A stretch of 64,000 nt of DNA from a virus. Its lineage: Duplodnaviria; Caudoviricetes. The notes under the pieces were generated by a model that saw only the letters and a list, made by a program, of their open reading frames with translations, had not been told where the DNA came from and ran no database searches. The position numbers and the translations under genes were made by a program. Within the stretch, counting starts at the first letter, position 1. Every line of letters begins with the position of its first letter. The stretch lies in the IMG/VR virus record IMGVR_UViG_3300042866_001263; one strand, 5' to 3'. Of the stretch, positions 1 through 64,000 are shown piece by piece.

Positions 1-1
1 G

Positions 2-2053
2 AATAAAGGCACAACATCATTACCAGAACTTAGTTTTGTCGGTCAAGTCAATTCACCGATCAAGCTTCGTGTGCTTGATGATAACACACTATCCTTTGAG
101 GGTTCTGCTGGTCAGTTATTTTCAATCAACAACAACCTAACCGCTGGAACAATCTTTGCAGTTTCTGATGTTTCTGGTGTTCCTGGATTATCTTATGATG
201 CTAATGGAGCATTAAAATTAACTCCGTTTAATGGAGTTACGATGGTTGGTGGCACAACCACCACATCGTCAAACAAACTAGTAGTTGTAAAACCCAACGC
301 AGGAACAAGTTACTCTTTAGCAATTCAAGTTAATAGTGGTATTGTTGACGGTCAATATGATGGTATTGCCTTCACTCAAGGTGCTGATGGATCTGCTCCA
401 TTAGGTGGTATTCGTGTAGAATATAAATCTAATGGGTCACCTGATTTAGGTTTTTATACAAGAAGTGGTGCTTCAACAGAGAGTAGAAAACTTTTAATTT
501 ATAATGGTGGTAACGTTTCAGTTGGTGGAGATTTTGCTAACTATTCTCGTCTTAATGTTATTGGTGGTTCTGGTATTACCATTAGAGCTGATAGTTCATC
601 AACTAGCAATAGATACATTTATTTTAGACAAGCACCAAATGATTACGGTTTCCGTATTACACAAGATGATGCTTCCGTTGGTATGCTTTTCTTCCGAGCA
701 GTTGATGCTGGAAATGATACTAACCCATTAATTACTTTAGATAGACCAAACTTAAGAGTTGGTATTGGTCAATCCTGGAGCACAACAACAAGACCTGGAT
801 ATACCCTTGATGTTAATGGAGACATCAACTTCTCTGGTAACCTTTATCAGGGTGGTTCTATCTTCAAAACTCTACCAACTCAAACTGCCACAACTGATGG
901 TTCGGTCCTCAGAACACGCTGGAACTCAGCAACATCAGCATATGAAGCATACTGGACACACGATCTAGATGCTAACTATCGTCTAGAGAACCCAGATCAG
1001 TGGTCATTCCGTTATATCATCAACAGAGGTTATACAGTTGCTGGTTATCAAAATGCTAATCCATGGAGAAATGGCAATAGAACTTCACACCCATCAGACG
1101 TAACAATTTCTATTGGAGACGTTATTGACTACTCTGCTGCTTATATTGGCGGTTCACATAACGGCGTAAATCTATTTGTATATAATTGCGCCAACTCTTG
1201 GTTGCCAGCTTCTGCTGCAACTTGTTCCATGAGCATGATTACTGAGACGAACAGAGGTCTAAACTCATCATGGAATGATACAAGGGCACGTTCGTATTCT
1301 GGAGCATGGATTGACTTTATGGGTAACCAGTGGAGAACAAATGCTGGCAGAAATAGAGCATATATTAGTTCTGGTAATGGCAATACATCACGTCATGATC
1401 TGAATACAGAGGCGATGATTGCTGAAATTGGTGGCACTATTTCTTATGTTTCTCACGCAGAAGGAGAATATTTTGCTTGGGTTTCTCAAGGTCAAAATAG
1501 ATTTGAGTTCTCGACAGAAACGTTTACAGCATGGTCAAGTTACTCCCCAGCTCCTGGATGTGATGGAATTAACAAGCACCAAGCAACACGTATTGGTTTC
1601 TTCTATTGTTCAGAAGGTGGCAACACAGATAGAAACGTAACGAAGAGAAGAGATAGTGATGCTGTTATTCTAAGATCTGGCATTATTAAACCAGAAACTG
1701 GAGGAGAAGAAAACCTACATACTGGTATGAATAAAGGATATTGTATTTCAAACTACAATTATGCTCAGAATAACAACGCTTGGATTTACCAATATTATAA
1801 TGATGTTATCCGTTTTGCTGATGGAACACTCACATACCGCAAAGGAATTCCTGGTGCTTCTTCTGGAACTGGTCAAGAAGGTGGAGATATGATGGGCGCT
1901 GGCGTACCACCAAGAACTTACATGACTTATGCTGGTGGTCAACAAGCTGCTCCTGGCACAGTTGTGTATGGTGGATCTACTGGTGCCACTCAACTTGGTG
2001 GTGCGGCAGTTACTGATGGTGCTGGTGCTACTGGTGGAATTGGAACTTACTAA
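2..2053 (+). CDS. Tail-fibre-like virion structural protein, 5'-truncated
   Basis: Frame is open from position 2 (NKGTTSLPELSFVG...). Contains the cyanophage fibre motifs LSFEGSAGQLFSINNNL and YTLDVNGDINFSGNLYQGG, is Gly/Ser/Thr-rich, and is followed by a fibre-chaperone-like gene. Confidence 0.7.
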   Translation, partial: NKGTTSLPELSFVGQVNSPIKLRVLDDNTLSFEGSAGQLFSINNNLTAGTIFAVSDVSGVPGLSYDANGALKLTPFNGVTMVGGTTTTSSNKLVVVKPNAGTSYSLAIQVNSGIVDGQYDGIAFTQGADGSAPLGGIRVEYKSNGSPDLGFYTRSGASTESRKLLIYNGGNVSVGGDFANYSRLNVIGGSGITIRADSSSTSNRYIYFRQAPNDYGFRITQDDASVGMLFFRAVDAGNDTNPLITLDRPNLRVGIGQSWSTTTRPGYTLDVNGDINFSGNLYQGGSIFKTLPTQTATTDGSVLRTRWNSATSAYEAYWTHDLDANYRLENPDQWSFRYIINRGYTVAGYQNANPWRNGNRTSHPSDVTISIGDVIDYSAAYIGGSHNGVNLFVYNCANSWLPASAATCSMSMITETNRGLNSSWNDTRARSYSGAWIDFMGNQWRTNAGRNRAYISSGNGNTSRHDLNTEAMIAEIGGTISYVSHAEGEYFAWVSQGQNRFEFSTETFTAWSSYSPAPGCDGINKHQATRIGFFYCSEGGNTDRNVTKRRDSDAVILRSGIIKPETGGEENLHTGMNKGYCISNYNYAQNNNAWIYQYYNDVIRFADGTLTYRKGIPGASSGTGQEGGDMMGAGVPPRTYMTYAGGQQAAPGTVVYGGSTGATQLGGAAVTDGAGATGGIGTY

Positions 2054-2064
2054 TAGGAACTAAA

Positions 2065-2856
2065 ATGGAAAGAGTTTATTACTTAACAAAAGACACTTCA
2101 ACTTTTACTATCATTTACGATTTACGAGTTCTCCGTTCTTTATTGAATTGGTATGCGGTTTCTATGCCAATTACTGAAGAAGGAATGTTTAAGGAGATAG
2201 TAAAGGGTAAGTATTACCCAATGGATCCAATTACTGGTTTCAAAGGATTTAAAACATTTGCTGATATTAGAGATAAGATTAAAATTGTAGAACAAGAAGC
2301 AAATGGTGAAGTAGTAGCGTTCCAATCAGAAGGTGTTTATAATTCTATAGGAGACGAACCAATACCAGGAGTTAAAAAAATTGTATTGGAAATGGATGCT
2401 GAGCGAACAAATGCTGTTATTAATGCTATGAGAATTGTAGCGAAAGCAGTAATAGAAGAAGAGTTTGATAAAAGATTTATGGAACTCGATACATCATCTC
2501 AGATGGAAAGTATGTCATTTGAATTACAATATGAAGAGGCACTACTATACATTAACGACAATGATGCCGATGTTCCATTATTGAAAGCTCTAGCAGAGAC
2601 AAGGGAAATAACCGTAGAAGAAATGGCAAATAAAGTAGTTTCTGCTAGAAGTTCATACAAACAAAAAATTACTACATTATTGAAGCGAATGACTGAGGTT
2701 AAAGGTAAATTCAAAAATGCCAATACCATCAGAGATCTAAATAGATTATATGAGGATTGTTTTAATATTGCCATGCCCGAAAGTCAAGCAATTGAAGAGG
2801 GAAGAGTGGTAGATTTTAAAAGAGTAGTTCCCGTAGGTATTGGTCTGAGATTTTAA
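2065..2856 (+). CDS. Putative tail-fibre assembly chaperone
   Basis: C-terminal Q-x2-EA...VPLLKALAETR...EMANKV pattern resembles tail-fibre assembly proteins; directly downstream of the fibre gene; AGGA RBS. Confidence 0.5.
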   Translation: MERVYYLTKDTSTFTIIYDLRVLRSLLNWYAVSMPITEEGMFKEIVKGKYYPMDPITGFKGFKTFADIRDKIKIVEQEANGEVVAFQSEGVYNSIGDEPIPGVKKIVLEMDAERTNAVINAMRIVAKAVIEEEFDKRFMELDTSSQMESMSFELQYEEALLYINDNDADVPLLKALAETREITVEEMANKVVSARSSYKQKITTLLKRMTEVKGKFKNANTIRDLNRLYEDCFNIAMPESQAIEEGRVVDFKRVVPVGIGLRF

Positions 2857-2871
2857 TTTTTGGAGATTGTT

Positions 2872-3615
2872 ATGTTAAGTAAAGAAACCATTTTAGCAAA
2901 TGCTACGCAGTTTGCTACTGGACAAACTGATTATCAAAATGATAACTTTGTAATGAATTCCCATGTTACAAAGTATCGCCAAGTTCGTCAAGCTCTCTTA
3001 GAAATTGAAAACAGATATCATGGTATCAAAAAAATTAAACTTGATGTTCGCAGGGACGAGATAAAAATAAAGGCACTTGAAAGAGATTTAGAAAAGTGTG
3101 AGGACGAATTAGAAATAGAACTAATCAGATTGGATATAGAAGAACTACAATCTGATAATGATATTCGTAAAAGGAAACTACATAGACAAGAACAAGAAAT
3201 AGATGTTTTTGTCAAAAGAGTTCAAGAAGAAGTAGAAAGCGAAGAAGATATCCAAAGATATTTTGATCAAGACCCAGAGGAAGAAAGAAAGTATTGGATT
3301 GCTCGAATGGGCAAACAGGCTGCTATGGATATTCTTTCGTTTGGAAGAATTAGTACAGGAAATTTGGATTCGATTGCTATGCTTCCAGAAGAAGAGCAAT
3401 TACAAATTCTTTCCATTGGTTTCCAATATTCAAATCTTCTTGGCGGTCAGTTAGCAAAAATCGAAGGTAAGACAAGAGAATATACACAACAACTTTTATC
3501 TGATGCCAACAATCTTCATCTACCAACGTTTGAAGGTATTGAGGATAACATGGAATTGAAGATGATTAATTCACTCAAGGAAATTGTGGAGCAAAAGAAA
3601 CTGAACGGAAATTGA
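2872..3615 (+). CDS. Coiled-coil hypothetical protein of the fibre module
   Basis: GGAG at 2862-2865 precedes ATG 2872; long charged heptad region. Confidence 0.75.
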   Translation: MLSKETILANATQFATGQTDYQNDNFVMNSHVTKYRQVRQALLEIENRYHGIKKIKLDVRRDEIKIKALERDLEKCEDELEIELIRLDIEELQSDNDIRKRKLHRQEQEIDVFVKRVQEEVESEEDIQRYFDQDPEEERKYWIARMGKQAAMDILSFGRISTGNLDSIAMLPEEEQLQILSIGFQYSNLLGGQLAKIEGKTREYTQQLLSDANNLHLPTFEGIEDNMELKMINSLKEIVEQKKLNGN

Positions 3616-3617
3616 AA

Positions 3618-4370
3618 ATGAATGAGAATTTTTGGGATTATAGTGCGATTGAAAAGAAGATTGAATTAAATAACGTCCATAGTATTTTTTCAATACCATT
3701 ATTTGAAGGCACTATCATGGTTTCAAATCAAGATGAAATCATGAGCGATTTGAAAACAAAATACAATTCTTTAGGTGAAGGAGACGAACTGCTATCATCA
3801 ACTGGTTCTACACTCACTCCACTAAAGGCAGAGGAACAAAAAAATGTTTCAGTAAGAAATAGAATTTCCTACTATAGTGAAGACACTTTACACGAACAAG
3901 AACTTTACAAAGAGCTGACTGTTGCTGTTGAAAAAGTAGCGCAGGATATGTTTGATCTTTATGAATACGATTGTATTACACCACACGTAGTTACGATGTG
4001 GGGAAATGTGTTGGGTCAGCAGGGATACATCCATGCTCATTCCCATAGCAATTCTATGTTCTCTGGTGTTTGGTATCCAGAAGATCCCCCAGAAACTGAA
4101 GAGGGTTCTTTATCAAATTATATAAAATTTATTGATCCGACTAGAATTAAATTTTTCTACATGCCACAGATTAAGAAGAAAAATTCTCTTAACTCTGGTG
4201 AGATATTCATTAAACCAAGGAAAGGAATGTGTTTAATATTTCCATCGTGGTTAGAGCATGATACTATTGCAAATGAAAATCCTTTCGTTCAACGTTATAG
4301 TATTTCATTCAATATTTTTCCCAAAGGAATTTTGGGATATCCAAATTCACTAAATCGCCTTACGTTATGA
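3618..4370 (+). CDS. 2OG-Fe(II) oxygenase (TIGR02466-like)
   Basis: HSH...SGVWY...FPSWLEH...RYSISFN motifs. Confidence 0.85.
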   Translation: MNENFWDYSAIEKKIELNNVHSIFSIPLFEGTIMVSNQDEIMSDLKTKYNSLGEGDELLSSTGSTLTPLKAEEQKNVSVRNRISYYSEDTLHEQELYKELTVAVEKVAQDMFDLYEYDCITPHVVTMWGNVLGQQGYIHAHSHSNSMFSGVWYPEDPPETEEGSLSNYIKFIDPTRIKFFYMPQIKKKNSLNSGEIFIKPRKGMCLIFPSWLEHDTIANENPFVQRYSISFNIFPKGILGYPNSLNRLTL

Positions 4371-5017
4371 GCACTCTTGAAATATTCCCAGAAGCTATTG
4401 GGAAGTATTCTTTTGATTATGAAAGTAGAATTAAAATTAAAGATCTTTGTTTTGATATAATCAAAAGAAATTCTTTTTCTAAGAATAAAGATAGTAATAA
4501 TTTATACCACTATTGTAATACCAACAAAGAAAATTTATTAAATCTGGAGCAGTTTAAATGGTTTGAAGAAAAGATCTCAACATTTGCTGCCGACTATATC
4601 GAAAATATTTTAGGATATGAGTTAAAAGATGGTGTTGTAATTACAGACTGCTGGATGAATTTATGCCAAAATAATGGTGATCAGTTTTTACACAATCATG
4701 GCAACTCATTTATTTCTGGAACATACTATGTCAATTTTAATCCAGATGTTCATGGCAAATTAAAATTTCAGAATAAAAATATGATGTCTGGAATGAACTC
4801 TGCTCCTTATCTAGAATTAACAATTAAAAAGAATACAAAATACAACTCTGGAGGAGCAATAATGAATTATAATGAAGGCGATGTATTGCTATGGCAATCA
4901 CATTTAATTCATGGATATAGTGGTAATAATTCAGACAATCGCATTAGCATCTCATTTAATATTATGCCCAAACATTTTTATAATAATTCATATTCATTTA
5001 AGGTGGTGAGAGAATGA
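4367..5017 (+). CDS. 2OG-Fe(II) oxygenase (TIGR02466-like)
   Basis: HNH...SGTYY...LIHG...RISISFN motifs; ATGA overlap with the previous gene. Confidence 0.85.
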   Translation: MSTLEIFPEAIGKYSFDYESRIKIKDLCFDIIKRNSFSKNKDSNNLYHYCNTNKENLLNLEQFKWFEEKISTFAADYIENILGYELKDGVVITDCWMNLCQNNGDQFLHNHGNSFISGTYYVNFNPDVHGKLKFQNKNMMSGMNSAPYLELTIKKNTKYNSGGAIMNYNEGDVLLWQSHLIHGYSGNNSDNRISISFNIMPKHFYNNSYSFKVVRE

Positions 5018-5682
5018 TATTAATAGAAAGTGATTATCTCGAAAGAGTTTGTCAAATTAATCCAGAGGCAAAGATCGAAGACGTTGTATACGATGGGGTT
5101 AAGTTTAAGTGTATCAGAAACTTTCTTAAAAATCCAGAAGAGTACATCGAGTTAATACAACAATTTCCAGCAACTAGAGATCACACATATTCTCCTGGTT
5201 TCAGACAAGACATCCCACCATGGGTAGCTAAATTTATTACCCTGTATATTCAAGAACATGTGGGTCAATGGAAACCTGCTAGGGTTTCTTGTAACATTTA
5301 CAGTGGTAATATGCTAATGAAAGAGCATTCTAATTTACCACATTCAGATCCATTCTATGGTATTTGGAATTTATGGTTAAACAAAAAATGTTTAGGTGGA
5401 ACTGCTTTTTGGGCACATAAAAATAAGTTGCATGTTAGTGAGTTGTCAGAAGAAGAATATAATTACTTATTTGATAAACCATTAAATGGTTCTGGTTACG
5501 AAACTTGGAAAAACTTTAAAGGAGATGAGGACTGGAAGATGACATGTATTGCTCCCATGGAGTATAACACACTTCTCTTCTATAATGGTGGATTTTTTCA
5601 TTCTCCATGGATCCAAGAAAGCTGGTATTTAGATGAGTATAGATACAGTATGGTTGGCATGGGAGATTTTGAAAATGTTTAG
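5014..5682 (+). CDS. 2OG-Fe(II) oxygenase (DUF6445-like)
   Basis: PHSD...GGTAFW...YNTLLFYNG..FHSP...RY motifs; ATGA overlap. Confidence 0.75.
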   Translation: MILIESDYLERVCQINPEAKIEDVVYDGVKFKCIRNFLKNPEEYIELIQQFPATRDHTYSPGFRQDIPPWVAKFITLYIQEHVGQWKPARVSCNIYSGNMLMKEHSNLPHSDPFYGIWNLWLNKKCLGGTAFWAHKNKLHVSELSEEEYNYLFDKPLNGSGYETWKNFKGDEDWKMTCIAPMEYNTLLFYNGGFFHSPWIQESWYLDEYRYSMVGMGDFENV

Positions 5683-7366
5683 TTTACCAATTAATCCAAA
5701 GATCGATGAGAACTTCGCTAATAATATTCTCATTCCTTTTCTAAAAAAATACAAGCAATACATCTTTGACTTATATTTCACTTGTCGTATGCCTCCCTTT
5801 ATGCAGGATGCCATGGGTGATGTGTTCGAAGATGACTTGAGACAGACAACCTTTAATGCATTATACATTCAAAAGCAAACTGGTATTCCTCTGTCTGCTA
5901 CGTTCAACAATCCTTATGTAAGACCAACCCAAGAAAATTTGGATTTGTTTATCAATAACTTCAAATACATCTATGAAGCTGGTGTTAGAACAGTAACTCT
6001 TCCACACACTTCATGGATGCTTACTGGGCAAATTCAAAAGGAGATGCCAGAACTTTATATCAAGAATACTATTCTACATGAAGTCACAAAGGCAAATGAT
6101 ATTGTCTCGCTTGCTAAAGCAGGTTTTAATTACATCAACCTCGATAGAGATTTGATGAGAGATCAAGACCAACTCAGGCGTCTCAAGGAAGCAAAAGAGT
6201 ATTGTGCTTCTATCGGAAAACCAGTTAAGTTCTCTATGCTTGCTAATGAAGGATGCTGGGGTGGATGCCCTATCATGCCAGAGCATTACCACTATAATAA
6301 CACAAGAGAGAACCACGAACCACCATACTTTGGTAACATCATCAGTCGTGTATCTTGTGCTAAGTGGGAACAGCAAGATAGTTCTGCTGTCCTGAAATCA
6401 TCTAATCTACCACCCTGGAAAAAAGATTGGGAAGAGATGTTTGATCTAGGCATCGATGTTTTCAAACTACATGGCAGAGAAAGTGTCATGCGTCTTAGGG
6501 AAAGTATGGATATCATTGAACGTTGGGCGAAAGATGAAGAACTGCTGTTCCCAGAACTCAATACCTATATCCAAGATAAGAGTTTGAATGAAAGACCTAT
6601 TGATATCTGGCGTGAGAAGATCAAAACTTGTAAGTTTGATTGCTGGGACTGTAACTACTGCGAGGCAGTAATTGACGCTCACCACAAGAAGCAAGATAGA
6701 GTAGTTCATCCATTAGTTACTCTAACACTTGACGCTATTGATAAATCTGCTACTGGAGACACTAAGTTCGATCCACAAGGATTTAATATCGAAGGTTTAT
6801 CTTCTGATAGAGTAAGACATTTTCTCAATCACCTATGTTCTGATCCAAAGAATACTTATTTGGAAATTGGATGTTATACGGGCAGCACATACTTTGCTGC
6901 TATTATGGGAAACAATATTGTTTCATATGCTGTCGATAACTTTGCAGCACCCATATCACCAGCTAGAGATGACATCGAATGGAAAGGATCTAAGGATCCC
7001 AAGGCAGAACTTGCAAGAAATAATGTCTTGTTCGGCAGTTTAAAATCTGCTATAATTGATGTGGATGCGAGACAATTAACTCAGTCTCACTTCTCAAAAA
7101 AACCCAACATCATATTCTATGATGGAGAGCACGATGAACAGCAAATAGATTGTCTGAATAATCTATTACCCAATCTACCAGATACATTTATTTTGGTTTT
7201 GGATGATGCTAATTTTGATGGAGTTATCCGTAATGGGGAAAAATTTATAGGTATAAATAACCTACAGGTTCTATTTGAAAGGCAAATCATAACGCCTCAG
7301 ATAGAAGATGCCGCCAGTTGGTGGAATGGATTAGCAGTTTATGTTTTAACTAAAAAGGAGATTTGA
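5675..7366 (+). CDS. U32-family (Fe-S hydroxylase-like) domain fused to a class I SAM methyltransferase
   Basis: N-terminal half: NEGCWGGCP, SCAKW, FKLHGRE (KIEGR-like) and CKFDCWDCNYC. C-terminal half: YLEIGCYTGST, YAVDNF, IFYDGEH and VLDD (Methyltransf_24-like). GGGAG RBS before ATG 5675. Confidence 0.65.
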   Translation: MFSLPINPKIDENFANNILIPFLKKYKQYIFDLYFTCRMPPFMQDAMGDVFEDDLRQTTFNALYIQKQTGIPLSATFNNPYVRPTQENLDLFINNFKYIYEAGVRTVTLPHTSWMLTGQIQKEMPELYIKNTILHEVTKANDIVSLAKAGFNYINLDRDLMRDQDQLRRLKEAKEYCASIGKPVKFSMLANEGCWGGCPIMPEHYHYNNTRENHEPPYFGNIISRVSCAKWEQQDSSAVLKSSNLPPWKKDWEEMFDLGIDVFKLHGRESVMRLRESMDIIERWAKDEELLFPELNTYIQDKSLNERPIDIWREKIKTCKFDCWDCNYCEAVIDAHHKKQDRVVHPLVTLTLDAIDKSATGDTKFDPQGFNIEGLSSDRVRHFLNHLCSDPKNTYLEIGCYTGSTYFAAIMGNNIVSYAVDNFAAPISPARDDIEWKGSKDPKAELARNNVLFGSLKSAIIDVDARQLTQSHFSKKPNIIFYDGEHDEQQIDCLNNLLPNLPDTFILVLDDANFDGVIRNGEKFIGINNLQVLFERQIITPQIEDAASWWNGLAVYVLTKKEI

Positions 7367-7371
7367 TTACT

Positions 7372-7563
7372 ATGGCAACCGATACCGCAACACTGAAAGA
7401 AAATTTCACTACTCAACTTACTAACGTTGACGCTCAGATTGTCAAACTAGAAGAAGAACTAGCAAAAGCAAAGGAATACAAACTCAAGCTTCAAGGTGGT
7501 CTAGAAACTCTAGAACTTCTCACTCCAACTGAAGAAGCACCTGCCGAAGCAGCAGCAGAATAA
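7372..7563 (+). CDS. Small coiled-coil hypothetical protein
   Basis: AAGGAG RBS at 7355-7360; heptad pattern. Confidence 0.75.
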   Translation: MATDTATLKENFTTQLTNVDAQIVKLEEELAKAKEYKLKLQGGLETLELLTPTEEAPAEAAAE

Positions 7564-7569
7564 TCCCAG

Positions 7570-7605
7570 ATCCCTTCTTACTAAATATGTAAGAAGGGAT
7601 TTTTT
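7570..7605 (+). terminator. Intrinsic terminator with late promoter core TAAATA (7582-7587) in its loop
   Basis: ATCCCTTCTTAC-TAAATAT-GTAAGAAGGGAT followed by TTTTT (12-bp perfect stem). Confidence 0.85.
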
Positions 7606-7612
7606 GTGTCTA

Positions 7613-8413
7613 ATGGCATCTCCAAACAGCAGGGCTTCTCTCATCACATATTGTAAGAGACAACTGGGAGAGCCAGTCCTCCAAATCAATATTGATGACG
7701 AGCAAGTAAGTAACGTTATTGACGACACCATACAGTTTTTCCAAGAGAACTGCTACAACGGTATGGAGCGTTGCTACCTACGCCACGAGATGAATGCTGC
7801 AGATAAAGCAAGATTATCCGATAAGATCACAACTTTAAATGGGACCACTAGCTGGGAAGAAGCAACAAATTATATCCCAATCCCAGATCATATTGTGGGT
7901 GTTAGTAAAGTATTTGGAATGGTTGGAAATAGCATTCGCAGCAATCTATTTGGTATCGAATATCAGATCTTCCTTAATGACCTCTACGCTTTTGGATCTC
8001 TCGATATTCTAAACTACTTCATGACAAAGCAGTATCTAGAAACTCTAGATATGATCCTAAACAACGGATCATTCCAGCAGTTCAGATATACGATGCGTCG
8101 TGATCGTCTGTATCTAGATATTGACAAAGACTTCTTACAAGAGGGCCAGTGGTTATTGATTGAGGCACACCGCCTTGTCAATCCAAATGATGCAACAGAA
8201 ATGTATAACGATATGTTCGTGAAGCGTTATGCTACTGCTCTTATGAAAAAGCAGTGGGGACAAAATCTCATCAAATACAATAACGTTCAACTGCCTGGTG
8301 GTATTACACTGAATGGCAGACAGTTGTATGAAGATGCTATCGCTGAGATTGAAAAGATCGAAAGCGAAGTGCTAAGTAAGTATGCAGAACCACCTATGGA
8401 TATGATCGGATAA
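7613..8413 (+). CDS. gp13: Neck protein
   Basis: YCKRQLGEPVLQINID...KKQWGQNLIKY..VQLPGGITLNG; synteny. Confidence 0.95.
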   Translation: MASPNSRASLITYCKRQLGEPVLQINIDDEQVSNVIDDTIQFFQENCYNGMERCYLRHEMNAADKARLSDKITTLNGTTSWEEATNYIPIPDHIVGVSKVFGMVGNSIRSNLFGIEYQIFLNDLYAFGSLDILNYFMTKQYLETLDMILNNGSFQQFRYTMRRDRLYLDIDKDFLQEGQWLLIEAHRLVNPNDATEMYNDMFVKRYATALMKKQWGQNLIKYNNVQLPGGITLNGRQLYEDAIAEIEKIESEVLSKYAEPPMDMIG

Positions 8414-8414
8414 G

Positions 8415-9299
8415 ATGCCTACCAGTCCTTATTTTCCCACCTACTACCAAGGTCATCCTGGCGAACAAAACCTAGCCCAGGATCTAGCAGACGAACAGAT
8501 CAAACTGTTTGGAACAGATATCTATTATCTTCCCAGAACCATGCTGAAAGATAATACGTTAGATGACATCATCTATTCCAAATATCAAGATCAATTCCAG
8601 ATTGAAATGCTACTACAGAATGTGGAAGGTTTTGGTGAGCAGTCAGAATTCATCAGTAAGTTTGGTGTTCAGATTACGGATGAGGTAAAGTTTATTGTCT
8701 CATCTAGAAGATGGGATCAGGCAGAGGCGCAGTACAATCCAACGCTTACTGTTCCTGGAAGACCTAATGATGGTGATTTATTATTCTTCCCACTCACTAC
8801 AGATATTTACGAAATCAAATTTGTAGAAAGAGAAACTCCATTCTACCAGTTTGGTAAAATCCAATTCTTTATTCTTACTGCTGAAATCTATAACGTCGGT
8901 AATGACTTTATCGATACTGGAGTTCCAGCAATTGACGAGATCGAAAATCTATTCAGTTCTGCAATTGCGATTACATTTGGTCCTGGTGGAACTGATACTT
9001 TTGAACCAGGAGAATTGGTAACTGGAGGAACAACTGGCACAGAAGCAGTTGTCAAGTCTTGGAACCCAACAACAAGAGTGCTTCAGGTCATTCATAGAAC
9101 TGGCACTTTTGCTACTGGCGAAACCGTAACTGGAGATGATAGTGGAGCTGTGTGGGTAGTTGGTACATTTGATACTCTAAATAATACCAACAGTCCATAC
9201 GATCAGAACAGAGAGATCGAAGATACCGCTGACGAAATCGTTGATTGGACTGAAAGAAACCCATTTGGTGAATTTGGAAATTATACAGGTAGCGTCTGA
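8415..9299 (+). CDS. gp14: Neck protein
   Basis: EQIKLFGTDIYYLPR, FISKFG, PNDGDLLFFP; synteny. Confidence 0.95.
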   Translation: MPTSPYFPTYYQGHPGEQNLAQDLADEQIKLFGTDIYYLPRTMLKDNTLDDIIYSKYQDQFQIEMLLQNVEGFGEQSEFISKFGVQITDEVKFIVSSRRWDQAEAQYNPTLTVPGRPNDGDLLFFPLTTDIYEIKFVERETPFYQFGKIQFFILTAEIYNVGNDFIDTGVPAIDEIENLFSSAIAITFGPGGTDTFEPGELVTGGTTGTEAVVKSWNPTTRVLQVIHRTGTFATGETVTGDDSGAVWVVGTFDTLNNTNSPYDQNREIEDTADEIVDWTERNPFGEFGNYTGSV

Positions 9300-10102
9300 T
9301 GTTAGGATCACATTTTTATAACGAGATTACCCGCAAGAATATTATTGCTTTTGGTACTCTCTTCAACAATATTACGTTGAGAAAGGTAGATCCAAATAAT
9401 GGAGATATTCTTGAGGAAGAAAAAGTACCTCTAGCATATGGTCCAAAACAAAAATTCCTTGCTCGCCTAGAACAGAACCCAGATGTAGGCAGAAAGGTAG
9501 GTATTACTTTGCCACGTCTCTATTTCGAGATGACAGGAATTGACTACGATGCTGCCCGTAAAACGTCTCCAATTCAAAAATACAAAACAATCATTGCTGA
9601 TAATGGTAGTGAGGTCAGAGTTCAGTATGTTCCTGTTCCTTATAATATGAGTTTTGAATTGGGTATCATATCCAAATCACAGGATGATGCCCTACAAATT
9701 ATTGAACAGATCCTACCATACTTCCAACCATCTTTCTCATTGACGCTCAACATGATCCCAGAGATGGATGAGAAGAAAGATGTTGCTATCGTTCTCAACG
9801 ATATCAGTTATGAAGATGAGTGGGAAGATGACTACATGCAACGTAGATACATTACTTACACACTAAGATTTACTGCCAAAACATACTTCTACGGTCCATA
9901 CAGTCAGTCCGATATTATCAAGAAAGCAATTGTTTACGAAACTCTTGGTGATGCTGCTGTTAGCAGAAGAACCATCAAGAGAACATATACTCCTGTTGCG
10001 ATCGAAGATGAGGATGGAGATAATGATGTAGATGCTCAGGATACAGCAATCCTAACTGCTGACGATAATTTTGGTTTCAACGAAGGTATAGAATTCTATT
10101 GA
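9299..10102 (+). CDS. gp15: Tail sheath stabiliser/terminator
   Basis: FYNEITRKNIIAFGTLFNNI, VPLAYGPKQKFLARL. Confidence 0.95.
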   Translation: MLGSHFYNEITRKNIIAFGTLFNNITLRKVDPNNGDILEEEKVPLAYGPKQKFLARLEQNPDVGRKVGITLPRLYFEMTGIDYDAARKTSPIQKYKTIIADNGSEVRVQYVPVPYNMSFELGIISKSQDDALQIIEQILPYFQPSFSLTLNMIPEMDEKKDVAIVLNDISYEDEWEDDYMQRRYITYTLRFTAKTYFYGPYSQSDIIKKAIVYETLGDAAVSRRTIKRTYTPVAIEDEDGDNDVDAQDTAILTADDNFGFNEGIEFY

Positions 10103-10103
10103 T

Positions 10104-10511
10104 ATGAGCTTAGAGGAAAACATGGAAGAACTATTGAATATCGAGGCGGAGGTTATCGAAGAACCAAAACCTGTGAGGGTTGAGCGTGAAGGTGACAAGG
10201 AAGACAAGATCAAAGACTACGAATATACACGAGGAGAATTATACAACCTCATCAGCAAGGGTCAGGAGGCGGTACAAGGCGCCTTAGAGGTCGCACAGGA
10301 GAGCGGACACCCTAGAGCATATGAAGTCGCTGTGAACGCCATGAAGCAGGTAGCAGACATGACTGACAAGCTTGTAGATCTTCAGAAGAAGATGAAGGAT
10401 CTAGATGCAGAGAATAAAAAAGTTACAAATGTTACAAACAATGCCATGTTTGTAGGCAGCACAACTGAGCTTCAGAAGATGCTGAAGCAGATGGGAGGAG
10501 GCAAACGATAA
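10104..10511 (+). CDS. gp16: Terminase small subunit
   Basis: DYEYTRGELY, HPRAYEV, NNAMFVGSTTELQKML. Confidence 0.95.
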   Translation: MSLEENMEELLNIEAEVIEEPKPVRVEREGDKEDKIKDYEYTRGELYNLISKGQEAVQGALEVAQESGHPRAYEVAVNAMKQVADMTDKLVDLQKKMKDLDAENKKVTNVTNNAMFVGSTTELQKMLKQMGGGKR

Positions 10512-10538
10512 ATATTTTGTTGTCTCCATATTCAAGCG

Positions 10539-10640
10539 ATGGCAAAGTCTGCTAACAAGAAGGGAAAGAAAGCACCTTCAAAACAAAACCAAGGTAATGC
10601 AACTGCGAAGAAAGCAAAGAATGGAGGCAAGAAAAAATGA
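10539..10640 (+). CDS. 33-aa Lys-rich basic peptide (not in ORF track)
   Basis: MAKSANKKGKKAPSKQNQGNATAKKAKNGGKKK; late promoter core TAAATA at 10509-10514; its stop overlaps the next ATG. Confidence 0.7.
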   Translation: MAKSANKKGKKAPSKQNQGNATAKKAKNGGKKK

Positions 10641-10828
10641 TGTCTGCTATAGCTTTTGTAATTATCGGCATGTCAGAGGTCTCGCCAAATATTTGCCAGA
10701 TTGATTACATGAGATATGTAGATATTCAATCTGTAAAGGTTCCATGTGATCTCATAAAACTAAATACTATTGATACGAAGTCGGAAGATGCCAGTTCCAG
10801 CAACCAACCTAAACTACATCAGAAATGA
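10637..10828 (+). CDS. Hypothetical protein
   Basis: ATGA-coupled to the previous ORF; no recognisable motif. Confidence 0.5.
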   Translation: MMSAIAFVIIGMSEVSPNICQIDYMRYVDIQSVKVPCDLIKLNTIDTKSEDASSSNQPKLHQK

Positions 10829-11066
10829 TGCGAACTGTGATCCACTAGCGATACAACCTGCTTCTACTACCGTTGATGTATTCGACGGAACAGAAGGTTG
10901 GACGGCATTTCAGTATAAAGACTTCAATGGTGATTATGTAGCTAGGAATATAGATAATACATCAAGAACTCCTGGAACATTTCAAGCAAGGAACTACGAT
11001 AATACTACTAGAACTCCTGCTGATTATCAACGTTATGACACAACAAATAATCCAGTATTAGCATAA
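10788..11066 (+). CDS. Hypothetical late protein
   Basis: TAAATA at 10761 precedes ATG 10788; internal repeats RNIDNTSRTP / RNYDNTTRTP. Confidence 0.7.
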   Translation: MPVPATNLNYIRNDANCDPLAIQPASTTVDVFDGTEGWTAFQYKDFNGDYVARNIDNTSRTPGTFQARNYDNTTRTPADYQRYDTTNNPVLA

Positions 11067-12430
11067 TGGCACAGTATAGCAAACACTACGAGGATCTCCT
11101 ACCACAGGAGAAAACAAACTTTGAGGTAGTCATGATTGCCGATAACTTCGGTAATCTTACTGCTGGAACTGGTGCGACTGCTGTTGATGCCTTTGGTCGT
11201 TTGAGAGTTGCCGAGACATTTACTCTAGGTGATTACAAGCATCTCTATGCTATTGACCCTAACTTCAACAATAGAACATTGAATGGTGCTACTATTCAAT
11301 ATGACGTGAATAAAGCATGTGCTAGGATGACAACAACATCTAATGTTGCTTCGAGTGCTGCTCACCAAACAAAGTTTTATCATCATTACCAGCCAGGTAA
11401 ATCACAAGTTATCTTTAGTTCGGTATGCTTTGGTTACGCCCAACAGAATGTAACCAAGAGAACTGGATATTTTGATGACAGAGATGGCATTTACTTCGAG
11501 CAAGTTGGAAATGGAACTTCCAACGGCACAACCAACGGCACACTCAACTTTGTAGTTCGTTCCTATGCTGGCGGTAGTGCTAGTGAAGCGACAGTGGGAA
11601 CCTACAAGAGAAGAGTTCCACAATCAGAATGGAGTATTGATCCTTGTGATGGAACTGGTCCTTCTAAGTTCAATATCAACACATCAAAAACTCAACTGGT
11701 TTATATTGACTTCCAGTGGCTTGGAGTTGGTAGAATTCGCTGTGGATTTGTTCATAACGGACAGATTATTTTAGCACATGAATACTACTGCTCAAATGTG
11801 CTATCAGAAGTTTATATGTCTAATCCAAACCTTCCAGTAAGATGTGAGATCTTAAACACAGGCACAACTTCTGGTGGTTCGATGGATCAGATTTGTTCCA
11901 CCGTGATGTCAGAAGGTGGATACACAGAAAGTGGCATTGACTTTATGCATTTGATGACAGCATCAAGAGCAGTTAGCGCAGGTTCCACTCTACCAGTATT
12001 AGCAATTCGTTTGAAAAATACATTCCAATCTTATCCAAATAGAATTTCCGTCAAGTTAAATAATATTGCTCTGTATCCAACTGGCGAAACGATGGCATTT
12101 CAAATTGCTAAACTTCCCAGTGAAGCAAGTTTGGCAGGAACACTTGCTTGGACTGATGTTGATGCTGATAGTGGCGTTCAATATTCTGTTGGTGCTACTG
12201 GTTATACAGCAGCAGATGCTGATGTCTTATTTGGTGGTTATGTAACTGCTGGTTCTTCACAGAACTCTTTATCTGCTTCTTCAACTGGTTCCATTTCTGC
12301 TGCCAAGAAAAACATTATCGTTCAGAATTTTGACTCAAATTCATCTGAAGTATATGTTGTATTGGTAACGAACATGGGTAATAACGCTGGCGCAATTAGA
12401 GCTGGTCTTCAATGGAGGGAGATTTACTAA
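11066..12430 (+). CDS. Putative virion structural protein
   Basis: DAFGRLRV motif, beta-rich, lies in a late operon; family common in cyanomyoviruses. Confidence 0.65.
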   Translation: MAQYSKHYEDLLPQEKTNFEVVMIADNFGNLTAGTGATAVDAFGRLRVAETFTLGDYKHLYAIDPNFNNRTLNGATIQYDVNKACARMTTTSNVASSAAHQTKFYHHYQPGKSQVIFSSVCFGYAQQNVTKRTGYFDDRDGIYFEQVGNGTSNGTTNGTLNFVVRSYAGGSASEATVGTYKRRVPQSEWSIDPCDGTGPSKFNINTSKTQLVYIDFQWLGVGRIRCGFVHNGQIILAHEYYCSNVLSEVYMSNPNLPVRCEILNTGTTSGGSMDQICSTVMSEGGYTESGIDFMHLMTASRAVSAGSTLPVLAIRLKNTFQSYPNRISVKLNNIALYPTGETMAFQIAKLPSEASLAGTLAWTDVDADSGVQYSVGATGYTAADADVLFGGYVTAGSSQNSLSASSTGSISAAKKNIIVQNFDSNSSEVYVVLVTNMGNNAGAIRAGLQWREIY

Positions 12431-12861
12431 TGAAAAACTATAAAGAAATCAAACATCTTGCTGAAGAAGCAAAGAAAAAAGAGCAAGAAGAAAAGCGTTT
12501 CTGTAAGCTCTGTCAAAAACCAGAGACCAGAAAAGAATGTTCCTATGGCGAGAAAGCATGGGATCGTTTCGCAGTTCCAGTTCAATCTATCAAAAGAGAA
12601 GAAGTAGAACTAGACGAAGCTGCTTGGACTAAAAAGGAGGGACAGAATAAGAATGGCGGTCTCAACGAAAAAGGTAGAAAGTCATACGAAAGAGCTAATC
12701 CTGGAAGCGACCTTAAGGCACCTTCAAAGAAAGTTGGAAATCCCCGCAGGGCGTCATTTTGTGCCAGAATGAAAGGACTAAAAAGTAAATTGACAAGTAA
12801 AAAAACAGCAAGGGATCCCGACAGCAGAGTAAATAAAAGCTTGAGGGCTTGGAACTGTTAG
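12430..12861 (+). CDS. Basic conserved phage protein (DUF6321-like), possibly an internal head protein
   Basis: KKEGQNKNGGLNEKGRKSY...RRASFCARM...SLRAWNC; LDE/A site resembles a prohead-protease cleavage site. Confidence 0.65.
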   Translation: MKNYKEIKHLAEEAKKKEQEEKRFCKLCQKPETRKECSYGEKAWDRFAVPVQSIKREEVELDEAAWTKKEGQNKNGGLNEKGRKSYERANPGSDLKAPSKKVGNPRRASFCARMKGLKSKLTSKKTARDPDSRVNKSLRAWNC

Positions 12862-12862
12862 A

Positions 12863-12911
12863 TTTCATACCTTTTCATTCTTATAAATAGTAGTAATGAA
12901 AAGGTATGAAA
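12863..12911 (+). promoter_or_regulatory. 17-bp hairpin sequestering the RBS and start of the endonuclease gene, with T4 late promoter TATAAATA (12882-12889) in the loop
   Basis: TTTCATACCTTTTCATT (12863-12879) is the exact reverse complement of AATGAAAAGGTATGAAA (12895-12911). Confidence 0.9.
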
Positions 12912-13322
12912 ATGTCAGAGAAAATTTGTACTAGGTGTAAGAATTCAAAACCAAGAACACCAGAATATTTCCCACTTCACAATAAATGTAAAGATGGTTT
13001 AGATAGTTGGTGTAGAGCTTGTAGAGCGTCTTATCGTAGTGAAATAAACAGAGGAAAATTTAGAGGACAACTTACTGATGATGAGGTAAGAAAACTGAAG
13101 CAACAAATCACATGTGATATATGTGGTAAAGAAGATACTGGTGGATCCAAGAACAATAAACATCTAGGCAAAGTAAAATCTTTGGTTATGGATCATGACC
13201 ACCACACTGGAAAATTTAGAGGAATGTTATGTAACCACTGTAATAGAGGATTGGGCAACTTTTTTGATAATGTAAATACTTTGGAAAATGCCATTTTGTA
13301 CCTAAAAAAGTGGAATTGCTGA
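12912..13322 (+). CDS. Endonuclease VII-family (His-Me finger) nuclease, probably a free-standing homing endonuclease
   Basis: N-terminal CxxC...CxxC; CDICG...MDHDHHTGKFRGMLCNHCNRGLG..DN. Alternative ATG at 12906. Confidence 0.85.
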   Translation: MSEKICTRCKNSKPRTPEYFPLHNKCKDGLDSWCRACRASYRSEINRGKFRGQLTDDEVRKLKQQITCDICGKEDTGGSKNNKHLGKVKSLVMDHDHHTGKFRGMLCNHCNRGLGNFFDNVNTLENAILYLKKWNC

Positions 13323-13376
13323 CATAAAACTGCCAAAAAATTTGTTGTTATTATAATTAGTTTTGAGGTTTCCATT

Positions 13377-13532
13377 ATGATAATGAGACTGAAAGAAGAA
13401 GATATCACACGACTTATTCTTGCTTGCGAACTTTACAAGAACTCAACTGGATCAGAGTATATCTGGGATCAGTATGAAGAACTTATAAAGACACTTAAAA
13501 CTTACCTTGAACAATACTCTACCGATGACTAA
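13377..13532 (+). CDS. Small hypothetical protein (51 aa)
   Basis: MIMRLKEEDITRLILACELYK...; GAGG RBS; overlaps the next ORF. Confidence 0.7.
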   Translation: MIMRLKEEDITRLILACELYKNSTGSEYIWDQYEELIKTLKTYLEQYSTDD

Positions 13533-13614
13533 TACACTTATAAGTGCTGTGCTAATCTTTTCTAGCATAGCACTTTTCATTTATTGGGGTTTGAATAATG
13601 CTTACCCTAGTTGA
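13525..13614 (+). CDS. 29-aa single-pass membrane peptide
   Basis: MTNTLISAVLIFSSIALFIYWGLNNAYPS; overlaps both neighbours. Confidence 0.55.
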   Translation: MTNTLISAVLIFSSIALFIYWGLNNAYPS

Positions 13615-13720
13615 ACACTTAGCATCAAGTCCAATATGGTTAGGACTTTGTGGATTTGGTATTATTGTCCTACCTATCATGGGAATACAATACATACACA
13701 GCAAAAAAGATGATACATGA
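13598..13720 (+). CDS. 40-aa single-pass membrane peptide
   Basis: MLTLVEHLASSPIWLGLCGFGIIVLPIMGIQYIHSKKDDT. Confidence 0.55.
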   Translation: MLTLVEHLASSPIWLGLCGFGIIVLPIMGIQYIHSKKDDT

Positions 13721-13835
13721 TTTTCCCTGGGGAGTAGTAGCAATACTTGGTTCTGGATTAATTTTTGTTTTATATGTTATCTACTACATACTACGGATGG
13801 CAACAGAGGAAATGAAAGACCATGACAGACACTAA
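13710..13835 (+). CDS. 41-aa single-pass membrane peptide
   Basis: MIHDFPWGVVAILGSGLIFVLYVIYYILRMATEEMKDHDRH. Confidence 0.6.
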   Translation: MIHDFPWGVVAILGSGLIFVLYVIYYILRMATEEMKDHDRH

Positions 13836-14259
13836 AGATCCATATATCTACCGTATTAAATCAGTTGGTAAAGTTGTAGATGGCGACACTATTGACGCTG
13901 ATATTGATTTGGGTTTTGATATTAGCCTCACTAAACGAATTCGTTTGGCGGGTATTGATACCCCAGAGAGCCGCACGTCGGATCCATACGAAAAGAAACT
14001 CGGACTTCAAGCAAAAGACTGGCTGAAGGAACGCTTACTATTTGCTAAGGATATTATCATCAAGACTGAACTTCCAGACAGCACAGAGAAGTATGGTCGT
14101 ATTATCGGACACCTGTATATCAACGGCGAAGAAGTATCGTTGAATAACCAGATGATCGCTGAAGGTCATGCCTGGGGTTACGATGGTGGCACTAAAGCTA
14201 AGGATTTTAACATTCTAAAGGAAATCCGAATTGCTAAAGGAACCTGGACAGAAGCATAA
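13822..14259 (+). CDS. Thermonuclease (SNase-like)
   Basis: VVDGDT, RIRLAGIDTPES, KYGRIIG motifs. Confidence 0.9.
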   Translation: MTDTKDPYIYRIKSVGKVVDGDTIDADIDLGFDISLTKRIRLAGIDTPESRTSDPYEKKLGLQAKDWLKERLLFAKDIIIKTELPDSTEKYGRIIGHLYINGEEVSLNNQMIAEGHAWGYDGGTKAKDFNILKEIRIAKGTWTEA

Positions 14260-14301
14260 TTTATAAGCATGTAAAGACATACTTATCAAAACGTAACATA
14301 T

Positions 14302-14354
14302 TGTAACACTATTTTCTGCTACATAGCTTATAATAAATGTAGCAGAGAGTTACA
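14302..14354 (+). promoter_or_regulatory. Hairpin with TATAAT in the loop, ending just before ATG 14356
   Basis: TCTGCTACAT (14315-14324) / ATGTAGCAGA (14337-14346), outer TGTAAC/GTTACA; TATAAT at 14329-14334. Confidence 0.6.
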
Positions 14355-14355
14355 T

Positions 14356-14586
14356 ATGTACGGATCTTATTTTATTATTGTTTTCTTTGCGATCCTAGTA
14401 GCATATGCTGGGGTCGAAGAGACGCTGAAACTCTTTGTCTATGCTGATCTCCAATTGCGCTATGCGTTTGTAAGAGTTCAGATGAAATGGATGGGTTGGA
14501 AACTCAAAAGGCAACTTGTACGAGATACAACCGATTTCAAAAAGTTTCTCAGCGAGTATAAAAATGAACACAAAGATTTGCCCTAA
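14356..14586 (+). CDS. Hypothetical membrane protein
   Basis: Hydrophobic N-terminus. Confidence 0.65.
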   Translation: MYGSYFIIVFFAILVAYAGVEETLKLFVYADLQLRYAFVRVQMKWMGWKLKRQLVRDTTDFKKFLSEYKNEHKDLP

Positions 14587-14776
14587 GTGCGGTGCTAATT
14601 GGATCAACGATCAACACTACTGGACTGGCACAAATAAGCCTGGCAACGAACTCGATTTGGCTGGATTGGTATGTAATAAACTAGGTGATGACACCTGCAT
14701 CAATCCCTGCCGTGGTAAAGAAGGTGGTATTACTTGGGAGAAGAGATTGACGGAGTTAGAAAACGACCACCCCTAA
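14564..14776 (+). CDS. Cys-rich hypothetical protein
   Basis: CPKC...C...C..PC; precedes gp17. Confidence 0.7.
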   Translation: MNTKICPKCGANWINDQHYWTGTNKPGNELDLAGLVCNKLGDDTCINPCRGKEGGITWEKRLTELENDHP

Positions 14777-14801
14777 ATACCAGTAGTGACTAGGTTTTAT
14801 T

Positions 14802-16454
14802 GTGGCAGCTGGTACTGATGTATATTTGGGTAATCCTAATCTAAAGAAAGCAGGAACCCAAATATCATTTACGAAAAAACAAATCAACGAATGGATCAAG
14901 TGTAAGAATGATCCAGTCTATTTTGCTGAAAATTATATTAAGATTATCTCACTAGATGAAGGCTTGGTGCCTTTTGAGATGTATGATTTCCAGAAGAATA
15001 TTTTAAGAGACTTCCATGAAAACCGATTCAACATCGCAAAACTCCCCAGACAAACTGGAAAATCCACTACGGTTGTTGCTTATCTGCTTTATTACGCAAT
15101 ATTCTTTGATAGCGTTAATATTGGTATCCTCGCTAACAAAGCTTCCACATCCAGGGAGCTCCTGAGTAGACTTCAACTAGCATATGAAAACTTACCCAAG
15201 TGGATGCAGCATGGCGTAGTTGTTTGGAACAAAGGTAATGTCGAACTTGAGAACGGATCAAAAATTCTGGCATCTTCTACATCTGCGTCTGCTGTCCGTG
15301 GCATGTCGTTCAATATCTTGTTCCTCGACGAATTCGCTTTCGTTCCAAACCATGTTGCAGAGCAATTCTTTGCCTCTGTTTATCCTACTATTACTTCTGG
15401 CAAGAGCACGAAAGTCATAATCATTTCAACGCCGAATGGCATGAACCACTTTTACAAGATGTGGATTGATGCCAAGAATGGTAAGAATGGTTATGTAATG
15501 AATGAGGTTCACTGGTCTCAGGTTCCTGGAAGAGATGCCAAGTGGAAAGAAGAGACACTCAAGAATACTTCACAAAGACAGTTCGCACAAGAGTTTGAGT
15601 GCGACTTCCTTGGTTCTGCTGACACTCTCATCAGTCCATCGAAGCTTCAAAACATACCATTCATTGACCCAATTACATCCAATGCAGGACTTGATATTCA
15701 CGAAAGAGTACAAAAAGATCACGAATACATTATTACTGTCGATGTTGCCAGAGGAATTGGTGGCGACTATAGTGCTTTCGTCGTGTTTGATATCACCACA
15801 CTGCCGTATAAGGTCGTGGCAAAGTACAGAAATAATGAAATTAAACCTGTACTGTTTCCCTCGGTAATTCTACAGGTAGCGAAGGAATACAATTTACCAT
15901 ATATCCTGGTAGAAGTCAACGATATTGGTGATAGTATTGCTGCTACTTTGAACTATGATCTAGAGTATCCTAACGTATTGATGTGTGCGATGCGTGGTAG
16001 GGCAGGTCAAATTGTTGGCACAGGTTTCTCTGGAATGAAAACTCAACTTGGTGTAAAGATGAGTGTGACAGTTAAGAAATTGGGTTGCTCCAATCTTAAA
16101 GCAATCATTGAAGAAGATAAACTAATATTTGGTGATTTTGAAATTCTACAAGAGCTTACCACATTCATTCAGAAAAAGATGGCGTGGGAAGCAGACGAAG
16201 GATACCATGATGACCTTGTGATGTGTCTAGTTCTCTTTGCATGGTTAGTCATGCAAGAGTACTTTAAAGAGATGACTGATCAGGATGTCAGACGCCGCAT
16301 CTATGAAGAACAAAGAAATCAAATTGAGCAAGATATGGCACCATTTGGTTTTATTGACGATGGTATGGGAGATAATAGTTTTGTAGACGCCGATGGATCA
16401 TTGTGGGAGTATGGAAATACTCAAGAAGAAGTAAGTTATATGTGGAATTACTGA
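14802..16454 (+). CDS. gp17: Terminase large subunit
   Basis: LPRQTGKST Walker A, LFLDEFAF Walker B, TVDVARG, HDDLVM. Confidence 0.98.
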   Translation: MAAGTDVYLGNPNLKKAGTQISFTKKQINEWIKCKNDPVYFAENYIKIISLDEGLVPFEMYDFQKNILRDFHENRFNIAKLPRQTGKSTTVVAYLLYYAIFFDSVNIGILANKASTSRELLSRLQLAYENLPKWMQHGVVVWNKGNVELENGSKILASSTSASAVRGMSFNILFLDEFAFVPNHVAEQFFASVYPTITSGKSTKVIIISTPNGMNHFYKMWIDAKNGKNGYVMNEVHWSQVPGRDAKWKEETLKNTSQRQFAQEFECDFLGSADTLISPSKLQNIPFIDPITSNAGLDIHERVQKDHEYIITVDVARGIGGDYSAFVVFDITTLPYKVVAKYRNNEIKPVLFPSVILQVAKEYNLPYILVEVNDIGDSIAATLNYDLEYPNVLMCAMRGRAGQIVGTGFSGMKTQLGVKMSVTVKKLGCSNLKAIIEEDKLIFGDFEILQELTTFIQKKMAWEADEGYHDDLVMCLVLFAWLVMQEYFKEMTDQDVRRRIYEEQRNQIEQDMAPFGFIDDGMGDNSFVDADGSLWEYGNTQEEVSYMWNY

Positions 16455-16678
16455 TGAACATAGAAGATCAATTTTCTTTAGAGCATCTCATCTTCAAGGA
16501 AAGGAAGTGCAGAACTTGCAGTAAAGAGAAAGATCTTCTCACGGATTTTTACTTGATCAGAAAGAATAAAAGACCGTTTCCATCAGCATATTCCTATGAA
16601 TGTAAGGCATGTACTGTCAAAAGAATACTCGACAGAAGAAAGAAAGATACTGATGCCTGGTCATATCCAGATTGGTAA
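16454..16678 (+). CDS. Zn-finger hypothetical protein
   Basis: CRTC...ECKAC; start overlaps the gp17 stop. Confidence 0.75.
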   Translation: MNIEDQFSLEHLIFKERKCRTCSKEKDLLTDFYLIRKNKRPFPSAYSYECKACTVKRILDRRKKDTDAWSYPDW

Positions 16679-16761
16679 AGTGTTCATGCATGGTTTCCCC
16701 CTCTGAACATTAGTAATTTCTAAATAGATTTAGATAAATTTGATATCTAAGAGGTAAAAAC

Positions 16762-18675
16762 ATGGCAAGTCAAGTCTCGCCTGGTGTTGTTATTAAGGAG
16801 CGTGATTTATCCAATGCCGTAGTAACTGGAGCACTCGCTATTCGTGCTGCTTTCGCTTCTACATTCCGCACTGGACCAGTAGGCAAAATCGTAAGCGTCA
16901 ATTCAGAAAGAGATCTAATTGACACGTTCGGAACACCAGCTGAGGCAAATGCTTCTGATTGGTTAGTAGCAGCAGAATTTTTACGCTACGGTGGTCAATT
17001 AGCAGTTCTCCGTGCAGCAACAACTGTTAAGAACGCAACCAAGAGTGGCACTGGTGTTCTTATTGCTGATAAGGATGCATTCGATGCTGGCGTTACAACA
17101 GAAAAATTTGCTGCTCGTTACGCAGGAACAGAAGGTAACTACTACCGTGTAGTTATCCTTGATCGTGGTGCTGACTATAAGGTAACCAAGGCAACTCACG
17201 GTTTCACAGTTGGGGATACATACACAGCTGGAAACGCAACAACACACGAAGTTTATAAAGTAGTAAACTCAAGCACATTCTTAATTACAAAAGGAACTGG
17301 AACTCCAACCGCTGGAGCTGGTGAAACAGTAGTTGCTTACACTAATTCCGATTGGAATGCAGAGGCAATTGGAACAACTGGTTTATCTTTCAAGGCAATC
17401 GGTCCTCGCCCTGGTACTTCACCTTGGGCAGCAGAGCGTTATCTTTCATATGATGAAGTTCATCTTGCTGTCATTGACGAAAGAGATAATACAGTTGTTG
17501 AGCGTTTTACATATCTTTCAAAAATCTCTGATGCTAAGTCACCAGAAGGAAATTCCACATACTGGAAATCAGCACTCAATGAGTTTTCAAACTTCATTTA
17601 CGCTGGTCAAGAATTAACCTCTGCTGAAATCACAACTCTTGGAGAAAATCCAGGTGGAACTGCTGCTTCATACGCAGCAACTTCTGGTGCTCCAAAAGAG
17701 TTATCAAGAATTCTTCAAACTGCTGGTGGAACTTTATCTGGTGGTCTAGATGACTATGCTTATACTGCTGGAGAAATTCAAGCAGCATATGATGAATTCC
17801 TAGATACAGAATCTGCAACTATTGACTTTGTTATCATGGGTGGTTCCATGAGCAATGAAGTTGATACTCTTGCTAAAGCACAAGCAGTAGCTGCTATTGC
17901 TAACAGTAGAAAGGATTGCGTTGCTTTCCTATCTCCTTATGTTGGTAATCAAATTGCCACTACTGGTGGTGCTTCAATTTCTCCTGCAACTCAACTAGCA
18001 AATACAATTGCTTTCTTTGATGGAATTGCTTCAAGTTCCTATGTTGTTTTAGATAGTGGTATCAAGTATACATACGATCGTTTCAACGATAAGTATCGCT
18101 ACATTGGTTGTAATGGTGATACTGCTGGTCTCTGTGTTTCAACTTCTGCAATTCTAGATGACTGGTTCTCCCCAGCAGGTCTAAATCGTGGTGGTGTACA
18201 GAACGTTGTCAAGCTTGCTTTCAATCCAAATAAAGCACAGAGAGACGATCTATACAGCAACAGAATTAATCCTATCGTTTCTCTTCCAGGATCTGGTCCT
18301 GTTCTCTTTGGAGATAAGACCGCTCTCGCTTCACCATCAGCATTTGACAGAATTAACGTTCGTCGTCTATTCCTCAATGTTGAGAAGAGAGCAAGAGCAC
18401 TTGCTGAAGGAGTTCTCTTTGAGCAGAACGATAGCACAACTCGCTCAAACTTCACTGCTTCAATTTCTTCTTACTTGGCAGAAGTTCAAGCTCGCAGAGG
18501 TGTAATTGACTTCCTAGTTGTATGTGATACAACAAACAACACTCCAGAAGTTATTGATAGAAATGAGTTTGTTGCTGAACTCTACCTCAAGCCAACTCGC
18601 TCAATCAACTATGTAACCGTTACTGTAACGGCAACAAGAACGGGCGTTTCCTTCTCGGAAGTCGTTGGTAGATAA
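16762..18675 (+). CDS. gp18: Tail sheath protein
   Basis: SPGVVIKERD, WFSPAGLNRG, FDRINVRRLF; late promoter TAAATA at 16721. Confidence 0.98.
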   Translation: MASQVSPGVVIKERDLSNAVVTGALAIRAAFASTFRTGPVGKIVSVNSERDLIDTFGTPAEANASDWLVAAEFLRYGGQLAVLRAATTVKNATKSGTGVLIADKDAFDAGVTTEKFAARYAGTEGNYYRVVILDRGADYKVTKATHGFTVGDTYTAGNATTHEVYKVVNSSTFLITKGTGTPTAGAGETVVAYTNSDWNAEAIGTTGLSFKAIGPRPGTSPWAAERYLSYDEVHLAVIDERDNTVVERFTYLSKISDAKSPEGNSTYWKSALNEFSNFIYAGQELTSAEITTLGENPGGTAASYAATSGAPKELSRILQTAGGTLSGGLDDYAYTAGEIQAAYDEFLDTESATIDFVIMGGSMSNEVDTLAKAQAVAAIANSRKDCVAFLSPYVGNQIATTGGASISPATQLANTIAFFDGIASSSYVVLDSGIKYTYDRFNDKYRYIGCNGDTAGLCVSTSAILDDWFSPAGLNRGGVQNVVKLAFNPNKAQRDDLYSNRINPIVSLPGSGPVLFGDKTALASPSAFDRINVRRLFLNVEKRARALAEGVLFEQNDSTTRSNFTASISSYLAEVQARRGVIDFLVVCDTTNNTPEVIDRNEFVAELYLKPTRSINYVTVTVTATRTGVSFSEVVGR

Positions 18676-18712
18676 TTAGTAATACAGAAAAACATCACAG
18701 AGGTAACCACTA

Positions 18713-19300
18713 ATGGCATCGTCAAACGTAAGTCAGTTCCTACAAACTATCGGTCAGGGCGTGAAGCCCAACATGTTCCTGATCGATGTTCAGTTCCCAG
18801 CAACTCTTTCTAAGCAAACTGAAGATCAAAATCTCACAAATCTTCTTTGTAAGTCAGCAGCACTCCCTGGTTCCAACCTAGGAGTTATCGAAGTTCCTTT
18901 CCGTGGAAGAACAGTTAAGATCGCAGGTGATCGCACCTTTGATACTTGGACTGCTACCTTCTTCAACGATAAGGATTTCAAACTACGCTCATTCTTTGAG
19001 CAGTGGGCAAACAGCATCAACACTCATGAGGGTAACACTGCTCCTCTATTCACGCCAAATAACTCCAGTGGTTACATGGCAGATCTTGCTGTCAAGCAAC
19101 TTGAGAAAGATGCTAGTGAAGAAGGTGCGATCCTCAGATCGTACTCACTCAAGTACTGCTTCCCAACTAATGTTTCTCAGATTGATGTTGCTTATGATAG
19201 CAACGATCAGATTGAAGAATTCACAGTTGAGTTCCAGTACTCATACTTCACTGCTACCGCAGGGACCAGACAAGGAGTTTCTTCAATTCCAGTAGTCTGA
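18713..19300 (+). CDS. gp19: Tail tube protein
   Basis: LCKSAALPGSNLGVIEVPFRGRTVKIAGDRTFDTW. Confidence 0.97.
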   Translation: MASSNVSQFLQTIGQGVKPNMFLIDVQFPATLSKQTEDQNLTNLLCKSAALPGSNLGVIEVPFRGRTVKIAGDRTFDTWTATFFNDKDFKLRSFFEQWANSINTHEGNTAPLFTPNNSSGYMADLAVKQLEKDASEEGAILRSYSLKYCFPTNVSQIDVAYDSNDQIEEFTVEFQYSYFTATAGTRQGVSSIPVV

Positions 19301-19334
19301 TAAATAGTTGGAAGCAGTATTTGAATAAGTAATC

Positions 19335-21044
19335 ATGAGTCAACTTTTTGGCTTCCAAATTAATCGAAAGGAGGGACAGAAGGGACAATCCCCTGTCCCT
19401 CCTTCTGCTGAGGAACCAATCTCAGTAGCAGCAGGTGGTTATTATGGAACGTATGTAGAAACCGATACCGCAGCTCAAGCTCGCAACGAGTACGAACTAA
19501 TTCGTCGTTATCGTGATATGGCACTTCATCCAGAAGTTGATAGTGCTATTGATGAAGTTGTAAATGAATTTGTTGTTAGTGATGCTAACGATACTCCAGT
19601 TGAAATCAACTTAGATAATCTAGATGTTGGATCTGGAGTAAAGACTAAAATTAGAAACGAATTTGAACACATCAAAAAACTTTTAAATTTTGATAATAGA
19701 GCACATGAGATTGTGCGTAATTGGTATATTGATGGAAGACTATATTACCATAAAGTCATAGATTTAGACAACCCAAAGAAAGGAATTCTTGAACTTCGTT
19801 ACGTTGATCCAATGAAGATCAAGAAGGTCCGTCAAAAACTTGATGACAAACCAAAAGATTCTCTTGCTCGTGCAGCAATTAAAGGCACAGCACTTGAGTA
19901 TGAGTATGGAACTTTTGTAGACTACTTCCTATACAATCCAAAAGGATTTTATCAAGGTGGAGTATTGGGACCAATTGGTGATATGAGTTTATCACAAGGC
20001 GTAAAGATGGCGCCCGATTCTATTACATTTGTTCCATCTGGTTTACAAGATCTCAACAAAAGAATGGTGTTGAGTTTTCTTCATAAGGCTATCAAGTCTC
20101 TCAATCAACTTAGAATGATTGAAGATAGTTTGGTAATCTATCGTCTCTCTCGTGCTCCAGAGCGTAGAATTTTTTATATCGATGTAGGTAATCTTCCAAA
20201 AGTAAAAGCGGAACAATATCTACGTGATGTAATGTCTCGTTACAGAAATAAACTCGTATATGATTCTTCAACTGGAGAGATGCGTGATGATAAAAAGCAT
20301 ATGTCTATGCTTGAGGATTTCTGGTTACCTCGCCGTGAGGGTGGTAGAGGAACTGAAATCACTACACTCCCAGGAGGTCAGAACCTTGGTGAACTCAAGG
20401 ATGTTGAGTATTTCAAAAAGAAACTTTACAACTCACTCAACCTACCACCTTCCCGCCTTACGGATGACAACAAAGGGTTTAATCTTGGTAAGACCACAGA
20501 GGTTCTCAGGGATGAACTCAAGTTTGCGAAATTTATAGGTCGTCTCCGCAAACGCTTCAGCGAAATGTTCCAGGACATGCTGAAGACCCAACTTATTCTC
20601 AAAGGTGTCATTTCACCAGAAGATTGGGATGACATGAAGGAGCATATCCAATATGACTTCCTGTTTGACAACCATTTCAACGAACTCAAAGAAATTGAAA
20701 TGATGACCCAGCGCATTGCTGTCGTTACACAAATGGATCCTTTTGCTGGTAAGTATTTCTCTGTTGAATATATCCGCAAGCATATTCTCAATCAAACTGA
20801 TAAGACATTCAAGGAGATTGATAAGCAGATGAAGTCCGAGATTTCTTCTGGTCTTGCAATTGATCCTAAGCAAACAAATATGATGGATACGATGCAGCAA
20901 CAAAACACTGCATTTAGTCCAGAAATTTCAAACATTCAAGCACAGGATGCTGCTGCCAGAGAAGCGGAAGCAGCTGATGCTAATTTGGATAGAGAGATGG
21001 AAAAGATGAAAGCGCAACCTAAACCTGCGCCAAAGTCTAAATAA
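19335..21044 (+). CDS. gp20: Portal protein
   Basis: YRLSRAPERRIFYIDVGNLP, MLEDFWLPRREGGRGTEI; TAAATA at 19301. Confidence 0.98.
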   Translation: MSQLFGFQINRKEGQKGQSPVPPSAEEPISVAAGGYYGTYVETDTAAQARNEYELIRRYRDMALHPEVDSAIDEVVNEFVVSDANDTPVEINLDNLDVGSGVKTKIRNEFEHIKKLLNFDNRAHEIVRNWYIDGRLYYHKVIDLDNPKKGILELRYVDPMKIKKVRQKLDDKPKDSLARAAIKGTALEYEYGTFVDYFLYNPKGFYQGGVLGPIGDMSLSQGVKMAPDSITFVPSGLQDLNKRMVLSFLHKAIKSLNQLRMIEDSLVIYRLSRAPERRIFYIDVGNLPKVKAEQYLRDVMSRYRNKLVYDSSTGEMRDDKKHMSMLEDFWLPRREGGRGTEITTLPGGQNLGELKDVEYFKKKLYNSLNLPPSRLTDDNKGFNLGKTTEVLRDELKFAKFIGRLRKRFSEMFQDMLKTQLILKGVISPEDWDDMKEHIQYDFLFDNHFNELKEIEMMTQRIAVVTQMDPFAGKYFSVEYIRKHILNQTDKTFKEIDKQMKSEISSGLAIDPKQTNMMDTMQQQNTAFSPEISNIQAQDAAAREAEAADANLDREMEKMKAQPKPAPKSK

Positions 21045-21064
21045 TTCTATATTGTTATATTATC

Positions 21065-21274
21065 ATGACTGAAACTAATAACGAAATGGGTGCTGTTGAT
21101 ATTGTTGGTAAGATCAGCAATAACGACAGAGCATCAGCAATTGACGCAATCCATGACATGCTATTCGCTAAAGCATCTGATGCTATGGCGCAATATAAGC
21201 AGGTAGTGGCAAACACATTCTTTGACGAACCAACCGAAACCGAGACCGATGAAACTGATAACGGAACAGATTGA
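21065..21274 (+). CDS. Small prohead core-associated protein (T4 gp67/68 position)
   Basis: Between gp20 and gp21; TAAATA at 21038. Confidence 0.65.
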   Translation: MTETNNEMGAVDIVGKISNNDRASAIDAIHDMLFAKASDAMAQYKQVVANTFFDEPTETETDETDNGTD

Positions 21275-21893
21275 GGACGTAAAAGTTCTCACAGAAGAAA
21301 AGAACGGAAAGAAACTTCTTTATATTGAAGGAGTTTTTCTTCAGTCTGAACTGAAGAACAGAAATGGACGCATGTATCCATTTGATGTTCTCGATCGTGA
21401 GGTAACGAGATATAACGAAGAGTATGTAAAAACTAAGAGAGCTCTTGGAGAACTAGGACACCCAGATGGTCCTACTGTAAATCTAGATAGAGTGTCTCAT
21501 AGAATTACAGATCTCCGTGCCGAGGGTCATAACTTCTATGGAAAGGCACAAATTCTAGATACACCTATGGGCAACATTGCTCGCTCACTTTTAGAAGAGG
21601 GAGTACAACTTGGTGTTTCTTCTCGTGGTATGGGAAGTATCGATAAGCGTGAAGATATCTCTATTGTACGTGATGACTTCATGCTCACAACTGCTGCTGA
21701 TATCGTAGCAGATCCTTCCGCACCAGATGCTTTTGTAAACGGCATCATGGAAGGAAAAGAGTGGGTTTGGGAGAACGGTATTCTCAAGGAAGCAAAAGTT
21801 GATAAATACCGCAAGTATATTGATGAGGCAACTCGTCAAAATCTAGAGGCAAGAACGCTCAAGGTCTTTGAGCATTTTCTCTCAAATCTTTGA
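21249..21893 (+). CDS. gp21: Prohead protease
   Basis: KNRNGRMYP, ALGELGHP, GVSSRGMGS, DIVADPSAPDAFV. Confidence 0.97.
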   Translation: MKLITEQIEDVKVLTEEKNGKKLLYIEGVFLQSELKNRNGRMYPFDVLDREVTRYNEEYVKTKRALGELGHPDGPTVNLDRVSHRITDLRAEGHNFYGKAQILDTPMGNIARSLLEEGVQLGVSSRGMGSIDKREDISIVRDDFMLTTAADIVADPSAPDAFVNGIMEGKEWVWENGILKEAKVDKYRKYIDEATRQNLEARTLKVFEHFLSNL

Positions 21894-21944
21894 TTTAATA
21901 AATAAACTTAGAATAATTATACGGAAATTAAGAGGTAAACTCAA

Positions 21945-23111
21945 ATGTCAGATATGCTAAACGAAAAGTTTGAAGAGTTTGTTACTGAGCAAAAAGTTAT
22001 TCTGGAAGCTGGCGATCCTATGCCGACTGTTCAAGCTTCCGTGATCCCTGGCTCTGGTAGCGATCCTTCACAGGTTTCTGACGTTCAGACTGCGAAGGCT
22101 GGCGGCAAAGATCCTGCACCCACCGTCCAACCTTCTGTTGCGATCGGTCAATCAGCTCCTGCTGATCTAGGCGGTTCAACTTCCGCACCTCTTCATTCTA
22201 ATAATGAAGATGGCGAAGAGAACCCTGGTGCAAAAGCAGCAGCACCTATCTCGCAAATTTCTGGTGATCCTCAGTTTGCAGCAAAGAAAGATGCTGGCGA
22301 TCAAGGAACTCAACCAACAGTAAATGTTGCCGCAGCATACGGCATCACTAAAATGGGCGGAAATGTCACCTATCCAATCAAAGCTGGATTTGAAATTGAC
22401 ATGACCGACGACGTAAATGCTCTACTAGAGGGAACTGAACTCTCCGCTGAATTTGCTGAAAAGGCAAAAACAATTTTTGAAGCGGCAGTTACAGCAAAAC
22501 TCAACGAAGAGTATGACAGACTTGTAGAACACTTTGCCACAGAACTAGACAAGCAAGTTGAAGCAGCTAAGAGCGAACTTGCTGAGGAAGTTAACGGCAC
22601 TGTGAACTACGCCATTGGTCAGTGGATGGAAGAAAATCAAGTAGCCATCGACCGTGGTATCAGAAATGAGATTACCGAAGACTTCATTGCAGGTCTCAAG
22701 GGTCTCTTTGAAGAGCACTACATTTCAATCCCAGACGAGAAAATCGATGTGGTTGAAGGTATGGCCGAATCAATTCGTGAAATGGAAGAGCGCCTCGACG
22801 AACAGGTTAAGGCTAATGTGAAACTACAAAATCGTCTGAATGAGACTGCAAAAATCAATGTTCTGAACACTGTTTCAGAAGGACTCGCAGATACTCAAAA
22901 AGAAAAACTCGCAGCACTTGCTGAAGGTCTTGAGTTTGTTTCAGAAGAAGATTTCTCCAGAAAGGTAAAAACCATCAAGGAGTCATACTTCAAAGAAACA
23001 GTTGCAATTCCATCAGAAGCTTCTGACGAATCTCCAGTAGAAGGTGCAGGTCAAGAGGTATCACCAGCAATGGCACAATATCTCCAAGCACTCAACCGCT
23101 GGGCAAACTGA
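21945..23111 (+). CDS. gp22: Prohead core scaffold
   Basis: FAEKAKTIFEAAV, acidic coiled coil; synteny; TAAATA at 21899. Confidence 0.95.
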   Translation: MSDMLNEKFEEFVTEQKVILEAGDPMPTVQASVIPGSGSDPSQVSDVQTAKAGGKDPAPTVQPSVAIGQSAPADLGGSTSAPLHSNNEDGEENPGAKAAAPISQISGDPQFAAKKDAGDQGTQPTVNVAAAYGITKMGGNVTYPIKAGFEIDMTDDVNALLEGTELSAEFAEKAKTIFEAAVTAKLNEEYDRLVEHFATELDKQVEAAKSELAEEVNGTVNYAIGQWMEENQVAIDRGIRNEITEDFIAGLKGLFEEHYISIPDEKIDVVEGMAESIREMEERLDEQVKANVKLQNRLNETAKINVLNTVSEGLADTQKEKLAALAEGLEFVSEEDFSRKVKTIKESYFKETVAIPSEASDESPVEGAGQEVSPAMAQYLQALNRWAN

Positions 23112-23150
23112 TTAATTTATTAACACTAACTTTCCTATCGGAGCAAACAA

Positions 23151-24590
23151 ATGTTTAACGCAAAAGCTCTAACAGAAAAGTGGTCACCTGTTCTAGGTCA
23201 TGAGGGCGCTGGCGCAATCAAGGACAATTATAGAAAGGCTGTTACCGCTGTTCTTTTAGAAAACACAGAAAAGGCGCTACGTGAAGAGCGTGGCATGATC
23301 AACGAAGCATCCAACACTGTTGGTGCTATCAGTGCTTCAGGACTTTCTGGTTCGGCACTAGGAACTCAAACTGGTGGTCTTGCAGGTTTCGATCCTGTTA
23401 TGATCTCCCTAATCCGCCGTGCAATGCCTAACCTCGTTGCATATGATATCTGCGGTGTTCAACCAATGAGCGGTCCTACTGGACTTATCTTCGCAATGAA
23501 GTATCACTATCAGGAAAATGGTTCAGGTCTTCGTACTGGCCCAGAAGCTCTCTACAACGAGCCTGATAGCAACTTCTCTGCTTCTTCACTTGGTTCTGCT
23601 GTATACAACCAGACCAATGCTGCTGGTGGTGATGACACCCATCCTCGTGGTACTGTTGATCCTTCGAACCCAGATGCTAACCCAGGTCTTCTAAATGATT
23701 CACCTGCTGGTGTATATGAGCGTGGTTCAACCGCTATTCCTCGTGAGACTGCTGAAATCCTAGGTTCTGGCGCTGGTTCTCTATTCAACGAAATGAGCTT
23801 CAGCATCGAGAAGACTTCGGTACAAGCACGTACCAGAGCTCTCAAGGCAGAATACACCCTAGAACTAGCACAAGACCTCAAGGCAATCCATGGTCTTGAT
23901 GCTGAGCAAGAACTCGCTAACCTACTCTCCAGCGAAATCCTCGCTGAGATCAACCGTGAAGTTGTAAGAACCGTTTACACCGTTGCTAAGCCTGGTGCTC
24001 AGAACAACGTTGCTAACGCTGGTATCTTCGACCTTGACGTTGACTCAAATGGTCGCTGGTCAGTTGAGAAGTTCAAGGGTCTAATGTTCCAAGTTGAGCG
24101 TGATGCAAACGCAATCGCTCAGCAAACCCGTCGTGGTAAGGGCAACTTCATCATCACTTCTGCTGACGTTGCTTCTGCTCTTGCTATGAGCGGCACCCTT
24201 GACTATTCTTCAGGTCTAAGCGGCGCTGGTGGTCCTTCCATCGGTGAAGTTGATGACACTGGTAACCTCCTAGTAGGAACCATGAACGGTCGCATCAAGG
24301 TCTACGTTGATCCTTATTCGGCAAACGTTTCCAGCAACCACTACTACGTTGTTGGTTATAAGGGCACTTCACCTTATGACGCAGGACTATTCTACTGCCC
24401 ATACGTTCCCCTTCAGATGCTCCGCAGCATTGATCCTAACACCTTCCAGCCAAAGATTGGCTTCAAGACCCGTTACGGAATGGTTGCTAACCCATTTGTC
24501 ACCCAGGCAAACGGAACCCCAGATGCTGAGACCCTCACTGCATCACGTAACCAGTACTACAGAAGAGTACTTGTTAAGAACCTCATGTGA
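23151..24590 (+). CDS. gp23: Major capsid protein
   Basis: LIRRAMPNLVAYDICGVQPMSGPTGLIFAM, KAEYTLELAQDLKAIHGLDAE. Confidence 0.99.
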   Translation: MFNAKALTEKWSPVLGHEGAGAIKDNYRKAVTAVLLENTEKALREERGMINEASNTVGAISASGLSGSALGTQTGGLAGFDPVMISLIRRAMPNLVAYDICGVQPMSGPTGLIFAMKYHYQENGSGLRTGPEALYNEPDSNFSASSLGSAVYNQTNAAGGDDTHPRGTVDPSNPDANPGLLNDSPAGVYERGSTAIPRETAEILGSGAGSLFNEMSFSIEKTSVQARTRALKAEYTLELAQDLKAIHGLDAEQELANLLSSEILAEINREVVRTVYTVAKPGAQNNVANAGIFDLDVDSNGRWSVEKFKGLMFQVERDANAIAQQTRRGKGNFIITSADVASALAMSGTLDYSSGLSGAGGPSIGEVDDTGNLLVGTMNGRIKVYVDPYSANVSSNHYYVVGYKGTSPYDAGLFYCPYVPLQMLRSIDPNTFQPKIGFKTRYGMVANPFVTQANGTPDAETLTASRNQYYRRVLVKNLM

Positions 24591-24609
24591 TCCATTCACA
24601 ATTCAACAC

Positions 24610-24638
24610 AAAGGGACCCCAAAAGGGTCCCTTTTTTT
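24610..24638 (+). terminator. Intrinsic terminator after gp23; late promoter core at 24640-24645
   Basis: AAAGGGACCC-CAAAA-GGGTCCCTTT followed by a T run, then GTAAATA. Confidence 0.9.
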
Positions 24639-24667
24639 GTAAATAGTTAACAGCAATTTATTACGTT

Positions 24668-24829
24668 ATGCCAAGAGGTCGTCTATCAAAGGTTGACATA
24701 CTTCCAAAACTTTATAAAATGAAAAGAGACCTTCACGAAAATCAATCTCAAAGATCTAGAGAATGGACTGAAGGCGCACAAGATACACTCAATAAACTTA
24801 TTGATTTTATAAACGAGTATCATACATGA
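24668..24829 (+). CDS. 53-aa hypothetical protein (not in ORF track)
   Basis: MPRGRLSKVDILPKLYKMKRD...; ATGA overlap with the next ORF. Confidence 0.65.
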   Translation: MPRGRLSKVDILPKLYKMKRDLHENQSQRSREWTEGAQDTLNKLIDFINEYHT

Positions 24830-25011
24830 ACCAGTCTTCTCTTTTATTACTATTGTGTCTATCACCGTTAGCGGTGATCTTCATAATTATGAAGATGGCA
24901 TTATGGATTGGAGAGACTGCTTCCTTTGCAGAAAAAACTAAGGAGTTGAAAAGAATGCAGCATGGTCCATATATTATTTGGGACGAGGAGGAAGAAGAGG
25001 AGTGGATCTAG
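24826..25011 (+). CDS. Small membrane protein
   Basis: N-terminal TM segment, acidic tail. Confidence 0.65.
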   Translation: MNQSSLLLLLCLSPLAVIFIIMKMALWIGETASFAEKTKELKRMQHGPYIIWDEEEEEEWI

Positions 25012-25160
25012 ATCATTTGTATAAAAGAATTGCTAGGGCAAGGAATGACATTCTGATGGAAGAGCCATGCCCTATGTACGAACCACAATGGGAGGCACAG
25101 GATTATGGAAATGCAACAAGAAAAACTAGTAACTCAAACAGAATGCAAGGAGATGATTGA
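25002..25160 (+). CDS. Small hypothetical protein
   Basis: GTG start after a purine-rich tract; DLDHLYKRIARARNDILMEEPCPMYE. Confidence 0.5.
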   Translation: MDLDHLYKRIARARNDILMEEPCPMYEPQWEAQDYGNATRKTSNSNRMQGDD

Positions 25161-25308
25161 TGCTGCTATACGACAGCACAATAGGAATGCTTCCATTATT
25201 TCTATGTGTGTTGGTTGGGTGGTGCTTTCTTTATTTGCTGAAGGATTGCTAAGACTTGTTGGTGTTATTCCACCATTACTACCATGGCTCAAAATCACAT
25301 TGAACTAA
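25105..25308 (+). CDS. Small membrane protein
   Basis: DAAIRQHNRNASIISMCVGWVVLSLFAEGLLRL. Confidence 0.7.
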   Translation: MEMQQEKLVTQTECKEMIDAAIRQHNRNASIISMCVGWVVLSLFAEGLLRLVGVIPPLLPWLKITLN

Positions 25309-25463
25309 TAGGTTGTGTTTTATTATTAGTGTTTGCCGCTACAATGTTTTATCAGGGAACAATGATCCTAAGAGGTCAGCGTGGATATTCTCTCAGAGAT
25401 TATATGAAGCAAGAAAGCACTAATATGCGTCACAGAATAGAGGAACTACTCAAGGATAAATAG
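25284..25463 (+). CDS. 59-aa membrane protein (not in ORF track)
   Basis: MAQNHIELIGCVLLLVFAATMFYQGTMILRGQRG... Confidence 0.6.
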   Translation: MAQNHIELIGCVLLLVFAATMFYQGTMILRGQRGYSLRDYMKQESTNMRHRIEELLKDK

Positions 25464-25483
25464 CAATAGCTTGGGAAGTTGAC

Positions 25484-26002
25484 ATGACCGCTGAATGGTA
25501 TAAGGAGCAACCTAGGAATAGAAATTTTCTAAATCCTATTGGTTATCTCCTGAAGTTGGATAAATTTGAGGGAACAGATTTCTTTTGCCAAAGAGCAAAT
25601 GTTCCTGATATTACAATGCCAACGATTGAATATGCTACAAGATTTCGTAATCTACCAATGATCCCTGGAGGTGGAGTGACCTTTGGGGATTTTACAGTAC
25701 AATTTATTGTTGATGAAGACCTAAAAAATTACTATTCCATTCATCAATGGATGCGTCAGAATGGCAGAGCAGATGATGATACTGACACTCCACCACAAGA
25801 AGAATACAGTAATGCTCAACTTCATATTGTAACTTCATCGTACAATCCAGCATTTATTGTATCCTTTGAAAATATTTTTCCAGTGTCATTGTCTGGTCTA
25901 GAATTCAATGCTACAATGACAGATGTAGAATATCTTACTGCTGAAGTAACCTTCAAGCATCAAAGATTTTTTATCCTTGACAAAAACATGAAACGTCTAT
26001 GA
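25484..26002 (+). CDS. gp3: Tail tube terminator / tail completion protein
   Basis: NRNFLNPIGY, DFFCQRANVP, FIVDEDLKNY; TAAATA at 25457. Confidence 0.9.
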   Translation: MTAEWYKEQPRNRNFLNPIGYLLKLDKFEGTDFFCQRANVPDITMPTIEYATRFRNLPMIPGGGVTFGDFTVQFIVDEDLKNYYSIHQWMRQNGRADDDTDTPPQEEYSNAQLHIVTSSYNPAFIVSFENIFPVSLSGLEFNATMTDVEYLTAEVTFKHQRFFILDKNMKRL

Positions 26003-26472
26003 ATTTTGAAACTCTTCGTAATAAATTTGAAAAACTCAGAGAAGAATGGGCAGAGGATAGCGCAGTAGATTTTCAGTTCAAGAACAAACAGTATAGCACA
26101 GATCTTGGACAACTTGCGTTAGACATCCCTTTCCAACATAATAAATACTTACACCACTACACAGACATTTCCCAGATCAAAACTTCTCTGGAATTTGAAA
26201 TTAGAAAGCTTGTAAAAGAAAAACGTGAGTACTACAGCGGTGAAGCTGATGCTCGTGTTTACGCAGAAAAACCATTTGGCGGAAGAATTCAAACTTCCGA
26301 GAAAATGAGAACATACCTCGAAAGCGATGATGACATTATCAACATTGAGGCAAAGATCAAGTATCTGGACCAGATGTTGTACTGGTTGGATCAGGTCATG
26401 AAGCAGATTTCAAACAGAGGGTTTCAGATCAAGAGTGCCATTGAGTGGGAGAAATTTATTAATGGACAATAA
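25999..26472 (+). CDS. uvsY: Recombination mediator
   Basis: EYYSGEAD, YLESDDDI, RGFQIKSAIEWEKF. Confidence 0.92.
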   Translation: MNFETLRNKFEKLREEWAEDSAVDFQFKNKQYSTDLGQLALDIPFQHNKYLHHYTDISQIKTSLEFEIRKLVKEKREYYSGEADARVYAEKPFGGRIQTSEKMRTYLESDDDIINIEAKIKYLDQMLYWLDQVMKQISNRGFQIKSAIEWEKFINGQ

Positions 26473-27941
26473 TGACACTCCTTTCCGTAAAGAAGAAGAA
26501 TGAGGTTTACCTAACCATCCAATCCGCAGAGCCTCATGTTCATATGGAGCTCTCGGATTATTTTACATTTGAAGTTCCAGAAGCAAAGTTCCTCAAGAAA
26601 AATCCTCGCTACAAATATTGGGATGGAACTATTCGCCTGTATTCACCTGGAACTGGAGAACTTTATGGTGGACTGATGAAGCACCTTGAGGTGTGGGCAG
26701 CGGAGCGTCAGTACACTATACAATACGAAAAGAATGATTGGTATGGAGATGTTGCAGAAACTAACGACTTTGTTTCTCTTGCTGGTATCAAAACCTTTAT
26801 GGACAAAATCACCAGAACGGGAATTACTCCAAGAGAATATCAATACACTGCTGTCTACGAAGCAATAAAGAATAATCGCAAACTACTTCTTTCTCCTACG
26901 GGGTCTGGGAAGTCTTTGATGATCTATTCCCTCGTCAGATACTATACTGCTACCAACAAGCAAACGCTCATCATCGTCCCTACTACGTCCCTCGTAGAAC
27001 AAATGGTCAATGACTTTAAGGACTATGGTTGGAATGCCGATGATCATGTGCATAAGATTTACTCTGGTAAGGATAAGAATACTGATAAACCAATCATCAT
27101 TTCTACTTGGCAATCAATCTACAAGTTTCCTAAAAGGTACTTTGATGATTTTGATTGTGTGATTGGTGATGAAGCGCACTTGTTTAAGTCTAAGTCACTC
27201 ACAGGTATTATGACGAAGCTTCATAATGCAAAATATAGATTTGGATTTACTGGCACCCTTGACGGTAGTAAAACACATAAGTGGGTATTAGAAGGTTTAT
27301 TTGGAGATTGTGAGCGTGTAACAAAAACAGATGATTTGATACGTGAAGGGCACCTATCTAAATTTAGGATCAAAGTGCTGCTATGTAAACATGCTCCGCA
27401 ATACTTTGAAAGCTACCATGAAGAAATTGATTACCTTGTCGGTCATCGTGGTAGAAACAATCTAATCAAAAATCTAGTCAAGGATATTGAGGGTAACACG
27501 CTTGTACTATTCAACTATGTTGAGAAGCACGGTGAACCACTTTTTGATCTGATAAATAGCAGCATCGATCCCACAAGAAAAACGTTTTTTGTTCATGGTG
27601 GGACTGACGTTGAAGATAGAGAAGAAGTCAGACAAATTACCGAGAGTGAAAACAACGCTGTAATTATTGCTTCATACGGCACCTTCTCAACTGGTATCAA
27701 CATCAAACGATTACACAATATTATCTTCGCCTCTCCAAGTAAATCACGTATCAGAAATTTACAATCTATTGGACGTGTATTGCGTAAAGGTGAAGGAAAA
27801 GACATCGCAACTTTATACGACATTGCTGATGATATAGGAGGACAAAATTATACTCTGAAGCATCTGAATGAACGAGTTAATATTTACAATGAAGAAAACT
27901 TTAAGTATGAGGTTATAAAAGTAAATCTTAGATCAAGTTAA
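26472..27941 (+). CDS. uvsW: SF2 DNA helicase
   Basis: SPTGSGKS, GDEAH, GFTGT, QSIGRVLR. Confidence 0.97.
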   Translation: MTLLSVKKKNEVYLTIQSAEPHVHMELSDYFTFEVPEAKFLKKNPRYKYWDGTIRLYSPGTGELYGGLMKHLEVWAAERQYTIQYEKNDWYGDVAETNDFVSLAGIKTFMDKITRTGITPREYQYTAVYEAIKNNRKLLLSPTGSGKSLMIYSLVRYYTATNKQTLIIVPTTSLVEQMVNDFKDYGWNADDHVHKIYSGKDKNTDKPIIISTWQSIYKFPKRYFDDFDCVIGDEAHLFKSKSLTGIMTKLHNAKYRFGFTGTLDGSKTHKWVLEGLFGDCERVTKTDDLIREGHLSKFRIKVLLCKHAPQYFESYHEEIDYLVGHRGRNNLIKNLVKDIEGNTLVLFNYVEKHGEPLFDLINSSIDPTRKTFFVHGGTDVEDREEVRQITESENNAVIIASYGTFSTGINIKRLHNIIFASPSKSRIRNLQSIGRVLRKGEGKDIATLYDIADDIGGQNYTLKHLNERVNIYNEENFKYEVIKVNLRSS

Positions 27942-27942
27942 T

Positions 27943-28341
27943 ATGGAAGAAGAATTCTACGCAACGTTGAAATTAGTATCTGGGGAAGAGGTAGTAGCAA
28001 AGGTCTGCTACCTTCCAGATGAAGATAAACTTATCCTCGATAAGCCACTAGCAGTTGAAACTGCAAAACAAAAGAAAGGACAAATGGAGGTCACAGGTTT
28101 TGCGTTGAAGGAATGGATCTCAGCAACATTTGAAAATATGTTTATCATCAAACGAGATCACATCCTTACGATGACAGAACTTGATGAGACCATTGAAGAG
28201 TTTTATTTGAAAACAATTCAGAAACTTGAAAGCGCCAAAACGCTAGTTGGTAGAGGAAGTAAGCTTCCTCGTAAATCTGGATATCTAGGTTCAATCAACC
28301 AAATGAAAAAATCTTTAGAAGATATCTATAAGAAAAGTTAA
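27943..28341 (+). CDS. Conserved hypothetical protein with an N-terminal KLxSGEE motif
   Basis: YATLKLVSGEEVVAKV. Confidence 0.8.
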   Translation: MEEEFYATLKLVSGEEVVAKVCYLPDEDKLILDKPLAVETAKQKKGQMEVTGFALKEWISATFENMFIIKRDHILTMTELDETIEEFYLKTIQKLESAKTLVGRGSKLPRKSGYLGSINQMKKSLEDIYKKS

Positions 28342-28374
28342 AAGCTATATCTCTCTTGAACCCTCGACAAGGTT

Positions 28375-28403
28375 ATTGTACTGGGTTTCTGAGGTTGTGT
28401 CAA
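28375..28403 (-). promoter_or_regulatory. Antisense sigma70-type promoter, TTGACA-N17-TACAAT
   Basis: Plus-strand ATTGTA (28375-28380) and TGTCAA (28398-28403) with a 17-nt spacer. Confidence 0.7.
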
Positions 28404-28409
28404 GCCCCC

Positions 28410-28438
28410 TTTACATCTGACCAATACGATGCTATACT
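28410..28438 (+). promoter_or_regulatory. Sigma70-type promoter for gp55, TTTACA-N17-TATACT with extended TG
   Basis: TTTACA 28410-28415, TATACT 28433-28438. Confidence 0.8.
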
Positions 28439-28462
28439 TGATACAGATTATGTAAGATAACC

Positions 28463-28969
28463 GTGACATTCGCAGTAATGACCAAGAAAAAAACAGAAAA
28501 CTACGTCAATAACAAAGAGTTTCTTGCTGCGATATCCGTGTATCGACAGAAAGTTATTGCTGCGAAAGAAGCAGGGAAACCTCGACCACGAGTAACAAAT
28601 TATCTCGGAGAGTGTTTCCTCAAGATTGCCACACACTTATCTTACAAACCAAACTTTGTCAACTACATGTTTCGTGAAGACATGATTTGTGATGGGATTG
28701 AAAATTGCTTACAGTATATTGACAACTTCGATCCAGAGAAATCACAAAATCCTTTTGCGTACTTCACTCAGATTATCTACTACGCTTTTCTTCGCCGTAT
28801 TCAGAAAGAAAAGAAGCAACTTGAAATCAAAGGTAAGATCCTCGAAAGATCTGGTTATGATGAGGTCATGCACACAGACACATTTGATGGTACAATGACT
28901 GGTATGAACGCATCCTATTCCGACATGGGTACAATCAAAGAAAGTATTGAGAACCGAATGAACCGATGA
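28463..28969 (+). CDS. gp55: Late transcription sigma factor
   Basis: YVNNKEFL, NYMFREDMICDGIENC, NPFAYFTQI. Confidence 0.97.
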   Translation: MTFAVMTKKKTENYVNNKEFLAAISVYRQKVIAAKEAGKPRPRVTNYLGECFLKIATHLSYKPNFVNYMFREDMICDGIENCLQYIDNFDPEKSQNPFAYFTQIIYYAFLRRIQKEKKQLEIKGKILERSGYDEVMHTDTFDGTMTGMNASYSDMGTIKESIENRMNR

Positions 28970-29379
28970 CCAAAACATTAGTGAATTTTCAATCAGAAAG
29001 CACCGCATCTGGTGATGAGTTTGAAAAACTTGTAGTGAAGGATCTAGTATCAAAGGGATACAATATTATTTCTACCAATAAAAAAATTCCCGAAATTGGC
29101 GTGAACGTAGATGTAATCGCTGAAAAGAATGGAGTTGTAGAATATATCGAAGACAAAGGTGGTAAACCTGGAAAGGGTAAACGACCTGGAGCTGAACGAA
29201 CAGATAATGTAAAAAAAGCAATCTGTAATGGAGCACTTTTAAAAGCAAAGCATCCAAACGTTTGCTATGTAATTTATTTTTCTGCCAAACCAAAGCCTGG
29301 TAATTCATCTGAAGAGATGCTGAACACTGCTATTGAATTTGGTTTTGTTGACGAAGTTAGGTATCTTTCTTATGAGTGA
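28966..29379 (+). CDS. PD-(D/E)xK nuclease-like protein
   Basis: GDEFEKLV...VDVIAE...YIEDKGG; AT-rich. Confidence 0.6.
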   Translation: MTKTLVNFQSESTASGDEFEKLVVKDLVSKGYNIISTNKKIPEIGVNVDVIAEKNGVVEYIEDKGGKPGKGKRPGAERTDNVKKAICNGALLKAKHPNVCYVIYFSAKPKPGNSSEEMLNTAIEFGFVDEVRYLSYE

Positions 29380-29584
29380 TTATGAATGGATTGACGAATG
29401 TTTCCGTGTCGAACAGAAACGCTTTGGAACTTGGACTAGCTACGATAAAGAAGGTGCGGGCATCCTCACCACACTTGATAAGGAACACCTTATCTCTTCG
29501 ACCCGTTGGTATCTACGAGCAAAACAAGAAGGGTTCCCTGACCCAACTATTCAATACGATGGAACTGTTGGAGGCAAACTATGA
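29372..29584 (+). CDS. Conserved hypothetical protein
   Basis: WIDECFRVEQKRFGTWTSYD...YDGTVGGKL. Confidence 0.75.
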   Translation: MSDYEWIDECFRVEQKRFGTWTSYDKEGAGILTTLDKEHLISSTRWYLRAKQEGFPDPTIQYDGTVGGKL

Positions 29585-30621
29585 AGATCGCACTGATCAC
29601 TGACCAACACCTTGATGGACGCAAAGGATCTCTACCATTCTGGAATTACTTTCAGAAGTTCTATGATGAGGTATTCTTTCCTACACTAGAGAAGAAAAAA
29701 GTTACTCATATCATTGACCTTGGAGATACCTTTGACAACCGTAAGTCAATGGACTTCAATACATTTCATCGTGTAAAGGAGAATTACTTTGACAAACTAC
29801 AAGGTTACAAAGTTCATATGCTTCTTGGTAATCATTGTACTTATTACAAGAATACCAATCGTATCAACTCACCTGAACTCCTACTGGAACAGTATTCAAA
29901 CATCAGCATTTATGCTTCACCAAAGCATCTTACAATAGGCAGTAAGAAGTTTCTGATGTTGCCTTGGATCAACACAGAGAACCGTGATGAGGTCTTAAAG
30001 CTACTTGAAACTTCCGATGCTGATATTTGTTGCGGTCACCTTGAACTTACTGGGTTTGAAGTTACACCTGGAATGACGATGGATCATGGCATGGATGCTG
30101 GTTTGTTTCATCGTTTTAATCGTGTGTGGTCTGGACATTTCCATCATCGTTCAAAGAAAGGAAACGTTCAGTATCTTGGCAATCCCTATCAGATGTACTG
30201 GAATGATTACAAGGACACCCGTGGATTTCATATTTACGATACTCAAAGTGATAAACTTGAGTATATCCCAAACCCGTTTGAAATCTTCGACAAGATCATC
30301 TATGATGACACGAAGGCAGATTACAACAAACAAGATGTGTCTGATTATAAAGACAAGTACATCAAGATCGTCGTTGATGAAAAACGAGACTACCAAATGT
30401 TTGAAACACTGGTTGATCGTCTTTACAACGTAGGTGTTCATGATGTCAAGATTGTTGAAAATCTTGTTGGCGAAGACAGCAAAACCGACATTGATATCTC
30501 CGCAAAAGATACATTGACACTTCTAAACGAATACATTGATGAAGTAGAAATGTCTGTAAGTAAGTCTGATCTCAAGACACTTATGAGATCTCTATATATT
30601 GAGAGTTGTAACGTCTCGTAA
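29581..30621 (+). CDS. gp47: Recombination nuclease (Mre11-like)
   Basis: ITDQH, LGDTFD, LGNH, GH, WSGHFH metallophosphoesterase motifs. Confidence 0.97.
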   Translation: MKIALITDQHLDGRKGSLPFWNYFQKFYDEVFFPTLEKKKVTHIIDLGDTFDNRKSMDFNTFHRVKENYFDKLQGYKVHMLLGNHCTYYKNTNRINSPELLLEQYSNISIYASPKHLTIGSKKFLMLPWINTENRDEVLKLLETSDADICCGHLELTGFEVTPGMTMDHGMDAGLFHRFNRVWSGHFHHRSKKGNVQYLGNPYQMYWNDYKDTRGFHIYDTQSDKLEYIPNPFEIFDKIIYDDTKADYNKQDVSDYKDKYIKIVVDEKRDYQMFETLVDRLYNVGVHDVKIVENLVGEDSKTDIDISAKDTLTLLNEYIDEVEMSVSKSDLKTLMRSLYIESCNVS

Positions 30622-30622
30622 A

Positions 30623-30886
30623 ATGTTCATCGTAACCTTGGAAGATCAGCCAGACGGTGTGTATTCTATCTTTGATGATAGCGAGGATAGAGTAATTCCT
30701 ATCTTTCAGGAGGAAGATGATGCAGACAGATACCTGATGATGTTACAAGAAGATGTGGATTACCCACCAATGCAGATCGTAGAGATTGACGACCATGTTA
30801 TAATAGGAGCATGTCAAGAGAGAGGACATAGGTTCTCTATCATAACTCCTGATGACCTTTTGATACCACCCGATGATTTAGAATGA
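30623..30886 (+). CDS. DUF3110-like protein
   Basis: GVYSI...IFQEEDDADRY..ML...IPP pattern as recalled for cyanobacterial DUF3110. Confidence 0.55.
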   Translation: MFIVTLEDQPDGVYSIFDDSEDRVIPIFQEEDDADRYLMMLQEDVDYPPMQIVEIDDHVIIGACQERGHRFSIITPDDLLIPPDDLE

Positions 30887-32613
30887 TTATTTTTAAAAAG
30901 ATCCGATGGAAAAACTTTCTCTCTACTGGGAACGTTTTTAGTGAAGTGGATTTACAAACATCAAGAACTAATTTGATTATCGGGTCCAACGGAGCTGGTA
31001 AGAGCACCATTCTGGATGCCCTTACTTTCTCTTTGTTTGGCAAACCATTTCGTAAGATCAATAAGCCACTGCTGGTTAATAGTATCAACGAAAAAGACTG
31101 TCTTACCGAAATTGAATTTAGCATCGGCAAGAGTGATTACAAAGTGGTTCGTGGGATCAAACCGAATAGATTTGAGATCTACTGTAATGATCAGTTGTGG
31201 AACCAAGAAAGCACAGTTGTAGATCAGCAAAAGAACTTTGAACAAAACGTTCTCAAACTGAATTACAAATCATTCACCCAGATCGTGGTACTTGGTTCTT
31301 CAACCTTTGTTCCTTTCATGCGTTTGCCTCTGGCACAACGTCGAGAGATCATCGAAGATATCCTTGACATTCAAGTATTCTCCACGATGAATATTCTTCT
31401 CAAAGATAAAGTCAGAGAGAATAACGAAGAGATCAAGAACCTCGATTACGAACTTCACCTTCTAGAAGAGAAGATCGATCTTCAGAAAAAGTATATGCTT
31501 GAACTGGAGAAGAAAACTAAAGAAGAGATTGACCGTAAGCAAGGTAAGATTGCTGTAATGTTAGAAGATGAAAACACACATCATCATGAGATTGAGCGTC
31601 TGACTTCTGAAGTCGAAAAACATTCTAAAGAAATGGAAGACCTCTCAAATTCTTCCTCCAAGCTAAAGAAGTTGAACACTTTTCTTTTCAAAATCCAATC
31701 GAAACTTACATCCTGTCAAAAAGAACATCAGTTCTTTACAGACAATCATGTGTGTCCTACCTGCACTCAAGACTTGAGTGAAGAATTCAGACAAAGTAAA
31801 ATTGCTGATGGGGAAGGAGAACTGAATAACCTACAGACAGGAATTCAGGATTTACTTGATGCCATCTCTAAAGAGGAGGAGCGAGAAAATGAATTCTCAA
31901 GACTATCAAAAATTATACTTGGCTTCAACGCTTCTATTACTCAAGCGAATTATCAGATTACTTCCATACGAAAAGCAATCGGTGATATAGAAACCGAGAT
32001 TAAAGAACTGGAAGGAAGCAGTCCAGATAAGAAAGCAGAGTTCGTCAAACTTGAAGGACTTGTTACGAATAAAAAAGATTTGAGCAAGACCTTTGCCGAA
32101 TACAAGAAAGATCGTGATACACTGTTAGTGGCATCGCAGTTGTTGAAAGACAATGGGATCAAGACTAGGATTATCAAAACCTATCTCCCAGCGATGAACC
32201 AACTGATCAATCAATATCTTCAGCGTATGGACTTCTATGTGAATTTCACGTTGAACGAAAACTTTGAAGAGATCATCAAATCTAGATATCGTGATGTGTT
32301 TTCTTATGATAGTTTCAGTGAAGGAGAAAAAGCTAGGATTGATATTGCTTTGTTGCTTACTTGGAGAGCTATTGCTAAGCTCAAGAATAGCGTGGATACT
32401 AACCTCCTTATTCTAGATGAGATCTTTGATAGTTCTTTGGATCAGCAAGGTGGCAGCGATCTTGGTTGGATCCTACGAAACTTTGATGAAAGTACAAATG
32501 TATATGTCATCAGTCATCGAGAACAACTAGAAGGAAAGTTTGATAGAACAATTACAGCGGTGAAGGAAAAGAACTTCTCCGTCATCCAGCAGACAGTTTC
32601 TGAACTGGACTAG
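30883..32613 (+). CDS. gp46: Recombination ATPase (Rad50-like)
   Basis: GSNGAGKST, CPTC zinc hook, FSEGEKARID, LILDE. Confidence 0.97.
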   Translation: MIIFKKIRWKNFLSTGNVFSEVDLQTSRTNLIIGSNGAGKSTILDALTFSLFGKPFRKINKPLLVNSINEKDCLTEIEFSIGKSDYKVVRGIKPNRFEIYCNDQLWNQESTVVDQQKNFEQNVLKLNYKSFTQIVVLGSSTFVPFMRLPLAQRREIIEDILDIQVFSTMNILLKDKVRENNEEIKNLDYELHLLEEKIDLQKKYMLELEKKTKEEIDRKQGKIAVMLEDENTHHHEIERLTSEVEKHSKEMEDLSNSSSKLKKLNTFLFKIQSKLTSCQKEHQFFTDNHVCPTCTQDLSEEFRQSKIADGEGELNNLQTGIQDLLDAISKEEERENEFSRLSKIILGFNASITQANYQITSIRKAIGDIETEIKELEGSSPDKKAEFVKLEGLVTNKKDLSKTFAEYKKDRDTLLVASQLLKDNGIKTRIIKTYLPAMNQLINQYLQRMDFYVNFTLNENFEEIIKSRYRDVFSYDSFSEGEKARIDIALLLTWRAIAKLKNSVDTNLLILDEIFDSSLDQQGGSDLGWILRNFDESTNVYVISHREQLEGKFDRTITAVKEKNFSVIQQTVSELD

Positions 32614-32648
32614 GGGTGCCTCCAAGGGGGTGCCCCTTTTGCTATGCT
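32612..32648 (+). terminator. G-U-rich terminator hairpin merged with an extended -10 element (TGC-TATGCT)
   Basis: AGGGGTGCCTC-CAAG-GGGGTGCCCCT followed by TTT and GCTATGCT. Confidence 0.6.
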
Positions 32649-32671
32649 TACCACATCAGCAAAAGAGACCC

Positions 32672-34828
32672 ATGACCCGCCAAGAAATCAAAGGCAACCT
32701 TGCCCGACTGCTAGCAACCGAGAACCTCGTTGTAGAGCACCGTAACTGCCCCACAGCATGTTTCAACGTGGAAACCCGTGTGCTGACCCTGCCGAACTGG
32801 GATCGTGCTTCTGGGACCGTCTACGATATGCTGGTGGGTCATGAGGTGGGACACGCTCTCTTCACCCCTAACGAAGACTGGACCGAGAAAGCAGATTGTC
32901 CTAAAGATTTCATCAACGTGATCGAAGATGCACGTATTGAGAAGATGATGAAGCGTAAGTATCCTGGTCTGCGTAAGTCTTTTGCTGGTGGGTATCAAGA
33001 ACTGAATGCCCAGGATTTCTTTGGTATCGCTAATGATGATCTGAATACTTACAGTCTGATTGACCGTATCAATCTTCACTTCAAGGTTGGTGCTAGTGCT
33101 TTCATTCCTTTTGCTGCTGATGAGCAAGTGTTTGTCACTCGCACAGATGAAGCAGAAAGCTTTGATGAGGTGCTCCAAATTGCTGTAGATGTGTATGAAT
33201 TCAGCAAGAAAGAGCAAGAACTTGAGGAAGTAAATGTTAATGTTGATATTGACCAGACCACTCAAGGTGGGGGTGGTTCCACTCAATTTGGGGGTGATGA
33301 TGAACCTGAAGAAGGTGATGCTGACGAGAACCAACCTTCCAGCAATTCTGATCAGCAAGGTCAGCAGACTGGTGGTGCTACTCAACCGAAAGGTGAGGAT
33401 GCTGATGCTGCTGGTGATGAAGGTGACGATGAGAGTTCTAAAACTCAAGACGCATTTGATCGTGCTGCTGAACGTCTGACCAACACGTTCTCTGGTGGTA
33501 ATACTTATTACGTTGAGATCCCAGAGAGCGTAGTTCTTGATGACTATGTTGCTGACTGGACTGAAATTCATGACTGGATTGATCAGCAGCGTGAAGCTAG
33601 TAATCATCTGCCTGATAATGCTTATGAAGGTGTCGATATCGAATATCAATCCTTCCGTAAGCAATCACAGAAAGAAGTGAATTACCTTGTTAAGGAGTTT
33701 GAGTGTCGCAAGTCTGCCGATGCTTATGCTCGTGCTGGTCAATCCAAGACTGGTGTGCTTGACACCACCAAACTTCATACCTATCTTTACAACGAAGATA
33801 TCTTCAAGAAAGTTACTGTTCTTCCTGACGGTAAGAACCATGGTCTGCTGTTCCTTCTGGACTGGTCTGGTTCGATGCAGCGTGAGATCTTTGCTACTGT
33901 CAAACAGCTTCTGAACCTTACTGCCTTCTGTAAGAAAGTTCAGATCCCGTTTGAGGTGTATGCTTTCACGAATGATTACTTCCCTGTTCGTCGTATGAAG
34001 CAAGGCAAAGATCAATACATCTCTAATGATGAATACTTCTCTGCTAATGGTTGCCATGAAGGCAAAGTGTATCTTCAGAAAGGTATGTTCCATCTGATGA
34101 ACTTTGTATCTTCTCGTTCTAACGGTAAAGACTATGAGCGTATGTGCCGTAATCTTTATCGAGAAGCATATACCTATACCTATCACACCTATTACAGTTC
34201 TACTACTGGTCTTGGATTGTCTGGCACTCCTCTGAACGAGGGTATTGTGATGCTCAACTACATCATTCCTCAGTTCAAGAAACAGAACGATCTTCAGAAA
34301 GTGAATGTCTGTATTCTTTCTGACGGTGAAGCTTGCCAGACTTCCTATGGTCGCAAACTGTATGACGAATACCGTGATCATTCTTATGTTCGTCCTCGCC
34401 GTCTTGACAGTAATGCTTGTTTGCGTGATCGTCAGACTGGTCGTGTCTATAAGTCTTTTGAAGGTTGGGATGGTAATACCAACATCTTCCTTCAGCAACT
34501 GCGTGACCGTAACCCTGGCGTGAATGTGTTGGGTTTCCGTATTCTTTCTGGTTCCCAACTCTCTAACTTTGTTTGTTCCTATGCTGACGTTGCCCACTAT
34601 GGTGAGGTTCAGAAGCAGTGGAAGAAAGAGAAGTCTGCCATCATCCCCCATCCCAAAGCATTCACCGCTCTCTATGCGATTAGTAACAGTTCTCTTGACG
34701 AGAGCTCTGCGTTCGATGTAGAGTCTGGTGCAAAGAAGGGTGATATCACCAAGGCATTCAAAAAGATGCTGAGTTCTAAAACCACCAACAAAAAACTTCT
34801 CAATTCTTTCGTGGAGTATGTCGCATGA
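32672..34828 (+). CDS. Metallopeptidase-motif / VWA (CobT-like) protein
   Basis: HEVGH, NVIEDARIE, acidic linker, LLDWSGSM MIDAS motif, GTPL, ILSDGE. Confidence 0.85.
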   Translation: MTRQEIKGNLARLLATENLVVEHRNCPTACFNVETRVLTLPNWDRASGTVYDMLVGHEVGHALFTPNEDWTEKADCPKDFINVIEDARIEKMMKRKYPGLRKSFAGGYQELNAQDFFGIANDDLNTYSLIDRINLHFKVGASAFIPFAADEQVFVTRTDEAESFDEVLQIAVDVYEFSKKEQELEEVNVNVDIDQTTQGGGGSTQFGGDDEPEEGDADENQPSSNSDQQGQQTGGATQPKGEDADAAGDEGDDESSKTQDAFDRAAERLTNTFSGGNTYYVEIPESVVLDDYVADWTEIHDWIDQQREASNHLPDNAYEGVDIEYQSFRKQSQKEVNYLVKEFECRKSADAYARAGQSKTGVLDTTKLHTYLYNEDIFKKVTVLPDGKNHGLLFLLDWSGSMQREIFATVKQLLNLTAFCKKVQIPFEVYAFTNDYFPVRRMKQGKDQYISNDEYFSANGCHEGKVYLQKGMFHLMNFVSSRSNGKDYERMCRNLYREAYTYTYHTYYSSTTGLGLSGTPLNEGIVMLNYIIPQFKKQNDLQKVNVCILSDGEACQTSYGRKLYDEYRDHSYVRPRRLDSNACLRDRQTGRVYKSFEGWDGNTNIFLQQLRDRNPGVNVLGFRILSGSQLSNFVCSYADVAHYGEVQKQWKKEKSAIIPHPKAFTALYAISNSSLDESSAFDVESGAKKGDITKAFKKMLSSKTTNKKLLNSFVEYVA

Positions 34829-35334
34829 ACATCTTTGTCACTTCCCCGTTTCCTGCAGAGAGTGCTATTTGTTTGCCAGATAAACATATCGTAAAGATGC
34901 CACTTGAGTGTTGCCAGATGCTATCCATCGTGGCATCCAAGTGGTATCACAATTATGGTCCTATTCATAAAGCAGATGGTATCGCATATCGTACAGAAAA
35001 GGGTGCGTTTCGCAACCATCCCTGTACAAAGTGGGCATCTGAAACTATTGACAACGCCTACTGGTTGATCAAGTGGGGTATGAATTTGTGTGATGAATAC
35101 TCTGTTCGTTATGGCAAGTTTCATTCTTGCTATAACACTTTGCTTGAAGCATATTATCTTTTCCCCAAAGGTAAGATCACGGAGGTGACACCATTTGCTC
35201 GTGCGATGCCTGATGAATACAAATATGATACGAGCATCTCTACATTCGATGCTTACAAAATGTATATCGCTAGTAAACCTTGGGTCGCATCCAACTACCT
35301 GCGTGTGCCAGCTCGCAAACCGTCCTGGGTCTGA
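34825..35334 (+). CDS. Pyrimidine-dimer DNA glycosylase / endonuclease V-like protein
   Basis: MNIF...DKHIVKMPLECCQMLS...NHPCTKW. Confidence 0.7.
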   Translation: MNIFVTSPFPAESAICLPDKHIVKMPLECCQMLSIVASKWYHNYGPIHKADGIAYRTEKGAFRNHPCTKWASETIDNAYWLIKWGMNLCDEYSVRYGKFHSCYNTLLEAYYLFPKGKITEVTPFARAMPDEYKYDTSISTFDAYKMYIASKPWVASNYLRVPARKPSWV

Positions 35335-35386
35335 CGCCAGACCACCCCTCCTGCCCTATAATAACTACATCAACGAAATGACCAAA

Positions 35387-36517
35387 ATGCCTGCCAAATC
35401 TGACGTTACCACTGAGCAACTGACTTCTTACCTGTCCAACAATTTCGGCAACGATATCAACGCTGCCCAGGTTCAGGATGCTTGTGGTGTCTTTGGTATC
35501 ACTTATGCTACTGCTACCAAGCGACTGCGTGACTTCTATGTGAAACGTGGCACTTGGAACCTGACTGTTCAGGAACGCCTTGAGCAAACCTATCAATCTC
35601 CTGCTGCTGCTCCTGCTGTTGGTGTTACCGTTCGGGAAGAACAGAACCTTATTCCTGCCAAAGATGGCAACTATGTCCCGTTCGGGAATTTCTCTGACGT
35701 AAAGAAGATCATTCAATCCCGCCTCTTCTACCCCACTTTTATCACTGGTCTGTCTGGTAACGGTAAGACTTTCTCTGTTGAGCAAGCGTGTGCTCAACTA
35801 AATAGGGAGCTCATCCGTGTGAATATCACCATTGAGACTGACGAGGATGATCTTATTGGTGGGTTCCGTCTTGTTGCTGGCGAAACTGTCTGGCATAATG
35901 GACCCGTCGTGGAGGCTCTGGAACGTGGAGCTATTCTCCTTCTAGACGAGGTTGATCTGGCATCCAATAAGATCCTCTGCCTGCAATCTATTCTTGAGGG
36001 TAAAGGTATTTTCCTGAAGAAGATTGGCAAGTTCGTTCAACCTGCTGCTGGTTTCAACATCTTCGCCACCGCCAACACCAAAGGCAAGGGTTCTGAAGAT
36101 GGACGTTTCATCGGCACCAACGTTCTGAACGAAGCATTCCTTGAGCGTTTTGCTCTCACGTTTGAGCAAGACTATCCTACCGTCACTATCGAGACTAACA
36201 TTCTCAAGAAAGTTGCTGCTTCTCTGGGCATTGATGATGTTGAGTTCTGTGAGAACCTTGCCAACTGGGCAGACATTATCCGTAAAACTTTCAAAGATGG
36301 TGGTATCGATGAGGTGATCTCCACCCGTCGTCTGGTTCACATCATCCGTGCCTTTGCTATCTGGCAGGATCGTATCAAAGCTATCAAGGTCTGTGTCAAT
36401 CGTTTTGATGATGAGACCAAGCAATCTTTCATCGAACTGTATGATAAGATTGATGCTAAGGTAGAAACCAAGGAAGAAACTAAGGAGGAAGGCATCCATG
36501 TCGAATACGAACTTTGA
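35387..36517 (+). CDS. cobS: CobS/MoxR-like AAA+ ATPase
   Basis: GLSGNGKT, LLLDEVD, TANTKGKG, AFLERF; TATAAT at 35357-35362 upstream. Confidence 0.92.
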   Translation: MPAKSDVTTEQLTSYLSNNFGNDINAAQVQDACGVFGITYATATKRLRDFYVKRGTWNLTVQERLEQTYQSPAAAPAVGVTVREEQNLIPAKDGNYVPFGNFSDVKKIIQSRLFYPTFITGLSGNGKTFSVEQACAQLNRELIRVNITIETDEDDLIGGFRLVAGETVWHNGPVVEALERGAILLLDEVDLASNKILCLQSILEGKGIFLKKIGKFVQPAAGFNIFATANTKGKGSEDGRFIGTNVLNEAFLERFALTFEQDYPTVTIETNILKKVAASLGIDDVEFCENLANWADIIRKTFKDGGIDEVISTRRLVHIIRAFAIWQDRIKAIKVCVNRFDDETKQSFIELYDKIDAKVETKEETKEEGIHVEYEL

Positions 36518-36674
36518 TAAGTTCCACGGGTATGTAAATCATCTTGCCGTCCTTGATGGCGGCAAGACCGTGAAGATCCTAGGTGGCGAGGGTCTGAAGT
36601 TATTTGTCAAAGACCTTGACGGCAACGTTCAAGAATGCTACCATAGTAATATTCAAATGATCTGGAACAAGTGA
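36498..36674 (+). CDS. 58-aa hypothetical protein (not in ORF track)
   Basis: MSNTNFDKFHGYVNHLAVLDGGKTVKILGG...; AAGGAGG upstream. Confidence 0.6.
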   Translation: MSNTNFDKFHGYVNHLAVLDGGKTVKILGGEGLKLFVKDLDGNVQECYHSNIQMIWNK

Positions 36675-36675
36675 A

Positions 36676-36963
36676 ATGAATTTCAAATATAATGAAGACG
36701 CAATCATTAACGAGTTGCGTGACTACATCGTGAATACCTATAAACAACATTACTCTGCTGGTGATGACAAAATCCAAACACTGGATCTGATTGAAGCATG
36801 TGGTGATGGTGAACGTTTCTGTCGTAGCAACATCCTAAAGTATGCTTCTCGCTATGATAAGAAAGGTAGTGCTCGCATGGACATCATGAAGGTGCTACAC
36901 TATGCCGTGCTTCTTATGCACTTCAACGATAAAAACGCTACCCGTGAAGATTACAACCGATGA
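36676..36963 (+). CDS. DUF3310-like protein
   Basis: HY...IQTLDLIE...NILKYASRYDKKG...KVLHY. Confidence 0.75.
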   Translation: MNFKYNEDAIINELRDYIVNTYKQHYSAGDDKIQTLDLIEACGDGERFCRSNILKYASRYDKKGSARMDIMKVLHYAVLLMHFNDKNATREDYNR

Positions 36964-37625
36964 GTAAAGTAACCCTGTCTAAAAAAACCTTTGATGTCCT
37001 CAAAAACTTCTCCACTATCAATTCCTCCATCGTATTCCGAAAGGGAAGCACAGTACGCACGATTAGCAATGCAGAAAACATTCTCGCAGCGTTCTCTAGT
37101 GAAGAAGTATTTCCTATGGACTTCGCAATTTATGATCTCAGTCAGTTTCTTTCTGGGATCTCTTTGTTTGACCGTCCTGAGCTTGAGTTCTCATCTAGCG
37201 ATTTTGTCAGCATCCGTGGCAGTGGTAAGTCTGCTCGCTACTATTTCTCTGATCCTGAAATTACGCTCAAATCTGCGCCTGAAAAGAATGTAAAGTTCCC
37301 TGGTGCTGATATCCAGTTCAACATCACTGGTGAAGATCTGCTTTCACTTCAGAAAGCATCTGCTGTTTATAGTCTTCCTGATCTGACGTTCCAGAGCGAA
37401 GACAACGAAATCAAACTCATCCTTCGTGACAAAGAGAATGATACCAGCAATACTTACGAGCAATCCATTTCTGGTGATTGTACTGGCGATTATTCACTGG
37501 ATGTTAAGATTGAAAACATCCGTCTGTTCCCTGGTGATTATGTTGTCAAAGTATCTAAACATCTCATTTCCGAATGGACCAATCAAAATCTCGACCTGAC
37601 CTATTATATTGCACTGGAGCCCTGA
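36960..37625 (+). CDS. gp45: Sliding clamp
   Basis: LKNFSTINSSI, FAIYDLSQFL, YYIALE. Confidence 0.95.
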   Translation: MSKVTLSKKTFDVLKNFSTINSSIVFRKGSTVRTISNAENILAAFSSEEVFPMDFAIYDLSQFLSGISLFDRPELEFSSSDFVSIRGSGKSARYYFSDPEITLKSAPEKNVKFPGADIQFNITGEDLLSLQKASAVYSLPDLTFQSEDNEIKLILRDKENDTSNTYEQSISGDCTGDYSLDVKIENIRLFPGDYVVKVSKHLISEWTNQNLDLTYYIALEP

Positions 37626-37628
37626 CTA

Positions 37629-37964
37629 TTGAAACACATTCTTTTTACCCTGAAGGGGTGTGCTGCTGAAGATCTTGATGATGAAGGTTTCATCCGAGAC
37701 ACTTTGTATCAAGCAGCAAAGTGGTGTAAATCAACTCTGATTGCTTTACATTCACATAAGTTTTCTCCTCAAGGTGTCACTGCTGTTGCTCTGCTTGCTG
37801 AAAGTCATATCAGCATTCATACTTGGCCAGAGAATGGCACAGCAGTTTGTGATATCTTTACTTGTGGAGATCACACCGTTCCAGAGGATGGTGTAGAATA
37901 CATGCGAGCAGAATTGAATGCTGCTGAGATTGTGACGAAAACTATTTTGAGAGATTTGGAATGA
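37629..37964 (+). CDS. speD: S-adenosylmethionine decarboxylase proenzyme
   Basis: HKFSPQGVTAVALLAESHISIHTWPE...DIFTCG. Confidence 0.95.
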   Translation: MKHILFTLKGCAAEDLDDEGFIRDTLYQAAKWCKSTLIALHSHKFSPQGVTAVALLAESHISIHTWPENGTAVCDIFTCGDHTVPEDGVEYMRAELNAAEIVTKTILRDLE

Positions 37965-38905
37965 GTAAAGAGTTCTTGTGGGTTGAGAAGTACCGTCCTT
38001 CCATCGTGGAGGATTGCATCCTTCCAGAAAATATCAAGGAAGTATTCAAAGGATTTATTGCACAAGAAGAGATCCCTAACCTTCTACTTACTGGCACTGC
38101 TGGTGTCGGAAAGACCACAATTGCCAAAGCGTTATGTAATGAGATCGGGGCTTCCTATATCATCATTAACGGTTCGGACGAGGGGCGCTTCCTCGATACG
38201 GTCCGCAACCGTGTCAGGCAGTTCGCCACGACGATCTCTCTGACCTCTGGGGCGTCCCACAAGGTCGTCATCATCGACGAGGCGGACAACACCACCAACG
38301 ACGTGCAACTGTCCCTCAGGACCGCCGTGGAGGAGTTCCATGGCAACTGCCGCTTCATCTTCACTTGTAACTTCATCAACAAGATTATTGAACCTCTCCA
38401 TTCCCGTTGCACGGTTGTGGATTTCAGGATCAAACCAGACCAGGCAGTTCAACTTCAAGGTGAGTTCTTTACTCGCCTGAAAACTATTCTGACCCACGAA
38501 CAGGTTGAGTATGAAGATAAAGTCCTCGCCAAGCTTGTCAAGCGATACTATCCAGACTGGCGCCGTCTTATCAACGAATGTCAGCGTTATGCTGCGACTG
38601 GCGCTATCAGTTCCGCTATTCTTGTTGATGTCGCTGATGTCAATTTGGATGCTCTACTCACTTCCCTGAAGAAGAAAGAGTTTACTACTGTGAAGAACTG
38701 GGTGGTCCAGCATCTCGATAATGACCCCAGCATGATGATGCGTAAGGTTTATGATAGTCTGTATGATGTTCTTACGCCTTCTTCTATTCCTGAGGCAGTA
38801 TTAATCATTGCAAAATATATGCGAGATATTACAATTGTGCCTGATCAAGAGGTAAATATGTTGGCGTGTCTTACAGAACTCATGATGAGTTGTGAATTCA
38901 GATGA
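37961..38905 (+). CDS. gp44: Clamp loader large subunit
   Basis: LWVEKYRP, GTAGVGKTT, IIDEAD, PLHSRC. Confidence 0.97.
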   Translation: MSKEFLWVEKYRPSIVEDCILPENIKEVFKGFIAQEEIPNLLLTGTAGVGKTTIAKALCNEIGASYIIINGSDEGRFLDTVRNRVRQFATTISLTSGASHKVVIIDEADNTTNDVQLSLRTAVEEFHGNCRFIFTCNFINKIIEPLHSRCTVVDFRIKPDQAVQLQGEFFTRLKTILTHEQVEYEDKVLAKLVKRYYPDWRRLINECQRYAATGAISSAILVDVADVNLDALLTSLKKKEFTTVKNWVVQHLDNDPSMMMRKVYDSLYDVLTPSSIPEAVLIIAKYMRDITIVPDQEVNMLACLTELMMSCEFR

Positions 38906-39792
38906 AAACATGGATGTTAGCAAATCGTAAAACGAGAGAAGTTTACGAAAGAGATAGATTTTTAGAAGAAGCAGAACATCTTGGAATTGATTTCAAGATT
39001 GTCTATGCTGATGAAATTGACCTTATTGTTTCTCGTGATGACAGAAAATCAATCCGTTACCAAAATGAGATTGTTAGCCTCCCAGATGTTCTACTCGCTA
39101 GGACAGGCTCTGCTACTGGTAACTACAATCTGTCCGTCTTGCGTCAATTCGAAAGACTGAATGTTCCTACTTTGCCAAACTCTGATGCGATCATCGCAGC
39201 AAAAGATAAGATGTATGCCAATCAGATTTTGGCACAGGCAGGACTTCCTATTCCCAAAACGATGCTTACTCGTTTTCCGAGTAATCCTGATTTAGTTGAA
39301 AAACAAGTAGGGTTTCCTTGTGTAGTCAAAGTGATTACTGGATCACATGGAGCAGGTGTTTATCTTTGTGAGAATAAAAAACAATTCAATGACTTGTCAG
39401 AATTGATTTCCGCCCTAGACTTCAAGAACAGTATGATCGTCCAAGAGTATGTACAATTTTCAGAGGGACGTGATCTTCGTGTTGTTGTTATTGGTGGTAG
39501 GGTCGTTGGTGCTATGCTTCGCCAAGCTACCGATGGATCATTCAAAGCAAACATATCCCGTGGAGGTAAAGGATTAGTTTATGACGTTGATGAAAAAATG
39601 GAACTGCTTGCTATACAAACGGCAAAGGTTCTTGATCTTGACATTGCTGGTGTTGATTTGCTTTTCCATGAAGACGGATACCGTATCTGTGAAGCAAACT
39701 CCTCACCAGGATTTTACGGTTTTGAGAATGCTTTGGGTGTAAATATCCCAGGAAAAATATTTGAATATGCTAAAATGAGGTGTCGTGAATGA
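38902..39792 (+). CDS. RimK-family ATP-grasp ligase
   Basis: DKM, PIPKT, VVK..GSHGAGV, QEY, DLRV, FKANISRGG, AGVDLL, EANSSPGF. Confidence 0.9.
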   Translation: MKTWMLANRKTREVYERDRFLEEAEHLGIDFKIVYADEIDLIVSRDDRKSIRYQNEIVSLPDVLLARTGSATGNYNLSVLRQFERLNVPTLPNSDAIIAAKDKMYANQILAQAGLPIPKTMLTRFPSNPDLVEKQVGFPCVVKVITGSHGAGVYLCENKKQFNDLSELISALDFKNSMIVQEYVQFSEGRDLRVVVIGGRVVGAMLRQATDGSFKANISRGGKGLVYDVDEKMELLAIQTAKVLDLDIAGVDLLFHEDGYRICEANSSPGFYGFENALGVNIPGKIFEYAKMRCRE

Positions 39793-40043
39793 TCTTTCCA
39801 AAAATCAATAAGTGGGACCTATACGATGCCCCAGTAAAGACAACCCCTGATAATGTAAGAGAGGCAAACGAAGCTCTCTTTCGTGCTAAAATGACCTTAC
39901 CTGCTGCTGCCAAACACTGTGGTATGACGCAGAAGGAAATGAAACTAACGTTCTTTGAGTATCTTAAATATCATGCCCCAGACTTTGAAATCTCTGAAAA
40001 CTCCGTTGCGTTACCCAGGGGGGAAGAGCAGAGCTCTACCTAA
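39789..40043 (+). CDS. Conserved hypothetical protein
   Basis: KTTPDNVREANEALFRAKMTLPAAAKHCGMT. Confidence 0.7.
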   Translation: MIFPKINKWDLYDAPVKTTPDNVREANEALFRAKMTLPAAAKHCGMTQKEMKLTFFEYLKYHAPDFEISENSVALPRGEEQSST

Positions 40044-40812
40044 ACTTTTTCAATACATGCCAGATCTGAAGAACTTTCATGAGTTTCGGGAACCTTTTAT
40101 TGGTGGTGGATCTGTAGCACTTGAAGTGACTAAGCGTTATCCTGGCATTCAAATCTGGGTGAATGATCTTTATAATCCTTTGTACACTTTCTGGTCTATC
40201 CTTCGTGATGAACCAGAAGAATTACATCGTTGCATCAAAGGTTATAAAGAAGATTATGGCACACCAGAACTTGCCAGGCAACTCTTCAACGAAATGAAGA
40301 TCCAACTAAATCACAAAGAGGCAGAAGACTTCTACCGTGCAGTTGCTTTCTATATTATCAATAAGTGTTCTTTCTCTGGTCTGACTGAAAGCTCATCCTT
40401 CTCTGCACAAGCAAGTGAAAGTAATTTCTCTATGAATGGTATTGAGAAGATCCCTGAGTATGGTAAGTTGATCAAAGACTGGTATATTACTAACTGGTCA
40501 TACGAAGATATGTTGACTGATCAGAAAAATGTATTTGTTTATCTTGATCCTCCTTATGACATTAAGGACAACCTCTATGGGCGTAAGGGATCAATGCACA
40601 AAGGATTTGATCACGATAAGTTTGCTGCTGATTGTGACCGTCATATTTGCCCTCAACTAGTCTCCTACAACAATTCCAACCTAGTCAAGGAGCGGTTCCA
40701 GGGGTGGACAGTTGGAGAATTTGCACACACCTACACCATGCGGTCGGTCGGGTCGTATACAATAGATCAAGCAGAACGAAAGGAACTCGTCCTTTACAAC
40801 TATGAAAATTAA
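39973..40812 (+). CDS. dam: Dam-like N6-adenine DNA methyltransferase
   Basis: LRYPGGKS, EPFIGGGSV, YLDPPY. Confidence 0.9.
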   Translation: MPQTLKSLKTPLRYPGGKSRALPKLFQYMPDLKNFHEFREPFIGGGSVALEVTKRYPGIQIWVNDLYNPLYTFWSILRDEPEELHRCIKGYKEDYGTPELARQLFNEMKIQLNHKEAEDFYRAVAFYIINKCSFSGLTESSSFSAQASESNFSMNGIEKIPEYGKLIKDWYITNWSYEDMLTDQKNVFVYLDPPYDIKDNLYGRKGSMHKGFDHDKFAADCDRHICPQLVSYNNSNLVKERFQGWTVGEFAHTYTMRSVGSYTIDQAERKELVLYNYEN

Positions 40813-40945
40813 AGTTCAACTCTACGTTGCTGGTCGTCTCTTTGATGAGATCGTTGAGGCAGCAAACTATCAGGATGCTCGCCAGACCGCTCTTGCCCGC
40901 AACCCTACTGCTAAAGTTGTGAATGTTACTGCCGTGTTCAAATGA
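40802..40945 (+). CDS. 47-aa hypothetical protein (not in ORF track)
   Basis: MKIKVQLYVAGRLFDEIVEAANYQDARQTALARNPTAKVVNVTAVFK. Confidence 0.7.
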   Translation: MKIKVQLYVAGRLFDEIVEAANYQDARQTALARNPTAKVVNVTAVFK

Positions 40946-41154
40946 TTTGGCGACTGTGGTGTAAAGCACTAGGAGAGAAAGCTTCTGGGTGTGATAAAGA
41001 ATCTGACAGGGTTGCGATTATTCGCACCCTTATTTTTATCTCTTATTTTGTTACTAACATTTTTATTATTGCTGGAGTTGTGAGACACTGGAATGACATA
41101 CCAACTGAAAGATTACCTGTACAGCATCAACCAATCCAAGAAAAATATTCTTGA
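40942..41154 (+). CDS. Small membrane protein
   Basis: WRLWCKALGEKA...IFIIAGVVRHW. Confidence 0.65.
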   Translation: MIWRLWCKALGEKASGCDKESDRVAIIRTLIFISYFVTNIFIIAGVVRHWNDIPTERLPVQHQPIQEKYS

Positions 41155-41479
41155 AGATGATATTGATGCTGAGAAAGCATATGCTCCCTATATTATCAAT
41201 CGCTGCCTAAGTTCTTTTACTGATACAATTTTATTTGTAAATGAGATGAACAAGAATTGTCATCTCCCTAAAAAGCTTCAATATGATTTTCTACTAAATA
41301 GTGTCAAACCGAGGAAAAGATTTTCTCCTTGGGCGAAAAAAGATTCTATTGATTATCTTGATGTAGTCAAGGAGTATTATGGTTATAATGACGATAAAGC
41401 ACTCCAAGCACTCAGGGTTCTCACCAAGGATCAGCTAGATCATATTACAAAGGTACTGAATAAAGGTGGAAGAAAATGA
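41093..41479 (+). CDS. gp62: Clamp loader small subunit
   Basis: YAPYIINRCLS, LQYDFLLNSV, YYGYNDDKA. Confidence 0.92.
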   Translation: MTYQLKDYLYSINQSKKNILEDDIDAEKAYAPYIINRCLSSFTDTILFVNEMNKNCHLPKKLQYDFLLNSVKPRKRFSPWAKKDSIDYLDVVKEYYGYNDDKALQALRVLTKDQLDHITKVLNKGGRK

Positions 41480-41898
41480 GTGGCGAAATTGAAATCCAGT
41501 GGAAACAATCTGATATGGTGGAAATCATCCTGAACGAACCAGATGATTTCCTAAAAGTGAGGGAAACCCTGACACGAATTGGTGTAGCTTCTCGTAAAGA
41601 AAAGAAGATCTATCAGTCTTGTCACATTCTGCATAAGCAGGGTAAGTATTATATTGTTCACTTCAAAGAGTTGTTTGCTCTTGATGGGAAGAATACTAAT
41701 CTTTCACTAAACGATGTTCAGCGTCGCAATCGTATTATCCAACTTCTGAGTGATTGGGGATTGATTACAATTGTAACGCCAGACAAGATTGCTGATCTTG
41801 CTCCACTCAATCAAATCAAAGTGCTTGCCTTCAAAGAAAAGGATGAATGGACTTTAGAAAGCAAATATAATATTGGTCGTAAAAAGGTAAGTGAATAA
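41476..41898 (+). CDS. regA: Translational repressor
   Basis: DDFLKVRETLTRIG, CHILHKQGKYYIVHFKEL. Confidence 0.97.
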   Translation: MSGEIEIQWKQSDMVEIILNEPDDFLKVRETLTRIGVASRKEKKIYQSCHILHKQGKYYIVHFKELFALDGKNTNLSLNDVQRRNRIIQLLSDWGLITIVTPDKIADLAPLNQIKVLAFKEKDEWTLESKYNIGRKKVSE

Positions 41899-42577
41899 TA
41901 CTCTCGACCAAGCTAATTGTAAATTAAAAAACACACATACAAATTTACATCGTTGGAAAAGTTGGGAACCAAATACTCCCTTTGCTCCCGTATTTGATTG
42001 CCCTATATGGGTAGAAGATCTTAATAATTTTTTTGTTAAAGAATTAATAAGAAAAATTGAAGAATATAATCCAGGTTCTTACAAAGATACTTGGAGAACG
42101 TATAATATTTTTACATGGGATAATCCAGCGGTTAAATTTTTACAAGCATCTATAACTAGAGTTTATAGTAACTACATGGATACTTTGGATCTTCCCAAAG
42201 AAAGAATTGATGATGTATGGATTCGTGGTTGGGCAGTCGTTTTAAACCCCATGGAAAGTGTACCATTACATTGTCATTCTTATCATGAAAATACTTTTCT
42301 TAGTGGCAATCTAATGTTATCTGATAATAAAACAACCACAGATTATCATATTCCACATTTAAGTAGTTATTATGGACCATGGAAATGTGAAAATAAACCA
42401 GCTAGAATAACGATGTTTCCATCATGGGTTTTGCATAAAGTAGATCCCACAGAATATTATAGAGTTTCTGTTGGATTTGATTTGTTTTCATATCACACTC
42501 TTGAGTATATTTGTAACAATAGAATTCCTGGAAATGAACTACAGGAATGTATATTGAGATCTATTAAATTAGTATAA
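41891..42577 (+). CDS. 2OG-Fe(II) oxygenase (TIGR02466-like)
   Basis: LHCHS...LSGNL...FPSWVLH...RVSVGFD. Confidence 0.8.
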   Translation: MNNTLDQANCKLKNTHTNLHRWKSWEPNTPFAPVFDCPIWVEDLNNFFVKELIRKIEEYNPGSYKDTWRTYNIFTWDNPAVKFLQASITRVYSNYMDTLDLPKERIDDVWIRGWAVVLNPMESVPLHCHSYHENTFLSGNLMLSDNKTTTDYHIPHLSSYYGPWKCENKPARITMFPSWVLHKVDPTEYYRVSVGFDLFSYHTLEYICNNRIPGNELQECILRSIKLV

Positions 42578-42589
42578 ACCGTAGTATTC

Positions 42590-42617
42590 ATGGGGGTTTT
42601 CATAACCCCCATTTTTT
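42590..42617 (+). terminator. Intrinsic terminator
   Basis: ATGGGGGTT-TTCAT-AACCCCCAT followed by TTTTT. Confidence 0.85.
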
Positions 42618-42683
42618 ATGTGAAGTGTATAAGTATTAGTGTGATGCCTAACGGGTCACATGTAAACGTTGCTTTTTAGGACA

Positions 42684-43088
42684 ATGGTAACATTCAATTG
42701 GGAAACATATACTCCTTACTCTATTGGTTTCGATGAAACATTCAGAAGACTGGAAGCTATTGCAGGCACTGGATCTAGTTATCCTCCGTACAATGTGGTT
42801 GACGGAGACGATGGCAGAACCATACTTGAAGTCGCTTTGGCTGGATTTACAAGCGAAGATATTGAAGTCGCAACTCAACGACATGTTCTAACAGTATCTG
42901 CCAACAAATCAAAAGAAGAAAAAGAACGTAAGTATCAACACAAAGGTATCTCTCAAAAATCATTTAGTCGCAACTGGCAGATGGCAGAAGATGTTGAAGT
43001 AGAGAGTGTAGAATTTAAGGATGGTTTATTGACAGTTGTGTTGAAAAAAGAACTACCAGAAAAAGACAAGCGTAAAAAGTGGTTCTAA
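42684..43088 (+). CDS. hsp20: Small heat-shock protein
   Basis: YPPYNVV, EVALAGF, HKGISQKSFSR, FKDGLL; AGGA RBS. Confidence 0.95.
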   Translation: MVTFNWETYTPYSIGFDETFRRLEAIAGTGSSYPPYNVVDGDDGRTILEVALAGFTSEDIEVATQRHVLTVSANKSKEEKERKYQHKGISQKSFSRNWQMAEDVEVESVEFKDGLLTVVLKKELPEKDKRKKWF

Positions 43089-43094
43089 ATATTC

Positions 43095-43129
43095 GGGCAC
43101 TTGACGGTGCCCTTTTTTAATGCTAAACT
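43095..43129 (+). terminator. Terminator whose loop is the -35 of a sigma70 promoter
   Basis: GGGCAC-TTGACG-GTGCCC followed by T6; TTGACG (43101-43106), 17 nt, then TAAACT (43124-43129) with extended TG. Confidence 0.75.
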
Positions 43130-43151
43130 AATAATACACCTACACTAAACT

Positions 43152-43487
43152 ATGGCAGTATCAATTATTACATTAAAGACAGGTGAACGAATTATCACGG
43201 AACTTAAAGAAGTCTTCGATGGCGAAGACGATAATAAAAAAGGAATTTGTCTTTTGATGGACGAACCTTATGTTTTAAGTCTGGATGGCGCAATCCCACA
43301 GTATCTGACAGAAGCACGTGGTATGGAATATCAGGTTCGCTTTAGTAAGTGGAACCCATATTCTCCAGATACCATGTTTAAAATTCCGTATGATTGTGTT
43401 ATGACAATCAGTAGTCCTGAACCAGGATTGCAAAAAGCTTATGAAACTAAATTAGAACAAAAACAGGAGATAGAAGCAAATGTCTGA
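43152..43487 (+). CDS. Conserved hypothetical protein (LKTGE motif)
   Basis: IITLKTGERIITEL. Confidence 0.8.
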   Translation: MAVSIITLKTGERIITELKEVFDGEDDNKKGICLLMDEPYVLSLDGAIPQYLTEARGMEYQVRFSKWNPYSPDTMFKIPYDCVMTISSPEPGLQKAYETKLEQKQEIEANV

Positions 43488-43857
43488 GTTGAAGCAAAAC
43501 CACTTTGTCAGGATCGTTAAGTTAGTTACTGGCGATAATGTGCTGTGCTTATTTGGTGATGTTAAAGGAGATAACGAAGATATCGTTGGATATCGTTTGA
43601 TCTATCCATATGTTCTTACCCTTGGAGAACGTAATGAGGATGGAGATATTGCCATTAACTACACTAGGTTCTGTCCATACAGTCCTGTAGAAGAACATAG
43701 AATTAGTGGTTCTCATATTATCAGTGTTGTATTTCCTGATAATGGAGTACTTGATAACTATGTCAATCGCCTAGTTGAACTTGGCGTTGATACAAATAAT
43801 ATTTTCTTTGAGGAGCCTAATGGAAATAGCAGCGAACCTACTGAAGCTGGCGAATGA
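43480..43857 (+). CDS. Conserved hypothetical protein (KLVTGD motif)
   Basis: RIVKLVTGDNVLC. Confidence 0.8.
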   Translation: MSELKQNHFVRIVKLVTGDNVLCLFGDVKGDNEDIVGYRLIYPYVLTLGERNEDGDIAINYTRFCPYSPVEEHRISGSHIISVVFPDNGVLDNYVNRLVELGVDTNNIFFEEPNGNSSEPTEAGE

Positions 43858-44092
43858 TTGGATCATCGCCCAGGTGGAGGAGATCGAGGGTGCCACTTCG
43901 ATAGGTGACCCCGATTGCGTCCTGCGTGATCCCTACATGGTAGAATATGATGGAGATATCACCCCATGGCCTCCCCATTCAAATGATCGTGAGGTGATCG
44001 TTAGGTCTTCTGACATCACCACACTTGTCAATCCAAGCACCAAACTTCTTGCTGCTTATCTACTTAAAGTTGATCCGCCAAAATCTGAATGA
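43820..44092 (+). CDS. Conserved hypothetical protein
   Basis: AGGAG RBS before ATG 43820; LLKLANDWIIAQV...PY...PWP. Confidence 0.75.
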   Translation: MEIAANLLKLANDWIIAQVEEIEGATSIGDPDCVLRDPYMVEYDGDITPWPPHSNDREVIVRSSDITTLVNPSTKLLAAYLLKVDPPKSE

Positions 44093-46578
44093 AGTTTTAT
44101 ACTAATGTTGAACAAGCTGGCAACCGTTTGCTAGTCCGTGGTTATGAAAATGGCAATCGCTACAGCGTGAAGGTTCCCTTCAACCCCACGCTGTACTTGC
44201 CTACAAAGAACTATTCTGAATGGCGTACCCTTGAGGGTGATTGCGTGGAACCACATAAGTTTGGTTCTATTACTGAGGCACGAGATTTTGTAAAGCAATA
44301 CAAAGAAGTAGACGACTTTGAGATCTATGGCAATACTCGCTTCCTTTATCAATATATTGCTGAAGAACACCCAGAAGAAGAAGTTAAGTTCGACAGTAAT
44401 AAGATCCGTGTATTTACAATCGACATTGAAACTGCTGCCGAAAACGGTTTCCCTAACGTTGAAACTGCCGATCAGGAGATCCTTGCCATCTCTATCAAAG
44501 ACAGCTTCACTGGTCGAATTACTGTGTTCGGGGCACGACCATTCAATAACAAAGACCCCATGGTGGACTACATGCATTTCCGCCATGAAGAGAGCATGTT
44601 GGGAGCATTCCTTGAATTCTGGCAAGCAAACTTTCCAGATGTGATTACTGGTTGGAACGTTCAACTGTTCGACATGCCATACATTCACAATCGTATTGAT
44701 CGTGTAATGGGTGAGAAGTTCACTAAACTTCTGTCACCATGGAAACTTGTATCGAAGCGTGAAATCTTTATCAAGGGTCGTAAGCAGTTTGCCGTAGATA
44801 CTCTTGGCATCTCTACTCTAGACTACCTTGAGTTGTATAAGAAGTTCACTTACACCAACCAAGAGAGTTACCGTCTGGATCATATCTGTAACGTAGAACT
44901 TGGCGCCAAGAAACTCGATCACAGCGAGTTTGATACTTTCAAGGAGTTCTATGAGAACGACTGGCAAAAGTTTATTGAATACAACATTCATGACGTTCGC
45001 CTGGTGGATCAACTAGACGACAAGATGAAGTTGATTGAACTTGCCTTCACTATGGCATACGACGCCAAGGTGAATTATGAAGATGTGTTTAGTCAAGTTC
45101 GGATGTGGGATAACTATATCTATGTGGAGCTGTTGAAACGTAAGGTCGCTATTCCTCCCAAGAAAGAAGCAACCAAGACGGAGAAGTATGCAGGAGCGTA
45201 TGTCAAGGAACCGATACCTGGGTTTTATAATTGGGTGGTCAGTTTTGATCTCAATAGCCTGTATCCCCATCTTATTATGCAGTACAATATCTCGCCAGAG
45301 ACACTCACCGAACGTCGCCATCCCAGCGCAAATGTTGAGGGGTTCCTAAACAAAGAGATTGAACTGGATACTGAGTATTGTGTTGCTGCTAATGGCGCAC
45401 AGTATCGCAAAGACATTCATGGTTTCCTGCCTCAAATGATGCAGAAGATGTATGATGGTCGTGTGATCTATAAAAAGAAGATGCTTGTTGCTAAGCAGCA
45501 GTATGAGAAGACACCAACTGTCGAACTCATGAAAGAGATTGCCCGCTGTAATAACATTCAGATGGCAAAGAAGATTTCTCTGAACTCTGCCTATGGTGCT
45601 ATTGGTAACGAGCACTTCCGTTATTACAAGTTGGCAAATGCTGAAGCGATCACCTTATCTGGTCAACTCTCTATCCGTTGGATTGAGAACAAAATGAACC
45701 AGTATCTAAATAAGGTATTGAAGACTGGTAATGTTGATTATGTTATTGCTTCTGATACTGACAGCATCTATCTCAATATGGGTCCTTTGGTTGAAAAGAT
45801 ATACGAGGGACGAGAGAAAATTAGTGAGAAAGTTGTTGGGTTCCTTGACAAGATCTGTCAAATGGAACTTGAACCTTATATTGAAAGTTCTTACCAAGAA
45901 CTGGCAGACTATGTAAATGCCTATGACCAGAAGATGCAGATGAAGCGAGAGAACATCGCCAATCGTGGCATCTGGACTGCAAAGAAGCGATACATTCTCA
46001 ATGTATGGGACAGCGAAGGAGTTAGATACAAAGAACCCAAGATGAAAATTATGGGTCTTGAAACTGCTAGGTCTTCAACTCCAGCATATTTCCGAGACAA
46101 ATTGTATGAAGCCTTCAAAATCATTATCGGCAAAACAAATGATGAACTCATCGGTTTCATCAATGATGTCCGCAATGAAACCAGAAAGCGACCCTACAAC
46201 GAAGTTGCTTTCCCACGAGGCGTCAACAATCTGGCAAAGTATAGGCACCCCCATGAGATCTACCAGAAGGCAACCCCCATTCACGTAAGGGGAGCTCTAC
46301 TTTACAATCACTACATCAGGAAATACAAGATTGAAAACAAGCATCCTCTCATTCAAGAGGGTGAAAAAATCAAGTTCATGTATTTGAAAACTCCCAATCC
46401 AATTCATGAAAACTGCATTAGTTTCTTTGGCGATCTGCCGCATGAATTTGGACTTGAGAAGTACGTTGACTATCAGACACAATTTGAAAAGTCGTTCCTC
46501 GAACCTCTCAAAAATGTGCTACAATGTATTGGATGGACACACGAGAAAAAAATTTCTATCGGGAGTTTCTTTGAATGA
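44089..46578 (+). CDS. gp43: Family B DNA polymerase
   Basis: DIET and YN..D exonuclease motifs, SFDLNSLYP, KISLNSAYG, DTDS. Confidence 0.99.
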   Translation: MKFYTNVEQAGNRLLVRGYENGNRYSVKVPFNPTLYLPTKNYSEWRTLEGDCVEPHKFGSITEARDFVKQYKEVDDFEIYGNTRFLYQYIAEEHPEEEVKFDSNKIRVFTIDIETAAENGFPNVETADQEILAISIKDSFTGRITVFGARPFNNKDPMVDYMHFRHEESMLGAFLEFWQANFPDVITGWNVQLFDMPYIHNRIDRVMGEKFTKLLSPWKLVSKREIFIKGRKQFAVDTLGISTLDYLELYKKFTYTNQESYRLDHICNVELGAKKLDHSEFDTFKEFYENDWQKFIEYNIHDVRLVDQLDDKMKLIELAFTMAYDAKVNYEDVFSQVRMWDNYIYVELLKRKVAIPPKKEATKTEKYAGAYVKEPIPGFYNWVVSFDLNSLYPHLIMQYNISPETLTERRHPSANVEGFLNKEIELDTEYCVAANGAQYRKDIHGFLPQMMQKMYDGRVIYKKKMLVAKQQYEKTPTVELMKEIARCNNIQMAKKISLNSAYGAIGNEHFRYYKLANAEAITLSGQLSIRWIENKMNQYLNKVLKTGNVDYVIASDTDSIYLNMGPLVEKIYEGREKISEKVVGFLDKICQMELEPYIESSYQELADYVNAYDQKMQMKRENIANRGIWTAKKRYILNVWDSEGVRYKEPKMKIMGLETARSSTPAYFRDKLYEAFKIIIGKTNDELIGFINDVRNETRKRPYNEVAFPRGVNNLAKYRHPHEIYQKATPIHVRGALLYNHYIRKYKIENKHPLIQEGEKIKFMYLKTPNPIHENCISFFGDLPHEFGLEKYVDYQTQFEKSFLEPLKNVLQCIGWTHEKKISIGSFFE

Positions 46579-46745
46579 ATGTCTGGGTTGTGAGTTGGAC
46601 CAATCATGTTGTAGGGCAGATTGGTCCAGATAACATCAAATGTTTTGACGAGTATGAGACCGCCAGAGCATTTGCTAAACTGATGAGTAACAATTACTCG
46701 TATGTAAACATGTATGAAGATGAGGTAAAACAATGGGATTCCTAG
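46575..46745 (+). CDS. 56-aa hypothetical protein (not in ORF track)
   Basis: [37 protein letters not shown]...; ATGA overlap with gp43. Confidence 0.6.
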
Positions 46746-47746
46746 ATACTATAGTCAAAGATAGCGGCAATGAGTTTGCTGGTTTTGTTAGCGACGGGGT
46801 TGCTGCTGGCGACATTACATCTTACGTTGATACTGGCTCTTATATTTTTAATGCCCTTGTTAGTGGTTCACTGTTTGGAGGTCTTCCTTCCAACAAGGTT
46901 ACTGCCTTGGCAGGAGAATCAAGCACGGGAAAGACTTTCTTTGCTCTTTCTGTCGTTCGTAATTTCCTTGCTGCTAATCTTACTGGCGGCGTCATTTATT
47001 TTGAAAGTGAATCTGCAATTTCTCGTGACATGATTGAAAGTCGTGGAATTGATAGCAAGCGTATGATCATCATGCCTGTAGGAACAATTGAAGAATTCAG
47101 AACACAAGCTTGTCGTATTCTCGACAAGTATATGAAAGAACCAAAAGATGAGCGTGTGCCCATGCTGTTTGTTCTGGACAGTCTTGGTATGCTCTCCACC
47201 AGCAAAGAGATGGAAGATGTTGCCAACGATAAGCAAGTTCGTGACATGACTAAATCGCAACTTATCAAAGGTGCCTTTCGAGTGCTTACTCTGAAACTGG
47301 GTCAGGCAAATGTTCCTATGATCGTAACTAACCACACTTATGATGTGATTGGATCTTATGTTCCAACCAAAGAAATGGGTGGTGGAACTGGACTGAAGTA
47401 TGCTGCCTCCACGATCATCTATCTTGGTAAAAAGAAAGAGAAGGATGGAACTGAAGTTGTTGGTAATATCATCAAGTGTGAAGCTAAGAAGTCTCGTCTA
47501 ACAAAGGAAGGTAGCAAAGTTGAAACCAGACTCTATTTTGATGAACGTGGATTGGATCGCTATTACGGACTATTGGAACTGGGTGAAGAGCACGGAGTAT
47601 TCACTCGTAAAGGCAATCGTATCGTTGTTGGTGAATCCTCTGTTTATCCTTCTGTTATTCTTGCCGATCCCGAAAAGTATTTCACAGAAGAAATAATGGC
47701 ACAGTTGGAAGAAGCGGCGTTGAAAGAATTCTCTTATGGCAACTGA
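46733..47746 (+). CDS. uvsX: RecA-like recombinase
   Basis: [20 protein letters not shown]. Confidence 0.96.
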
Positions 47747-49124
47747 ACGTATCGAAGAAACTATCTTGCGTAATCTTCTCTTCACGGAGGAGTATTACCG
47801 CAAGGTAGTGCCATTCTTAAAAGCAGATTATTTTAACGAATATCATGAACGCATCATCTTTGAAGAGATTGCTGAGTTCTCCAGTAAGTACGACAAAGTA
47901 CCTACTCAAGAAGTTTTATCAATCAACCTTCAAAACCGAAACGATCTCACAGATGACATCTTCCAGTCATCTATGTCAACCCTCCGCAGTCTCTCAGACG
48001 AATGGGTTGATTTCAATTGGCTCCTTGATGCCACAGAAAAATGGTGTCAAGACAGAGCAATCTATCTCGCCCTCATGCTATCCATCAAGGTCGCAGATGG
48101 TGGCGATAAAAAACTATCGAAGGATGCGATCCCAGGTATCTTACAGGAGGCCCTGGCAGTATCTTTTGACGAACACATAGGACACGACTACATTGAACAA
48201 GCAGAAGCACGATATGAGTTTTACCACCGCACTGAAGAAAAGATCCCGTTTGATCTCGAAAAGTTTAACTTCATTACCAAAGGTGGTCTCCCTAATAAGA
48301 CTCTCAACATCGCTCTTGCTGGTACGGGTGTCGGGAAAAGTCTATTCATGTGCCACATGGCTAGTGCCGCCCTCACACAGGGGCGCAACGTACTCTACAT
48401 TACATGTGAAATGGCAGAGGAAAAGATTGCTGAACGAATTGACGCAAACTTATTGAATGTAAATGTCAAAGATATTGCTGAATTGCCTGAAGTTATCTTT
48501 ACTTCTAAGGTACAAGAGATCGCTAGAAAGACCAGAGGTAAACTTATTATCAAAGAATACCCAACAGCATCTGCTCACGTTGGACACTTCAAGGCATTAC
48601 TCTCAGACCTTTCCTTGAAAAAAAGTTTCAAACCTGATATAATCTTTGTAGACTATCTAAACATTTGTGCGAGTGCGAGGTATAAAGGTGCAGTTGTCAA
48701 TTCTTACACGTATGTTAAAGCGATTGCTGAAGAGCTTCGTGGTCTTGCTGTGGAACATAATGTACCGATTGTCTCTGCTACTCAAACTACTCGTAGTGGT
48801 TATGGCAATAGTGACCCTGACCTTACCGATACTTCTGAGTCTTTTGGTCTTCCTGCCACTGCTGACTTTATGTTTGCCCTTATTAGCACTGAGGAACTTG
48901 AGCAACAGGGTCGCCTTATGGTCAAACAACTTAAAAACCGATACAACGACCCAACTGCCTCTCGAAAATTCATGGTGGGAATTGACAGAGCGAAGATGAA
49001 GCTGTATGATGTAGCAGATGATGCTTCCTCTATCAGTATCGATAGTGAAGATCCTGGCGAAGAGTTCGCCCAATTTACCAAAACCCAAAACCGTCTATCT
49101 AAATTTGCTGAGTGGAATGTATGA
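47736..49124 (+). CDS. gp41: Replicative DNA helicase
   Basis: [35 protein letters not shown]. Confidence 0.97.
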
Positions 49125-49525
49125 ACATTGATTTTGCCCGTTATGAGAAGTTTGTTGATGCTGTTACTTCAGACGCTTCTACAGACTTTGTTGCTCTTTC
49201 TGATCGGCTTGTTGAGCTTGATCGTAAGGGTGCCAATATTGAACGACTGCTTACTGCTGGTGTTGGCATTAACGCTGAAGGTGGTGAGTTTCTTGAGATT
49301 GTCAAGAAAATGATTTTCCAAGGAAAACCTTTCAGTGAAGATAACCGAGAGCATATGATTATTGAACTTGGCGATCTGATGTGGTATGTTGCCCAAGCAT
49401 GTATGGCACTTGAAGTTTCGTTTGAAGAAGTGCTTGAACGGAATGTTAAAAAACTTGAAAAACGGTATCCTGGTGGACAGTTTGACATCTATTATTCCGA
49501 GAACCGAGCGGAGGACGACCTCTGA
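49121..49525 (+). CDS. mazG: MazG-like nucleotide pyrophosphohydrolase
   Basis: EGGEFLEIVKK, ELGDLMWY, NVKKLEKRYP. Confidence 0.92.
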   Translation: MNIDFARYEKFVDAVTSDASTDFVALSDRLVELDRKGANIERLLTAGVGINAEGGEFLEIVKKMIFQGKPFSEDNREHMIIELGDLMWYVAQACMALEVSFEEVLERNVKKLEKRYPGGQFDIYYSENRAEDDL

Positions 49526-49527
49526 CG

Positions 49528-49566
49528 TGCTATGATGGGGGGACACCTAAATAGGGGTGACCCCCC
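49528..49566 (+). promoter_or_regulatory. Extended -10 followed by a GC-rich hairpin with TAAATA in the loop
   Basis: TGCTATGAT, then GGGGGGACACC-TAAATAGG-GGTGACCCCCC. Confidence 0.65.
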
Positions 49567-49576
49567 TTCTCCGTAG

Positions 49577-51352
49577 ATGGCAACGCAGAACAAGCATCTA
49601 GAGCACCTGGAGGACGAGCTGATAAATTATGGATACAACGGATATCTCGCCTCCAAAGATCTGATCCAAGGTTTTATTGACGAACTTGGTGGTCGTCCTA
49701 CTGGTAACGTGAAGGTTACTACCAAATGGGATGGCGCTCCTGCTGTGGTTTGTGGCATTGACCCAGAGAGCGGTCGTTTCTTTGTCGGCACTAAGTCCGT
49801 ATTCAACAAGAAAGAACCCAAAGTAAATTTTACCGATGCAGATATCGATAAAAATCATGGACATATTCCTGATCTTGCTACGAAGCTAAAGTATTGTCTA
49901 AAGTATTTTCCTGAACTGAAAGTCAAGGGAGTTATTCAGGGAGACCTTCTTTTCAGCAAAGAGGATATTCAATCCAAGACTATCGATGGTGATCATTTCT
50001 ATACGGCAACGCCTAATACTCTGACGTATGCTTGGCCCGTTGATAGTGATCTTGGCAAAGCAGTAAAAGCAGCACAAGTTGGAGTTGTGTTTCACACTTA
50101 CTATAGCGGTGGTAATACTCTGCTTGAGATGGGTGCTGGATTTGGTGTTGATCAATTCAATCTTAAATCCACCCGCAATGTATTCCTTGCATCTGCTACG
50201 GTAGATAACATCAGCGCCAAGTCTGGTTTGACTTCTGCAGAAGAGCGTGTATTGAAGTCTGTAATTTCTGTTGTTAATAGGAATGCTCCTGTTGCCAAGC
50301 AGTTTCTTGAAACTATCGCTCATGAAGCGACCAAGCAATTCACTCTTGGTTATACGATGAAGCGTTACACCAACTCCTTTGTGAAAGAAGGTAAGACGAT
50401 CAACAACACCGCCAAATTCATGAGTGGATTTCAGGCAGCGTTTGAGAAGTCTTTGGTTGAAAAGGTTGAGAGCTTGAAAACTGAGAAGTCTAAAGCACAG
50501 TATCGTGACATCCTTGCTAATGGCATTTCTTATCTAGAGGATAGCAAGCGAGCATTCAAAGCATTCATTGTGATGTATAACTCCTTCACGAATGCCAAGA
50601 ACCTGATCAACTTGAAACTTGCTGCTCTCAGCGACACCCGTGTGTTCCTGCGTAATGGTGATAATTTTGTGGTTACCAAACCAGAAGGTTATGTTGCTAT
50701 CGTAGATGGCAAGGCAGTCAAGATTGTTGATCGTCTTGAGTTCTCTCGTGCTAACTTTACGTTGGATAAAACTTGGTCTCCTCCAGTTGGTGAAGGTGCT
50801 AAGGTTGCTGTATTCACGTTCGGTCGATTTAATCCTCCTACCACTGGACATGAGCTGCTGATAAATAAGGTCAAAGAGTATGCTGGTAGTAATGACTACT
50901 ATGTGTTTCCCAGTCACACTGTAGATAACAAAGGTAAAAATCCTTTGGATCCAGAGGACAAGGTTGGGTTCATGAAAGAGATGTTTCCAGATCACAAGTC
51001 TTCTATTGTCTATGATACTAATATCAAAGATGCTATCAAAGCGTTGAAGTGGTTGGAAGAAAAGGGATATACGGATGCCATCTTCGTAGTTGGTTCTGAT
51101 CGTGTTCCTGCCTTCCAGTTCATCAAAAAATATAATGGAACGGATTACAAAATGAATACGATTGAAATAAAGAGTGCTGGTACTAGAGATCCAGATGCTG
51201 AAGGTGTTGCTGGTATGTCTGCTAGCAAAATGAGAAAGGCGATTGCTGAGATGGATTTGAAAACGTTCGTCTCTGGTCTTCCCACTCATCTAAAAAGAAA
51301 CAAAGATTTCAAAACCCGTTTGTTCAAAGCAGTAAAAGGTAACCTTCCATGA
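49577..51352 (+). CDS. Fusion of a conserved T4-like domain (HLEHLED / KWDGAPA, DUF6267-like) with a HxGH nucleotidyltransferase
   Basis: NKHLEHLED, TKWDGAPA, PEGYV, DRLEFSRANF; then FTFGRFNPPTTGH, VVGSDR, MSASKMR. Confidence 0.8.
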   Translation: MATQNKHLEHLEDELINYGYNGYLASKDLIQGFIDELGGRPTGNVKVTTKWDGAPAVVCGIDPESGRFFVGTKSVFNKKEPKVNFTDADIDKNHGHIPDLATKLKYCLKYFPELKVKGVIQGDLLFSKEDIQSKTIDGDHFYTATPNTLTYAWPVDSDLGKAVKAAQVGVVFHTYYSGGNTLLEMGAGFGVDQFNLKSTRNVFLASATVDNISAKSGLTSAEERVLKSVISVVNRNAPVAKQFLETIAHEATKQFTLGYTMKRYTNSFVKEGKTINNTAKFMSGFQAAFEKSLVEKVESLKTEKSKAQYRDILANGISYLEDSKRAFKAFIVMYNSFTNAKNLINLKLAALSDTRVFLRNGDNFVVTKPEGYVAIVDGKAVKIVDRLEFSRANFTLDKTWSPPVGEGAKVAVFTFGRFNPPTTGHELLINKVKEYAGSNDYYVFPSHTVDNKGKNPLDPEDKVGFMKEMFPDHKSSIVYDTNIKDAIKALKWLEEKGYTDAIFVVGSDRVPAFQFIKKYNGTDYKMNTIEIKSAGTRDPDAEGVAGMSASKMRKAIAEMDLKTFVSGLPTHLKRNKDFKTRLFKAVKGNLP

Positions 51353-53157
51353 GTAGCGTAATAAGTGAAATATATAACGGTGGCAAAGTAAAATATCTAG
51401 ATCCATTTGTATCTGTTTTGCGAGATGGAAAAGAGGTATTTTTCCCTGGTGAAAAAGTTCCTACCCGTAGAGTTTATACAGCTGGAGCAAAAGTAAAAAA
51501 GATTTTAGAAGTTTACGATGTGTTTGTGGAGTGGGGTTTAGATGTTAGTGATAAATCTATCCTCGAAGATATTTTTGCTGATGAAGACTTTGATGCCAAA
51601 AGATCAAAACCTAATTGGAGAGAGATAGAGTTTCAGAATATTGCCGATGGAAAAATAGAAATCTATCGACTTGGTAAGATTGAAAAAGCTACCGTCTCCA
51701 CTTATGCAAAAAAATCCGATTCTAGATTCTCAGGAAAAACATCTGATTGGACAGAGACATTAACATGTTATGCTTTAGCATTTAGACAGGATAAGGGGTC
51801 TGCCATCACAGAAGCTGAGTTTAAACAGTTTTTGATGGATGGGAGAAATGGAGACATTAAAGTAAAGAATATTATAAGCAGAGATGTTGTCACTACACTC
51901 AATACAGAATTAGTATTTGAATTTGGAATAAATGAAGGTGAATGGATAAAGTCAGGAACCAACGTAGCAAATGCTTTATATGCTTCTCCATATCTAAAAA
52001 ATGGAACTCAGTATGATTTTTTCTTTGCTGGTGCTAAAGAAATAGAATGGTTCAAAAGTAAATGGACAAATAAGTTTAACTTGGTATTGGCAAAGCATCT
52101 AAGATCAGCAAATAATATTGCTGCTGATGTTCCCAGATATGGAACTGCTAATGCTGATAAATGGAATCCTGCTGATATCTTTGCCATCTCCAAAAATTTA
52201 AAACGATTTCAAGAAGGACCTCAAGCTTCTAGGGGATTCTTCAAAGGAACTCTGGCTGAGTATAACAAGTTCAGAAAGAAAAATATATCTCCATCTGATG
52301 GAAAAGTCAAAGAAGATATGGCAGAGTTGGTAAGATATAACTCATGGATTCATGAGAATATTCTTAATGGAACTTTGATTCCTATATCTTTGAAGAAAGC
52401 TTTGAAAACCACTAAAGTTGATCTAATCTCAAATCCATCTATTGATGACTATAGTATTGAAGTTAAAGATATGAGAGTTAGTTGGGAAAAAACAGCACAG
52501 AAGATCTACATTTACTTTACAGTAGAATACACTATTTCTGTTGCTGGAACTAAAAACAAAACTAAAAAATCATATAGTTACTTTTTTGATTGTAGAAATT
52601 TTGGTCCTTCAACTGGTGTTCAGTTCGAACTTGGAATTGATGGATCTTCTGCTAAACAAGGAAAAGTTGCCGCAGGCCCAGCAGCGATGATTATAGATAT
52701 GACTAGTTCAACCATCTATAATAAGATAAAGGAAGTCAGAAAAAAGTTTTTAGAAAATAATAATTTTCCAGAAAAACTAGCAAAAGAGTTTACGAATAAG
52801 ATTATCAATAAATCTAGGCAAAAGTTCTTTACTGATAATGAGGACATTAATGCTATAGTCAAACATTCTGGGTGGATTGATTTATTTTCTTCGTATATTG
52901 AGACTTTATCTGGTGAAACTGGATTTGGTATTGAATCTAATCCTCAGAAAGCTCTAACTTATTTTAAATCTAAGATTGGTCCTGTGGAGTTAGGGTGGAT
53001 TATGACCAGTAACCAGATACAAGCAACTATAAAAAATAATGTACTGAAGTCTTTGTATCTATATGCGGGATCTCAGGGACTACAGATCTTTGATGATTCT
53101 GGACTACTCAAGACAAGTTATTTTTACAATTCATCTTATGTGAAGGTTAGAGACTAA
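51349..53157 (+). CDS. AT-rich 602-aa hypothetical protein, possibly a nuclease
   Basis: DKWNPADI...ISLKK motif; sampled line 52501-52560 is 17/60 GC. Confidence 0.6.
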   Translation: MSSVISEIYNGGKVKYLDPFVSVLRDGKEVFFPGEKVPTRRVYTAGAKVKKILEVYDVFVEWGLDVSDKSILEDIFADEDFDAKRSKPNWREIEFQNIADGKIEIYRLGKIEKATVSTYAKKSDSRFSGKTSDWTETLTCYALAFRQDKGSAITEAEFKQFLMDGRNGDIKVKNIISRDVVTTLNTELVFEFGINEGEWIKSGTNVANALYASPYLKNGTQYDFFFAGAKEIEWFKSKWTNKFNLVLAKHLRSANNIAADVPRYGTANADKWNPADIFAISKNLKRFQEGPQASRGFFKGTLAEYNKFRKKNISPSDGKVKEDMAELVRYNSWIHENILNGTLIPISLKKALKTTKVDLISNPSIDDYSIEVKDMRVSWEKTAQKIYIYFTVEYTISVAGTKNKTKKSYSYFFDCRNFGPSTGVQFELGIDGSSAKQGKVAAGPAAMIIDMTSSTIYNKIKEVRKKFLENNNFPEKLAKEFTNKIINKSRQKFFTDNEDINAIVKHSGWIDLFSSYIETLSGETGFGIESNPQKALTYFKSKIGPVELGWIMTSNQIQATIKNNVLKSLYLYAGSQGLQIFDDSGLLKTSYFYNSSYVKVRD

Positions 53158-53411
53158 TGAAAGATTTCAAGAAACTACGTGAAGAGGCACTACGCCAACA
53201 ACAACGCCACGATGAGGTGTTCAAGGAGGGAGACTTTGTTATGTCTTCTCGCAACGGAGAGAGAGGAACCATTCATCGTGTTGGTGGAAACTATGCTATC
53301 ATCATTACTGAAGATGGCGAGATGTTCAGAGAGTGGATCAAGAATATAAGATCTATAAATAATCTGAGAAGAACCTCTTTCTATAACGATGAAGTATCAG
53401 AAACCAATTAA
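53157..53411 (+). CDS. Small SH3-like hypothetical protein
   Basis: FKEGDFV...GTIHRVGGNYAIIITEDG.MFREWIK. Confidence 0.7.
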   Translation: MKDFKKLREEALRQQQRHDEVFKEGDFVMSSRNGERGTIHRVGGNYAIIITEDGEMFREWIKNIRSINNLRRTSFYNDEVSETN

Positions 53412-54162
53412 TACAGTTCAGAATAGTGACGAGTTTTCATCAGGTTTGATGGAAGCTTATGGTAAGTGGATGGGAGGCGATTGCTTCCAGAATACAGAAC
53501 CTGTAGATCTTTACCTTTCTGAAGCATTTGATGGTATGGATCCTCAATCCCATGGTGCTGAGATTGAGCATACTACAACAAAGAAAAAGACTGCCAAGAA
53601 AGAAAGTCCAAAGGCGCAGTTGGCAACTAAGGAAGAGTATGAGGTTCTAGAAAGAGAAGAGTATGAACTAGATGGATCAACATATGTTATTGAAAAGATA
53701 AAAGGTGCTGACGGCAAAGCTTGCTGGAAAGGTTACAAGTATGCTGGCACAAAGAATGGTAAAGATGAATGTGTGAAGGCTGGTTTCGAACCAGAAGGTG
53801 ACGAACTCCAAGAGAAGGCACCTCCTGGCGCAAAGTATGAGCGTATGGTCAAGCACATCAAGAAAGGATATTCAAAGGATGGTTTGAGTGATAAAGAAAA
53901 GTCAATCGCTTATGCTACTGCTTGGAAAGCAAAGAATAAGGGAATGAAGGAAGAGTATTGTGAAGATGATAAAGAAGAGAAGATGGGTAAGTCTTCTAAG
54001 AAGAAGCATGAGAAGATGGAGATGAAGAAGGAAGGTATGGATCCTGTCGGTAAGGAAGACGGTGATATTGATAACGATGGTGACAAGGATAAGTCAGACA
54101 AGTACCTTGCTGCTCGCCGTAAGAAGATTGGTAAGATCATGGCGATGAAAAAAAAGTCATGA
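53389..54162 (+). CDS. Highly charged modular late protein, possibly an internal head protein
   Basis: TATAAATA at 53354; modules ACWKGYK, APPGAKYERMVKHIK, DPVGKEDGDIDNDGD. Confidence 0.7.
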   Translation: MKYQKPINTVQNSDEFSSGLMEAYGKWMGGDCFQNTEPVDLYLSEAFDGMDPQSHGAEIEHTTTKKKTAKKESPKAQLATKEEYEVLEREEYELDGSTYVIEKIKGADGKACWKGYKYAGTKNGKDECVKAGFEPEGDELQEKAPPGAKYERMVKHIKKGYSKDGLSDKEKSIAYATAWKAKNKGMKEEYCEDDKEEKMGKSSKKKHEKMEMKKEGMDPVGKEDGDIDNDGDKDKSDKYLAARRKKIGKIMAMKKKS

Positions 54163-54551
54163 AGACCTATAGACAGTTCTGCGAAGAGTGTGGTTGCGAA
54201 AAGAAAGAACGCAAAGGTAAAAAGAAAGCAACTGTTGAAGTGATGCCAACCGTAAAGGATGGTGCCAAAGGAATGGTTACCAAAGAAAGTATTGTATTTG
54301 GTGGTAACTATCCTGGACCACTCTATGCTCCCCACCCAGATATTCAACGAGAAAATTATGATAAGGGTGAGTATGATTATGAAGGAGACATGACAAAAAC
54401 TCAACTTAGAGGAGTTATTCGTAATGCTCAAGAACTTCATGACATTCTGAAACCAGATGAAAATTTACCAGAGTGGGTGCAATCTAAGATAACCCTTGCG
54501 GCAGATTATATTATGTCATCTGCCGACTACGTAAAAAGCAGGAAGGGATAA
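54159..54551 (+). CDS. Charged modular late protein
   Basis: YDYEGDM...LPEWVQSKITLAADY. Confidence 0.7.
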   Translation: MKTYRQFCEECGCEKKERKGKKKATVEVMPTVKDGAKGMVTKESIVFGGNYPGPLYAPHPDIQRENYDKGEYDYEGDMTKTQLRGVIRNAQELHDILKPDENLPEWVQSKITLAADYIMSSADYVKSRKG

Positions 54552-54579
54552 ATAGATCTGTTCCATTCAGAATAGAACC

Positions 54580-54759
54580 ATGGGCGCAGTAGTAGCGGTT
54601 GTAAAACCAATTCTTCTTCAGATTGCTACACATCCAGCAGTCAAGAACCTTGTTCTTGAACTTCTTGGTAAGTATGTAAAATCAACTGACAACAGTATCG
54701 ATGATGCTGTATTTGCGACTGTCAAAGAGCTTCTCTTCAAACCACAAGCTGAAGCATGA
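54580..54759 (+). CDS. 59-aa amphipathic peptide (not in ORF track)
   Basis: MGAVVAVVKPILLQ...KSTDNSIDD; TAAATA at 54549. Confidence 0.7.
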   Translation: MGAVVAVVKPILLQIATHPAVKNLVLELLGKYVKSTDNSIDDAVFATVKELLFKPQAEA

Positions 54760-54920
54760 TTACCTGCTTTGTAACTAACTGGGGTGTAACCATAGTCCTA
54801 GGTCTTCTGCTAACTGCTTCTGAGTGGTTAGCAAAAACAAAAAGATTTGAGGAAAATGGTTTGCTAGATATAATCACAAAGTTCTTACAAATTGTATTAC
54901 GTAAGGGAGACCATAAATAG
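54756..54920 (+). CDS. 54-aa membrane peptide, holin-like candidate (not in ORF track)
   Basis: MITCFVTNWGVTIVLGLLLTASEWLAKTKRFEENG...; ATGA overlap. Confidence 0.65.
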   Translation: MITCFVTNWGVTIVLGLLLTASEWLAKTKRFEENGLLDIITKFLQIVLRKGDHK

Positions 54921-54941
54921 GGTCTCCCTTTTTTATAAATA
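54903..54941 (+). terminator. Terminator with TAAATA in the loop and a second TATAAATA downstream
   Basis: AAGGGAGACC-ATAAATAG-GGTCTCCCTT followed by TTT and TATAAATA (54934-54941). Confidence 0.85.
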
Positions 54942-54975
54942 AATTTTAGAAATCGGAAATATTTGGAGTGTATCC

Positions 54976-55665
54976 ATGACCCTGTATAGTCGTGCTGAAA
55001 CAAACGCACAAAGCTTGATCGTTCTAAACACTACAGAAAAGAACTCTGTGGATAAGTATGACTGGGACGACACCCTGATTGTTGATGGCGATAGCACAGT
55101 TGTTGGAGCACAGGGTTATGCTACTGCTGCTCGAAAGACAGTCTTTATTGATGACGTAGAAGCAACACTAGATGAGAACAGACAGCGTGGTTTGACTGCC
55201 CCTGGTTGGTGGGAGTATATGACCTATACTGATTCTGATGGCAATACCCGTCACAAGGCACAGCACCTAGTAGCATTCAAAGATGCTCCTGTAAATGCTG
55301 CTGACCTAGACGATAAGGTTGCTGCTGATGTAGCATCTGCTGTAACAATTAGCGTTCAACCTGCAAACTCCACATCAGTAACTGGTGCTGGTTCATTCAC
55401 ACTTACTACAACCACAACAGGAACTCCTGGTGCTCTTACTTATGTTTGGCAGCGTCAGACAGCAAATGGAACAACTTGGAAGAACGTTACTGCTTCTCTT
55501 GACAGCGGTATCACCTATGCTGGTTTCACATCAGCAACTCTAACCTACTCTGGTCTTGCTAGTGCATCTAGAGATGGTTATAAGTATAGAGTGAAGATCA
55601 CATCAGCAGGTGGAACTGAAGAAGTCATTTCTAACGGAGCTGCCACACTTACATTTGGCACCTAA
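54976..55665 (+). CDS. Virion protein with a C-terminal Ig-like domain
   Basis: ISVQPAN...LTYVWQR...ATLT...DGYKYRVKI...SNGAATLT. Confidence 0.7.
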   Translation: MTLYSRAETNAQSLIVLNTTEKNSVDKYDWDDTLIVDGDSTVVGAQGYATAARKTVFIDDVEATLDENRQRGLTAPGWWEYMTYTDSDGNTRHKAQHLVAFKDAPVNAADLDDKVAADVASAVTISVQPANSTSVTGAGSFTLTTTTTGTPGALTYVWQRQTANGTTWKNVTASLDSGITYAGFTSATLTYSGLASASRDGYKYRVKITSAGGTEEVISNGAATLTFGT

Positions 55666-55668
55666 TTT

Positions 55669-56025
55669 ATGAACTTTAGTGAATTGAACCATGAGAATTG
55701 GTTATTCTTTGCCATTCAAAACTACAACAACCCGTCGTCAGTAACCTATAGTGATTTTGAAGAAGACCTCAAACGCTTCAAATACATTAAAAGATTACTA
55801 AAGAGATACGAAACGACGGGTGAATTGAAAACCCATCTCATTCTAAATCATGTGATAGTATTGTATAATGTGTTTGATGATGCAGCAACACCGCTGCTCT
55901 TTTATAAAACCGAAGCAACGTATTGGCCTCAAATAAAGGCGTTTATGTTGTTTCTAAATAGATTACCACCTTCACTTACAAAGGATTTTGATCAGGAATG
56001 TCTGAAAAGTCTAAACCTAATATGA
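55669..56025 (+). CDS. Conserved T4-like hypothetical protein
   Basis: FAIQNYNNP...FEEDLKRFKYIKRLL...LILNH. Confidence 0.8.
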   Translation: MNFSELNHENWLFFAIQNYNNPSSVTYSDFEEDLKRFKYIKRLLKRYETTGELKTHLILNHVIVLYNVFDDAATPLLFYKTEATYWPQIKAFMLFLNRLPPSLTKDFDQECLKSLNLI

Positions 56026-56714
56026 ATGAAATGATGAACGTTGCTGGATCTGGCGAAGGTCTGGCACTACCTCCTGCTTTTGTTATGGTAAATCCAAAAC
56101 AAAATCGTAAATATAAGAAAGGTAATCAAGATAAAGTAGATGGTCGCAGTAAAGGCGCCCGTGCCCTTTTCAATCGTATTCAACACAGAAAAATGAAAGA
56201 ACATCTAGAAACGCAAATTGATGAGGCACTTGTGTCCGATACTGAAAGGGCACAGAAGCAAATTCAACAACAAAAGAAACTCAATCGCTCTAAGGATCTT
56301 CAACAGAAGCGCAAAGAAGCGAAAGAGAAGATGATGAACAAGACGAGAGAAATGGATACTCTCATGAAAGCCCGCCTTTCTGATTTCAAGAAAAAGGCAT
56401 CTGAACAGCAGAAGCGTGTTCAACAAAGAAACTCATTTGAACCCACAGGAAATATTATGACAGAAAACCAAGATGTAATCCAAGTTGCTCTCGATGTAGC
56501 AACTTCTGAACTCAACCCCAGCGGTGAAGCATCATTCGCAAGGATCCAATTTGCTGACGGTGGTGTTCAGAACCTAGACAATTTTTCAGCAAAGCGCATC
56601 GCTGCTTGTTATGCTCAACTTGATGATGAGCACAAGCAACAGTTCCAGTATCTGCTAAACAAAGATGCGTCATCTTATCAGGCAGCACTGAACTTCGCAG
56701 TTCGCAACGTCTGA
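56022..56714 (+). CDS. Conserved hypothetical coiled-coil protein
   Basis: ATGA overlap; LALPPAFV; charged coiled coil. Alternative start 55998. Confidence 0.7.
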   Translation: MNEMMNVAGSGEGLALPPAFVMVNPKQNRKYKKGNQDKVDGRSKGARALFNRIQHRKMKEHLETQIDEALVSDTERAQKQIQQQKKLNRSKDLQQKRKEAKEKMMNKTREMDTLMKARLSDFKKKASEQQKRVQQRNSFEPTGNIMTENQDVIQVALDVATSELNPSGEASFARIQFADGGVQNLDNFSAKRIAACYAQLDDEHKQQFQYLLNKDASSYQAALNFAVRNV

Positions 56715-56725
56715 TAAGGGGAGTC

Positions 56726-57121
56726 ATGTTTGGATTTGGCAGAGACCTAGAAATATTAGAAGCAAAATTTCAAATATATGAAGATCTCTCCAAAGAGATG
56801 CTTGACAAACTTGAGAGAGCAGTAGATAAAATTAGTGAGAGCAACCAGAACGTTGCTCTCATCTTAGAGCGTCATGAGAATAGACTAGAACAGAATGACA
56901 GAAATGACAGTGCGATCATGGAACTGATCAGAGATGTGAAAGATCGTATTGAGAAAGTAGAAAATAGAGTAAATGATCTAGCAACTTTCAGGTGGGTATC
57001 CGTTGGCATCGCTACAGCAGCTGTGGCAGTTATCGGATCGGCCAGTTTCTTCGGCAACCTCTTGACAGTCGGCAATGGCAGTGCTACCATAGGTGGAGGT
57101 ACGCCAGCACAGACTAAGTGA
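56726..57121 (+). CDS. Coiled-coil protein with a C-terminal TM anchor
   Basis: ILERHENRLE...FRWVSVGIATAAVAVIG. Confidence 0.7.
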   Translation: MFGFGRDLEILEAKFQIYEDLSKEMLDKLERAVDKISESNQNVALILERHENRLEQNDRNDSAIMELIRDVKDRIEKVENRVNDLATFRWVSVGIATAAVAVIGSASFFGNLLTVGNGSATIGGGTPAQTK

Positions 57122-58116
57122 GTTCTTTTATTGATGTCAAATATATTCAACTAGTGTCCTCTCGCCTAGTTCTCTTTGCTCGCAAGAAGGCAGACCTGTA
57201 TAACTTCAGGTGTCCGTATTGTGGAGACAGTCAAAAGAGACGCAATAAGGCGAGGGGATATTTGTTCAAGATCAAGAATGACTTTGTGTTCAAATGTCAT
57301 AACTGTGGTGCTGGCAGAACACTTGCGAACTTTATAAAAGATCAAGATACTTTCCTTCATGATCAATATGTCATGGAGAAGTTCAAGGATGGTAAGACTG
57401 GTAAAGGCACATCAGTTCCAAACCCTGTCTTCAATTTTCAGGAACCAAAGTTTTTCAGCAAATCTGAAAATTGTATTGATCTTGAAAAAATATCAGACCT
57501 AAATATTTCTCACCCAGCGAGAGAATATCTTGAGCAACGAGGCATCAAAGATCTAGATTACTTTTACTATTGCCCCAAATTCAAAGAGTGGACAAACAAA
57601 CAAAAGAAAATCTTTGATACACTACGTCAAGATAGTTCCAGAATTATTATTCCTTTCCGAGATAAAGAAGGTAACCTCTTTGGATACCAAGGCAGATCGC
57701 TAGCTCCTAAAGCAAAACTTAGATACATCACGATCATGCTGGATGAAGAGCAACCTAAGATCTTCGGACAGGATAGAGTAAATTACGACGAGAGACTATT
57801 TGTAACTGAAGGACCCTTTGATAGTATGTTCATAAAGAACGCATTAGCAATGGCAGGTTCTGACGTTTCACTGTCTCAATTTTCAAAAGACACGGTGTTT
57901 GTATTTGATAATGAACCACGTAACAGAGAAATCGTAGGAAAATATGAAAAAGTAATCAAAGCAGGATACTCTGTGGTGATTTATCCCAGTAATATCCAAG
58001 AGAAGGACTTGAACGAAATGTCCCTGGCTGGACGAGACGTTCAAAATATAGTAGAATGCAATATCTACAGTGGATTAGAAGCAACCCTTAAACTAAACAA
58101 TTGGAAGAAAGTATGA
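57118..58116 (+). CDS. gp61: DNA primase
   Basis: CPYCGDS...CHNC zinc finger, YQGRSL, VTEGPFDS, FDNEPRN TOPRIM. Confidence 0.97.
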   Translation: MSSFIDVKYIQLVSSRLVLFARKKADLYNFRCPYCGDSQKRRNKARGYLFKIKNDFVFKCHNCGAGRTLANFIKDQDTFLHDQYVMEKFKDGKTGKGTSVPNPVFNFQEPKFFSKSENCIDLEKISDLNISHPAREYLEQRGIKDLDYFYYCPKFKEWTNKQKKIFDTLRQDSSRIIIPFRDKEGNLFGYQGRSLAPKAKLRYITIMLDEEQPKIFGQDRVNYDERLFVTEGPFDSMFIKNALAMAGSDVSLSQFSKDTVFVFDNEPRNREIVGKYEKVIKAGYSVVIYPSNIQEKDLNEMSLAGRDVQNIVECNIYSGLEATLKLNNWKKV

Positions 58117-60425
58117 CAAACGGACATGGTATCAAAGTTCGCAAGCGCAGCGGGTCTGTGGAACCCCTCAACCTCGATAAGATCCACAAGATGGTGGAGG
58201 AGGCTTGCGAGGGTCTAGGGAGCGGCGTGAGCGCCTCTCAGGTCGAAATGAACTCGGGTCTCCAGTTCTTCGACGGCATCGAGACGAAGGACATACAGGA
58301 GATCCTGGTGCGCTCTGCGAGCGACCTTATCAGCCTGGAGAACCCCAACTATCAATTCGTCGCTGCCCGCCTGCTGCTATTCGGACTTCGCAAGCAAGTG
58401 TTTGGATCTGACTGGGTGAATGGTCATCCCCACATTCTTGATCATGCTTTCAGGTGTGCATCAAAGGGTATCTACGATAAAGAAATCCTGAGTAAATATA
58501 CTAAAGAAGAGTGGGACAAGATCAATAGTTTTGTTGATCACGACCGTGATTTCTTATTCACATATGCTGGTCTTCGCCAAGTAGTGGATAAGTACCTTGT
58601 ACAAGACCGAAGTGCTGGTGAAGTTTATGAAACTCCCCAGTATATGTACATGATGATTGCCGCCACCTTGTTCCAAAATTATCAAAAGGATAGACTGGAA
58701 TATGTCAAACGATACTACACCGCAATCTCAAAGCACAAGATCAACATTCCCACACCTATCATGGCAGGAGTGCGAACTCCACTTCGACAATTTGCTAGCT
58801 GTGTTCTTGTTGATGTTGATGACACCCTCGATAGCATCTTTAGTTCTGATATGGCTATCGGCAGGTATGTTTCACAAAGGGCGGGCATCGGTATCAACGC
58901 AGGTCGCATCCGTGGCATCAACAGCAAGATCCGAGGGGGAGAAGTTACGCACACAGGTGTTATCCCATTCCTTAAAAAGTTTGAAGCAACTGTCCGATGC
59001 TGTACTCAAAATGGCATCCGTGGTGGATCAGCAACTGTCCACTTCCCAATCTGGCACAGAGAAATCGAAGACATCTTAGTACTAAAAAATAATAAAGGAA
59101 CTGAAGATAACCGTGTTCGTAAGTTAGACTACTCTATTCAAACCAGCAAACTGTTCTATGAACGTTTCATCCAAGACGCAGAAATCTCACTCTTCTCACC
59201 ACACGACGTTCCTGGTCTGTATGATGCTTTTGGGACTGATCGATTTGACGATCTGTATGTGGATTACGAACGAGATACAACTGTTCCACGAAAAACTATT
59301 GGAGCTCAAGAACTCGTTTTGGACCTCCTGAAGGAGCGAGCAGAGACTGGACGTGTTTATATCATGAACATCGACCATTGTAACTCTCACTCTTCTTTCC
59401 TTGATAAAGTAAATATGTCAAATCTCTGTCAGGAAATCACACTTCCTACAGATCCTATCCAGCATATTGATGGTGAAGGTGAGATTGCCCTGTGTATTCT
59501 TTCTGCTATCAACGTAGGCAAGATACATAAACTGGATGACCTTGAGGAACTTTGTGATCTTGCTGTTCGTGGATTGGAAGAGTTGATTGATTATCAGCAG
59601 TATCCAGTTCAGGCAGCACGAACATCAACACTCAATCGTCGTTCTTTGGGTATCGGTTATATCGGTCTCGCACATTATCTCGCAAAGCAAGGAGAACACT
59701 ATGATGATCCACGAGCCTGGCAACTCGTCCACGACCTTACTGAAGCTTTCCAGTACTATCTTCTCAAGTCTTCCAACGCAATCGCCAAGGAGAAGGGAGC
59801 CTGTGGATACTTCAATCGAACCAAGTATTCTCAAGGTATCATGCCAATCGACACTTACAAGCGTGATGTCGATGAACTCTGTGACCCCACGTTGAAATAT
59901 GATTGGGAAACTCTACGTTCCGAGATACAAACACACGGTCTACGACACTCAACGTTGTCCGCACAAATGCCATCGGAAAGCAGTTCCGTTGTGTCAAACG
60001 CAACAAATGGAATTGAACCACCTAGAGATTACCTGTCCGTTAAGAAGTCAAAGAAGGGACCTCTCAAGCAAGTTGTCCCACAGTATCAATCTCTTAAGAA
60101 TAATTATACGCTTCTTTGGGATATGCTTGACAATACTGGTTATATCAATATTGTTGCTGTTATGCAGAAGTTCTTTGATCAAGCGATCTCGGGTAACTGG
60201 TCGTATAATCCAGAGAATTATGCCGATAATGAAGTTCCTGTGTCGGTGATGGCACAAGACTTCCTGAATACTTACAAGTATGGATGGAAGACTTCTTATT
60301 ATCAGAATACATACGATATCAAGACTGATGAGCCAGTCACACAAGAACAAAAGAAAAGCATAGAAGATTTACTTAACGATATTTTCCAAACGGAGGAAGA
60401 AGACTGTGACAGTTGCAAGATTTAG
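58113..60425 (+). CDS. nrdA: Class Ia ribonucleotide reductase, alpha subunit
   Basis: ATP cone, PTPIMAG, ASCVL, SNLCQEI, C-terminal CDSCKI. Confidence 0.99.
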   Translation: MTNGHGIKVRKRSGSVEPLNLDKIHKMVEEACEGLGSGVSASQVEMNSGLQFFDGIETKDIQEILVRSASDLISLENPNYQFVAARLLLFGLRKQVFGSDWVNGHPHILDHAFRCASKGIYDKEILSKYTKEEWDKINSFVDHDRDFLFTYAGLRQVVDKYLVQDRSAGEVYETPQYMYMMIAATLFQNYQKDRLEYVKRYYTAISKHKINIPTPIMAGVRTPLRQFASCVLVDVDDTLDSIFSSDMAIGRYVSQRAGIGINAGRIRGINSKIRGGEVTHTGVIPFLKKFEATVRCCTQNGIRGGSATVHFPIWHREIEDILVLKNNKGTEDNRVRKLDYSIQTSKLFYERFIQDAEISLFSPHDVPGLYDAFGTDRFDDLYVDYERDTTVPRKTIGAQELVLDLLKERAETGRVYIMNIDHCNSHSSFLDKVNMSNLCQEITLPTDPIQHIDGEGEIALCILSAINVGKIHKLDDLEELCDLAVRGLEELIDYQQYPVQAARTSTLNRRSLGIGYIGLAHYLAKQGEHYDDPRAWQLVHDLTEAFQYYLLKSSNAIAKEKGACGYFNRTKYSQGIMPIDTYKRDVDELCDPTLKYDWETLRSEIQTHGLRHSTLSAQMPSESSSVVSNATNGIEPPRDYLSVKKSKKGPLKQVVPQYQSLKNNYTLLWDMLDNTGYINIVAVMQKFFDQAISGNWSYNPENYADNEVPVSVMAQDFLNTYKYGWKTSYYQNTYDIKTDEPVTQEQKKSIEDLLNDIFQTEEEDCDSCKI

Positions 60426-61587
60426 AACTACTGGTGATCGCATGAAACTTGAGGGGATGACAGTATTTAATACCAACAAGGTTGATAGTACTAAACAAAA
60501 GATGTTCTTTGGACCCCCTCTTGGGGTCCAACGTTATGATAAGTTTAAGTATCCTGTGTTTGATAAACTGACACAGCAACAACTTGGATACTTCTGGAGA
60601 CCAGAGGAAGTCTCCCTTCAAAAGGATCGTGCTGATTATCAAACTCTAAACACAGCACAAAAGCATATCTTTACTTCTAATCTCAAGTATCAAATTCTGC
60701 TTGACAGTGTACAGGGTCGTGGTCCTGGTATGGCTTTCATGCCATACTGTTCCCTCCCTGAACTTGAAGGTGCCATGAATATCTGGCAGACAATGGAGAT
60801 GGTCCATAGTCGTTCATATACACATATCATCAAGAATGTGTATGCGGATCCTTCTGAAGTATTTGATACGATCCTTGAGGATGAAAAGATCCTTTCTCGT
60901 GCTCGTTCAGTTACTCGTTCTTACGATGAATTCTTGCAGGCAGCAACTGAATGGGGCGCTGGTAATCAGTGGCAACATGAGTTAGAAGGAACCCCAGCAG
61001 CACAGGAGACGCTATATGAACTCAAAAGAAAGCTATATCGAGCAGTTGCGAACGTATATATCCTCGAAGGAATTCGGTTCTACGTATCGTTTGCCTGCTC
61101 TTTCGCTTTTGGTGAACTTAAACTCTTGGAAGGAAGTGCCAAAATCATCGGACTTATCGCAAGAGACGAAAGCCAACATATGACTATCACTCAAAATATT
61201 ATCAACAAATGGAAAGAGGGTGATGATCCAGACATGGTGCAGATTGCCCAGGAAGAAGAACAGAATGTCTATCAGATGTTCCGTGACTGTGTTGAAGAAG
61301 AAAAACTTTGGGCAGAGTATTTATTCAAAGATGGATCTATCATCGGTCTTAATGATAAACTACTGGCAAAGTATGTTGAATGGACTGCTAATCGCCGTCT
61401 AAAGTCTATTGGTCTCAAGGCAATCTTTGATACTCCCATTACAAACAATCCTCTGCCATGGACAGAGCACTGGTTATCTTCTAAGGGAATGCAAGTTGCT
61501 CCACAGGAGACTGAAGTAGAAAGTTACCTTATTGGAAGCATCAAACAAGACGTTAAAAAGGATACGTTTGCTGGATTTAAACTTTAA
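60406..61587 (+). CDS. nrdB: Ribonucleotide reductase, beta subunit
   Basis: FWRPEEV, LLDSVQ, EMVHSRSY, LEGIRFYVSF, RDESQH. Confidence 0.98.
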   Translation: MTVARFRTTGDRMKLEGMTVFNTNKVDSTKQKMFFGPPLGVQRYDKFKYPVFDKLTQQQLGYFWRPEEVSLQKDRADYQTLNTAQKHIFTSNLKYQILLDSVQGRGPGMAFMPYCSLPELEGAMNIWQTMEMVHSRSYTHIIKNVYADPSEVFDTILEDEKILSRARSVTRSYDEFLQAATEWGAGNQWQHELEGTPAAQETLYELKRKLYRAVANVYILEGIRFYVSFACSFAFGELKLLEGSAKIIGLIARDESQHMTITQNIINKWKEGDDPDMVQIAQEEEQNVYQMFRDCVEEEKLWAEYLFKDGSIIGLNDKLLAKYVEWTANRRLKSIGLKAIFDTPITNNPLPWTEHWLSSKGMQVAPQETEVESYLIGSIKQDVKKDTFAGFKL

Positions 61588-61595
61588 TATTGCAA

Positions 61596-61624
61596 TAAAT
61601 ACCTCCATGATGGAGGTTTTTTTA
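61596..61624 (+). terminator. Terminator abutting a late promoter core
   Basis: TAAATA (61596-61601), then ACCTCCA-TGA-TGGAGGT followed by a T run. Confidence 0.8.
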
Positions 61625-61626
61625 TT

Positions 61627-61965
61627 ATGAAGGTACAGTCAGCAAAAGCAAAGGGTCGTCGTCTTCAACAGTGGGTCAGAGAAAAACTGATTGAGATGCT
61701 TGAGGTTCACCCAGAAGATATTGAAAGTAGATCTATGGGTGCTGGTGGTGAGGATCTCATCATGGCTCGTGCTGCCAGATCAAAGTTTCCTCATAGCATT
61801 GAGTGTAAAAATGTGGAGAAGCTAAATATCTGGGATGCCTATGAGCAGGCATCGGCCAACTGCGGTGACTATGAACCTCTCGTTGTTATTAAAAAGAATG
61901 GTAAAAAACCATTGGCAGTTATAGACGCAGAGTATTTCATTAGTTTATTCGGAGACAAAAAATGA
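61627..61965 (+). CDS. PD-(D/E)xK nuclease, Holliday-junction-resolvase-like
   Basis: KAKGRRLQ...GEDL...IECKN. Confidence 0.7.
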   Translation: MKVQSAKAKGRRLQQWVREKLIEMLEVHPEDIESRSMGAGGEDLIMARAARSKFPHSIECKNVEKLNIWDAYEQASANCGDYEPLVVIKKNGKKPLAVIDAEYFISLFGDKK

Positions 61966-62633
61966 CGTTAGATCTTCATAACTTTTTTAAGTATTATGAT
62001 GATGGTAATTCAAACCATGTGGCGGCAGTTCAGTGGTTAGAAGATAACCTTCCTGCTAACTTTATGGATGACGCAGAGACAGAATGGATTGGTATTTTCA
62101 GAACGAAACCACCTACTCCAGCAGTTCTTGACGTTCCATATTTCAACCAAGTAGATAACTACAGAGACGCACATAGAACCTGCAACAGTTCATCATGCGC
62201 TATGTGTCTTGCTTTCCTCAAGCCAGGCAGTATCAAAGGTGACGACGAGTATGTGAAGAAAGTATTTGCGATTGGTGATACAACTGACCACGCAGTTCAG
62301 ACTAAAGTTCTTGCTGGATATGGTGTGAAGTCAAGTTTTAGTTATAATCTTTCTTTTGCTGATGTTGATAAGAGCCTTGATAGAGGCAAACCTGTTGTGA
62401 TTGGCATTCTTCACCGTGGTTCTCTAACTTCTCCTACTGGTGGGCACATGTGTGTAGTCATCGGTAAGACACCTGATGGTAAAGGATACTATGTAAATGA
62501 TCCTTATGGTTCACTCAACGATAACTATACTGGTCCTGTAACGAATGGTAAGAAGACCATTTACACCAAAGCAGTTCTCAAGCATCGCTGGTGCCCAGGT
62601 GGCAACGATGGTTGGGGTCGTATTTTTGACTGA
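61962..62633 (+). CDS. C39-like cysteine peptidase with an N-terminal LHNFF domain
   Basis: LDVPYFNQ...TCNSSSCAM...GHMCVVIG...VNDPYG. Confidence 0.8.
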   Translation: MTLDLHNFFKYYDDGNSNHVAAVQWLEDNLPANFMDDAETEWIGIFRTKPPTPAVLDVPYFNQVDNYRDAHRTCNSSSCAMCLAFLKPGSIKGDDEYVKKVFAIGDTTDHAVQTKVLAGYGVKSSFSYNLSFADVDKSLDRGKPVVIGILHRGSLTSPTGGHMCVVIGKTPDGKGYYVNDPYGSLNDNYTGPVTNGKKTIYTKAVLKHRWCPGGNDGWGRIFD

Positions 62634-62651
62634 TAATAAAGGAGAACAATA

Positions 62652-63323
62652 ATGGCTAGAATAGATTTACACAACTTCTTCAAGTTCTATGACGAGAAGA
62701 ACCCTAATCATGTAAAGGCAGTACAGTGGTTAGAAGATAACCTCCCAGTTAAGTATCTAGAAGATAACGTAGATTGGGCGGAGATCTATAGAGGAAAAAA
62801 GGGTAATGCTGCATCAGCATCTACCTCTGCTGCTGCAGCTCCCGTAGTAGGTGGTGATGATGTCCCACAAATGGGCATCAAATTGGTGAAGGAATTTGAA
62901 GGATGCAGACTAAATGCATATCCAGATCCTCTCTCAGGTGGTCTGCCAATTACTATTGGTTGGGGTTCCACTAGAAATAAGAATGGTGGAGCATTTAAGA
63001 TGGGTGATAGCATCACTCAGGCAGAAGCAGATGAGCTACTAATTGAAGAAGCAAAGCATCACTTCCTCCCAGCACTTCGTAAAATTCCTCACTGGAATGA
63101 GATGTCTGATGGTAAAAGAGGTGCTCTATTATCCTTCGCTTATAATTTGGGCGCTGGTTTCTATGGTGGTGATAATTTCAATACGATTACTCGTGTTCTA
63201 AAAAATAAAGAATGGGATAAGGTGCCAGATGCGCTTTACCTCTACAGAAATCCTGGTTCAAATGTTGAGGCAGGACTAGCACGTAGAAGAAAAGCAGAAG
63301 GAGAAGCGTGGAAGAAGGGTTGA
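62652..63323 (+). CDS. GH24 lysozyme (endolysin) with an N-terminal LHNFF domain
   Basis: EFEGCRLNAYPD...TIGWGST...ALLSFAYNLG...GLARRRKAE. Confidence 0.9.
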   Translation: MARIDLHNFFKFYDEKNPNHVKAVQWLEDNLPVKYLEDNVDWAEIYRGKKGNAASASTSAAAAPVVGGDDVPQMGIKLVKEFEGCRLNAYPDPLSGGLPITIGWGSTRNKNGGAFKMGDSITQAEADELLIEEAKHHFLPALRKIPHWNEMSDGKRGALLSFAYNLGAGFYGGDNFNTITRVLKNKEWDKVPDALYLYRNPGSNVEAGLARRRKAEGEAWKKG

Positions 63324-63348
63324 CACTCACATAAATACGTGATATTAT
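63320..63348 (+). promoter_or_regulatory. Overlapping sigma70 promoter (TTGACA-N17-TATTAT with extended TG) and late promoter core in its spacer
   Basis: TTGACA 63320-63325, TAAATA 63332-63337, TATTAT 63343-63348. Confidence 0.75.
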
Positions 63349-63402
63349 GAAGACCCACCCCTAAAAAGGTGGGTCTCACATTATGAGAAAGTGAAGTGAT
63401 AT

Positions 63403-63470
63403 TTAGAGCCGTGGAAGATGCCCATCGAGAGATGGGTGTACCCCTCTTCTATACGGATGTAGAGTTCAAT
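63403..63470 (+). ncRNA. Candidate structured cis-regulatory leader RNA
   Basis: Nested stems CCGU/ACGG, GGAAGA/UCUUCU and UGCCCAUC-GAGA-GAUGGGUG (GNRA tetraloop). Confidence 0.5.
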
Positions 63471-63478
63471 TAAATTTA

Positions 63479-64000
63479 ATGCAACAATTCTTTACTGTAG
63501 CCCTGCCCCTTCTGGCATCGGTTACAACCAATGTGGCAACACTGCCGATCTTTCCTCCTCTGACGGCGCCTCCAACGCCATTCTCTATTATCAAGGAGTT
63601 TGAAACGACAGCGACCCGAGAGGTTGCTCCCGAAAAACCAAAAGAAAAAAGGCTAATTTGTAAAGGGTGTTCAGAACATGAGAACCTTGCTTTGGATTTT
63701 TTCCAAAACCAAGGAATTAAAGACAGAAACGCCCTCGCTACTATTCTGGGCAATATTAAGCAGGAATCCATGTTCGTGCCTAATATTTGTGAAGGTGGTA
63801 GCAGGACCAGTTATCATAACTGCGGACGTGGTTATGGTCTGATCCAATGGACATCTGCCGATCGTTATTATGGATTGGGTGATTTCGCTAAGAAGTTTGG
63901 TGGTTCTCCATCAACACTTCCAACGCAACTTCGTTATCTTACGAATGAAGTTCAATGGAAACGAATTGAAGACAGGATGAAAACTCCTGGTAAATCTATC
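63479..64000 (+). CDS. Phage tail-lysozyme-like protein with signal-like N-terminus, 3'-truncated (not in ORF track)
   Basis: MQQFFTVALPLLASV...GNIKQES...GYGLIQWT...QLRYL; frame is open to the window end. Confidence 0.8.
   Translation, partial: MQQFFTVALPLLASVTTNVATLPIFPPLTAPPTPFSIIKEFETTATREVAPEKPKEKRLICKGCSEHENLALDFFQNQGIKDRNALATILGNIKQESMFVPNICEGGSRTSYHNCGRGYGLIQWTSADRYYGLGDFAKKFGGSPSTLPTQLRYLTNEVQWKRIEDRMKTPGKSI

Follow-up and report, generated by a model that had tools for sequence, protein, structure and literature searches.

What might a phage protein do that joins a U32-like iron-sulfur domain to a methyltransferase in a single polypeptide? The emerging class of U32 hydroxylases works independently of oxygen, with prephenate as the oxygen donor. 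To our knowledge, only three activities have been assigned to these proteins, those on tRNA (ho5U), rRNA (ho5C), and ubiquinone. We analyzed a 64,000-nucleotide stretch of DNA from a tailed phage (Caudoviricetes), hereafter the window, in which one gene had been predicted from sequence to encode a U32-family Fe-S domain fused to a SAM methyltransferase. The motifs quoted in that original prediction were all found in the translated protein where it had placed them, as checked against the coordinates (Table 1). The gene defines a large, phage-borne, and very divergent U32-like branch with a different seven-cysteine putative metal signature, and in cyanophages its built-in O-methyltransferase may report on the chemistry of the U32-like domain.

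A conserved fusion gene among fiber, neck, and tailoring genes

The fusion gene, read from 5675 to 7363 on the + strand, translates to 563 residues without an internal stop. We favor ATG 5675 over ATG 5633, which opens a longer alternative frame, because homologs start shortly ahead of 'FSLPINPK' and the former is preceded by a GGGAG at a distance of 9 nt. The gene is real and is conserved far beyond chance, as confirmed by 1,642 database homologs of the protein, near full-length copies in 123 cyanomyovirus records, and seven invariant cysteine columns. PHROG 1458 matches the protein with an E-value of 3.5e-226, and the family comprises 339 clusters at 50% identity. All of the homologs and records are annotated as 'hypothetical'; this is an abundant and conserved hypothetical gene of the fiber/neck block in marine and freshwater cyanophages. 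T4-like neck and tail genes surround it in the window, and the DNA of the window was found in lake-water metagenomes, so the source is an uncultured freshwater cyanomyovirus. One metatranscriptome contained contigs 90-95% alike over positions 6807-7544 only, the 3' part of a relative's gene; we do not take these as proof of transcription, as DNA carry-over is possible.

Table 1. Positions of the fusion gene, its domains and motifs, and neighboring genes in the 64,000-nucleotide window.
Feature	Position	Strand	Evidence
U32-like/O-methyltransferase fusion gene (P0001), 563 aa	5675..7366, stop codon included	+	open frame, PHROG 1458, homologs
N-terminal domain, residues 1-345, predicted (beta-alpha)8 barrel, putative divergent U32-superfamily member	5675..6709	+	AF2 model, fold searches, hhalign
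NEGCWGGCP, residues 191-199, invariant C194/C198 (Cx3C then Pro), after barrel strand 185-189	6245..6271	+	71 relatives
SCAKW, invariant C228	6356..6358 (C228 codon)	+	71-relative alignment
KLHGRE, residues 264-269, counterpart of U32 K-I-E-G-R	6464..6481	+	conservation, hhalign
CKFDCWDCNYC, residues 319-329, invariant Cx3Cx2Cx2C (C319, C323, C326, C329)	6629..6661	+	71 relatives
C-terminal domain, residues 346-563, predicted class I SAM-dependent O-methyltransferase, COMT/CCoAOMT/TylF type	6710..7363	+	PF13578, fold matches
EIGCYTGST, residues 397-405, SAM-binding motif I (E397, G399, G403)	6863..6889	+	cyanophage homologs, alignment A5
YDGEH (482-486, 7118-7132) to LDDAN (509-513, 7199-7213), acidic set D483/D510/D511/N513	7118..7213	+	conservation
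Partner gene, PHROG 1409, 247 aa	2872..3615	+	directly upstream of the fusion gene in relatives
Three coupled 2OG-Fe(II) oxygenase-type genes (3612-4370, 4367-5017, 5014-5682), between the PHROG 1409 gene and the fusion gene	3612..5682	+	Pfam, overlaps
Small acidic ORF, 66 aa, PHROG 580, overlapping the stop codon of the fusion gene	7363..7563	+	PHROG 580, E 4.2e-17

The gene is repeatedly accompanied by a second one. A PHROG 1409 gene lies directly upstream of the fusion gene in P-HM2, S-CAM4, S-RIM12, P-RSM1, and P-SSM3, and upstream of a homolog of the N-terminal domain only in the Ralstonia jumbo phage RP12. Isolates with the fusion gene include P-HM2, S-CAM4, and S-RIM2; the P-SSM3 copy is broken. 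The PHROG 1409 protein has 567 homologs; Pfam assigned it no family above threshold, an ESM Atlas search gave no lead, and comparisons with the N-terminal extension of P0132 and with the 291-aa neighbor in a relative locus (L011) detected no similarity. A predicted complex of this protein with the N-terminal domain scored 0.00 in a run without controls, a value that weighs neither way on binding.

Between the two genes, the window holds three oxygenase-type genes with matches to PF13759 (E 5.9e-20 and 4.1e-18) and DUF6445 (E 3.6e-9), whose stop and start codons overlap, pointing to translational coupling. We set these oxygenases aside as obligate partners, given that they are absent beside the fusion gene in P-HM2, S-CAM4, S-RIM12, and P-RSM1. 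As the fusion is kept in the cyanomyovirus homologs sampled and the adjacent 2OG oxygenases are not, the U32-like domain is the persistent partner of the methyltransferase. The same slot between the PHROG 1409 and U32-like genes also holds a VirX1-type halogenase in one relative; among relatives, the gene shares operons with both 2OG oxygenases and halogenases of the VirX1 type. Syn9 and Sf-CH11 carry oxygenase/halogenase islands at the same fiber-neck position, and the fusion gene was not annotated in the stretches of these two that were fetched. Most stand-alone relatives have no adjacent methyltransferase; some have radical SAM genes next to them, either a flanking pair of Radical_SAM+SPASM genes (L011) or a single Radical_SAM gene. 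In RP12, a collagen-repeat gene (ORF143) is found about 2 kb upstream of the U32-like gene.

A divergent barrel with seven invariant cysteines

The AlphaFold2 model of the N-terminal domain (pLDDT 95.4, pTM 0.92) is a TIM barrel, and an exhaustive comparison with 48,161 chains placed the U32 protein Mk0906 of Methanopyrus kandleri (5d88) first, with a Z score of 16.5 and an rmsd of 3.1 Å over 224 of 247 residues. Other TIM barrels reached Z scores of at most 12.6, about 4 units lower. Foldseek likewise gave 5d88 the best TM-score (0.69, normalized on the target). The nearest folds outside the family's own in the ESM Atlas (TM 0.74, 0.63, 0.63, and 0.61) come from clusters in which 99-100% of the members carry PF01136, as do 20% of the members of the clusters nearest by language-model features. 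Mk0906 is the sole U32 structure to have emerged from our PDB searches, and its resemblance to the phage domain is one of fold: sequence identity is 10%, the match covers model residues 1-274 and so stops ahead of the C-terminal cysteine box, and no sequence search connects the two proteins. A true TrhP also misses 5d88 by phmmer. A fold search with the full-length protein was dominated by methyltransferases and PRMT5 (TM about 0.2) and did not inform the barrel.

Profile comparison points the same way, with moderate probability. When 71 relatives were aligned by hhalign to four E. coli U32 barrels (TrhP, RlhA, UbiU, and UbiV), the match had a probability of 67% and an E-value of 5e-5 over residues 54-171, and it followed the register of the barrel, with FPE(L/M) on FPEM, LDRDL on LSREL, and FKLHGRE on LKIEGRT of TrhP. 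A poorer alignment gave 4% and an E-value of 0.01, and UbiU or UbiV singly against the 71 relatives was uninformative. A homolog search started from the alignment of the four E. coli paralogs yielded close TrhP orthologs only. PDB sequence and profile searches with the whole protein, with N-domain profiles, and with a C-domain profile returned no match, and neither did a U32 profile or the TrhP sequence. Sub-threshold scores to the Lys-5,6-aminomutase TIM barrel in Pfam and NCBIfam were read as generic barrel similarity and set aside.

Curated signatures of the family give a different picture. PF01136 did not match the fusion protein at E-values up to 0.1 and was found in one of the 71 relatives, at noise level (E 0.033). 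A regular-expression search found the PROSITE U32 signature in TrhP, RlhA, and UbiU and not in P0001; it is missing also in UbiV, an accepted member. This signature reads E-x-F-x2-G-[SA]-[LIVM]-C-x4-G-x-C-x-[LIVM]-S, a pattern that contains the Cx6C pair. Together, the model and the profile alignment place the domain, though strongly diverged, in the U32 superfamily, as a distinct subfamily that the curated PF01136 criteria do not capture. The proposed U32-family Fe-S domain is therefore upheld as a TIM barrel nearest to U32 and not as a curated family member, and the structure prediction did not yield the kind of fold, non-U32 such as radical SAM, that would have refuted the original prediction.

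Across the 71 diverse relatives, at a mean column identity of 24%, the only invariant columns are C194, C198, C228, C319, C323, C326, and C329, which form a Cx3C-x29-C pattern followed by a Cx3Cx2Cx2C box. K264, G267, and R268 are each at least 90% conserved and are aligned by hhalign to KIEGR of TrhP. The canonical U32 arrangement is CX6C-X15-CX3/4C (bioRxiv 10.1101/587956); it was not found in the fusion protein, where the sole resemblance is that of N-x-G-C-x3-C to the second pair. An extended hhalign alignment, in a region of low confidence, places N-E-G-C-x3-C of the phage protein on N-Q-G-T-C193-x3-C197 of TrhP, again the second U32 pair. The spacing of CxxxC versus Cx6C had been taken as the sign of a distinct subfamily; the subfamily stands, and the idea of a simply shortened Cx6C gives way to a tentative correspondence with the second pair. 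The subfamily is truly distinguished by three things, namely that it has lost the Cx6C pair, that it has C228, and that it has an extra invariant Cx3Cx2Cx2C box. That box is missing from all four of the E. coli barrels compared and is a candidate second Fe-S or metal site. With the canonical Cx6C pair missing, the ligation of a cluster may differ from that in known U32 proteins.

The methyltransferase domain

PF13578 (Methyltransf_24) was detected in 24 of 28 relatives, with a best E-value of 2.3e-10, and in the fusion protein itself it scored 19.5 bits, below the cut-off of 26.3. Fold matches to the C-terminal domain range in Z score from 16.4 to 14.7 and are nearly all O-methyltransferases, among them MeT1 (16.4), catechol O-methyltransferase (16.1), TrmR (15.6, tied with the top), SpnH and MycF (about 15), and TomG. 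In the cyanophage homologs, E397, G399, G403, and D421 are invariant, and motif I is at least 90% conserved in alignment A5; D421 is the acidic residue that follows strand 2 in class I Rossmann folds. D483, D510, D511, and N513 are likewise invariant in the cyanophage homologs or at least 90% conserved in A5, and we presume from family knowledge that this acidic set lies at the metal/substrate site of cation-dependent O-methyltransferases.

The domain thus shares with the COMT/CCoAOMT/TylF/MeT1 group (Methyltransf_24, Methyltransf_3, and TylF) the Rossmann fold, an E-x-G-x3-G motif I, the Asp after strand 2, and the D...DD(x)N set, at Z scores of 15-16.4; unlike that group, it falls below the PF13578 cut-off, and sequence finds no solved relative. 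The predicted fusion to a SAM methyltransferase is borne out by the family matches in relatives and by the fold, which mark the domain as a class I enzyme, probably an O-methyltransferase of the COMT/CCoAOMT/TylF type. Its acidic D...DD set also resembles that of the sugar O-methyltransferases TylF, MycF, SpnH, and MeT1. What the first domain produces is not necessarily what the second one methylates.

A possible route from C-H to methoxy

We consider it about an even chance that the fusion protein is a two-domain tailoring enzyme that hydroxylates and then methylates its substrate, converting C-H to C-OCH3, as reasoned by analogy with known U32 systems. By such a mechanism, C194, C198, and C228 with a fourth ligand would most likely ligate one [4Fe-4S] cluster at the mouth of the barrel, and the C-terminal Cx3Cx2Cx2C box would most likely house another cluster or a metal site. 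The first domain would hydroxylate an sp2 carbon in an aromatic or heteroaromatic ring by a reaction that is independent of O2 and probably dependent on prephenate. The hydroxyl so formed would then be methylated by the second domain, acting as a cation-dependent SAM O-methyltransferase of the catechol type, and a single polypeptide could in this way make a methoxy group. The PHROG 1409 product of the upstream gene may work with the fusion protein, or the two may at least be inherited together.

Two known systems combine these activities. The yrrM-yrrN-yrrO genes of Bacillus subtilis encode the COMT-like TrmR and two U32 proteins and make mo5U34, and TrhO, the other ho5U hydroxylase, is fused to TrmR in some eukaryotes (PMC6599085). 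This pairing of TrhP (TrhP1/TrhP2, or YrrO/YrrN) with TrmR (YrrM), which converts ho5U34 to mo5U34, brings together a U32 barrel and a catechol-type O-methyltransferase, as in the phage, although Bacillus uses separate genes in one operon (PMC6599085) and the phage a single polypeptide. The likeness extends to both halves: TrmR ties with the best fold matches of the C-terminal domain, and TrhP aligns with the barrel (E 5e-5) with its K..GR and N-x-G-C-x3-C motifs in correspondence. In contrast to TrhP, the phage protein lacks a PF01136 match, the PF16325 C-terminal domain, and the Cx6C pair, and it adds C228 and the Cx3Cx2Cx2C box; its C-terminal domain belongs with Methyltransf_24 rather than with Methyltransf_3. 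We found nothing to support RNA as the substrate, and there are no tRNA genes in the window. The isoelectric point does not discriminate RNA from other substrates, TrhP itself being acidic.

The second system is that of UbiU-UbiV and UbiT, followed by UbiG, in which the ubiquinone ring is hydroxylated independently of O2 before O-methylation. UbiU and UbiV bind [4Fe-4S] through four cysteines, in motifs that are conserved in most U32 subfamilies (10.1101/587956), and their oxygen donor is prephenate (PMC10990095). As no U32 protein has been directly demonstrated to hydroxylate in vitro (PMC10990095), it is genetics that underlies the analogy. UbiU and UbiV are stand-alone U32 barrels and, like the phage domain, lack the RNA-type C-terminal domain; UbiV has a Cx3C among its four cluster ligands. 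They depend on an accessory protein, UbiT, and the phage gene, too, is accompanied by a partner of non-catalytic appearance, yet the PHROG 1409 protein shows no detectable relation to SCP2/UbiT. The cysteine pattern also differs, a second U32 paralog was not seen in the phage regions examined, and the phage methyltransferase, unlike UbiG, is fused and of a different subfamily.

Other chemistries have to be weighed against this one. The N-terminal domain might be an Fe-S enzyme for some other redox or radical-linked reaction (reduction, dehydration, or electron delivery), with the O-methyltransferase acting on a pre-existing hydroxyl, a reading that we regard as rather unlikely. It draws on the radical SAM genes beside stand-alone relatives, on an Atlas cluster with 91% PF04055 members that matches the N-domain model (TM 0.75), on one U32 Atlas cluster with Radical_SAM in 25% of its members, and on the extra Cx3Cx2Cx2C, which is absent in UbiU, UbiV, and TrhP and suggests an additional electron-transfer cluster. 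However, all of the U32 proteins with an assigned role are tied to hydroxylation (10.1101/587956, PMC10990095, PMC6599085), and a hydroxylate-then-methylate route predicts just such a fusion to an O-methyltransferase of the catechol type. The adjoining radical SAM genes, with the C319-x3-C323-x2-C326 spacing after the TIM barrel, could also be read as a non-canonical radical SAM-type enzyme with a ThiC-like C-terminal motif for the SAM-cleaving cluster. This we hold to be very unlikely: the 25 families listed for the 71 relatives do not include PF04055, and no radical SAM enzyme appears among the best 50 matches of either PDB fold search. Moreover, the box lies at the C-terminus and not after strand 1, lacks an aromatic residue before the third cysteine, continues with x2-C, and reads equally as a ferredoxin-like CxxCxxC with an outlying cysteine on its N-terminal side.

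The acceptor could instead be a sugar, the C-terminal domain being a sugar O-methyltransferase like TylF, MycF, or MeT1, the barrel binding or processing carbohydrate of the virion or host surface, and the cysteines serving as structural metal sites. The top fold match of the C-terminal domain is indeed the mannose 3-O-methyltransferase MeT1, with SpnH and MycF close behind, and one relative matches TylF; the conserved D...DD set matches the TylF-type arrangement seen in NovP and MycF. Many glycoside hydrolase TIM barrels match the N-domain model at Z scores of about 11, and one relative locus (L012) contains Maf/MptE-like and acetyltransferase genes. Even so, the U32 match stands 4 Z units over every glycosidase barrel, a set of seven invariant cysteines, with Pro after one of them, is a typical mark of Fe-S sites rather than of glycosidases, and the methyltransferase subfamilies are tied in Z score, which cannot separate sugar from catechol acceptors, all of which leaves a glycan-directed enzyme improbable. 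Least probable of all is a true peptidase (a 'U32 collagenase') that processes collagen-like fiber proteins and has an unrelated methyltransferase. The U32 family was founded on a reported collagenase activity, the fusion gene sits among fiber genes, and the RP12 homolog has its collagen-repeat gene nearby, but the family has no defined protease catalytic residues, and what is invariant here is a set of cysteines arranged in cluster-like motifs. Those U32 proteins that have been characterized bind Fe-S and are linked to hydroxylation, not to proteolysis (10.1101/587956, PMC10990095).

The fusion offers a soluble single-chain model for the study of U32 chemistry, and identification of the product would show either that the phage modifies host RNA or that virions or metabolites are chemically decorated in a new way. 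More speculatively, and with a low probability in our view, the U32-like/O-methyltransferase and PHROG 1409 proteins could be the fixed core of a phage tailoring system for aromatic groups, whose slot recruits 2OG oxygenases and VirX1-type flavin halogenases, with radical SAM/SPASM enzymes recruited in distant relatives. Such a system may add hydroxyl, methoxy, and halogen groups to receptor-binding fiber proteins or to some small aromatic compound that is made during infection; it would be a virion or metabolite chemistry undescribed for phages and would point to the natural substrate of VirX1.

The fusion gene would be expressed from the late block of fiber and neck genes; the T4 late-promoter word TATAAATA has four matches in the window against 2.8 expected and is not enriched. 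The homologs in S-CAM4 and P-HM2 of the small PHROG 580 ORF adjoin neck genes and not the fusion gene. At one relative locus (L018), a 63-aa ORF follows the fusion-gene homolog.

A conserved two-domain gene of a freshwater cyanomyovirus

The fusion gene is an uninterrupted frame of 563 codons, encoding an N-terminal domain (residues 1-345) and a C-terminal domain (residues 346-563). The original prediction had described a U32-family Fe-S domain joined to a SAM methyltransferase, and all of the motifs it quoted were found in their places when the translation and nucleotide coordinates were re-derived. An ATG at 5633 opens a longer frame; since similarity among homologues begins just ahead of 'FSLPINPK' and the ATG at 5675 has a GGGAG 9 nt to its 5' side, the likely start from sequence is 5675 rather than 5633. 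The protein matches PHROG 1458 (unknown function; E 3.5e-226), with its N-terminal half also matching PHROG 36869, and has 1,642 database homologues. By tblastn, the gene is present in 126 phage records. Synechococcus and Prochlorococcus myoviruses account for 123, each with a nearly full-length copy labelled 'hypothetical protein', and Ralstonia jumbo phages for the remaining three, which have the N-terminal domain only. The gene is real and conserved. Its neighbours are T4-like neck and tail genes, and DNA of the window was found in 19 lake-water or freshwater metagenome runs from 18 studies (52-100% of sampled words); the source sample may account for six of these runs. We therefore assign the window to an uncultured cyanomyovirus of fresh water; given the spread of the runs, the phage is widespread and freshwater rather than marine.

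In S-CAM4, S-RIM12, and P-RSM1, the GenBank starts of the homologues lie 38-46 codons 3' of where protein similarity begins, so the conserved N-terminal part, whose coding region overlaps the upstream gene, is missing from the deposited proteins. The unannotated P-SSM3 copy lies in two frames (query residues 1-424 and 476-560), which looks like a frameshift or deletion within the methyltransferase domain; if so, P-SSM3 would be a natural near-knockout of the fusion gene.

Probable kinship of the N-terminal domain with U32 proteins

No PF01136 match was found for the fusion protein in Pfam or NCBIfam, where there was only a sub-threshold TIM-barrel hit, and the PROSITE-type U32 signature is absent. 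One of 71 relatives matched PF01136 (E 0.033), and sequence and profile searches of the PDB found no chain for the N-domain. This failure of sequence models is weak evidence against U32 kinship, as TrhP itself misses the U32 structure 5d88 by phmmer. Using an alignment of 71 members, AlphaFold2 predicted a (beta-alpha)8 barrel with confidence (pLDDT 95.4, pTM 0.92). When this model was compared exhaustively with 48,161 PDB representatives, the U32 protein Mk0906 (5d88) ranked first (Z 16.5, rmsd 3.1 A, 224 residues), with generic barrels next at no more than Z 12.6, and 5d88 also gave the best Foldseek TM-score. Four near-fold clusters in the ESM Atlas carry PF01136 in 99-100% of members (TM 0.74, 0.63, 0.63, and 0.61); a Radical_SAM-containing cluster (TM 0.75) is also among the nearest folds outside the domain's own family. 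In the clusters found by a language-model search, 20% of members carry PF01136.

Aligned by hhalign with the barrels of TrhP, RlhA, UbiU, and UbiV from E. coli K-12, the 71-sequence alignment matched at Prob 67% and E 5e-5 in the correct barrel register, with fusion residues 54-171 on TrhP 43-153. Motifs conserved on both sides correspond, among them FPE(L/M)-x3-(K/H)-x-(T/S) and LDRDL, which aligns with LSREL. An extended alignment of lower confidence sets FKLHGRE on LKIEGRT and N-E-G-C194-x3-C198 on N-Q-G-T-C193-x3-C197 of TrhP. By predicted fold and remote homology, we place the N-domain in the U32 superfamily but outside the curated family.

Searched by profile against 1.84 billion cluster representatives, the N-domain recovered 339 clusters, many consisting of stand-alone proteins 330-450 aa long. 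Across the 71 diverse members (mean column identity 24%), only seven columns are invariant, all of them cysteines: C194-x3-C198, C228, and C319-x3-C323-x2-C326-x2-C329. An eighth, C177, is invariant among cyanophage proteins only. Whereas canonical U32 proteins carry CX6C-X15-CX3/4C (10.1101/587956), the N-domain lacks the Cx6C pair and has gained C228 and the four-Cys C-terminal box. The simplest reading of the seven is a 4+3 split into two sites, with the sharing of clusters among them presumed.

The methyltransferase domain and a proposed chemistry

Methyltransf_24 (Pfam) was detected in 24 of 28 relatives, with one hit each to TylF and Methyltransf_3; the window's own C-domain scores just under the Methyltransf_24 threshold. 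In the full-length model, this domain aligns with O-methyltransferases at Z 16.4-14.7 (MeT1, bacterial and mammalian catechol OMTs, TomG, Rv0187, TrmR at Z 15.6, SpnH, and MycF), scores so closely tied that the acceptor type is not readable from them. Motif I and the Asp following strand 2 are conserved, as is the set D483 / D510-D511-x-N513. Mean column identity among cyanophage homologues is 77% for the N-domain versus 42% for the C-domain, the latter in an alignment that includes five more divergent sequences. The C-terminal domain of one homologue, P0124, matches the last 210 positions of DUF7483 (Pfam; E 1.3e-51) and not Methyltransf_24; DUF7483 may itself be methyltransferase-like and belong to the Methyltransf_24 group.

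We consider both domain assignments, a U32-superfamily N-domain and an O-methyltransferase C-domain, very likely correct. For the best-supported mechanism, which they suggest by analogy, we see an even chance: the N-domain, as an Fe-S enzyme of U32 type, would hydroxylate an aromatic or heteroaromatic carbon without O2, and the fused catechol-type O-methyltransferase would next cap the new hydroxyl, giving a methoxy group. The nearest precedent for this chemistry is the Bacillus yrrM-yrrN-yrrO operon, in which TrmR and two U32 proteins produce mo5U34; TrhO, an alternative hydroxylase, is fused to TrmR in some eukaryotes (PMC6599085). UbiU/UbiV with UbiT and UbiG provide a second. Our literature search found no paper on the fusion protein or any phage U32-like enzyme, and database labels for the protein read hypothetical or unknown. 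We regard the fusion as a large, phage-borne branch of an already known enzyme type rather than a new kind of system; it is the branch that is new.

Gene neighbourhood and candidate substrates

The fusion gene is one of six close-packed window genes whose stop and start codons overlap or abut.

Features of the window and of loci from relatives
Locus	Coordinates	Strand	Feature
Window	2872-3615	+	PHROG 1409 protein, first of the close-packed genes
Window	3612-4370		close-packed gene
Window	4367-5017		close-packed gene
Window	5014-5682		close-packed gene, DUF6445 protein
Window	5675-7366	+	fusion gene
Window	7363-7563		close-packed gene
Window	7252-7259		T4-type late-promoter word TATAAATA
L018	3425-4966		VirX1-type flavin-dependent halogenase (Trp_halogenase E 4e-97; best PDB hit 6qgm VirX1, E 1.7e-97)
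L008	8001-9587		P0209 and Trp_halogenase stretch
L011	1640-5808		P0135 and Radical_SAM+SPASM genes
L002	5335-8056		RP12 ORF140/ORF139, with ORF138
L013	5001-5139		S-CAM4, similarity upstream of annotated start
L014	5001-5115		S-RIM12, similarity upstream of annotated start
L015	5001-5127		P-RSM1, similarity upstream of annotated start
L017	4968-6691		P-SSM3 copy
P0124	333-546		DUF7483 match (residues)

The PHROG 1409 gene lies directly 5' of the fusion gene in P-HM2, S-CAM4, S-RIM12, P-RSM1, and P-SSM3, and in Ralstonia phage RP12 its homologue ORF140 (hhalign Prob 98.4%; PHROG 1409 E 9e-69) lies directly 5' of ORF139, an N-domain-only gene. That phages this distant keep the PHROG 1409 and U32-like genes side by side speaks for a partnership in function.

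Between the two, the window carries three genes of 2OG-Fe(II) oxygenase types (two PF13759, one DUF6445), a trio not seen at the corresponding position in the other cyanophages compared. L018, a metagenome contig encoding a fusion protein 81% identical to that of the window, fills the same slot with a tightly packed string of three PF13759 genes, one DUF6445 gene, and a halogenase flanked by 2OG oxygenases, with VirX1 of cyanophage Syn10 as its closest PDB match. The phage-like contig L008 (140 kb) carries a stand-alone U32-like gene of distant kinship (P0209; 29% identity), with another Trp_halogenase gene, cut by the contig end, directly 3' and Gly_rich_2 / DUF4376 fibre-like genes upstream; the one structural gene tested had no match among isolated phages. 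In L011, a Radical_SAM+SPASM gene flanks the stand-alone U32-like gene P0135 on either side. Oxygenase/halogenase islands also occupy the corresponding fibre-to-neck position in Syn9 and Sf-CH11, where the fusion gene is not annotated in the stretches examined; some of the adjacency may therefore stem from a hot spot in common and not from a common pathway. Possible substrates include tRNA or rRNA of the host, a residue of a fibre protein, a glycan, or a small aromatic metabolite; from the recurrent neighbours (fibre genes, halogenases, oxygenases, and SPASM enzymes) we tentatively favour a protein or a small aromatic molecule over RNA.

The window's DUF6445 protein belongs to PHROG 1644 and is labelled 'minor coat protein' by PHROG and GenBank. 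Its gene lies in a group of 2OG oxygenase genes. The protein shows an H-x-D ... H pattern (PHSD, FFHSPW) and looks like an enzyme of 2OG-oxygenase type; the label is therefore probably wrong. An unassigned 291-aa gene adjoins P0135, and on the contig of another homologue, P0128, a Radical_SAM gene is immediately upstream. The RP12 pair, in a 280-kb jumbo phage, lacks a methyltransferase; the next gene, ORF138, encodes a DUF401/CitMHS-like membrane transporter protein, and ORF143, a collagen-repeat fibre-like gene, lies about 2 kb upstream. T4-type late-promoter words are not enriched across the window overall; one exact copy falls inside the fusion gene at its 3' end, some 100 nt 5' of a 66-aa ORF and the gp13 neck gene.

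Follow-up and report, generated by a model that had tools for sequence, protein, structure and literature searches.

Why do two neighbouring phage genes, one for a DUF6321 protein and the next for an Endo VII-motif endonuclease, end in the same W-N-C-stop written with different Asn, Cys, and stop codons? We examined this question in a 64-kb stretch of DNA (the window). The DNA sequencing runs that hold it are lake-water metagenomes; we take the source to be a freshwater T4-like cyanophage and the window to be its g16-g17 segment. The ORF at 12430-12861 closes with TGG AAC TGT TAG at 12850-12861 (...SLRAWNC*), and the ORF at 12906-13322 closes with TGG AAT TGC TGA at 13311-13322 (...YLKKWNC*). 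A preliminary description of this DNA had reported this pair of ends, and both coordinates and codons were confirmed. From the window's own amino-acid frequencies, a W-N-C tripeptide has a chance of about 8e-6, and of 77 long ORFs in the window only these 2 end in WNC. The comparative data on empty and occupied loci indicate that the repeat is homologous and not a coincidence. TGGAAYTGYTRR occurs a third time at 52140, but there it is out of frame within an ORF of 602 aa, and we rejected it as a chance match. The site lies in the variable region between the terminase genes g16 and g17 of a T4-like cyanophage, and its features are as follows.

g16-g17 segment: terminase small-subunit-like ORF
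11066-12430: virion structural protein (phrog_1645)
12430-12861, + strand: DUF6321 gene, now hybrid (Pfam PF19846, E 1e-21; the match reaches the last profile position); by identity to the empty-site loci L037/L038, recipient-like to about 12774 and donor-like in the last 87 nt
12775-12861, + strand: foreign, co-converted DUF6321 3' tract, from alignment to empty alleles
12850-12861, + strand: upstream tail copy TGGAACTGTTAG (WNC-stop), now the DUF6321 end
12863-12911, + strand: perfect 17-bp hairpin (fold -23.9 kcal/mol, z -3.7)
12906-13322, + strand: free-standing Endo VII-motif (DHHRN-type) endonuclease gene (PF02945, E 1.2e-15; phrog_2633)
13311-13322, + strand: TGGAATTGCTGA, formerly the last three codons and stop of the recipient's DUF6321, with which the endonuclease ORF now closes
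13323-13532, + strand: 54-nt spacer (with TATAATTA) and phrog_5190 small gene (13377-13532; E 3e-23)
13822-14259: staphylococcal-nuclease (SNase) homologue (PF00565, phrog_452), in a variable stretch before terL
14802-16454: terL

The SNase homologue before terL is present in some relatives and absent from others. Sigma-70-like promoter elements follow the DUF6321 stop: TATAATTA (window 13351-13358) lies before the phrog_5190 gene, and in the context of L010/L071, TTGACG-17-TATAAT comes after the DUF6321 tail. The endonuclease is therefore located at the boundary between a late unit and probable early units.

Empty sites and the end of the DUF6321 gene

We mapped 80 of at least 596 IMG/VR loci encoding DUF6321 relatives with tblastn. 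The closest relatives, L037, L038, L040, L039, L041, L052, and L056, all lack the endonuclease. The DUF6321, phrog_5190, and SNase proteins of L037/L038 are 97%, 98%, and 92% identical to those of the window, and the phrog_5190 product of L040 is also 98% identical. At the empty sites (L037-L041, L052, and L056) DUF6321 ends with TGGAATTGCTGA, which runs straight into the sequence that follows the endonuclease in the window (cataaaactgcc... in L040). The preliminary description had predicted this direct junction; L040 has it letter for letter, and the six others likewise lack the insert. The TGGAACTGTTAG version, which the same description held to be incompatible with an insertion when found at empty sites, is not the one carried by the nearest of them. 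The phrog_5190 gene is the native neighbour of DUF6321 at empty sites, and the distance from stop codon to phrog_5190 start is 54 nt both after the empty-site DUF6321 and after the window's endonuclease. The window tail at 13311-13322 is identical to the empty alleles at 12/12 positions, stop codon included. Together with the next 120 nt it matches L037 at 123/132, while the 30 nt before it match at only 8/30. In a blastn comparison with L038, homology breaks at about 12837 and resumes at 13310. The flanks of occupied and empty sites are collinear, and the endonuclease is a presence/absence polymorphism at one precise site, which is occupied in the window and L004-6 and empty in L037, L038, L040, and others. 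Sequencing run X7 holds an occupied variant like L004-6; no contig joining across the insert (the empty allele) was found among all contigs of the sequencing runs. Tail-codon statistics for empty and occupied loci are descriptive only, the two sets sampling different DUF6321 types.

Identity to the empty-site relatives changes in three steps, with 96% in the 5' part of DUF6321, 63% in its last 87 nt, and 91% from 13311 onward. Against L037/L038, the window's DUF6321 gene matches at 331/345 nt up to about 12774 and at 55/88 in the last 87 nt, and the drop at about 12774 is sharp. The tract at 12775-12861 has about 30 substitutions relative to the empty alleles and just 2 amino-acid changes. It is closer to other occupied alleles (L009/L010, 72/87; L007, 68/87), and the AAC TGT tail type is also found in occupied L007 and L009/10. 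Lake-metagenome alleles match the preceding block up to 12776 and diverge immediately after it. These identity steps indicate that about 460 nt of donor DNA (gene end, hairpin, and endonuclease) replaced the recipient gene end and spared its last 12 nt. Allele comparison shows the origin of each part: the donor gave the last 29 DUF6321 codons, the stop, the hairpin, and the endonuclease, and the recipient's DNA resumes at 13311. It likewise shows that the donor DNA joins the recipient's last 12 nt, so the endonuclease ORF stops on the target's W-N-C-stop, and that the foreign DUF6321 end is mostly synonymous and leaves the protein intact.

The preliminary description had proposed that the element supplied a recoded replacement end and adopted the original one as its stop. 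A foreign recoded end is indeed present and appears to have been supplied with the cassette, but it covers about 87 nt (12775-12861) instead of 3 codons, and it is a foreign DUF6321 allele that was carried in, not a purpose-made recoding. The adoption of the original 3' end is borne out by the 12/12 match to the empty alleles, although the event may be earlier than this genome.

By the same comparison, the left crossover is shown to lie at or upstream of about 12775, within a strongly conserved block. Window positions 12690-12774 are nearly invariant in nucleotide sequence among close relatives, and in 74 distinct sequences the third codon positions of this stretch are moderately more conserved (0.74-0.77) than those of its flanks (0.5-0.6). 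The crossover must lie in this stretch, at the end of which contigs from metagenomes break off. The left breakpoint in the window (about 12775) coincides with the start of a DUF6321 remnant in L027 (equivalent to 12778). Since the block upstream of 12775 is nearly invariant, a crossover further left would be invisible, and thus we do not claim a cut site from the coinciding breakpoints.

The window and L005 share an island of ~1.1 kb (about 12530-13550) with 99-100% identity, centred on the cassette, while they are 72-94% identical elsewhere. The island suggests that the cassette and its flanks moved between backgrounds recently, and it has the appearance of a recent transfer with co-conversion. 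Co-conversion of flanking sequence is also indicated by the 87-nt foreign tract (63% versus 96%). Over window positions 10400-15900, the upstream structural gene of L005 is only 72-84% identical despite the identical endonuclease region; the structural gene of empty-site L038 is closer to that of the window (93% aa), and the neighbourhood is strongly mosaic. No direct donor was found, the nearest other occupied lineages being 79-87% identical in protein sequence.

The endonuclease and its predicted late control

The endonuclease product has 138 aa, or 136 aa if the start is the ATG at 12912. Its Endo VII motif is C-terminal (residues 70-118 of 138) and follows an N-terminal CxxC...CxxC finger. 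The DHHRN Endo VII-motif homing endonucleases have the catalytic/zinc motif CX2-4C ... DHDH ... R ... CX2C ... N (PMC6083498). All DHHRN residues are present in the window's enzyme (C70-x2-C73, D96 H97 D98 H99, R105, C109-x2-C112, and N113). As read from the translation, C70/C73/C109/C112 are the zinc ligands and D96, H97, H99, R105, and N113 the other motif residues. The match to Pfam Endonuclease_7 (PF02945) is limited to profile positions 21-82, and the best solved relative is Hpy99I (E 6e-10, aligned over residues 5-136), not T4 Endo VII. The Hpy99I alignment ends two residues after a common YLKK, and thus WNC lies outside the conserved fold. Among cultured phages, tblastn gave full-length matches to endonucleases of T7-like phages and of LUZ24 (gp35), which are intron-encoded or free-standing. 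A close homologue was found in only one cultured cyanophage, S-SRM01, although 398 phage records contain the DUF6321 gene by DNA search. The 64-kb window has no second Endo VII copy. An N-terminal motif, a C-terminal dimerisation domain, and core conservation would be expected of a gp49 resolvase, and none of these was found. The full-length matches to intron-encoded or free-standing endonucleases and the single close homologue in S-SRM01 argue that the enzyme is not a gp49 resolvase. On sequence grounds, it is a free-standing DHHRN-type member of the F-CphI/Hpy99I "endonuclease" clade with predicted homing activity.

The hairpin has a perfect 17-bp stem (12863-12879 paired with 12895-12911). 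Its right arm holds AAGG and the ATG at 12906, so the start codon is covered, and its loop carries TATAAATA at 12882-12889. The cyanophage late-promoter motif is NATAAATA (PMC2984593). Sixteen distinct loci have the stem sequence conserved, and the two arms change in length together (T4/A4 versus T5/A5); the TATAAATA motif is conserved as well. Among these 16 loci, no pair was changed on both sides, that is, no compensatory substitution was found, and therefore support for the structure comes solely from sequence conservation and the coupled arm-length change. Analogous hairpins are found in a second endonuclease family (family B) and in the cultured phage S-H34. According to a review of T4 endonucleases (PMC2988022), I-TevI, segB, and mobE of T4 have a hairpin that sequesters the ribosome-binding site and AUG, with a late promoter inside it. 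The layout of the hairpin and TATAAATA matches this scheme, and a similar control is predicted. A 202-nt contig from a 2015 freshwater metatranscriptome matches window positions 12823-13024 with no mismatch, bridging the DUF6321 tail, the hairpin, and the 5' part of the endonuclease; DNA carry-over is possible in this RNA library. The sequencing runs all consisted of contigs, and no transcript start was seen in them.

Occupied loci of two endonuclease families

Homologues of the window's enzyme (family A) were found at 33 IMG/VR loci. In nearly all of them the gene directly follows a gene ending in W(N/K)C-stop; the exceptions are L014 and the distant L036, and L018 is without upstream sequence. 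There are at least 4 diverged DUF6321 tail types upstream and 6 downstream contexts; what comes next is the phrog_5190 gene or terL, a different small gene, a spacer with a promoter, or the remnant of a DUF6321 gene. Local empty sites align collinearly with the tail and what follows it in five occupied lineages, L119 of family B among them (87-93%), whereas the 30 nt before the tail are unrelated. Most endonuclease homologues end in residues other than WNC. The preliminary description had allowed for a universally conserved gp49 whose homologues all end in WNC, which does not agree with these differing tails or with S-SRM01 as the only close cultured homologue. The window's ORF is exactly as long as homologues with the tails RDK, RNI, and RNN. 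The nearest lineage, L009/10, ends in RNC (AGG, not TGG), and L023 ends in NNC. Given the equal ORF length and the RNC of L009/10, part of the tail likeness could be native, or the fusion could be ancient. In the tree, L009/10, the window with L007 (98/96 support), and a 20-row clade (RDK, NRG, RNN, RNI, and NNC) are separate lineages. The identical junction occurs in several lineages and downstream contexts, and thus the fusion may predate this genome. An old fusion may have been followed by drift in a tail free of constraint, or several separate events may have fallen within the Trp codon.

The endonuclease of L027-29 still has its native tail (RDRNN), and behind it lie 27 codons left over from the end of the recipient's DUF6321 gene, to all appearance the same type of event on a larger scale. 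The upstream tail TGGAATTGC is kept in occupied L027-29 and S-H34, and the recoding of occupied tails is inconsistent; therefore those 9 nt alone cannot explain immunity. Several copies are decayed. The start codon is lost in L010 (ATG to ATA) and L026 (ATG to ATT), L007 has an eroded hairpin and the tail TGGAACTACTAA, read out of frame after a 2-nt deletion, and L035 has a truncated hairpin arm. The start-codon losses, the L007 frameshift, and the eroded hairpins fit the life cycle of a selfish endonuclease. Two of the gene neighbourhoods had further peculiarities. At L014:2915-5395, terL has an in-frame intein-like insert after the Walker-A PRQTGK and, at EFE|C, a second insert divided between two ORFs, the first stopping at 4672 and the next running from 4730 to ...SHN|CEFLGS; this terL may be a split intein or a "fractured" terminase gene. 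At L027:202-2461, and also in L028 and L029, a large protein with a DUF6321 tail is encoded in two overlapping frames (202-2079 and 1973-2461), which could be a frameshift, an assembly error, or two genes.

Family B (L042/L117-118, L119, and L120-121) is 32% identical to the window's enzyme and occupies the same slot. Its enzymes end in YL(K/T)K-W(N/K)C-stop, and the DUF6321 gene upstream of them always ends in WAC. Here, too, local empty sites match the tail and downstream sequence collinearly (L117 versus L039, 118/132; L119 versus L093, 115/132), and L119 shares with L093 a local TAA stop. The other 36 family-B relatives are more distant, lie away from DUF6321, and have other ends (KERGSYG, DYLKK, and others), so that the tail is found in 5/41 loci, only next to DUF6321. 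Over the last codons and the tail, 30 nt are identical between the family-A gene of the window and family-B L042, suggesting that one cassette took the place of the other where the site was already occupied. In the cultured S-H34, a DUF6321-type tail is followed by hairpins and then by a B-related endonuclease ending in TNC-stop.

Homing, the alternatives, and known systems

We consider it probable (about 0.8), from the sequence comparisons, that a homing-endonuclease cassette entered the last codons of the DUF6321 gene, brought a foreign gene end with it, and has its ORF closing on the target's WNC-stop. The cassette would consist of a start-codon-occluding hairpin with a late-promoter motif and the Endo VII-motif nuclease. 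The enzyme would cut endonuclease-less DUF6321 alleles near the 3' end, and repair of the double-strand break would copy the cassette and its flanks (intronless homing). Occupied alleles would be spared, the site being interrupted and its halves changed. The hairpin would block translation on read-through late mRNA, while transcripts starting after the TATAAATA in the loop would lack the left arm and be translated, as for I-TevI, segB, and mobE of T4. The tail repeat flanking the cassette may act as short homology arms, which would explain the same junction in different downstream contexts.

The matching ends might instead be a coincidence of a native tail, if the family natively ended in R/W-N-C and had inserted cleanly after the DUF6321 stop. 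All family-A ORFs have nearly the same length, and RNC (L009/10), NNC (L023), RNI, and RNN make a plausible series in which AGG to TGG is one change. However, the window tail equals the empty-site DUF6321 end at all 12 positions including the stop, and homology starts exactly there. Moreover, the conserved fold ends at YLKK in Hpy99I, the L119 tail has the local TAA variant, and the unrelated family B has such a tail only beside DUF6321. Collinearity with the empty sites and the family-B ends thus make this coincidence very unlikely. A housekeeping role as a gp49-like Holliday junction resolvase for packaging, ancestral near the terminase genes and lost elsewhere, would suit the Pfam family Endonuclease_7 and the position between g16 and g17. 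We regard it as extremely unlikely, since the motif lies at the C-terminus, after a zinc-finger domain, and the protein lacks the dimerisation domain of T4. Furthermore, the best matches, Hpy99I and intron-encoded enzymes such as LUZ24 gp35, belong to the endonuclease clade (PMC6083498), a close homologue occurs only in S-SRM01 despite the 398 phage records with DUF6321, and from the nearest relatives the gene is precisely absent.

The endonuclease could also be passive cargo, an accessory gene shuffled in the g15-g18 region with the conserved DUF6321 block as a crossover hotspot and no self-driven spread. Hypervariability of this region is already known (PMC2984593), different phages have many unrelated genes after DUF6321, and cleavage by the nuclease is itself inferred here. 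Shuffling accounts poorly for the exact position at the DUF6321 stop with no fewer than 4 diverged tail types and in 6 downstream contexts, for at least two lineages (A, B, and the B-related S-H34 enzyme) at the same point with the lineage-specific target variant WAC, and for the 99-100% identity island centred on the cassette. Exact position, repeated lineages, and a cassette-centred island are marks of intronless homing (PMC2988022). Passive cargo is therefore an unlikely explanation, and homing remains our preferred reading.

Neither the class of the enzyme (DHHRN, F-CphI) nor its mode (intronless homing with co-conversion, under hairpin control) is new. F-CphI (cyanophage S-PM2 ORF177, PMC6083498) is, like the window's enzyme, free-standing in a T4-like cyanophage. 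Both have a C-terminal Endo VII motif (CX2C, DHDH, R, CX2C, N) and group with LUZ24 gp35 and Hpy99I, not with resolvases (PMC6083498), a likeness drawn from motif and clade. F-CphI targets the psbA intron site, whereas the window's enzyme would target the DUF6321 3' end, has no intron partner, carries a replacement end for the target, and shares the target's stop. Hpy99I (PDB 3fc3) aligns over residues 5-136 with both zinc sites, and the alignment ends just after the same YLKK; unlike the window's enzyme it has an extra N-terminal domain and a paired methylase, and there is no methylase at the window locus. The T4 seg/mob endonucleases (PMC2988022) resemble the window's gene in intergenic cassettes, flank co-conversion, and sporadic distribution, and the I-TevI-type hairpin with an internal late promoter resembles the layout predicted here. 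The enzymes of T4 belong to the GIY-YIG or HNH type, and their cuts usually fall hundreds of bp away from the endonuclease gene, whereas all junctions here cluster within the last 90 nt of the target gene. No mention of 3'-end replacement or a shared stop was found in the parts of the review consulted.

In fungal mitochondria, endonuclease genes are known to bring a foreign copy that replaces the end of the host gene (PMC3630166). In the mobile ORFs of Allomyces macrogynus atp6 and Glomus atp6, atp9, cox2, and nad3 (PMC3630166), the endonuclease ORF lies near the host gene 3' end, as here. Before it stands a foreign copy of the gene end, with mostly synonymous differences and about 64% nucleotide identity (63% here); the native end remains after it and is most like the alleles of relatives (PMC3630166). 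The window has the same arrangement, with 55/88 matches to empty alleles upstream and 12/12 downstream, as do L027-29 with their 27-codon remnant. The fungal enzymes are LAGLIDADG or GIY-YIG and reside in organelles, whereas here an Endo VII-motif enzyme resides in a phage, and of the native end just 12 nt remain, on which the endonuclease ORF closes (in L027-29 the remnant has 27 codons). In a literature search, we found no description of gene-end replacement by an endonuclease in phages, none of an endonuclease ORF ending on the last codons of its target, and no paper naming DUF6321. The S-SRM01 genome paper does not discuss the endonuclease gene.

A broader scenario is tentative, and we hold it doubtful. 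At least two unrelated Endo VII-motif lineages may compete for the DUF6321 end, with the 12-nt repeats as portable arms. If so, these arms would let a cassette enter any DUF6321 gene whatever its neighbours, the tails WAC (family B) and AAC-TGT (the window's clade) would be lineage-specific immunity alleles, and repeated breaks would help drive turnover of the host-derived metabolic genes just downstream.

The locus would be a clean natural case, in a phage, in which a homing endonuclease mends the invaded gene by supplying a new end, as described so far for fungal mitochondria. Empty and occupied alleles from the same lake populations, a second lineage with a diagnostic target variant, and two cultured carriers (S-SRM01 and S-H34) are available for comparison, and therefore target recognition, immunity, and T4-style late control are directly testable. 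The DUF6321 site lies at the left edge of the cyanophage g15-g18 hyperplastic region. Since it borders this hypervariable region with its host-derived metabolic genes, endonuclease-induced breaks could be one cause of the variability.

Follow-up and report, generated by a model that had tools for sequence, protein, structure and literature searches.

A structured leader RNA, real and evolutionarily maintained, precedes cell-wall hydrolase genes of T4-like cyanophages (Kyanoviridae). It lies near the end of the window, the 64,000-nucleotide stretch of viral DNA analysed here, where 155 nt separate the end of a GH24 lysozyme gene (63323) from an open reading frame (ORF) beginning at 63479. Judged by its sequence and by the catalogues searched, it constitutes a new, previously uncatalogued family among the cis-acting structured mRNA leaders. 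The reading that we favour, and to which we give about even chances, is that the leader would work post-transcriptionally as a cis-acting 5′-UTR operator or translation-initiation element, a conserved single-stranded box docking a trans-acting factor.

Anatomy of the leader and its genomic setting

The window belongs to a T4-like cyanomyovirus of fresh water, whose nearest isolates are S-SRM01, DSL-LC02 and DSL-LC03. On the 3′ side of nrdA–nrdB it carries a RusA-like gene, a C39-like peptidase gene, the GH24 lysozyme gene and then the ORF at 63479, the product of which contains a PF18013 domain (E = 8.5e-16). Full-length relatives of this product comprise 200–222 aa, and genes of this type are annotated in the isolates as tail tip lysozyme, virion structural protein or DNA transfer protein. 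The C39-like peptidase (61962–62633) and the GH24 lysozyme (62652–63323) share an N-terminal module of ~45 aa (DLHNFFK[Y/F]YD..N.NHV.AVQWLEDNLP), behind which their catalytic domains differ; the same pair occurs in DSL-LC02 and DSL-LC03. The features of the leader and its gene are as follows.

63320–63348, plus strand: predicted sigma70-like early promoter TTGACA-17-TATTAT (11 of 12 matches, TG extension), enclosing a T4-late-type box, cATAAATA (63330–63337)
63351–63376, plus strand: hairpin 1, promoter-proximal, AGACCCACC/GGTGGGTCT (63351–63359/63368–63376; 9 bp, 8-nt loop)
63380–63394, plus strand: conserved linear box AUUAUGAGAnnnUGA, found in 113 of 135 relatives
63403–63408, plus strand: 5′ flank UUAGAG (family consensus [U/A]G[A/U]G directly before P2)
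63409–63456, plus strand: core hairpin from RNAfold and covariation, with P2 (63409–12/63453–56), P3 (63413–18/63445–50), P4 (63420–26/63431–37), a GAGA loop (63427–30) and a 3′ bulge, GUACCCC (63438–44)
63457–63471, plus strand: single-stranded conserved box AUGUAGAGUUCAAUU (15 nt; family consensus AUG-N-N-GA-N-UU-C/U-W-AUU)
63472–63478, plus strand: A/U-rich spacer (7 nt here, 6–8 nt across the family), followed by ATG 63479
63479–64000, plus strand: 5′ part of the downstream gene, from the ORF list; hydrophobic N-terminus and PF18013 Phage_lysozyme2 domain; runs off the window

The initial annotation had described nested stems with an unpaired bulge on this gene, and RNAfold reproduces them where it had placed them, the bulge being GUACCCC. 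The stems read CCGU/ACGG (P2), GGAAGA/UCUUCU (P3) and GCCCAUC-GAGA-GAUGGGU (P4 with its loop, 63420–37). The 156 nt from 63345 to 63500 fold at −48.3 kcal/mol (z = −4.4), a stability reached by none of 200 shuffled sequences, and the core hairpin folded alone gives −19.9 kcal/mol. The conserved helices stop 22 nt 5′ of the AUG. In the model the spacer and the start AUG are both predicted to be open (probability of being unpaired 0.80 and 0.69, respectively), which would place the start codon at 63479 outside any sequestering structure. The ATG has no Shine–Dalgarno (SD) sequence, as had been remarked; this is ordinary for this phage and not distinctive, because by a crude count only 17 of the 60 plus-strand ORFs of the window have a strong one. 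Since SD-less starts are common in this phage, no special initiation device is demanded.

The dual sigma70/late promoter claimed for this gene is present and recurs in relatives, in an arrangement already known from cyanomyoviruses. A sigma70-type −35/−10 pair and NATAAATA occur at one site 5′ of the gene, as would befit overlapping early and late promoters; among 135 relatives the sigma70-like motif is found in 113, xTAAATA in 124 and both with a fixed offset in 109. Overlapping early and late promoters are known for S-PM2, Syn9 and RB49 and are thought to yield middle-like expression (PMC2984593). Hairpin 1 also exists as claimed. Its sequence is variable, it folds at −6 kcal/mol or below in all 134 relatives scored, and it is followed by a U-rich tail in 84 of the 134, the window copy being without one; it is a candidate 5′ stabiliser or a candidate terminator of the upstream lysozyme gene. 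In many relatives its loop repeats UUAUGAG (CCCUG-UUAUGAG-CAGGG). The linear box AUUAUGAGAnnnUGA sits between hairpin 1 and the core. Two readings of this box were rejected: a hairpin enclosing AUGAGA was found inconsistently, in only 28 of 134 relatives, and a mini-ORF (AUG AGA nnn UGA) is excluded by AUU and AUA variants.

In the long form of the window the promoter lies ~125 nt upstream, so the hairpin is internal to the leader. Many short marine and estuarine forms carry a late box, NTAAATA, 7–8 nt 5′ of P2; by the geometry of T4 late promoters the hairpin would therefore be 5′-terminal on the late mRNA of the short forms, and the flank [U/A]G[A/U]G would be the late transcript start in the short marine ones. 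In contigs L028, L108 and L115 the dual promoter is replaced by a tRNA gene directly ahead of the leader (~130 nt upstream of the box), which suggests co-transcription with the tRNAs and processing. In the L459–L461 lineage the dual promoter and a hairpin 1 with a U-tract are retained upstream of the tail-lysozyme gene; the core hairpin and the box have been lost, and the ATG directly follows the U-tract.

Members, covariation and association with hydrolase genes

The same element was found in more than 200 T4-like cyanophage contigs and isolates, among them S-SRM01, S-PM2, DSL-LC02, DSL-LC03 and S-CRM01, each hydrolase gene having a single copy. Two exact-pattern scans of IMG/VR gave at least 120 matches each and at least 128 distinct 200-nt versions; a third, with the box variant AUGUCGAAUUCWAUU, added many further members, including short forms in which the hairpin is P2 alone or P2 with a short P3. 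Further members were found by BLAST in S-CREM1, S-CRM01 and S-SCSM1. A covariance model (R1) built on the long form scores 102 bits on 63400–63481, detects a single strong copy per genome in the five complete genomes tested (S-SRM01, DSL-LC02, DSL-LC03 and two from IMG/VR) and also recovers the S-PM2 copy, which stands before p160, a ‘lipoprotein precursor’. The box itself likewise has a single exact copy per complete phage genome.

Conservation of the structure, the point on which the initial annotation had proposed to be judged, is borne out by compensatory changes in many relatives. The S-SRM01 copy, before the orthologous gene, has identical flanks and compensatory changes in both inner stems. 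In alignment A3, comprising 49 diverse members and made with the model, standard pairs occupy 88% of the cells, versus 42–53% when the partners are slid; two-sided changes are seen at 16 of 21 pairs, and P3 covaries at all six of its pairs. The covariation score of 0.336 compares with 0.07–0.10 in the slid controls and was reached by none of 500 shuffles. As A3 was fitted to the model it favours the structure; the slid controls and a MAFFT-based RNAalifold agree with the structure. Outside the pattern-selected set P2 occurs as CCUA/UAGG (S-PM2), CCCA/UGGG (DSL-LC02 and others), CUGGG/CCCAG, CCACC/GGUGG, CUACC/GGUAG, UCACC/GGUGA and CCAGA/UCUGG. The first collections were selected by exact pattern, so that the invariance of GAGCCGUGG and UACGGAUGUAGAG in A1 and A2, like that of P2 in the pattern-selected set, is a product of that selection, a bias from which only A3 and the sets retrieved by protein escape. 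An outer helix suggested by RNAalifold (P1, UUA..UGU) was rejected: one of its pairs is missing from 20 of the 49 sequences, and nothing in it covaries.

What remains constant in long and short forms is the hairpin base preceded by [U/A]G[A/U]G, the unpaired box AUGnnGAnUUC-W-AUU and the 6–8 nt A/U-rich spacer, with the AUG of the box held 21–22 nt from the start codon; the 15-nt box is kept at least as well as the neighbouring coding sequence. The hairpin interior is variable. Its 3′ bulge is of three unrelated types (GUACCCC, ACUUCUCCUU and AGUGCGCUUU), P4 is sometimes replaced by a triloop, and P3 and P4 are missing from the short forms and from L125. The latter (L125:3654–3768) is a natural deletion in which the interior (P3, P4 and the bulge) is gone (GAGCCG-CUAUACGG), with flanks, box and gene intact.

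Every copy precedes a member of one of two unrelated families, encoding either PF18013 tail-lysozyme-like proteins (~200–222 aa) or RlpA/DPBB proteins (PF03330; ~118–157 aa), and all of the downstream proteins have signal-peptide, lipobox or SAR-like N-termini. The slot after nrdA–nrdB holds either hydrolase gene, depending on the phage, behind the same leader. When genes were retrieved by protein only, the box was in register at 55 of 65 tail-lysozyme-like and 49 of 72 RlpA-like genes, those of the latter without it including more distant and partial-length matches. Between 5 and 10 of the 65 tail-lysozyme genes are without the element, which is thus dispensable in some lineages. The earlier proposal of a cis-regulatory RNA timing a peptidoglycan hydrolase stands in so far as a conserved, covarying leader is located in cis and tied to peptidoglycan-hydrolase genes; its riboswitch character and its switch find no support, and timing through the dual promoter is plausible but amounts to the ordinary early and late overlap known from cyanomyoviruses.

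Several individual copies add to this description. One IMG/VR contig (L168) has two leaders, a short form before an RlpA-like gene (L168:4895–4954) and a long form before a tail-lysozyme-like gene (L168:6059–6143). For S-CAM7 gp244 (L162:2429–3151) the annotated coding sequence begins 33 codons 5′ of a weak leader match (E = 0.42); translation more probably starts at the UUG of L162:2528, behind which a signal-peptide-like N-terminus begins. Contig L284 (JBIPMW010000360.1), assigned to a ‘Crocinitomicaceae’ metagenome-assembled genome (MAG), codes for an RlpA-like protein that shares 88% identity with the cyanophage protein; the contig probably comes from a cyanophage and was misbinned into this Bacteroidota MAG.

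Proposed mode of action and its alternatives

In the operator reading, the functional core would be a hairpin of variable length, built up in the window into a stack of three stems that ends in a GNRA loop. This hairpin would anchor the element or cap the 5′ end, and a trans-acting factor would dock on the box; candidates are an RNA-binding protein of phage or host and the 30S subunit together with S1. The element would act after transcription, on translation initiation, mRNA stability or both, and would thereby set the amount and timing of an enzyme that endangers the host wall. Its anatomy is one typically seen in protein-bound operators or specialised initiation regions, a hairpin with an adjoining conserved single strand that abuts or overlaps the ribosome-binding region. 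Other partners of the box were sought. It pairs with 16S rRNA no better than shuffled boxes do; neither the window nor five complete phage genomes contain another copy or an antisense partner, the near matches being at chance level; and in 401 sampled cyanobacterial genomes the exact box occurs at control frequency, solely in coding or unrelated contexts such as a conserved Prochlorococcus gene. Other readings of the leader were discarded as well. The AUG of the box as a uORF start or N-terminal extension gives AUG-UAG in the window, and is in frame and open in some marine forms and out of frame in others. K-turn and sarcin–ricin readings of the flanks, made by eye, fail on GUG/GAG and UCGAA/UAGAG variants, and a tRNA-like reading of GAGUUCAAUU gains no support from ARAGORN, which found no tRNA or tmRNA.

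The contender that ranks next, which we consider unlikely, is a constitutive 5′ stabiliser combined with an SD-independent ribosome-loading site: the hairpin would protect the late mRNA from 5′-end-dependent decay and the A/U-rich box and spacer would recruit 30S and S1, with no regulator involved. The 5′-terminal hairpin expected for the short marine and estuarine forms, the predicted openness of spacer and AUG, the usual occurrence of SD-less initiation in this phage and the freedom of the hairpin interior to vary all fit this. However, neither a stabiliser nor a landing pad needs a near-invariant AUGnnGAnUUC at a fixed 21–22 nt, the limitation to two gene families and one copy per genome would go unexplained, and in the long form of the window, with its promoter ~125 nt upstream, the hairpin is not 5′-terminal unless the RNA is processed. 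Processing is the essence of a further proposal, that the leader is an RNase E or RNase III site which frees the hydrolase mRNA from upstream transcripts or tRNA precursors and gives it a defined, translatable 5′ end. An RNase E site typically has a stem-loop adjoining an AU-rich single strand, and the leader fits this context; the distant promoter of the long form, with another hairpin in between, and the promoterless copies directly after tRNA genes (L028, L108 and L115) also speak for it. Against it, the short forms have their own late box 7–8 nt before the hairpin, so that no more than a primary 5′ end is needed, sequence specificity of this degree is unusual for RNase E sites, and stems of 4–9 bp in the short forms are too short for RNase III. 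We regard this proposal as improbable.

A riboswitch, which the initial annotation thought possible, would here sense a metabolite or ion and have a ligand switch the P2–P3 fold against a UUCUAU (63447–52)/GUAGAG (63459–64) hairpin and so gate translation. Covarying stems, conserved junction nucleotides and a GNRA loop are in keeping with this, linkage to unrelated genes of related function is a classical riboswitch signature, and with no Rfam match it would be a new class. The pocket, however, is not conserved: P3, P4 and the bulge are replaceable across members, so there is no conserved ligand pocket, and neither three bulge types nor short forms with only a 4–9 bp hairpin accord with riboswitch-like character. 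The alternative helix can be paired as described but does not behave as a switch, its covariation (0.098) being at the level of shuffled controls (0.086); 59 of 500 shuffles score as high, and at three of the six positions 15–18 of ~43 sequences do not pair. There is also no terminator, no U-tract after the core and no platform sequestering an SD or AUG, and none of the 401 cyanobacterial genomes sampled has the exact box in a regulatory setting. The element is probably no metabolite sensor, and we hold the riboswitch reading to be very improbable. Least probable of all, and barely credible, is translational timing by promoter choice in the style of T4 gene e, whereby early transcripts would fold closed and late ones starting inside the structure would be translatable. 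The dual promoter is indeed conserved and the product is a murein hydrolase, but in the long form the two predicted starts, ~13 nt apart, are both upstream of all structures, the start codon is outside every conserved helix and no late box lies within the hairpin. The processing, riboswitch and promoter-choice explanations are accordingly rated below both the operator and the stabiliser or enhancer.

Relation to known systems and significance

Operators of the T4 type include the hairpin with an adjacent 3′ single strand in the gene 43 message and the RegA sites over A/U-rich initiation regions; the activator site of Mu com/mom is built comparably. The cyanophage leader resembles these sites in having a hairpin with a conserved unpaired stretch immediately 3′ of it, which reaches into the initiation region of a particular phage mRNA; it lies likewise in a T4-like phage and is plausibly bound by protein. 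It differs from all three in showing no sequence likeness to them, in having no SD within the operator and in serving two unrelated enzyme genes, and it is far more widely conserved in sequence. Autogenous control is unlikely, because the leader serves two unrelated enzyme genes. With T4 genes e and soc it shares a structured leader on a phage murein-hydrolase gene with early and late promoters; unlike them, its start codon and spacer lie outside the helices and are predicted to be open, and no late promoter lies inside the structure. A sequestering hairpin of the e/soc type is thus not what was found: the helices end before the AUG, and the late box is upstream of all structure.

Among structured RNAs of cyanophages, manA (RF01745), wcaG (RF01761) and PhotoRC-II (RF01717) are 5′-UTR motifs of T4-like cyanophages known mainly from aquatic metagenomes (Weinberg et al., 2010; PMC2864571); the present leader differs from them in sequence, fold and gene associations. 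Like the ydaO/c-di-AMP riboswitch and other leaders of NlpC/P60, LysM and rpf genes, it would be a cis-regulatory RNA before secreted peptidoglycan-remodelling enzymes. It is far smaller than ydaO, however, lacks both a pseudo-symmetric multi-helix core and a conserved pocket, and gave no Rfam match at E up to 10. The short-form hairpin, within a few nt of the predicted late transcript start, recalls the stabilising stem-loops of the ompA leader; those, however, have no sequence-specific box, and the long-form hairpin of the window is internal to a leader of ~125 nt. No described family matches the leader, as checked with the covariance models of Rfam 15: none of the 4227 models matched anywhere in the window at the gathering threshold, and with E up to 10 the region 63200–63600 gave only a minus-strand STnc630 hit of 15.4 bits, well under the cut-off of 55 and no more than noise. 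No description of the leader was found in the literature searched; the motif might be contained, unnamed, in the 2023 catalogue of viral structured RNAs (PMC10690425).

With this leader, the few structured RNAs known from cyanophages are joined by a further, well-supported family. It marks two unrelated exported wall hydrolases, with single-gene specificity, in hundreds of cyanomyoviruses of freshwater, estuarine and marine origin, and its box offers a concrete, mutable handle on the control of a dangerous enzyme. In annotation it can be used to fix true start codons and to flag hydrolase genes. To our knowledge, lysis and cell-wall remodelling by the most abundant cyanobacterial viruses of oceans and lakes are poorly understood, and we know of no holin or lysis-timing system in T4-like cyanophages. 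A bolder extension of the operator reading, which we put forward tentatively and think somewhat unlikely, is that hairpin and box form the operator of a phage-specific post-transcriptional circuit gating exported murein hydrolases, through a dedicated phage or host RNA-binding factor or through an infection-state signal sensed by the long form. If such a circuit exists, T4-like cyanophages would use RNA to control both wall remodelling and the timing of lysis.
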